Shown here: positions 1 to 32,000 of the stretch, one piece after another
How positions within the stretch are numbered: position 1 is the first letter of the stretch
How the letters are laid out: each line of letters begins with the position of its first letter
Origin: Zygophlyctis sp. KS116
Taxonomy: Eukaryota > Fungi > Chytridiomycota
Assembly: GCA_054661495.1 (NCBI GenBank)
Contig: BAAFSQ010000025.1
Coordinates: 1-32,000, forward strand
Length of the DNA stretch: 32,000 nt
Direction of reading: 5' to 3'
Translations under genes and position numbers: made by a program
The notes under the pieces: generated by a model
What the model was told of the DNA's origin: nothing
Database searches by the model: none
The model's input: the letters and a program-made list of their open reading frames with translations, nothing else

Positions 1-1
1 G

Positions 2-52
2 ATAAATCCTCCTGGTTATTGTGAACCAGAAACAGTTCCAACAAATTCCTGA
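2..52 (+). CDS. 3' end of a probable small Cys-rich protein (partial; possible tandem paralog of 335..661)
   Basis: Frame reads INPPGYCEPETVPTNS*, resembling the repeat ends PNAPGLC / SGVCKEEDTS* of the next gene. Only 16 codons are visible. Confidence 0.35.
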   Translation: MNPPGYCEPETVPTNS

Positions 53-334
53 AATCCAGTGATTAAATCTGGGATGAAACATATTAAGGAAAATAACACT
101 ATAAAATCTATGATTTTCCTGAGTTCCACGGTTTTGTCCAGCTACTAAATATCTTCATAGGATTGGAATAAATTCTCAAATCAGCAATATTAAAAATGCA
201 TCATTACTAACTTTTCAAGAAATATTATTGCTGCCACAAGCATTCTCTAGTCCGCTAAAGAATGATGACGTTCTGTCCGATGACTTTTTGTTGTGGTAAA
301 CAATGCACCATCAGCCATTGTCTTTAAAAAACAA

Positions 335-661
335 ATGAAATCTCAAATCTGCTTATTTATCATTGCAGTCTTTCAGACAGTTAGATCTTTTACCATACCA
401 AAGATTGCAGGCACAGGCCAAGAATGCAATGAGGGATTCGATGGTATCATATGCGAACCAGGCCTTACCTGCGTAGTACCCAAGACCGACCCAATTGTTC
501 CCAATGCTCCAGGACTTTGCTTTGTAGTTGTAGGAGCTGGAGAGACTTGTGGTGGAAATTCTTTAACAGCTCCAAGATGCAATACTGGACTGGAGTGTGT
601 AAAATCTTCAAATGGCTCTGAAACTGATAGTGGAGTTTGTAAAGAAGAAGATACAAGCTAA
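335..661 (+). CDS. Small secreted cysteine-rich protein with two IGFBP-N-like repeats
   Basis: ATG at 335 in an aaaATG context; hydrophobic signal peptide MKSQICLFIIAVFQTVRS; two 4-Cys repeats (GTGQEC..CEPGLTC..PGLC and GAGETC..CNTGLEC..SGVC). Confidence 0.75.
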   Translation: MKSQICLFIIAVFQTVRSFTIPKIAGTGQECNEGFDGIICEPGLTCVVPKTDPIVPNAPGLCFVVVGAGETCGGNSLTAPRCNTGLECVKSSNGSETDSGVCKEEDTS

Positions 662-808
662 TTTTAACAAAATAAACATCTTATTTTCGGACCGTTTACT
701 TTAAGACTGATGATTGATAAAGATCCTCGGGTTATTAGAGCAAGAGCTTAACCCGATCAGTTAATGACGCTATGGGTGCGTATAAATATTTCCGTTTAAA
801 ATTTAAAA

Positions 809-3800
809 ATGTTGATTTCATTTCTAACTTCAGAGCTTGTTCAACTTTCCTCGGAAGCTAAAAAGAAGCATGAAAATATAAAGTCTCTAGCAGACTCTCT
901 AGTACTGTGGCTAAAGGAAAAGGACGAGAATGAAATCGCCAAAGACTTACTTAACTATAATGCCAGTATTTCACCACTAAGCGCATCAATGGAATCGAAA
1001 AATTCAAAATTAATAATGATTTCTTTGAATATATACCTGAAATTGATTTCTCACAAGGCGATTTCTAAAGGAAATTCAGAAACCTTGATAAAATATCTAA
1101 TAGATCTCAAAGACACTGACAAGGATATACAGTTAAAAATTCTTCAGCTGGTTCTGCCACTGGTAACTTATAATCAGGAAATTCATGATTCTATGCTGAT
1201 AGATCTAATTATGCTTTGTTATAAATTACAAGAAACTAAAGCAGCAGTCGTAAATCATACAGCAGAGGCTACTTTCAGACAATTATTAATTTTTGTATTT
1301 GAAAAAGTTGAAAAGGCAGTTGATTTATCAACAATTGAAGCGTTTAAGAAGGATGCTGTTTTGATTTTTCAAGTAATAACTCTAAAAAACTGATTCTAGG
1401 ATATTTACGCTCTAACGGCAAAAGAGAATACTACTTTTTTGAACATTAAAGATTTTGATAGAGGATTTGGATTGGAATTAATTCAAGGAATTTTAACTTC
1501 TTCTTATAAGCTATTTAGAGAAGAAAAAGTGTTACTAGGAATTTTAAAGGAGAAAATATGTTCTTTAATTATTAAATTTTATTCGGAAAAACTAGAATAT
1601 TCAGAGACTGTAAGATTAACAAGGCTTTCAGTTGCAATTATAAAATATTTTCATGAATTTTTGGTAATTTTAAAAATAATTCTTACAATTGTTAGCCTGT
1701 AGAGTCGGAAATACTTTTGTCGCTTTTTAGTAAAATTATTGAAACAGAAACATCAATTTTTTCTCACAAGATTATTACGCTAGAGGCTCTAAAGACTATG
1801 TTTGGTGATGGAAATTTACAAAGGTCAATATATAAGACATTTGATGGGAAGAATCATGCCACTCATGCGTTTAAAGATGCCGTACATTCCTTGGCGAGCT
1901 TAGTTTTTCTTGAAAAAAAAGGATTGATGACTGTAAACATATCTAGTTCTCCAGATCAAGTTAAAGATATGAAAGATGTGCCTGCAAATGTAGATTTTGC
2001 GTTTTCTTGGGCTTCTTCTCAAATTAGAGTTTTATGGTAAATTCTTCATCGTCTGATTAAAGTATTGATCAACTGGAAAAGACTGAAATTCCACATGTGT
2101 CAGATTCTTATCACATATATTTATCCATTCAGTCAATTATACTGCTTTCTGAGAGTATGATTGCATTTGCAATGCCCTTGCTAAAGAGTGCGGGCAATAT
2201 TTCTGATGATTCAAGAATAACTGAATCTAGACATGATGACATAATTTTGTCAATCGAAATGATAAATTCGGCAGGTCCGAGTTTTCTAGCGGCATTTTCA
2301 TTGATTCTCTTCTCTAACATTGATGAAGAAACCTTTAATTTAGTACTCAATACTTTTCAGCAGTTTGTAATAGTTGTCGGTCTATTAGGATTAGTTCCTT
2401 TGAGAGACGCCCTTTTAGCTTCTCTTTGCAAGCTATCTGTTCCAACAGGAACATCTCTCAGTTTAGAACTAGGATCAATTTCTAAAGAAATAACCGATTT
2501 TAATTTAGAGTTATCTCTTTTTAACGGCCACAAGCAACAAGTGGGATCTTTAAATGAAAGGAACGTTACGGCATTGAAGTGTCTTCTCAAAATCTGTGAT
2601 AATCTCCAAAGCGTTTTAGAAAATAAATTATGGTTTGGAATCATCGATACATTTCAAATAGTGGACAATTTAATATCAACGGGAAAGGTGGAGAAGAAGT
2701 CTAGCTCTGGAATTAATAGCTCTGAAAACTTATATTCACAATTGAACCTTCAAATTAAAACACTATTTATAAAATCCAGTGCGATGAATATGAAGGATCT
2801 CTCTGAATTTGTCAGAGCACTATGCCAGCTTTCTCAGGAAATCGCGATTGGTGCCTCTTTAAATCAAGCAGTATCTGCTAATAGTAATAGGGACACAATG
2901 AAAGTTGCTGAAGAAAAATCATTTGCTATATCAAAGCTATTGGATGTTTCTTTAAGCAATCTTAACAGATTACTAAATGCTCCGATTGCTGAAGAGGTGC
3001 ATGCTGAAGTTTCCTCTCCTCTTCCAATTGTGGATATTTGGGAAATGGTAATTGGACAGCTGATTGAAGTTTCACATACTCCGGCCTCCTCAGTATCAAT
3101 TAGATCACAAGCGTGTGCTGCTTTTGGTGAAATACTTATCAGCGCCATACAGATTGCTGATTTTACAAATCCTCAGATAGAATCTAGGATAATCAACCCA
3201 ATTAAAAGTCTGATATTAGTTGAGGCTTTGTCTCCTGTTACTGATAATTCCGATGAAAGGATTGTCAGGTACTTGTGGTTGCTCGAAGTGCAAAAATCTG
3301 CATTAGATAGCTTATATAGAATCTTGCAAGCTGGAGGACAAAAAATCAACGCATGCTGGATAACTATTTTTGAAATATTTCAAGGCGTGCTTCAATCCTG
3401 TTCAAAAAAGAAGCGATTGAAAGTTGGTGACCTGAACGGTAATGATAACACTTCAATATCTGATCAAGTCAGTGGGAAAATCATCCCACTAGTCAGGCTA
3501 TCCTTTCCAAGTATTCAGTTGATATGTTCAGATTTTTTATCAATTTTAAGAATGAAAGAGTTATCCAAATGTATTGAGACGGTTTATTATTTTGGAACAC
3601 AAAAAGAAGATTTGAATATAAGTCTCAGCTCAATTAGACTTCTTTGGTCTATTTCAGATTATATTTTAGCTAAAAAGGTTGAATTGGAAAAAGCTGATAA
3701 AATCGATGAAAATTCATTTCTTGTAGATGAAAGTCAAGCAGATGCTGCTGGCTCATTAGAGTCTCTTTGGATGCTATTGCTGTCACATTTATCACAATTG

Positions 3801-5960
3801 TGTTCGGACGAGAGGCCAGAGGTACGCAATTCTGCGAATCAATCTCTCTTTGGATCAATAAACATGAACGGAAAAAAATTAAGTTTGGAAGAGTGGGATG
3901 AATTCATTTGGAATATTTTGTTTCCTTTAGTTGAAAGAATTAAGGAAGAAAGCGTTGCGTCTCTTCTTCTAAAACCACACGAAGCTCAGATTAGCTCTCC
4001 CGTACATCATGCACGAAACACACTATCAAAACAATGGGATGAAACAAAAGTTCTCTTATTGAATGGAATATCTAAAATTTTTGTTGACTATATGCATGTT
4101 TTGATTAGAATACCTTCAGGATTTGAAAAAGCTTGGACAAAGTTTTTAGAATATATCCAGGAAAGCTGTATACAAGGCTCAATAGAGGTCTCTATGGCCG
4201 CAGCAAAAAGTCTTAAATTTTTGATGCAATACCCAAAGGCGTTTAGTGATGTTAAACCAATGCCAGATATTGTTAATGAGCATCTGATTTCATTATGGTT
4301 AACTGGTTGGCGTTTCTTTCATTCTATTGGGTTTGGGATAATTCTCTGTTGCGTGCAATATGATGGAAAGTCGATTCAATATTTACAAGATATTAATTTT
4401 CCTTTTGGGACAATTTCACAAGGTACACGTACTCAGGAAATGCTTGTAGTATTGCTTACTTTGGTGAGTGATCTATACGACGTGGTCCAATCAGAAATCA
4501 CGTTGAAAGACTTTCATTTATTATTTAGACTTATTACACTGCTTCTAGTTTATCATCCTATTTCATCAAACGATCCGTCCGATAGGTTTAGAACCTTGAT
4601 AATCAGTGATGCAGATCAGACTAGTCCACTTCAACAGGCCATCATTGATCTGCAAATGAAAATATCGGACAGTGTTAATGAAATCGAACATGGTCCTGAA
4701 CTTTTTATAAGTTTTATTTCAAATAACGCATCTCTTCCATTCATCAAACAAAAACCAATATCATTTTTAGATGGAAAGACTTTTACTTACGATGCATTTT
4801 CAAAAAAATCGTTTCAACTTTTAGAAGAAAGCATTTCTAAAAATATTAATCAAAACTCAATTTATACTTCTGGTGCATTTAAAGCTGCTATGGAAGGCTT
4901 TCATCTTCCGCTTTTGCGGAAATATGATATAGATTACATTGTCAAAGACCAGCCGCCGATTTGGAGATATGCAGTCCAATCATTCATAAATGTAACTAAA
5001 CAAGCACTTGATTCATTAAATACAAAGCTTGATGAGCTTTCTTCAGAGGATTTGAATACAATTTACTCGAAAATTATTTCCAATTTTGAAGTATTTCTGC
5101 TTTCTAAGAGGTATTTGTCTTTTTTTATAATCATGCAGTAAGCCAGACTCTTCAATTCCCGAGGAAGAATTAAAGAATGATGAAGCTCAGGATATACGAT
5201 GCTTGGACTCGTTGGTGAAAGATTTCCTCTTATATTTTGGAAAAGATCATGTTCATGAAGAAATATTAGAAAGAATTCTGCATTTAATACACAATGGAAC
5301 CAAACTATACACTAGACCAATCGATCTGGACAATCCAGAACTTCCAAAAGATTTCAAATACCCGATTCAATACTCGTATGGGGAAATCATAAATGGCTCC
5401 TTAAAGACTTTTTGTATGGGAAACGATGTTGTTCCAGTTACTAGGAAATTATTTGGTCTGCATTCTCTAAATTTACTTTTTGACTTATGCTCGGAAACCG
5501 TTTTAGGTACTTTATCTGAATAATTTATCATAGGTCTTAATCAAGTCAATTCTAGAATTTCCAAATTAGCTGGTCGACTTATGATCCAAAAATGCGAATC
5601 TGTATTTATTAGTTACATTGCAGACCGTGCTCTAACAGGAAAAATGCCTATGCCACAGTAAATAACATACGTTTTAATTTTAGAATTAGAAATGAAGAGC
5701 TTTCTTGCATTTTATCCCAGATCTCAGAATTGCGGATGCTGCCCGAGTCTCTTTACATGTTATCGAATCGATTTCCCCCAGGAGCGTCGTGGATACAATC
5801 TCCCAGATCGCACATTTTTATTTTATATCCCAGACTGATTGATCTACTCAGTGTACTGGCTGGCCCGGCATGGCTGTCTGATGACCTTTCAGAAGTGGCT
5901 TTAGTAAACCTCACCCGGGATTGTCTTGGCAAAATCGCTGCAGAGCTTAGTATTTCATGA
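809..5960 (+). CDS. MON2: Mon2 (Sec7-related endosome/Golgi trafficking scaffold), 7 exons
   Basis: N-terminal LxSELxxLSSEAKKKH; spliced CIDQLEK; SLQLIC-like SIQLICSDFL; LCSDERPEVRNSANQSLF; KQWDETKVL. Introns 1373-1399, 1664-1695, 2037-2062, 5111-5138, 5507-5533, 5658-5683 join six ORF fragments in frame. Confidence 0.93.
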
Positions 5961-8900
5961 TGACAGAAGTTTTGTATTTAACGATCGTTTCAATTATTAT
6001 TTGTCTGAGTGCCTATATACTTTTGAGACGCCAGAATCTTGGAATACTTCAAGTTTCAACGAAAGATGTTGCGTATGACAAGGAAAAGTATGGCCGAATT
6101 CTAAATTATGATCGATATTGCTTCAGCATAAATGGAAATCCGACGATAATCATTTCAGGGGAATTTCATTACTGGCGGCTGCCTGATAAATCTCGCTGGG
6201 AGAGAATATTGGGTCTTTATAAGGCCGCTGGTCTAAATTGTATTCGTATATATTTCCATTGGGGCTTTCATTCTCCTGATCAGGGAATTTATAATTGGGA
6301 TGGACCTAGAGATGTTGATTATCTACTGGATCTATGTGAAAAACTAGAATTGTTTGTAATGGCTGCTCCTGGACCGTATATTTGTGCAGAGACTCAAGCA
6401 GGTGGATTACCAATATGGCTCGCTTCTAAACGAACTGTTCGTTTACGTCACTCTGTTAACTCAATCTTTAGATTATATGATGAACAATACGCCAAATATT
6501 GTCAGGAATGGTTTACAAATTTGATTCCACGTTTACGAGATCATCAAATTACATCCAAGAAGGGAGGATGCATTATTGCTTTCCAAATAGAAAATGAAGC
6601 CTTTGAGAAAATTAAAGGAATACCTTTAGGTAAAATCATTTAATCTCATTTTAGGACTAGCAGATGATATGCGAAATCTTTCAAAGATAGCTAGGGATTC
6701 TGGAATCACTGTACCGCTGTTTACTAATGATGCATGGGAAGAAGGATCATTTGTTGTATTTTTTAATTATTTTATCTTTTAGACCAGAGATGAATCTCAT
6801 ACTTCGTTTGGAAAGAAGACTTTTGGTATAGATCTGTATGGATTTGACAAGTATATTGTATTCTGTCCTACTAGTTCTCCTCTTGCTACTATTTCAGGAT
6901 CAAATGATTTGAAAACAGCTTGGAAAGATTGGTCTCCCAAAGATGTAATTAATGGATTGAATGGGTTAGAAGACCGGGTTCGGAGCATCGGAGGAGGTGC
7001 AGCTGAAACGCCTATTTTTATACCTGAATTACAGGGAGGTTGGTTTAATCACTATACTGTCAAGCATTCGTATGATGATGTTTATTCATATTATGGTGAA
7101 TCATACACAAAACTAGTTTTGGACTCTGCATTATCACAGGGAGTAGGTGCACTTTCATGGTATATGTTTTATGGTGGAACCAATTGGGGGACTCTTGGTA
7201 TATATTTGATGAATTAAAGTTAATAGGTGATCCAGACGTTTATACGTCCTATGATTATTCCGCATGTATTCGTGAAATGGGGCACTTATCCGGCAGAGCT
7301 AGGATACTTCGATTGGGTGTATCATTTCTCAGGACTTTTTCCAAGCTGATTTCAAAAACTGATCTGGTAAGCACTGATGAAGAGAAGTTTATCATGGCGA
7401 GAAGAAGAAGCGTGGAAAATCCCCAAGTCGAGTTTGTATATTACAGAAACTTTGATCCTGAAAAAACCTCATTTACATCTTCGGATGGAGTGCCAGTTTT
7501 CATACCATACAAGCAAAGCTTTATTGGGGTTGAAAACTATAATATAAATCGTAGCATAAAGCTTTTATCAGCAAAAGTGCCAATAGTTGTTCGAACAAGA
7601 CTTCTTATTAATCAGAAATCCACCGAAGTTTGGATTGTACAAAATAATTACCATTTGGGAACAGGAAACTTAGTCTTTGAAGGGGAATTTGATATTGAAA
7701 ATGATCCTGATATTTTGGTGAATAATTCTAAAACAAACAACAGGACAATAATTAGCCTTCCATCAGCTGATCAAGCGTGGTTTAGTCTTAAGTCTACTGG
7801 AAGTAAGTCTCCTGATTTATATGTTGTATGTTTAAGTGTCGACATACTTTACACATTGGAACCCGATTTTCAAGAGCCTTATTGGAATAGTTCAGATCCC
7901 AGGAATTCTGAATATCCCACTGTAGTTACTTGGGGGGCTTATGGTGGTCATTATGATCGGACGCAGAATTCCATAATCCTAGAGCACTCTCTTCTTGAAT
8001 TAGGAAAGGAACTATTTGTTATGGTTTCTGAAGACAAAATGATGAATGGACTCTGTAGAGCAGAAGCGCCGTTTTCTGGATTACCATTTTTATATTCAAA
8101 GCCCCTGCCAAAGGAAGGGCTTAGCAAAATAGTTCAGGATTACAAATTTCCACTTCTCGATAAATGGGAATTTTCAGTTCATGATTTTGAACAGATTCCA
8201 TATGAAAAGATCCCAATGACGTCTCAAACTCGTCCTGCAAAAAACACAATTGACTATTGTTATACTTCTGGTCATGTGATTTATAAACTCACTTTTGCTG
8301 TTAGTGACGCCTCAAATGATTTGACTCTTTCTATAAATATGCGACACCGAGGGACATTCTATCTAAATAATAGCTTTTTAAGTACACATCTTGTATATAA
8401 TTTGGGGATTTTTCGAGCTGGTTCCAAGAATGGGCCTGATAATACGTATGGTGGATGGCAAAACATTATACTTCCAAAAGCATTTTTGAGCCAAGGATCC
8501 AACTCTCTTATAATTTTGATTGAATCGTTTGGACTCAATCGTCAACCTTTTTGTTTCAACGATATTAGATGTCCTCGTGGTATTATAGAAGCTTCGATCA
8601 AGGGGATCACAATCATTGACTGGGAAATTGCAGGTGTTGATGTCCGTAAAACTGATAAAACATATAATATTTCTGGACTTCCTTTAGAATCAGAATTCAT
8701 CAAGAAAACTGTGCCTTTTAATAATTGGACTTTTAACGAGGAAGGTGTAAAGCTGGATATTTCTGGAATTCAGGGCCCTGCTTGGTTTAAGAGCATGTTT
8801 TATTTTCCTAGTTTATTACAAAAGGATGTTCGAGCACCAGTAAGACTAGTACTGTCCGGACCTGCAACATGTTATGTGGCTATCAATGAAATCATTATTG

Positions 8901-9145
8901 CACGCTATTATGGTAACGGTGATGGCCCACAGACTGATTTCTATGTTCCTGAAGGTTTATTATCTCCCTCTGAAAACAAAATCACTATTCTTGCCTATCG
9001 CACAAGCGATGGAGATTCATGGATTAATCTTAGGTTTGATTATTGGAGAATGTCCGAGACTGATCATTGGAGTGGGAATTTGGGATCGGGTGTTCCTTTA
9101 GTTCTTGTCTCATCAGAGATAAATCTAGCAGATGATCTATCGTAA
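5957..9145 (+). CDS. GH35 beta-galactosidase with N-terminal membrane anchor, 4 exons
   Basis: SGEFHYWRLP, PGPYICAE, acid/base QIENE, nucleophile PELQGGWF, YMFYGGTNWG, TSYDY, C-terminal GPQTDFYVPEGLL. Introns 6630-6654, 6756-6782, 7198-7226. Confidence 0.93.
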
Positions 9146-9203
9146 TTGGAATATATTCTAATGAATTTAAGATAGTTAATTCACTGCAGCAATTGAGAAA
9201 ATC

Positions 9204-11702
9204 ATGAGTTTCAATTCCGAAGGGAAAGCAATTTTAATGTCCGAAAGTGATAGTTTAGACCAAGGTATTGAGCTCCCACGGACGTCAAGACGCAAAGACC
9301 TCCTTGCACATTATGGAATTAATAAAATCCAAAATGCAGGCTCTGATAATCAGCTCAAAAAGTTGGAGCCGCTTGATATTAGTATGAATCAATTTTAACT
9401 GGTTAGATAGCAGTGATTTCAATTCTGATCTCGCAGTGGCCACAATCTTGAAGGACTATGATTTAAATGCATTATTGAAAAAGGATAATGCATTAGTTTC
9501 TGGTATTTAGGACTCTCTAATGATTAGAAATTCAAGCCATTGATGGCGAAATGAAGACACTTGTTTACGAAAACTACAATAAGTTTATTTCTGCTACAGA
9601 TACCATTAAATCTGTAAATTAATTATTCTCTCTAAGCATAGATGAAATCTCAAATCGAAAATATGGAAATGCAAATAGATGTGTTATCTCAAAAGACTAC
9701 TGAAATTACTTCTAATGTTATCAAAGTTGACGAAACTCTTGCAGAAAAGAAAAAGAAAATACAGAAATTTACAAATGCTCAGAGTGCAATCAACAAACTC
9801 AATTTCATTTTTGACTTACCAAAGAAATTGCGATCAAATATGAATCGTAATCAGATTGCAAAATCAATTATTTATTCTTCAAGAGCTTCAAAGCTTCTAA
9901 AAAAATATACTCATTTGTCTGCATTCCAGAAAATAGAAAAAGAATGCGAGGTTATTTCTCAAGAGATTGCAAATATTGTCAAGAAAAAACTTCAAGATTC
10001 GGTATTTATCTATAACTAATGTTAAGAATTCTATTGAAGATATTTCTGAAGCAGCTGGCTTTGCAATTGGACAGAATATGCTTCCTCCATTAGAAATAGC
10101 AAAACATTATCTTGAATTGGCATCTTTAAATTTGAAAAAGGTGATTAAAACTGAATCAACGCCGCTTTTAAAGACTTTTGCAGCATTTCCTAATGCGTTA
10201 GAGACTATACTTTCTAGTCTTGCTAACATGAATAGCATTGTTTTCAAAAATTTGGCAATTTTTGCTGAATCCTTTCATTCATTCTTCCTTTCGACACGAG
10301 GCGAATCATTAGGGATCAAAGCTGTGCATGGGACCGGATTAGAAATCGTAAAGAGTTTATTTTGGACCAAATTTCCATTTGATGTATATGAAAAACTCTA
10401 AAGTAAAGGTTCGGTATCAGTTACAGCAGGATTTTGAAACATGCTTTTTAGAAATCGAGAATGAATACTTTCAGGCTGTTTCAAAATTATTGCAAATTCC
10501 TGTATTTTTCATATTTTAATTTATAGGATGATATCTCGAAAATATCAGCCAATTTTCATGCTAGCATTCTGAACCTTTTATACACTGATATTTGTCAAAA
10601 TCCAGTCTTTTCCACACTCACTAAAACGCAAGAAAATGTCAAAGTATTTATTACAGATATTGTTAAAAAGATTATATCATTATCTTTTGCTAAAATAACA
10701 TACGAAACTTTAGGTAAATCCCTTTATTTAATCTTTAGAGAAATGCGGAAACATTTCTGAAGATATGGCACTTTTGCCACTTATTCAGTCCATGAATAAG
10801 TGGCTCAAAGACTCTTTTATTCAATCTGCATTACCTCTATGCCAGGTATTTTTTATTTTTAAACATTGAAGAATATATTAAAACAGTTTGACAAGACTTT
10901 CAAATTTTCAAGGCACGTAGAGGATGAACTATTTAGTTTTTGGAGCAATTTAGGAGAATCCATGATATCATCTCGTATTTGGGATAGACAAGGACCACAA
11001 TCAGCTCTTTTAATGTCTCGCCTAGCTCTAGACATGACAAATGACACTTTACAATTTACAATTAATATTTTCATGGATGAACTTGTACAAGTCTCAGACT
11101 CAAAATCAGAATTAACATCTAGATCAAAGAATTTAGCTACTTCTTATCAAAAAGTATCAATGGTAAATATCAAAAACTTGATTTTTTAGAAACTGGCAAC
11201 TTTATTTGTAGAATGCTTTACCCGACCATTGTATATTAAAATTTCAAAGCATGTAGAGGACATAATATCAGATACAGGACACTCTGAACCTTTATGGCCT
11301 GAAATACTTTTTGAAATTTCTAGCATTAAAATTAAGGTTGAAGAATTATTCCAAAAATCTATCGGTATATATTGTTACATCTAATAACTATAGAACCCCG
11401 TAAAGCCAAATCAGAATATATATCTGGAGAGATGCATGAAATTTTCGATACTAGATTAGAATATTTCCTGATATCAGAGCTTACTACAGATAGTATAATG
11501 ACTAGCATTTGTAGAGTTTTACTAAAGGTAATAATATCATATTGATAAAAAGGGCTATATTGAAGATTTAAAACTAATTCAATTAAACAAGGATCAATTG
11601 AAAGCGATTCAGCTGGAAGTCGAGACTCTTTGTGAATCTCTAGTATTTGAAGATCACTTGCTAAATCAAGTGCGAAAGATTGCGTTTCTCCGTTGTCAGT
11701 AA
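9204..11702 (+). CDS. VPS51: Vps51/Ang2, GARP complex subunit, 12 exons
   Basis: Spliced sequence gives [31 protein letters not shown]. Introns 9382-9406, 9503-9527, 9614-9641, 10002-10026, 10384-10408, 10502-10526, 10714-10738, 10846-10871, 11163-11189, 11365-11393, 11528-11552 give one open frame to TAA 11700-11702. Confidence 0.88.
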
Positions 11703-11963
11703 AATTTTAAATGCAACTTTCATCTGTTCCACCCCCCAGTAACCACAGCCCAGTCTCTCTTTCTCTATGAGACTCCCATACAAAATAAATTCAACTTTAT
11801 GATTTGACTGTCGGCTCTTTATTTTACTATGAGATTGAAGCTTAGTTTGAATGAAAATGTGTAATCAACTAGACAGAATTCTGTCTGAGATTGTATGGTA
11901 GTGAGAATGTGGGTTGGCTGGTAGAGATGAATTTATAATACGGTACAATATCAAGACATTCTT

Positions 11964-14317
11964 TTATTGAAAATGATACACCTGATGATAAACGTTGATA
12001 AGGTTCCACAATCGCTGAACATCCAGGCAGGGAGTATCCGTGATTGGCGGAATATCGTTTAGACTTGGCCGGATGATGGACGGAATGGCATTAACATCAA
12101 ACATTCTTTCAAGGAGGTTATTCAAATCAGCAGTGGGCGTCTTGACAATTCCAGTCTTTTGGAACACACTGGTGGCTGACCCAGACTGAGTATACGTGAT
12201 TCTTGCTCCAAGGTTGAAGAATTGTAATGGCGGCAGCTGGTAAGACTCGAGGAGGCTGTTCACTCGCATTCTGTCACAACCTCCAATTTGACCAAATTCA
12301 ATGACATCTTTTCCTGAGTTCAAGTGCACCAATAAATCCATGGCTTCTCTTTCAGGCAAAACCCAGCCATTTCCAGGTAAAGAGCATTCAGGCCGCTTCC
12401 AAGACTCAACACCAAGACTTGATTTCCAGCGATAAATCTTCCATTTTACCCCGGAGACATTGAATTTCTGACCGTCAGCTTGCCAATAGCCATCATCTGA
12501 GAGTTCAAAAACAGCATCGGTATCAACTCGGAGCATTTCCGTCCAGTGATGGTCGATTGAACAAAACGAGATGATTTTCAAATCCCTTCCAGAACGAGAG
12601 TTTCCAGGAAATTTGATTTGAGGCCAAGGGGCTGTTCCACAAGCCGAATCAAGGACTGAGATGTGAGCAAGGGAGACAGGGGACAGAATCTGTTTGAGTG
12701 ACTTGAATTCTCCATCAAACGTAGACAATGAATCAACCCATTTGACAAACTGTCGTTTTTTAGCAAGGAGGAGAGCAGACCAAGATTCCGAGGGGAATTC
12801 AAATGCGGCTATTTCAACTGCTTGATTTTCCAGCCACTTTCGATTAGATATTCTCTTAGCTTCAGAGCCATTGCGTTTGGCATTTTTTTCCTTGACGTAT
12901 TCCTTGTGAGCGAGACAAAAGTGATACTGTCCGACGAGAATTAAATCATCAGTTTCTGGACAATAAAAGCATTTCAATCCATTTTTGGAAGCATCATCTC
13001 TCTAAAATTATTAGTAAAGTTCTAAACCCAATCCCCTCAGAATCCAATGCAGCACCAAAGGGTGGCGTGCAGTTGGAGACATTTTGGGGAGAATGATGGG
13101 TAACGTACCTGCTTGTTTTGACGATATACACTTGATGTCATTCGATGATTTTCAGCAGCAGTTGCATCTTCCATTTCTTTTGCTTCAGCCATAATCCTTG
13201 CATGTTCATCCATTTTCTAAAATTATTAGAAAAATTCTAAAAAGGAATCTCCCTCAGAATCCAATGCAGCACCAAAGGGTGGCTGACGCATTGGAAACAT
13301 CCTTGGGAGACATGAAGGGTGAAATTTACCTTTTCATTAAAGACTGAGTTGGTTTTTGCGTTGTTAGAAATCCCTTTGCTACATTGCGTGTAGACATGTA
13401 TCATTTCACCATCAAACTTGAGAAATTGGAAGCTGGATGCTGGGCAATGTGTCCGCTTCCCATGAGTTGTTCTTGAGCAGCTTGCACAGCGAAGCAGAAC
13501 CACATCTTCATGAATCACGGGTAGAACCATTTCTTTTTTGCGATTGAAGTAACCCACTTTAAATCTGGCTGAAACCAACGATTCATAGAGATTGCTAACC
13601 AAATCCCCTTTGAAAATTTCAACTAGTCTTGAACCCGAAGCAAATGATAGGAGATGTTTTCTTTGGGCGCGTTCTGTATCCTCAGATGAAAAAGACAAGT
13701 CATTAGACGAGAATGAGAGGTCAACACCAGAATCATCAACTATCGAAGGCATAAACACTTTGTTTTAATTTTGGAAAGAATAAATTACCTTCATCTTCAA
13801 CATTTGAATCGACCTCCATCCAATCAGCTGCCCACGTTGAATTCACATCTAATCGATTAGTATCAATAAAAAAATAAAAATCATCTTGTAGGACAGATTG
13901 TCCACAAACCATTTCCACTGGTCAGTAATAATCTCGCATCCATTTGCTAGGCCATTCCAGTATCAGTTCACTCTCACTTGCTCCACTATAATTGCTACTC
14001 CCTCAAGCTCGCCAGGGGCTTCCTCCAGAGAGGACTGGGTCTGCTATATATAGGAGATGATTGCAATCAAAGCTTCGTCACAAGGAGAGATAATCGAGGG
14101 ACTAGAGACACACCCAGCGGACAGTGTTCCGTAAAGAGTTTCCAAGGTAGCGGCCAACCACGTCTTGAGATGAGACGGGTGGCATACCATTTTGAGGGGA
14201 GAGCCAATCCATAAATTGTTCCAGTTCATTTTGATGGGTTTCCAAATCTTGAATACAAATATAATAGGCAAGGGAGATGTTGTCAGTATAGAAAGAAGCA
14301 GGTTCTGGTCGACTCAT
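11964..14317 (-). CDS. Orphan 587-aa protein: two Cys/His Zn-binding-like motifs plus a C-terminal DnaQ/DEDD 3'-5' exonuclease-like domain, 5 exons
   Basis: Exons 14317-14188, 13848-13789, 13757-13330, 13216-13109, 13001-11964 (1764 nt, no internal stop) joined by GT-AG introns of 339, 31, 113 and 107 nt. Motifs RCASC..HCPA and CFYC..FCLAH. ExoI-like ISVLDSACG, ExoII-like VIEFGQIGGCD, ExoIII-like TPCLDVQRLWNL. The domain call is by eye. Confidence 0.6.
13002..13108 (-). ncRNA. 107-nt intron containing a long RNA hairpin (copy A)
   Basis: GTACGT...CTAATAATTTTAG, phase 0. Nested pairings ACCCA/TGGGT, TCCCC/GGGGA, TCCAA/TTGGA, TGCA/TGCA, CACC/GGTG around a CTTT loop. Confidence 0.6.
13217..13329 (-). 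ncRNA. 113-nt intron containing a paralogous hairpin (copy B)
   Basis: GTAAAT...CTAATAATTTTAG, phase 0. Pairings TCTCCC/GGGAGA, TCCAATGC/GCATTGGA, CACC/GGTG. 33 nt identical to copy A (13251-13283 = 13034-13066). Confidence 0.6.
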
Positions 14318-14372
14318 TTTTTTTGTTTTTTAGGAAAGAAAAAGGAACGCCGCTCTTCCCTTTATTAAAAAA

Positions 14373-14906
14373 ATGTCTGGAGAAGAACAACTACCAAGAG
14401 TTGAAGAGGAAGAAAAACAAGGAGATTTCACTGGCAGAGTCTTTAATCACTGCACCTTTAATGCCTCTGTCACCTTTACTGGGAATGTCTTTGTAGATTC
14501 CTATGGCTACCGCAACATTGGAGATATTCTTCGCTTACAAGAACAAAGATTACATCAACTTCAACCGCAATCCACTGCAGCTTCTGGACCGTCCTCCTCT
14601 GCTCCAGCCACTGGTGCTCCCCCTGCTCCATCTCGTAGTGTCTCTGCACCTCTTTTTTCTGGACAACCATCTACCCCCTCTGTCTCGTCGCACCAGGTTC
14701 AAGAAATTGCTATACCAACTCCCCAAAAAACAATTGGAAAAGCACTGAAGCCAAAAAAGAGACAAGTTGTTGGGCTTAAAGAGATTACTCAGTCAAAGAG
14801 AAAGGGTGTTGAAGAAGCCGCGGGACCTTCCTCGGAAAAGTCACGCAGCACAAAAGCAAGAGTTGACTCGGATGAATATAAGCCTGGGGAGACTCAAATA
14901 CTCTGA
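14373..14906 (+). CDS. Orphan 177-aa intronless protein, S/P/A/Q-rich with basic NLS-like C-terminal half
   Basis: ATG in a strong aaaaaaATG context, 55 bp from the divergent gene's ATG; KPKKR and KRK clusters. Confidence 0.6.
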   Translation: MSGEEQLPRVEEEEKQGDFTGRVFNHCTFNASVTFTGNVFVDSYGYRNIGDILRLQEQRLHQLQPQSTAASGPSSSAPATGAPPAPSRSVSAPLFSGQPSTPSVSSHQVQEIAIPTPQKTIGKALKPKKRQVVGLKEITQSKRKGVEEAAGPSSEKSRSTKARVDSDEYKPGETQIL

Positions 14907-15040
14907 TTAACCATTTGTGGAAACTCAAGAAGGGTTCGGAATATATTTCTTTTATTTCTATAAATTCAATTGATTAAAACTCTTTGAGATGAGCATTTGA
15001 TTTGAAGCATCCAATTGAACAATTCCTTAGCCATGTTCTA

Positions 15041-15196
15041 TTTACATGGTATAAAGTCAAGAAGAATTAATTTACACTATGTAAACAATATTATTTACAC
15101 TATGTAAATCTAATTTACTCGTTAACAATCAGTTTACACAGTGTAAATATGATGCTATTGGCGGGTATTTTTAGAAACACTGCACTGCAGTGCAGT
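15041..15196. repeat. Array of palindromic TTTACA-N3-TGTAAA motifs plus an 18-bp perfect palindrome
   Basis: tttacactatgtaaa at 15071 and 15094, tttacacagtgtaaa at 15133, degenerate copies at 15041 and 15114; actgcactgcagtgcagt at 15179-15196. Confidence 0.85.
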
Positions 15197-15269
15197 ATTC
15201 GACGTCATTCATTTTTGATTTAAACAATTAAGAAACAGGAAATAAATTTTCTTTCATACTTGTATAAAC

Positions 15270-15542
15270 ATGAGTATTAAAGTCTCTTATGAATTACAAC
15301 AACAAGATTTACAATGTTGCGTGTGTTTTGAAGACATGTCGCCACCTTTGATTCAATGTTCCACGGGCAATCATTTTGTATGTGAATCATGCAGAAATCA
15401 AATGAAAAGAAATTGTCCTGTTTGTAGAACATCCAAACTCTTTCATAATCAATTTCTAGAGAAATCATTAACGTTTAAAGAATGTATCTATTGTCAAAGA
15501 CGCCTGTTTTGTAATAAATTTTTTTTGCGTGAACCGCGGTGA
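15270..15542 (+). pseudogene. Sina/SIAH-type RING finger gene, apparently truncated
   Basis: C3HC4 RING CCVC..IQCSTGNHFVCESC..CPVC followed by the N..LEK linker. It breaks off within the next Zn finger, where the upstream region of the chimeric DGAT begins. Confidence 0.6.
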
Positions 15543-15594
15543 CCCATCACAAGATAAGCACCGTTTTTTCCCACAAAATAAAAAAATCTTTTCA

Positions 15595-16665
15595 ATGGCA
15601 ACTACAAAACTTTGGGTTGAATATCAGACTCCTGCAAAGAGATTTGGTCCTACTGAGCGGTTCCTTCAATGTATGGCCGTCATGACATGGCTCATGATAA
15701 TACTGGCTCTTGTTCCTTCTTCACTCCTATTGATTATCGCTGCAACCAATTTCTGGTGGTCAAAGTATGTTTTACTAGTTTATTTCTCTTGGGTATTCTA
15801 TGATCTGAGCTCTGCTTACAATGGGGGATGGAATATGACAATGTTTGAGTTTGCATTTAAGAAGTTGAGCTTTTGGGATCGTTACAAGGACTATTTTGAC
15901 GCATGTCTTGTAAAGGAAGAAGAATTAGATCCAAATAGGAATTATATTTTAGGATTTCATCCTCATGGAGTATATTGTCTCTCTGTAATGACAAACTTGT
16001 GGTTAATAGGATCTAGAAAGGAACCATTTCCAAATCATAGAGTCAGGGCATCAACTCTTCCTATTAATTTTTATATTCCATTTTGGAGGGAATTTCTATT
16101 GGCTTGTGGTAGTACTACTTGTGCAAAGATATCATTGATTGAAGCATTAAAAAAGCCAAATACAGCATTGTTAATTGCTATTGGTGGTGCAGAAGAGTTT
16201 AAGTATATGGAAGAACATACTTTAGATTTGGTGATTCAAAAAAGAAAAGGATTTGCAAAATTAGCATTAGAAACAGGAGCAGATTTAGTTCCTATTTTGG
16301 GTTTTGGAGAGAATGAATTATTTTCTAGAATCAAGGGTATTTATTAGTATAAATTGACTGTAGGTCCTATATTTGAAAAGTTGAATCAGATTACAGAACA
16401 ATTAGGAAGGTTTTCACCACCTTTATTTGTTGGAAGATCTTGGTCTTGGATGCCAAAACGTTCAAGGTTAGTAACTGTTGGTAAGAATTTCAAGTTACTT
16501 ATTCTAGTTGGAAAGCCTATTCATGTAGAAAAAGTTGACAAACCATCAAATGAACAAATCTTGAAATTGCATACATTGTATTTGGAAAAGTTGCAGGAAT
16601 TGTATGAAAAATACAAGGATGTTTATCATAAAGATAGAATTCGTGATCTTGCATTTGTAAAATAG
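15595..16665 (+). CDS. DGAT2/MGAT-family acyltransferase with a Crinkler-derived N-terminal 20 aa, 3 exons
   Basis: FHPHG, GGAEE, RKGFAKLALETGADLVPILGFGENELF, spliced TVVGKPI. Introns 16337-16363 and 16481-16507. Confidence 0.9.
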
Positions 16666-16756
16666 TAATTAAAGATTACTGGATGGTAGATTCTATTAAA
16701 ATGAAATTCTCTTATTAATTCATCAGTATTGAGCAAATTCAAACTAACAAGGAAAA

Positions 16757-17741
16757 ATGTCAAAAAAACTCTGGGTTGCGTATGAGACTCCTGCAAAGAC
16801 AATTGTTGACAAAGTCTCTATCGACGGATGTTCCGATGTGGAAGAATTGCTAAAGGAAATCAAGAAGAAATTCCAAGTCTCCATCCCTCAAAATACTACA
16901 ATCGCTCTCTACCAGCCAGATGGAACTACAGGAATTGATGTTGAAGAATCTCCTACTGATTACTTGGATGGAAACTCTAGTAAAAATCCTCTCATTGTCA
17001 AGACTTACGATCTGTTAAAGTCAGACATTAAAGAAAAAGCTGAATTTGAGCTCTATTCTTGGAAAGCTAAAAGAAAGCCATTTCAAGTCTTGCATTTAGA
17101 TTTGCATAATGGTCGGATTCCTTTGGATGCTCTGCTTGCACATGAAAAGATTTTATACTTGTTTCGAATTGATGACAATGAAAATGTCCTTCTTCTTGCT
17201 GACAAGGATGGATTTAGCATTCAGAAATGGGAAAGTGGTCAAACGTACAAATTAAGAGTCAAAGCCAAAATCTCTGCTGACATTAAATTATTCAAAATTA
17301 ATTTCAAGGATGCCAAAAGATGCTGCGGTTTTAGTGACTTTGGCAGAAATGATTCATAGTTCACTACCGCAGGTGGTAGCACAAGCTGCTGCACTTTTGT
17401 TTTTTAGACGGGGGACAAAACCTCCTCGGGGTTGCGATGGCAGCGGTGGACCTATAGTCTTTATTCGTACAGATGGAGAAGAATGGATATTTAGTAAGAT
17501 GGTTTGCGAAGATGGTGTTCTCATTGTTGAGCATAGTCAGGTTTACAAAATCAACATTTTTAAGAATGATATTGAAAATGATATTTTACAGCAAATTTTT
17601 GATTGGCTCAGATATGCGATAACCATTGGCCGGGATTCTATGTCACAAGTTGGTCAAACTGAAGTAAATGATGAAGAGACGCTTACTACAGAGTTCTCCA
17701 CCATGCTTATAGACATAAATGGAGAATTGTCAGAATTTTAG
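16757..17741 (+). pseudogene. Crinkler (CRN)-like gene: ubiquitin-like header plus a frameshifted restriction-endonuclease-like C-terminus
   Basis: Header KLWVAY..VSIDGCSDVEELLKEIKKK..IALY..GNSSKNPLIVK. Second ORF has LPQVVAQAAA..IVFIRTDGEEWIF, resembling the C-terminal half of PD-(D/E)xK CR-REase domains. I found no GT-AG intron that fixes the frame change near 17260-17310. Confidence 0.6.
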
Positions 17742-17864
17742 CATTTTCACTTTGCGATTCAATTGCTAAAATCAAATTGGCTTTCAACGTCAATAATAAA
17801 TCTATTTTTAGATATCATATCTATTTTTGGGCGTAGTTATTTTTAGACTCTGTAAAAATAACAA

Positions 17865-18608
17865 ATGGATTCTTCTCTTCTTAATCTTGATCTCACAATC
17901 CTTGAAAACTATCGACAAAATGAAGAATTCTTACTTCCATCATCGGTTGATACTAGTATTGCTTCTTCAGGTACAATTGAAGGCGGCAGTTCAGCTGAAG
18001 GGTTCTTGAAGGCGCCTTTCAGTATGGCTTCATTACTTTCACCATCCAGTACAGATTATGATCAGAATGTGTACTCATTATTTGGCATGCCAAAGTGGAA
18101 TGAACAAGTAAACAGTGATCTATCTCAGAATCCAAACATATTTACATCACCAATCAGTCCACTGATGTTAAGAACCCAAGCATTGGATATGAACAATATG
18201 ACAATTATGTCGCAACCACCTTTGCTGGACAACAATCGAGATTTAGTGAATATGCGATTCGAAGACATCAGTTCACCGTTTGATCATAACGATCTGTTTT
18301 CTCCTGTACAAGCTACATCAAATACAATGGAGGTGTTTCCTTGCACATTTCAAGGATGCACAAAAACATTTTCTAAACAATACAATCTGCGAAGTCATCT
18401 CAGAATTCATTATGTGCCAAAGTCTCATGCATGCAGTAAATGTGAAAGGACATTTAGAAGATCGCATGATCTAAGACGTCATGAAAGATCCCATGATTCT
18501 ATTAAACCTTTTACATGTCGCAAATGTAACAAGGGATTCACAAGACAGGACGCACTTAAAAGGCATCATGCTCGATTTACTTCACCATGCTTTTTATCTG
18601 CAATGTAA
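17865..18608 (+). CDS. C2H2 zinc-finger transcription factor, CRZ1-like finger array
   Basis: Three fingers: FSKQYNLRSHLRIH, FRRSHDLRRHERSH, FTRQDALKRH. S/P-rich disordered N-terminus. Confidence 0.88.
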   Translation: MDSSLLNLDLTILENYRQNEEFLLPSSVDTSIASSGTIEGGSSAEGFLKAPFSMASLLSPSSTDYDQNVYSLFGMPKWNEQVNSDLSQNPNIFTSPISPLMLRTQALDMNNMTIMSQPPLLDNNRDLVNMRFEDISSPFDHNDLFSPVQATSNTMEVFPCTFQGCTKTFSKQYNLRSHLRIHYVPKSHACSKCERTFRRSHDLRRHERSHDSIKPFTCRKCNKGFTRQDALKRHHARFTSPCFLSAM

Positions 18609-18678
18609 GTTAAAATAAATTGTATTGCTATTTATTTTCTTTATCTATTGATTATACATGTGATTCAACAAGCAAGAA

Positions 18679-20430
18679 ATGGGCGCAAATGGTCAATCTT
18701 TAGATCCTCTTTTACCAACGATTTCCCAAGAAGCGGTTTTTGAATGGCCTGATCCAATCATTCCAAAGCCATCAATGTCAGAATCGCCCGATGATATGGA
18801 ATACTTGAAATTAATCTTGAATTCTAGAGTTTATGATGTAGCACATGAGACTCCGTTAACTTTAGCGTCAAAGGTAAGTCTAGATGTTGCATAATTCAAG
18901 TTATCGCAAAGACTCGGAAGTCAGATATACCTGAAAAGAGAAGATTTACAGCCAATATTCTCTTTTAAATGTAGAGGATCATACAATAAGATTTATCAAC
19001 TCTCTCCAGTCGAAAGGGAAAGAGGAGTATGTTGCGTTAGTGCAGGTATATTTGATTTGTAACAGAAATAGGAAATCATGCACAAGGTGTTGCATTGGCT
19101 GCCAAGAAACTGAATATAAAAGCTACGATTGTTATGCCAACATTTGCTCCAGAAATTAAGGTAGATGCTGTAAAACGATTGGGAGCAAATGTATTAGCAT
19201 TACTTTTTCAACTAATATCAGGTTATACTCAAAGGATGTGATTTTGATGAGGCAAAGAAGGAGTGCTTTCAAATAGCTCAAGATCAGAATCTAACATTCA
19301 TACCTCCATTTGATGATCCATATGTTATCGCTGGTCAAGGAACGATTGCACCAGAGATTTTAAAGCAACTTCGGCAAGAGAGATTAGATGCCATTTTTGT
19401 ATGCTGTGGAGGTGGCGGTATGTTGGCAGGTATATCGGCTTACGTAAAAATGGTAAGGCCTGAAATTAAAGTTATTGGCGTGAATACAGTTGACTCGAAT
19501 GCAATGTATCAAGCTTTGCATGCTGGTAAACCGGTAGAGTTGGCGGAAACAGGTCTATTTGCAGATGGGACTTCAGTCAGACTTGTTGGAAAGGAATGTT
19601 TTAAATTATGTCAAAAATATGTTGATGACTTTGTAATGGTTACAAACGACGAAATATGTGCAGCGATAAAAGATGCATTCGATGATACACGATCAATTTT
19701 AGAAGCATCAGGTGCTCTAGCATTGGCTGGTTTAAAGAAATTTCTAGGTTCAAACCCACAATTAAGGAATGGAGTTTTTGTGGCAATAACTTCTGGCGCA
19801 AATATTAACTTTCATCAATTGAGATTTGTAGCTGAAAGAGCCAGGATTGGTGAAGGTCGAGAAGCAATTTTAGGTGTTTTGGCTCCTGAACGACCTGGAG
19901 GGTATGCTTATTAGACTAAAATTTCCAGTTTAAAAGAGCTGTATGAAATTATTTCGCCCCGATTTGTAACAGAACTTTCTTATCGCTATCATGACCAGTC
20001 AGAAGCCCGTTTATATGTCTCCTTTGAAATTTTAGAAAGTTCAGAAACTGCAGAAATTATCCAGAAACTCAGAGAAAAGGGATATAAAGCCACAGATTTT
20101 AGTGCTAATGAAGTAGCCAAAACACACGCCAGATATCTAGTTGGAGGTAAACGTCCGGCGGTAAAGGAGGAAATGTTGTATCGATTCAGATTTCCTGAAA
20201 GACCAGGGGCACTAAAAAAATTCTTAAACTTGATTCAACAAGATTGGAATATAAGTCTTTTCCATTACAGAAATAATGGAGCAGATTTTGGGAGAGTTCT
20301 GGCGGGTCTTTCACTTGACTCTGATCAAAGAGATAAATTTCAGAAATTTATACATGATTTAGAAAAGGCTGGATATTATCAAATAGTTGATGAAAGCGAG
20401 AATCCTATCTATCAATACTTTTTAAAATAG
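18679..20430 (+). CDS. ILV1: Biosynthetic threonine dehydratase, 5 exons
   Basis: [35 protein letters not shown] (PLP lysine), [38 protein letters not shown]. Introns 18874-18900, 19046-19071, 19191-19221, 19902-19928. Confidence 0.95.
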
Positions 20431-20438
20431 ATTACATT

Positions 20439-21335
20439 TTATATAAGAGAAAGATTAAAAGCAGCACTAGATCCGACAATATTAAAGCATGCAAAAAACG
20501 ATCTTAAACTGTACTTTAAGAATTGTTTTTCACCAAATTTTTTAGGAGGATCGACTGCAAGATATACCCAAACCGTCCCATTCCTATTAACAAAAGATAT
20601 CCCTTCTAAACCTCTGAAATTGAAAGAAAATCTTCCAACCGACTTGTCATGATTTAAAACTTTTTTTTCTGATTCTGCTCCTAGTTCCAAGTCTTCGAGC
20701 TTTACCGCTGTTAACTCTTTTCCTTTATCGTACAGAAACCATATCCGATCATTCCAAATAGTAATAGCGCTTAAATCCTTTCCTGGACCAGGAGGTAGAA
20801 ACGCTCTGTTAAAATTGAGCGACTTTCCATATTCAAAAGCAAAAACCATAGAATCACTCTGCCTTCCAGCCAAAAAATATTTCTTTCCATCGTTTGATAA
20901 ATAATAAGCCAGCGATTCTAATCCTTTATTTTCTTTACCGACTCCGGTAGAATAATTATCAAAATCCGACTGTAAATCCAAAGTTTTAGATATACTCCTT
21001 GATGATAAATTATAGACAATAATGGAAGCAGGATATTCTACGATTAAAAAAGAAGACTTACCCACTCCAAGATACAAAATATTTGGATCATTCGGATCAG
21101 CAGCCACTCCTTCAAGATCTGGTTTACCATCTATTTTTATCTCTTGGCTGAGAGTATCGTAGGAATCAAATATCAAGCATCGTCCATTGTCACTAACCAG
21201 GTACAAATTACCATTGGAAAATGCCAAATCAGAAGGCTCAGTCTTTGCTGGAATTCTCAATTGTTCAACATGGCAAATATCAAACCATGGAGTGAGTCTA
21301 GCAGACGCAATTAAAATAAAAATACTCCAAATCAT
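20439..21335 (-). CDS. Secreted beta-propeller protein (SdiA-regulated/YjiK- or phytase-like)
   Basis: Signal peptide; blade motifs EPSDLA, DLEGVA, GLESLA, DLSAIT, GLEGIS. Probable in-frame 24-nt intron 21038-21061. Confidence 0.65.
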   Translation of the reverse strand: MIWSIFILIASARLTPWFDICHVEQLRIPAKTEPSDLAFSNGNLYLVSDNGRCLIFDSYDTLSQEIKIDGKPDLEGVAADPNDPNILYLGVGKSSFLIVEYPASIIVYNLSSRSISKTLDLQSDFDNYSTGVGKENKGLESLAYYLSNDGKKYFLAGRQSDSMVFAFEYGKSLNFNRAFLPPGPGKDLSAITIWNDRIWFLYDKGKELTAVKLEDLELGAESEKKVLNHDKSVGRFSFNFRGLEGISFVNRNGTVWVYLAVDPPKKFGEKQFLKYSLRSFFACFNIVGSSAAFNLSLI

Positions 21336-21354
21336 GAATAATATTACAAAAGAT

Positions 21355-21871
21355 TTAGGTGTTTGTTAAGTGGTCTACATAACCTCTCTGGAATTCCTCT
21401 AAATTCTGATCGGGACTATCAGGTCTTTTAAGAGATATGGTTCTTAATGGTGAAGCTCTCTTTGGTCTAAATGCAACATTATGACTCTGACGCCAAATGA
21501 CTGAAGGATAGCCATAATCTCCTGTCCGATAAGACACTTCCTAAAAGATTATAAAGAATAATTACCATGGGATCAACCCATAAAACAAAGTACTTGGGAA
21601 GCATTTTTGCAAACATATCCACAGAAAATCCTAATGATAATGCCGTTTGTTTTAATACAGAGTCTAGTCTACCATTATAGACTGATATACTACGATATCC
21701 ACTTCCTAGAATAGGATAATTAGGATCCCAATGACCAATATATCTATTTGTCAAAAGATTAGAAAAGTTTAGTATAAAGCTTTCACTGAGATCATCAGAT
21801 GAGGAAAACAGATTGCTTGATTTGAGCCATAAAAGAATATGAGTAGCTGCATGGTTGATCTCTAGTAGCAT
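21355..21871 (-). CDS. BTG/Tob family antiproliferative protein, 2 exons
   Basis: Box A RYIGHWDPNYPILGSGYRSI; box B LPKYFVLWVDPM|EVSYRTG restored by intron 21541-21565. Confidence 0.92.
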
Positions 21872-22082
21872 TTATTTTTACTTGCGGCAACTTATATTTA
21901 GAACGGCTTGGTGCGGCATCAGGAAACGAGTGATTTGTTAAATTTGAATATATATCAGCATGTAGTACTGTACTGAATCACAAAATATCAGATGAGCAAG
22001 CTGCGGCTATTTTTGCTGAAGACGTCATCAATGCCATTGTACGTAATCTGTTTTTTAAATATCGCTAATCCATTCATTCAAA

Positions 22083-22259
22083 ATGGGATGTAGATCTTCA
22101 AAGCCAGCAGTGTTTCCGGACAAACAAGCTCCAAAAGATGATAAGCAGATGCAGGATCAGAAGAAGTTGTCAGCCTCAGAAGTGCCAACAATCAAACTCT
22201 TTACATATGATGTCAATAAAAACAATTCGGTACAGGAAATACCCATTCTGAATCAATAA
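22083..22259 (+). CDS. 58-aa microprotein with an N-terminal dual-acylation motif
   Basis: MGCRSSKPAVFPDKQAPKDDKQMQDQKKLSASEVPTIKLFTYDVNKNNSVQEIPILNQ*; aaaaATGG start; fills an otherwise unusually long gap. Confidence 0.65.
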   Translation: MGCRSSKPAVFPDKQAPKDDKQMQDQKKLSASEVPTIKLFTYDVNKNNSVQEIPILNQ

Positions 22260-22284
22260 ATTTGGTAACTAATAAAATTATTTT

Positions 22285-24096
22285 CTAGCAGACTGGGACA
22301 TTTACTGCCAGTCCACCTTCTGATGTTTCTTTATACTTATTCATCATGTCATGTCCGGTCTGACGCATTGTAGAAATCACTTGATCTAATGAAACTCTAC
22401 CCTTCTCATCCGAATTGAGAGCTAATTGAGCAGATGCTATAGCTTTAACAGCCGCTAATGCATTTCTCTCTATACTAAAATAAGAAGTAATTGATGATTA
22501 CCATGGAATTACTACAAGACCTAGCGGTGGGTCGCATGTAAGGCCTAAATTATGTTCCATTCCTATTTCTGCAGCATTTTCAATTTGTTGTAATGTTCCT
22601 CCCATTACCTGATTATAAATTTAAAACTAAATTACCGCAGCAAAGGCTCCAGCAGCCATAGAACATGCTACTCCTATTTCTCCTTGACATCCCATCTCTG
22701 CAGCACTGAGCGAAGCACCTCGTTTATCTAATCCATTAGAGAAAGCAAAATTACACAACATTCCAATTGCACTTGCGGTAAGTAAAAAATCAACAATATC
22801 CTGTTCTGCATGTGCTGGAGAAGGACAAATAAAATCCAAATAGTATCTTAATACTGCTGGAAGAACACCAGCAGAACCATTAGTCGGAGCCGTAACAACT
22901 CTACCACCTGCAGCATTTTCTTCATTTACTGCTAAAGCATATAGACTTATCCAATCTAAAGCAGGCAACCTCTTTTTATTTGAGGGTACTTTAAAACTAG
23001 ATGAAATTCTTTGATCACTTTTTACATCTTGTTTTGCTAAATCACCAATTCCACTTGAAATCCCTGCGAATTCGGCGAAATTCGTCATCAACTTTTTGTA
23101 TATTTTTGGCGCTCTTCTTTGAACTTTCAACTATTATTTTTAGATAAATATAGAGCCTACCTCTCCAGGCAACATTTCTTGAGTAGAATGAACTCCATTT
23201 ACAATACTTTGATTCATAACTTTCCACAAATTCAATAACCGCGAAGTAATTTCTTCTGAAGATCTCCAATGTAATTCATTCTTAAAAACCACTTGAGCTA
23301 TACTTAATTTTTCCTTTATACAAATTTCCTTTAGAGACTCTGCATCATGAAAAGGCAAAGCAGCAAACACTTGTGCAGAAATCTCCTTGTGAGCATTATT
23401 ACTTTTTTCAATTGGTAATTGCTCTACTTTTTCAAAATGTACATTTCCAGAATCAAAATCATTTAATTCTACCTCCATCTTATGATCAACTCTTGGATCT
23501 TTCCAATACACATTTGCTGGCTTCATGGATTCATTCACGACAAAACCACCTCCAATCTAGCAATTACAAATGTAAAATTACAGAAAAGAATTCATTAGTA
23601 GCAACCATATCCCCCTTTTTATCAAACGCCGTAAATCTCATTCCTAATCTTTAACAAGAAACTTCATACCATTTGGATGTCTTGGTAAAAAAGTACCAAA
23701 ATGAAATATCAAGTCTTTTCCCTGATCAAAAGAAATACAATGATTTCCATTTACTTTTATCTGTTGCGATTGTTTAATTCCCAGTATCCTTTTGTGTACA
23801 AGAGTTGGATCTATTCCCTCTGGTGTTTCACCTTCCAATCCCATAATAATTGCATTTGGAGTCCCATGACCAACACCAGTCATGGCAAGTGATCCATAAA
23901 GATCAACTCTTAGCAGTGAGACTCTCTCCATAAAATCCAAATCTGCCAAATCTTTAACAAATATCTTGGCAGCTCTCATTGGCCCAACAGTATGAGAAGA
24001 AGAAGGACCGATCCCAATAGAAAACAAATCAAATACAGACACTACTGCATGTTTTATTGGTGTTTTAGTAGAATATCTCAAAGTAGCCTTGATCAT
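22285..24096 (-). CDS. Fe-S-dependent L-serine dehydratase (single-chain SdaA type), 7 exons
   Basis: [44 protein letters not shown], Fe-S cysteines MGCQGEIG / LGLTCDP / [18 protein letters not shown]. Introns 23644-23669, 23557-23581, 23131-23160, 22728-22754, 22609-22635, 22475-22501. Confidence 0.94.
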
Positions 24097-24156
24097 TTTC
24101 AAAATTTACTCAACTTTTCTTCGAAATCTAAAATTCATCATTCTGTAAAACCATAT
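23930..24156. repeat. Direct repeat copy A (functional 5' end of serine dehydratase plus dead copy of TLC gene 3' end)
   Basis: Near-identical to 25765-26000. Confidence 0.92.
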
Positions 24157-24406
24157 CAAGTGTGATAATTGTTATTCCAGCAGATTCCGTAAAGATGTGT
24201 CATTAACTTAACGGTCACCGAGGCAATAATGTACAACAGCCAATGGATTCAGAGAGCGTGAATGAACAGAACTTCCTTTCTACGACTGACCGACAGAGTC
24301 AACGATTTGAAATTAAAAAAGAGCTAAAAATAAATGTTATGTCTATTTTGAATACATGATTGTTTATGTCTATAAATATAATTGTGGCGCATTGTGTTGG
24401 CGAAAA

Positions 24407-25533
24407 ATGAATGAAGAATTGCAAGAAGTGAAGAAAGAAATTGCTGCTTTAAAGGCTGAACATTACTTTCTCTTGGATAAAGAAGAGCTAAGTAAAAGTG
24501 AACAGTACAAGGTGGACAACTTTGAGAAAGAACTCACCCGCCTTGAAACTCGTTACAACACTCTTGTAACAGCACTTGCTCCCACTCAAGGTACTTTATT
24601 GAAAGCTTAATAATAGATATGGATGTGGATATGCCCCCATTTCAGCCATCAAAGTACTCGCTGGAATTCCCTTTCTTTGAAACCAAAGACAGCGACAATT
24701 ACATTGATATTTTAGGGAGAGATGATGTCATTGAAAATATCAACAGTATTGTGGATGATCGTCTGAACAAGGACAAATACTGGCCAGTCATCATTAGTAC
24801 AAGTCGGGGCATGGGGAAGACATTTTTCCTAAAGAAGTTTGGAATGCAGAAAATCAAGGATAATCTTAAAACAGATATTATTGGACATGCTATAGCTACT
24901 GGTCGAATTCTCTCTTTTGATTTTACGAGCGGAACCATTAAGAATGAAGAAGATGTTTATAGTTTCTTTCCTCGCTTGATGGTTTTCTTTCTCTGTCGTA
25001 TATTTGATTGTAAACAAGTAGATGGTATCAATTTTCAACAAATTAAGTCGTTTGATGAAGTATCAACTGCCAGTGGACAACAGTTAAAGTTCAAAAGATG
25101 GCTGTCAGAATGGCAGAATACCCATGGAACTGAAGCGATGATTGACGAGTACATTCGATTAACAAACATTGCATTTGGAACCACATACGACGCTCCTCCG
25201 GTGTTTCTTCTGGATGAAATTCAAAATCTCTGTCATCCAACCAATATCATATCATCATATTTAAGAGACGGAACCCCTCAGATGCTTTCACACTTGACAC
25301 TACTCCTCAATCAATTGGCAGGCAAGCTAAAGCCCGTCTGTATTTGCACAGGAACGAATAATGGAAATATAATATCAGTCCAAGGAAATTCTAAAATCAT
25401 AACTAAAATACTATCTTTTACACCGCTGGTTTGTTAATATGAAGAATTTTGGAAAAAACTTACCGACTATTCAAATAAAAGTTCTCCTCAGTACCGTCAA
25501 GTCCAAATGGTCTCCAGACAAAACCATTCTTAA
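24407..25533 (+). pseudogene. Crinkler-type coiled-coil + P-loop NTPase gene, nonsense-mutated and truncated
   Basis: Coiled-coil exon 1; intron 24591-24616; Walker A STSRGMGKT; Walker B VFLLDEIQ. In-frame TAA at 25435-25437, then YEEFWKKLTDY... to a second stop at 25533; no effector domain follows. Confidence 0.7.
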
Positions 25534-25764
25534 ACAACTTCTTGTATCTCCAAAGAGTTTGGAACCAGTCAAACAGCTGTTTTGGTTATATTTGGGAAAA
25601 CATCAAAGAGAAAAAAAGTTTTAACTCAATTGTATTCCTGGATGGAAGTGGGTGCTGCAATGGGTTGGCCCTTGATTTCTTAATTTTAGTTAAGAAGTTG
25701 ACATCAGAAAATCAAAAATAAATTGTCAATTATGACAGAATATAGCATAAGCTTCTGACTCTAT

Positions 25765-26000
25765 ATAAAATCCAAATCTGCCAAATCTTAAACAAATATC
25801 TTGGCAGCTCTCATTGGCCCAACAGTATGAGAAGAAGAAGGACCGATCCCAATCGAAAACAAATCAAATACAGACACTACTGCATGTTTTATTGGTGTCT
25901 AAGTAGAATATCTTCAAGTCGCCTTGATCATTTTCAAAATTTACTCTACTTTTCTACGAAATCTTGCAGAGACAGATTTCAACATTCTGTAAAACCAGAT
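25765..26000. repeat. Direct repeat copy B (functional TLC 3' end plus dead copy of serine dehydratase 5' end)
   Basis: The dehydratase copy reads ATG ATC AAG GCG ACT TGA ... ACT TAG, i.e. two stops. Confidence 0.92.
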
Positions 26001-26706
26001 TGCATTCAGAATGTTTAGTAAAATATTTGCCGATCCAAAAATTACAATATAGTACAATGGAATTGAATTCCACTCTTGTAAAATAGTCCTAATAAAACCC
26101 AATGAATTATAATATCCAAGTAGTATACGAAAAATGAAAAAACTAGAGAGTAGAAAAACACCATTAACTAATTGATATATAGATCCAGAGAGTCCAAATT
26201 TATCTAGTATCAAGTGTAGATTTAGAAATGGAGTCGAAACTTCATAGATTAAGAAGAGCGCCCCATAGTAATTAAAGATTGGTTTCTAAGATTAAGACGT
26301 AGAAACTTACAAAGCTTAGCAAGAACATTACAAGACATGCAAGTGCGTGAAATGTGAACTGATAGCCATGCAAATTCACAGAACGAATACAAACTATTGT
26401 GTCCCATATAAAATATCCTGTTGTAATAGCTAATACAGATCCACCATAGTAAGAGTATCCGTAGACTTTATCTTGTAGTAAATTCACATCAAAAAGCATT
26501 GGTAGAGCTAGCATAACTATAATAATAGAATGAGCGAGGGATACATGATACATTGAAAAGTCGCTCTTCTTTTTAAGCGTTTTGTAAAATTCAAAGTTTC
26601 TATAGAATAAAAATACTAGAAAATGCAAAATGTTCCAAAGGATAAAAGAAATTAGAATCTGCCAGGCGTGGATGGAGAGCATTGGCAAATTCAGGAATTG
26701 CAACAT
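25941..26706 (-). CDS. TLC (TRAM/LAG1/CLN8) domain membrane protein, TMEM56/TDA4-like, 2 exons
   Basis: VSLAH, GYFIWD, YEVSTPFLN, FFIFRI, LNAIWFYRM. Intron 26286-26310. Confidence 0.9.
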
Positions 26707-26736
26707 TTTAACTTTTTTTTACCGCCGGCTGGTTCG

Positions 26737-26748
26737 TTTGACGTCAAA
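26737..26748. promoter_or_regulatory. CRE-like palindrome upstream of the TLC gene
   Basis: TTTGACGTCAAA, 30 nt upstream of the ATG. TGACG cores recur in other spacers. Confidence 0.45.
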
Positions 26749-26794
26749 CTCTCATAACCCGCATTTAATCATTTAATATCAAAAAAGGATTTTT

Positions 26795-28159
26795 TTATTC
26801 AGTAATCATCTCTTTTCTCTTTCCCAACACAGATGATGCTCCTGATCTATTTCTTGCACAGTCAATGTGGTAAAACTGGTTTTAAAAATACAAAATATAC
26901 CTGATCATTTTCTTTAATGGAATTCTTAAACATCCATTCTTCTTGTTTTTCATCATAGAATTTGTATAAAGGTTCCAGACAAGTTGCACATTTTACAATT
27001 TCTTCTCCTTCAGCTGGTATATTAACTTCCATATTATAATCTTGAGCTGATGAATCATCAGGAATAATAGTCTCTACTTTATCATTCTCAGAAACCCAAT
27101 CATTAAGAGTATGATACCATCCTCTAGAAAGAGCACGCTTATTCGCGTCCTTGGCTCTACGATTGGATCTAAAATGCCAATCTAAATGATCTTCCATTAG
27201 TGATTTTCCAATAGTTGTATCATAATATCGAAGTCCGCATTGTTTACATTGTAACTGAATTGAGTCATATATTATACTTATACTTCCAGGATAATATCTT
27301 TTGTAAAATTTTATTTAAAATATACATGTTTATATCTTCAGATTTTAGCCTTATAGGAGGAAGTTGAGTTGCAGTAGTTAATAAAGGTCCATTTGAAATA
27401 TTTATAGACTTTCCACCATTAACCATCATTCCTGATACTTCAGCTGAAATTTTTGATAATGAGTGTGCATCTAAAGGAGTCGTTGACGCAAGATGTAACA
27501 ACTAGTATTTTTAAAAATTTCAAGATATTTACCTGTCCCAGTGTATTAATTTGATTTGTATTAATTTGATCATTTGGATTCATCATTGAATAATTCTGTT
27601 TTTGTTGTAAAAGAGAAGTAATTTGAGTAATAACATGCTTATTTTGTATAGGAATTTCAAATTTACTAGTTTTTGTAAGAGCAGGAGCATTTGTTTTTGA
27701 TCCAGGTATGTAACCTTTAACTGATCCTTGAGATAATTCCATTCTACTCTGATTTGCAACATACTTTTCCATTTCATCTAATAGAGCATTTGAGAAAATA
27801 GGTGTTGACGCTCTTCCTGGCATTGCTCTCCATGTTTTTAAGACCTTTACTAATTTCGATCGGTCACTTCTATTCATTGATTCAAAAGAGTGTTTAAATA
27901 TTGATACAACCACATCTGCAAAAGTAGACTGAAATATCCCACCAACATTTTTGAGAATCGAGTCCATTAAATATATTAGAGGCAGTTTGTTATTTGGAAC
28001 CACTGAAAGTATTTGTTCGTGGATTGCACTTGTTATTGGCAGCGCTGCTTGAATATTCTCAGATGCAATCATTGATAATGAGGTAATTATTGGGCGAGAG
28101 TTAAATGTAAGTTCGGAAAGAGCATTCTTAAAATCGTTTTTTATTTCTTCATCAGACAT
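26795..28159 (-). CDS. PCF11: Pcf11, mRNA 3'-end processing factor, 4 exons
   Basis: CID domain ELTFNSRPIITSL..KLPLIYLMDSILKNVG; QCKQCGLRY..HLDWHFR..SRGWY; CATC..EEWMFKN..FYHIDC. Introns 27502-27532, 27298-27325, 26876-26900. Confidence 0.93.
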
Positions 28160-28321
28160 TTTTAATATTTTCTCAAACTGCCCTTGGCACATTTTTGCAT
28201 TAGGCCTTGCCAATGATATCCTACGGCAGACTGATGATGCTAGGCGGGATTAACACATGCTAGGTGGGATCATAGGACTGACGGTTGTATGAGACACCTA
28301 CGCATCCACGCGACAGAGAAA

Positions 28322-28658
28322 ATGTTTCATCGGCTTTCAAGGCTTATCAGGACCAAGAGATTCAATTCTAATCATGCTAATCATTCGAATGAGCCAGGTG
28401 GCTATCTGTTTGGTGAAGCGGTAATAATATATTTTGTAATCACAGCCGGGAAAGAAGAGGAATTGGTACTGGTGGGAAACTCCTTATTATATTGGAATGT
28501 ATGGAACAATTGCTGTATTCTTGCTGTTTGAAGCCTTTTCTCCTAAATTAGGTCCGGCTGCTAATGCTAGAGTAGAAGCTCATAAAAGATTAAAGGAAAA
28601 AGGTGAAGATTTCGGGTGGCCTTTGCCTGCTGATTACGCATCAAGTATCAAGAAATAA
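28322..28658 (+). CDS. Complex I ESSS/NDUFB11 subunit, 2 exons
   Basis: Arg-rich presequence, EPGGYLFGE, intron 28421-28445, then WYWWE, one TM segment, and ARVEAHKRL. Confidence 0.82.
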
Positions 28659-28668
28659 AATATTGTCT

Positions 28669-30208
28669 CTAAAAATCATCTTGGTCAATGTAACTCTGAG
28701 GAAATGGTAATAATTCAGTAGATTCACCATTCAAGGAATTAGCTTGAAATAATAATCTAATGATTGGGCTTTGTAAGAAATCATCATCAGTTCCAATAAA
28801 AAGAGCCTTGAATCTTAAATATGGGGTGTTACTGGAAAGTGAAGAGGAAAATGAATCAGACATTGTAGAGGAAAGCCGATGAGTATATTGAGATTGGTTG
28901 ATTGAGGCTGAAGATTCGAAAAAATCTTGAGATTCAGGTCCATACTGATAACTTTTACCATCAAACTCTAAATCTTTCAATTCTTTTTCTATAATAGCTA
29001 TCCTAGGATTAGTTTCCTCGGTTACGCTGTCAAGTCTTGGTTTAAGTTGAGAAGGTTTCCGAGAATATTTTTCATTTTCTATAGATTCATCTGCGTCTTG
29101 GGAGTTTGTGGTACATGCCTTGTCTGAATGATTGACTTCTATTGATAATTGACTATCGGTTTGAGGAATCTGCTTATTTGCAAGTGTTAGAGCTTTATTC
29201 CCAGTGTTTAAAAAGGATTGCTGAGAAAATATAGAGCCTGAAGATAAAATTAGAGCAGATTCATCTGCACCAAATAAAGCAGTATTGGAAATTTCATCCA
29301 TGTTTTTGGAAAATGAACAATCTCTAGATAAATAGGGTATGCTATCTGGACTGATCATTTGGTGTTTTGACTTTGATTTAGAATGTGATGGTAGAATTGA
29401 CAATAGTGATAAGCCATCAGCACTATGAACAAGCATGTTTTTAAAAACTGATAACTGATTTGAAGATAATGTTTTTGGTGGCAGAGATTTCTGAAAATTA
29501 GCAGACAAGAATACGTCCTTTTTGATGTTTTTATTCAGACAAGCTTCACTTTTTGCAACTTTTGAATTTCTTTTTGTTGGTTTAACATCTAATTTAGAAA
29601 TACTCGAATTCTGAGTAGTGTTTTCTGACAAAATTTCCATTTTTGAGTCAATTGGTGTTGGTAGTTCAGAGAATGAGTCCGAATTGATTGGAACAGAATA
29701 TTTTTCTATAGAACACATCTTGTCAACTTTTGCAACAAATTGATCCAATAAATCAGATTTTAAAGGCATATTTGATAAAAGAGGCGAATCCACAATTTCA
29801 TTTAAATCATCAAAACAAGCATTTCCAAGCTCCACTGCAAAATAACTTATATTTGTGATTGGCGTATTAGTCATTGGATTTAAACAATGCAAACGAAAAG
29901 TATAGCAATTATTTAAAGGACCATGCTTTCTGAAAATCAATCTGTTTAGATAATGAGCAGAATAATAAAAGACTCCAACTTCAGACCTATCATCTGAAGG
30001 ATTATCATCATATAATGGATCTATTGCTTCTACTCTTGCAAGAATTAGTATTTTCCCTAAAATAATTACTAGAAAATATAAAACCTTTTACATAATGTGC
30101 CTTTATTAGTTCGTATATTGACTCTCTTGTAAAAGGTTCTATATATGATATTGGTATAGCATTGAAAGGATCTTGAAGAGGGTCAAAGTAGAATTCAATT
30201 TGATTCAT
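28669..30208 (-). CDS. DUF5092-like protein with a long Ser-rich linker, 2 exons
   Basis: EPFTRE..H..GKILILARV..YYSAHYLNRLIFR..LNPMTN and C-terminal FIGTDDDFL. Intron 30057-30084 (GTTTTA donor). Confidence 0.65.
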
Positions 30209-30325
30209 TGACTGACGTAATCAAACACTATCCAATGATCTACATTTAGTAAAAATAAACATACTAATAAAACACAATTTCCATCATCTCCTCCTTGATA
30301 ACTGTATGAGTATTCTTGTTAAAAT

Positions 30326-30775
30326 TCAAACCGAATGTTCATTTTCTTCATCATTCTCAACGTTTTCCATTTCTACATCCTGATTATCAGAACATTTTGT
30401 TAGATTTTTCTGATTATCTAGAATTAAGATTATAAAAATACCAATAACTATTTTCATGTATTCCAAGTCTTTAGAAATACGCTCTTTCCATTCGGGTAAA
30501 TTGACAAATTCCTTTAAATCTGTTGGCAGATACTTCAAGACCCCACTTTCATTAATATTATCTCTAATAAGAGAAGTCAGTCTAGCCTTCTCTTCCTCTA
30601 CTTGAACGGTGGCTGTAGAATACTGAAAACGAGCAACGTCCTTTGCATGTTTTGCAATAATCTCTTTAATCTTCTCTTCCAGCGCTTGACCTCTTTCCGA
30701 CTTTATCCAATTCTCTAAAACATCTTTTCTTAATTCATCAAAGTAACCCAACTGTTTATAATCCTTAAAAAACAT
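30326..30775 (-). CDS. COMPASS Shg1/BOD1-domain protein
   Basis: YKQLGYFDELRKDVL matches the KxxGxFDxLR signature. Probable in-frame 24-nt intron 30418-30441. Confidence 0.72.
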   Translation of the reverse strand: MFFKDYKQLGYFDELRKDVLENWIKSERGQALEEKIKEIIAKHAKDVARFQYSTATVQVEEEKARLTSLIRDNINESGVLKYLPTDLKEFVNLPEWKERISKDLEYMKIVIGIFIILILDNQKNLTKCSDNQDVEMENVENDEENEHSV

Positions 30776-31852
30776 TCTTTTTATTTCTTTTCAATCGTTT
30801 AAGTTGTTTTTTGAACGGGTCTGCTCCCAACGCCGACGATTGAGATTCAGCAAATGATCCAACAGCGTCATTTAAATTTGACGCTCTTCTTTTAGATACA
30901 CCAGAAATATTATGTAATCCAGATGATTTTAATTCATGTCGTGTCTGATTTCTCTTTTTTAAAACTCCACTTTTGCCAAATGCTAAATCATCTTGTGATC
31001 CTATAAATCGATTTAAATCTGAAACTCTTTTAAAGTCTTTTTCAAGATTCTAAATTTAATTCTTGTAAAAAATCTTACTTGAAATTCATTATGAAATCTC
31101 ATTAAACCTCCAGATCTTGATAATTTCTTTGATAGTTTCTTATCTTCTCTAGTCATATTTAATCGCATAAAGTTTTCTTCTTCAAATGCTTCTCTTTCAT
31201 TCCATGTTTGATCTTCTTTTGTAGAATTAGAATCTCTATTACCATATCCAGTACCAGCAGCTGAAAATTCTTCTGGACGATCATCAAATTGATCTTTAAG
31301 ATCTGTTAATATCCTTGATTTTAGAGTTTTTTTCTTATCAAATTTAGATCTAGTTTCTAAATATGGCATTGGAGCTACTCTAGGAGGTCTGTAAACATTT
31401 TCAGTCTCTTGTACTGATTGAGACTGTAAAGATGAAGGATTTGGTTTAAATAATAACGGATCTACTTCTGCGTCAACTTCTTCAACTTCTTGAATACTTT
31501 GTAAATCTGCATTAAGAGCTGCAGATTTCATTAATTTATCTATTTGATATTTGATCTTGACTTCCATTGGTTTAATCTTTTCTAAAACTAGACGATGTTC
31601 AATCAAACTGTTAATTAATTCTTCATCAATCTCTGAACCATTAATCTTTAGTAGAATTAGATATGCAAGATGTTGCAAGTATCCTAGTAATGAATGCAAC
31701 TTGACTTGAATCAATGAAACTCCCTGATCAGTTGGTAAATCTTTTAGTTCGCTCAATAGGGGAGTTATGCGATCAGAAAGATCTAGAGTTGTAGAGTCTA
31801 TAATAGATAATATTTCAGAAAGAGAGTCCATATCAATGTCCAGATCTGTCAT
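30765..31852 (-). CDS. LCP5: Lcp5/neuroguidin, SSU processome (Sas10/C1D domain), 2 exons
   Basis: GVSLIQVKLHSLLGYL, RLVLEKIKPMEVKIKYQIDKL, VYRPPR, FEEENFMRL. Intron 31050-31078, then 95 codons to TAA 30767-30765. Confidence 0.88.
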
Positions 31853-32000
31853 TTTGTAGTTGCAGAAACTGAAAATTTAAAAAAAGAATTCCTTCTTATA
31901 AGATTTTATTCGCTCTTATAAGCCTTTAAGTTTTCTGTCAAATCAGATCAAGACTCAAACTAATATCTGTAAAATGAGATCTAGACTTGGGACTTTTATT

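Follow-up and report, generated by a model that had tools for sequence, protein, structure and literature searches.

The two neighbouring introns at 13,217–13,329 and 13,002–13,108 of a minus-strand gene in the window (the whole stretch of DNA analysed, 32,000 nt) are members of a family of homologous spliceosomal introns that are structured and whose occurrence is lineage-restricted. The orientation of the host gene is given by its ORF calls and sequence. An upstream exon (13,330–13,758, delimited by ORF and sequence), preceded by a mini-intron of 31 nt (13,759–13,789) and ending in ...NNAKTNSVFNEK, is followed by the longer intron (113 nt; intron B, 'B-type'), by an exon of 36 codons (13,109–13,216; KMDEHAR...RQNKQ) with an open frame continuous with both neighbouring exons, by the shorter intron (107 nt; intron A, 'A-type'), and by the last exon (11,964–13,001; an ORF of 345 codons and a stop), which starts with RDDASKNGLKCFYC and encodes a Cys knuckle, CFYC..HFC..H, and then an orphan C-terminal domain. 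As described in the earlier note, both introns are in phase 0 and run from GT to AG; they contain in-frame stops if read through, and each has a branch motif, CTAAT, placed 8 nt ahead of the AG (13,010–13,014 in A; 13,225–13,229 in B, both on the minus strand) that is kept in most copies. A conserved internal UUUAG was rejected as an alternative 3' splice site, since it precedes the branch point and, if used, would shift the frame into a stop. Other credible introns in the window measure 23–40 nt in a crude scan. The only RNA contig touching the element, from metatranscriptome run X23, retains the core described below and contains no spliced joint, contaminating DNA being a possible source.

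The earlier observation that the two introns are homologous while their flanking exons are not was borne out. Introns A and B share 88% column identity overall and 74% outside an exact 33-mer core present in both (13,034–13,066 in A; 13,251–13,283 in B, minus strand), for which 100 shuffles yielded no match, while the nucleotide similarity of the exon ends flanking the twins is not significant (p = 0.07 to 0.99). The core comprises an apical hairpin, CCACC/GGUG, and then a 3' strand ending in CUGAGGG. Outside the core, intron B is closest to the downstream copy on C289 (0.80) and not to intron A (0.74). A recent tandem duplication including exon sequence, the case against which the earlier note had set its reading, was rejected, because the exon ends are without significant similarity and the two twins are not mutual closest relatives. 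An old segmental duplication spanning the intron is probably the origin of the twins.

BLAST, pattern and covariance-model searches of the assembly, probably that of a freshwater chytrid, by which the earlier note had hoped to find more copies, recovered 12 copies on 9 contigs. All 12 are intronic, in sense orientation and located immediately upstream of an exon encoding a Cys knuckle, either in one orphan family or in two that are distantly related, and the pattern and covariance-model searches of the assembly found none in intergenic DNA or in antisense. The sole additional covariance-model match (C145) is weak and corresponds to coding sequence, and the single match of a pattern scan of the metagenome, on a high-GC bacterial contig, was attributed to chance. 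The copies are 78–122 nt long compared with 23–40 nt for other introns, and the repeat unit is the whole intron, GT, CTAAT and AG included. The module can be described as a hairpin of ~65–75 nt inside a normal mini-intron frame with a 5' splice site, a branch point and a 3' splice site.

The host family consists of fast-evolving, multi-copy, partly pseudogenised orphan genes, and several of the intron copies are located in pseudogenes. The coding parts of the host-family copies have diverged beyond recognition. BLASTP comparisons of N-terminal exons between copies gave only marginal scores, and hhalign gives no more than marginal homology (E = 0.007 at a probability of 5%) between the two host gene types, here termed CFYC-type and CPG-type. 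Of the 30 core columns, 2 are variable among 8 non-redundant copies, compared with 57 of 79 elsewhere (Fisher p = 3.5e-10), and mean pairwise identity is 0.71 in the 5' splice-site flank and 0.57 from the branch point to the 3' splice site; the constraint on the core exceeds that on the splice signals. To judge by these alignments, a sequence-specific process is acting on the core, which has stayed identical while the coding parts diverged. Introns that are more conserved than the surrounding exons are rare, and a functional RNA or a regulatory site is usually contained in the known cases.

Both introns are predicted to fold into a long stem, in agreement with the earlier note, with minimum free energies of -30.1 (A) and -31.8 kcal/mol (B). 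In the RNAfold structures, the hairpin of A (13,026–13,101, minus strand) contains, from its outermost helix (ACCCA/UGGGU) inward, P0, P1, P2 and P3, with large internal loops (8 x 6 nt), and that of B (13,247–13,311, minus strand) contains P1 (UCUCCC/GGGAGA), P2 (UCCAAUGC/GCAUUGGA) and an apical P3. The z-scores of fold stability are -2.8 for A and -3.6 for B, and -5.2, -6.9 and -4.2 for other family members. In A, the outermost helix pairs nt 8–12 with nt 79–83 and leaves 7 + 24 = 31 nt outside, which is the remainder anticipated for this intron once its hairpin is taken away. The more general suggestion that the hairpin loops out excess length is supported by these predictions. Intron B leaves 48 nt; the predicted values outside the enclosing helix are 33 for C869, 35 for L024 and 23 for L022, and most copies fall within 23–54 nt. 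The predicted structure of the hairpin introns is of the kind defined as a zipper stem.

The pairing of the basal helices is maintained by compensatory changes. The 5' arm drifts while P1 remains paired, as the earlier note had pointed out (UCCCC/GGGGA versus CUCCC/GGGAG); P0 changes from ACCCA/UGGGU in intron A to ACCAA/UUGGU in the metagenome copy L022; and P2 takes the forms UCCAAUGC/GCAUUGGA, ACCAAC/GUUGGU and UCCACCGC/GCGGUGGA in different lineages. An insertion in L024 lengthens the stem. Of the cells in type II relatives, 84% are paired under the proposed structure, versus 30–52% with the partners slid. Covariation, one of the checks that had been suggested, is visible in the basal helices, but its formal statistics are weak because the sequences are few and related. 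Folding is about as good on the antisense strand as on the sense strand, with a mean advantage of ~2 kcal/mol for the sense strand that is not decisive, implying that the structure could act as DNA.

A homologous hairpin intron occupies the same position in metagenome relatives and in Chytridiales sp. JEL 0842. The homologous position was found before CFYC-type exons (the window, C34, C289, C780, L022, L024 and L036) as well as before CPG-type exons (C869, L049, L051–L054 and JEL 0842), and in some relatives the hairpin intron is present as tandem twins or triplets, tandem multiplication having recurred in three lineages. Type I introns reside in both CFYC-type and CPG-type genes of this genome, and type II introns reside in both gene types elsewhere (L023 versus L049, L053 and L054). 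This clustering of intron types by lineage, not by gene type, indicates at the level of sequence comparison that the intron copies evolved in concert within a genome, and it is also expected from gene conversion. The pattern of a conserved 3' arm with a drifting partner, on which the earlier note had relied, holds within this lineage, but both hairpin arms change in the relatives, the 3' arm varying from lineage to lineage; the twins of L051 and JEL 0842 have their identical block in other parts of the hairpin.

Intron B carries a K-turn-like motif, the 5' half of which (13,298–13,304, minus strand; AGGAUGU, C-box-like) has a 3-nt bulge, AAG, and then GA, U and G. A D-box-like CUGA (13,254–13,257, minus strand) lies directly 5' of the basal stem, and the two elements are predicted to form G.A, A.G, U.U and G-C beside a stem of 6 bp. 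CUGA, the equivalent of which is at 13,037–13,040 (minus strand) in intron A, is retained by 12 of the 14 copies aligned, and CUGA together with the stem is present in nearly all copies. The K-turn sequence signature is present in intron B, C289dn, C452 and C780dn and in all type II relatives, among them L049, L053, L054 and L023, and absent in intron A, L022, L024, C584, C289up, C780up, C34 and C65. The C-like box AGGAUGU/A is restricted to the C289dn group and intron B; in intron A the sequence is AAAAUGU. The copies C65 and C34 keep the core and lack the 5' arm, which, together with the lack of the K-turn in intron A and other copies, implies that the hairpin is not always needed.

The preferred reading, held tentatively and with somewhat less than even confidence, is that the hairpin controls splicing in cis and that a sequence-specific factor binds to it. 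It would act in the pre-mRNA, where the basal helices would need only to pair in order to zip the intron ends together, such that a spliceosome adapted to introns of 25–40 nt would see ~30–50 nt. The invariant apical hairpin and 3' strand would be the site at which a trans-acting factor recognises these introns and tunes their excision, with the K-turn at the stem junction as part of this site in intron B and its relatives. Candidate factors are a Snu13/15.5K-type K-turn binder or the zinc-knuckle protein of the family itself, which would then be autoregulatory. This reading draws on the sense, intronic and homologous placement of all 12 copies, the constraint on the core and the sharp edges of the identical block, the stability of the fold, the compensatory changes in P0, P1 and P2, the residual length of 23–54 nt, the K-turn signature, and the yeast and mammalian precedents discussed below. 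Strand-symmetric folding, the retention of the element in the only RNA contig that touches it, weak covariation statistics, copies without the K-turn or the 5' arm, copies in pseudogenes and the clustering of introns by lineage argue against it, as does a host protein without a recognisable RNA-binding domain.

With each exon queried individually, the host protein had no match in Pfam, PDB or Atlas, and five metagenomic homologues were found for the last exon. Two AlphaFold runs on the host protein gave pLDDT values of 33 and 46 (33 for the last exon with AF2), too low to allow a fold search. An autoregulatory binding site for the host protein, as suggested in the earlier note, is viable.

The main rival is a joint for recombination or gene conversion at the DNA level, a rather unlikely explanation in which ectopic exchange seeded in the palindromic core would keep the core identical within a genome. 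The intron would then be the only nucleotide homology left between genes whose N- and C-terminal modules are shuffled, and the RNA would need only to be spliceable. Such a joint is consistent with intron types that follow lineage and not gene type, each of types I and II being found in both, with the order of A-like and B-like introns, reversed in the window relative to C289, and with the loop of intron B, which has 3 T like that of its neighbour A while its B-type relatives have 4 T. Rearrangement breakpoints adjoin the core in C572, C65 and C34, and a second block, a ~140-bp non-coding repeat 3' of the gene, is also common to otherwise unalignable genes; the equal folding of sense and antisense strands points in the same direction. 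However, the identical block has sharp edges that are the same in all 12 copies, with no gradient of tract ends, a 3-T/4-T length polymorphism persists inside it, and 30 bp would be unusually short for a conversion tract. Moreover, the hairpin and its position are conserved across species with compensatory changes, which argues for selection on structure.

An intronic small-RNA precursor (tailed-mirtron-like or a hairpin siRNA), another suggestion of the earlier note, is doubtful. Dicer would cut the hairpin, and an invariant 3'-arm RNA of ~22 nt would be loaded into Argonaute. The hairpin has a length of ~65–75 nt, its 3' arm does not vary although the 5' partners drift, a 23-mer within the core, starting with U, is exact in 10 of the 12 genomic copies, and RNAi machinery is present in the genome (two Piwi-domain loci, C95 and C10, and, on C585 and C68, two genes having RNase III domains in tandem). 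Nevertheless, the stem of intron A is interrupted by its 8 x 6 nt internal loops, and no site with up to 3 mismatches, and thus no trans target at this threshold, exists elsewhere in the assembly. The arm varies across lineages, with the twin-identical block of L051 and JEL 0842 elsewhere in the hairpin. The loop and the apical 5' arm show the same invariance in this genome as the 3' arm, a pattern not typical of pre-miRNAs, and the asymmetry between the arms can be explained by wobble pairing alone, since a 3' arm of 75% G+U would thereby be the more constrained one.

A stable orphan box C/D-like (K-turn) intronic RNP, released from the lariat, with the terminal stem and a Snu13-bound C/D-type K-turn as its cap, and acting in trans or on its host intron, is very unlikely. 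It would account for the terminal stem, AGGAUGA/U box, CUGA and U.U at 3b:3n of intron B and the C289dn group, for the CC-AAU-GA ... GA-GG motif of type II relatives and for the ~65 nt between stems, and it has a mammalian precedent, yet the C-like box is missing from the eight copies listed above as lacking the K-turn signature. The suggested Rfam scan matched no family (in the window, no match at E <= 10 overlapping the element, and nothing at E <= 1 in five related loci), and a tRNA search found nothing. A methylation-guide snoRNA was rejected: the organism's own 3.3 kb of LSU rRNA (contig C637) contains no complement of at least 10 nt adjoining CUGA, in a search covering the LSU part only, as SSU, 5.8S and the LSU 5' end are absent from the assembly. 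In addition, the would-be guide varies between lineages, unlike a guide for a conserved rRNA target, and each of the two would-be guides pairs with the other. When reverse-complemented, the core is similar to a stretch of LSU rRNA that is conserved close to its 3' end; this resemblance was put down to chance, as the organism's own LSU (C637, C954) differs there and only 7 contiguous nt match.

An introner-like mobile intron copying itself into new sites, including the neighbouring twin position, is highly improbable: although the unit of homology is the whole intron with its splice signals, longer than regular introns and stably structured as in fungal introner-like elements, and although copies cluster by genome, occupy two host gene types of only marginal homology and multiplied in tandem in three lineages, there are only 12 of them at one relative position, none being antisense, intergenic or inside an unrelated gene that can be recognised, their position relative to the Cys-knuckle exon is kept across species, their 20–50% divergence outside the core implies no recent burst, and by-eye inspection revealed inverted repeats as hairpin arms and no target-site duplication or other flanking direct repeat.

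The splicing-control reading can be extended to a chytrid-specific, frozen intronic RNA module that is the operator of a family-wide splicing switch, one trans factor reading every member; this extension is speculative and unlikely. The hairpin would be read twice in genes with twin introns, and the output of the whole fast-evolving family would be set by a factor that may be Snu13 on the K-turn copies, the family's zinc-knuckle protein or a hairpin-derived small RNA. Such a switch would be the first intronic autoregulator of the K-turn/hairpin type to be described beyond mammals and the ribosomal protein genes of yeast, and a case of ligand-driven concerted evolution of an intron. The family itself presents a ~75-nt module in a genome with normal introns of ~30 nt, frozen within the genome, changing between lineages and repeatedly doubled in tandem. 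As a splicing operator, it would offer a compact natural system for the handling of long introns by mini-intron spliceosomes and for the co-regulation of a gene family via a shared intron; as a recombination joint, it would suggest that non-coding 'hinges' let effector-like families shuffle modules.

Mirtrons and other hairpin-derived small RNAs arise from short-intron hairpins in which one arm is more conserved. The introns described here resemble mirtrons in both respects and in the presence of RNAi genes, but differ from them in having tails on both sides, large internal loops, a conserved loop and no detectable targets. Fungal introner-like elements are longer than regular introns and have a stable structure, and their copies degenerate (PMC3609843). 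The present family shares with them the whole intron as repeat unit, the length, the stable predicted structure and the degenerating copies; however, introner-like elements number hundreds of copies in unrelated genes, as opposed to 12 copies at one position in one gene family, a position that is shared across species. No nested donor and acceptor for a two-step splice were found here, unlike in the internally symmetrical sister stwintrons of the Hypoxylaceae and their related introns, sequence-similar fungal introns with internal inverted symmetry (PMC8469720; PMC9024468), with which the present introns have in common that they form families of similar sequence and inverted internal symmetry.

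Mammalian intronic K-loop/K-turn RNAs bound by 15.5K are orphans with C/D-type motifs at their termini and no rRNA target, and are reported to repress the excision of their host intron (bioRxiv 10.64898/2026.08.03.742641). Intron B and the type II relatives are similar to these RNAs in their predicted K-turn signature with U.U at 3b:3n. However, descriptions of the 15.5K class are limited to mammals, and its median length is 36 nt (bioRxiv 10.64898/2026.08.03.742641), whereas the motif predicted here is set in a hairpin of 65–75 nt and half of the copies, among them intron A, lack it. The yeast intron structures of the RPS17B, RPL7B, RPL22 and RPL30 type include zipper stems and autoregulatory structures, and some conserved intronic structures in yeast are bound by the product of their own gene, which controls splicing (bioRxiv 10.1101/2022.07.22.501175; PMC12311795; PMC4838235). 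These yeast cases belong to ribosomal protein genes, while the hosts here are other genes, in a genome with normal introns of only ~25–40 nt. Yeast zipper stems are poorly conserved in sequence (20–30%; bioRxiv 10.1101/2022.07.22.501175) and unique to each gene, whereas the family described here has a 30-nt core that is identical in 12 copies.

The twin hairpin introns of the window belong to a previously undescribed family of structured introns, whose core (the near-invariant apical hairpin and 3' strand) is frozen in sequence. The family keeps to a single position in the genes of a chytrid orphan family and tends to be doubled in tandem. Reading the minus strand from 13400 down to 12950 yields an upstream exon ending in ...NEK immediately before intron B (113 nt; 13329-13217), an exon of 36 codons (13216-13109), intron A (107 nt; 13108-13002) and a following exon that begins RDDASKNGLKCFYC and stays open for 345 codons. 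Both introns have GT..AG ends and phase 0, with stops in the reading frame and a CTAAT placed 8 nt ahead of the AG. They can be aligned end to end, share an exact 33-mer and form long hairpins more stable than shuffled sequences (z = -2.8 for A and -3.6 for B). A crude scan of the window gave credible introns of 23-40 nt, which makes introns A and B three to four times as long as usual. A 31-nt mini-intron lies upstream of the twins (13759-13789). In assembled contigs of public runs covering the region, no spliced joint was seen at the twin introns; in one contig, from a lake metatranscriptome, the core is still present together with its intronic flank. Between 12001 and 15000, GC content is 0.40-0.44 in the host gene and in the disordered basic ORF that diverges from it (14373-14906), versus 0.30-0.37 in the surroundings, and parts of this interval are multi-copy in the source run.

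The search for further copies proposed in the earlier note was carried out by BLAST, by a 23-mer pattern with up to three mismatches and by a covariance model built from the copies, and all three agreed on 12 copies in the 12.7-Mb assembly. Throughout the analysis, exons were searched singly. The copies occur as pairs in the window and on contigs C289 and C780, and singly on C452, C572, C869, C65, C34 and, in degenerate form, C584. All are oriented in sense and framed by GT..AG ends that are homologous too, and the 23-mer is exact in 10 of them. A thirteenth, weak match was rejected as coding sequence. A number of host copies are broken: those on C289 and C780 meet stops soon after the intron, the upstream C780 copy has lost its AG, the C572 copy is truncated directly after the core and the C452 copy is without a downstream exon. 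The C584 copy (L046, about 90-950) sits among Ty3/gypsy-like fragments that read like aspartic protease and reverse transcriptase. The C34 copy (L010:1681-1800) has no recognisable upstream exon; some 60-100 nt separate it from the start codon of a divergent ORF, a promoter-proximal or 5'-UTR position.

Intron A, the C34 copy, the downstream copies on C289 and C780 and the metagenome contigs L022, L024 and L036 all place the intron ahead of a CFYC..HFC..H knuckle exon. The C869 copy precedes another Cys-rich exon (..GMCPG..C..C) and another C-terminal domain, for which 16 database homologues were found, one of them annotated in Chytridiales sp. JEL 0842. At the equivalent place, contigs with these homologues have an intron, here termed type II, that likewise forms a long hairpin; it can be aligned with the family over the 5' flank, a CACCC motif, UGCA-K-UUGG, UGAGG and the branch region. 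The two host gene types may be distant paralogues; hhalign gives an E value of 0.007 but a probability of 5%, and their N-terminal exons gave marginal matches only. The type I introns of the KS116 genome occur in both gene types, as do the type II introns (L049, L052, L053, L054 and L023) elsewhere, with a window-type C-terminal domain in L023 and the C869 type in L049, L053 and L054; thus, the introns group by lineage and not by gene. The loop of intron B has three T like its neighbour A, and that of other B-type copies four. This pattern of concerted evolution means that the copies swap sequence with one another, follow a partner specific to their lineage, or do both. Immediately 3' of the host-gene stop lies a dispersed repeat of about 140 bp (11728-11871), also found on C869, which carries the intron element too, and on nine or more other contigs; its further copies number at least 11, with 83-96% identity. 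The repeat is not structured (z = -0.2). It may serve the gene family as a common 3' UTR or terminator, or else be a mobile element of small size.

In an alignment of eight non-redundant copies of the KS116 genome, the core down to CUGA has 2 variable columns out of 30, compared with 57 out of 79 elsewhere (Fisher p = 3.5e-10). Conservation was lower than in the core both in the 5' splice-site flank (0.71) and from the branch point to the 3' splice site (0.57), and identity is just 0.45-0.76 in the 5'-strand stretches that pair with the invariant 3' strand. All copies agree on where the identical block begins and ends, and the C65 and C34 copies have lost the 5' arm and kept the core. Outside the core, identity between introns A and B is 74%; B is nearer to the downstream C289 copy (0.80) and A to C869 and L022 (0.78), and the order of A-type and B-type on C289 is the reverse of that in the window. 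The exon ends flanking the twins have no significant similarity, and a recent neutral tandem duplication including exon sequence, which the earlier note had named as an alternative, is therefore not upheld. The simplest origin is an old segmental duplication spanning the intron. This applies likewise to the metagenomic relative L051, which has its own consecutive homologous hairpin introns (L051:733-881 and L051:963-1106) with a 27-codon exon in between and identical last 38 nt. The annotated 332-nt intron at the homologous gene position in JEL 0842 (L048:2900-3231) is made up of three repeats of about 140 nt that have a 26-29-nt hairpin block in common; the repeats might be introns in their own right, parted by micro-exons.

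The helices around the core vary in sequence and still pair: basal helix P1 reads UCCCC/GGGGA in A and CUCCC/GGGAG in B, and the outermost helix, P0, ACCCA/UGGGU in A and ACCAA/UUGGU in L022. C869 has longer versions of the basal helices, L024 carries a 12-nt insertion that pairs with the already present 3' flank, and the upper helix is altered on both strands across lineages (UCCAAUGC/GCAUUGGA in KS116, ACCAAC/GUUGGU in L049 and UCCACCGC/GCGGUGGA in JEL 0842). In type II, represented by five sequences, the proposed fold pairs 84% of cells, versus 30-52% with slid partners; formal covariation among these five was not above shuffles, because they are few and related. The earlier note's account of homologous phase-0 hairpin introns with a shared 33-mer holds in all details visible from sequence alone, as does that of a 5' arm drifting with its pairing kept. 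Its claim that removing the hairpin from intron A leaves about 31 nt is correct (31 nt); intron B leaves 48 nt. In most copies, 23-54 nt lie outside the outermost helix. The suggested Rfam scan matched no model, and a tRNA search found none. A methylation-guide snoRNA is unlikely because the C box is not conserved, no complement is suitably placed in the 3.3 kb of the organism's own LSU rRNA that the assembly contains, and the would-be guide varies between lineages and pairs with the 5' arm. This LSU rDNA, the 3' part, lies on C637 and C954; a universal SSU motif was looked for in the assembly without success.

We tentatively favour a role of the hairpin in the pre-mRNA. The basal stems would zip up the intron and so correct its length, and the core, with a K-turn where present, would be a putative binding site for a factor setting the efficiency of intron removal. 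The main rival, a DNA-level recombination or gene-conversion hinge, is unlikely. The antisense strand folds nearly as well as the sense strand, so that the fold alone cannot separate RNA from DNA. A miRNA-like small-RNA precursor is possible, since two Piwi-domain genes (C95:7358-8288 and C10:69581-70562) and two further genes that encode tandem RNase III domains (C585:417-1094 and C68:19490-20288) indicate that the organism has core RNAi machinery, Argonaute and Dicer-like genes included. However, nothing specific speaks for such a precursor, and it is quite improbable, given the large internal loops, the conserved loop, the loss of the invariant-arm pattern between lineages and the absence from the assembly of trans sites with up to three mismatches to the 23-mer. 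With G+U at 75% in the 3' arm, wobble pairing by itself leaves that arm the less free of the two. A mobile introner is the least credible, the usual sense of the term being excluded by copy number and placement (only 12 copies, all at one position of an orphan gene family).

After its basal stem, the 5' strand of intron B has a 3-nt bulge (AAG) followed by GA, U and G, and its 3' strand has C, U and GA directly before that stem. Tandem G.A/A.G pairs, a U.U pair and a G-C pair would together form a C/D-type K-turn. The C289 downstream group has the same signature and all type II copies have CC-AAU-GA ... GA-GG; it is lost from intron A, L022, L024, C584 and the upstream copies on C289 and C780. 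That these introns yield a stable C/D-like RNP is very unlikely. For comparison, a recent preprint describes thousands of mammalian intronic RNAs with C/D-type K-turn motifs, which are reported to be bound by 15.5K, to be without rRNA targets and to repress the removal of the introns that contain them (bioRxiv 10.64898/2026.08.03.742641).
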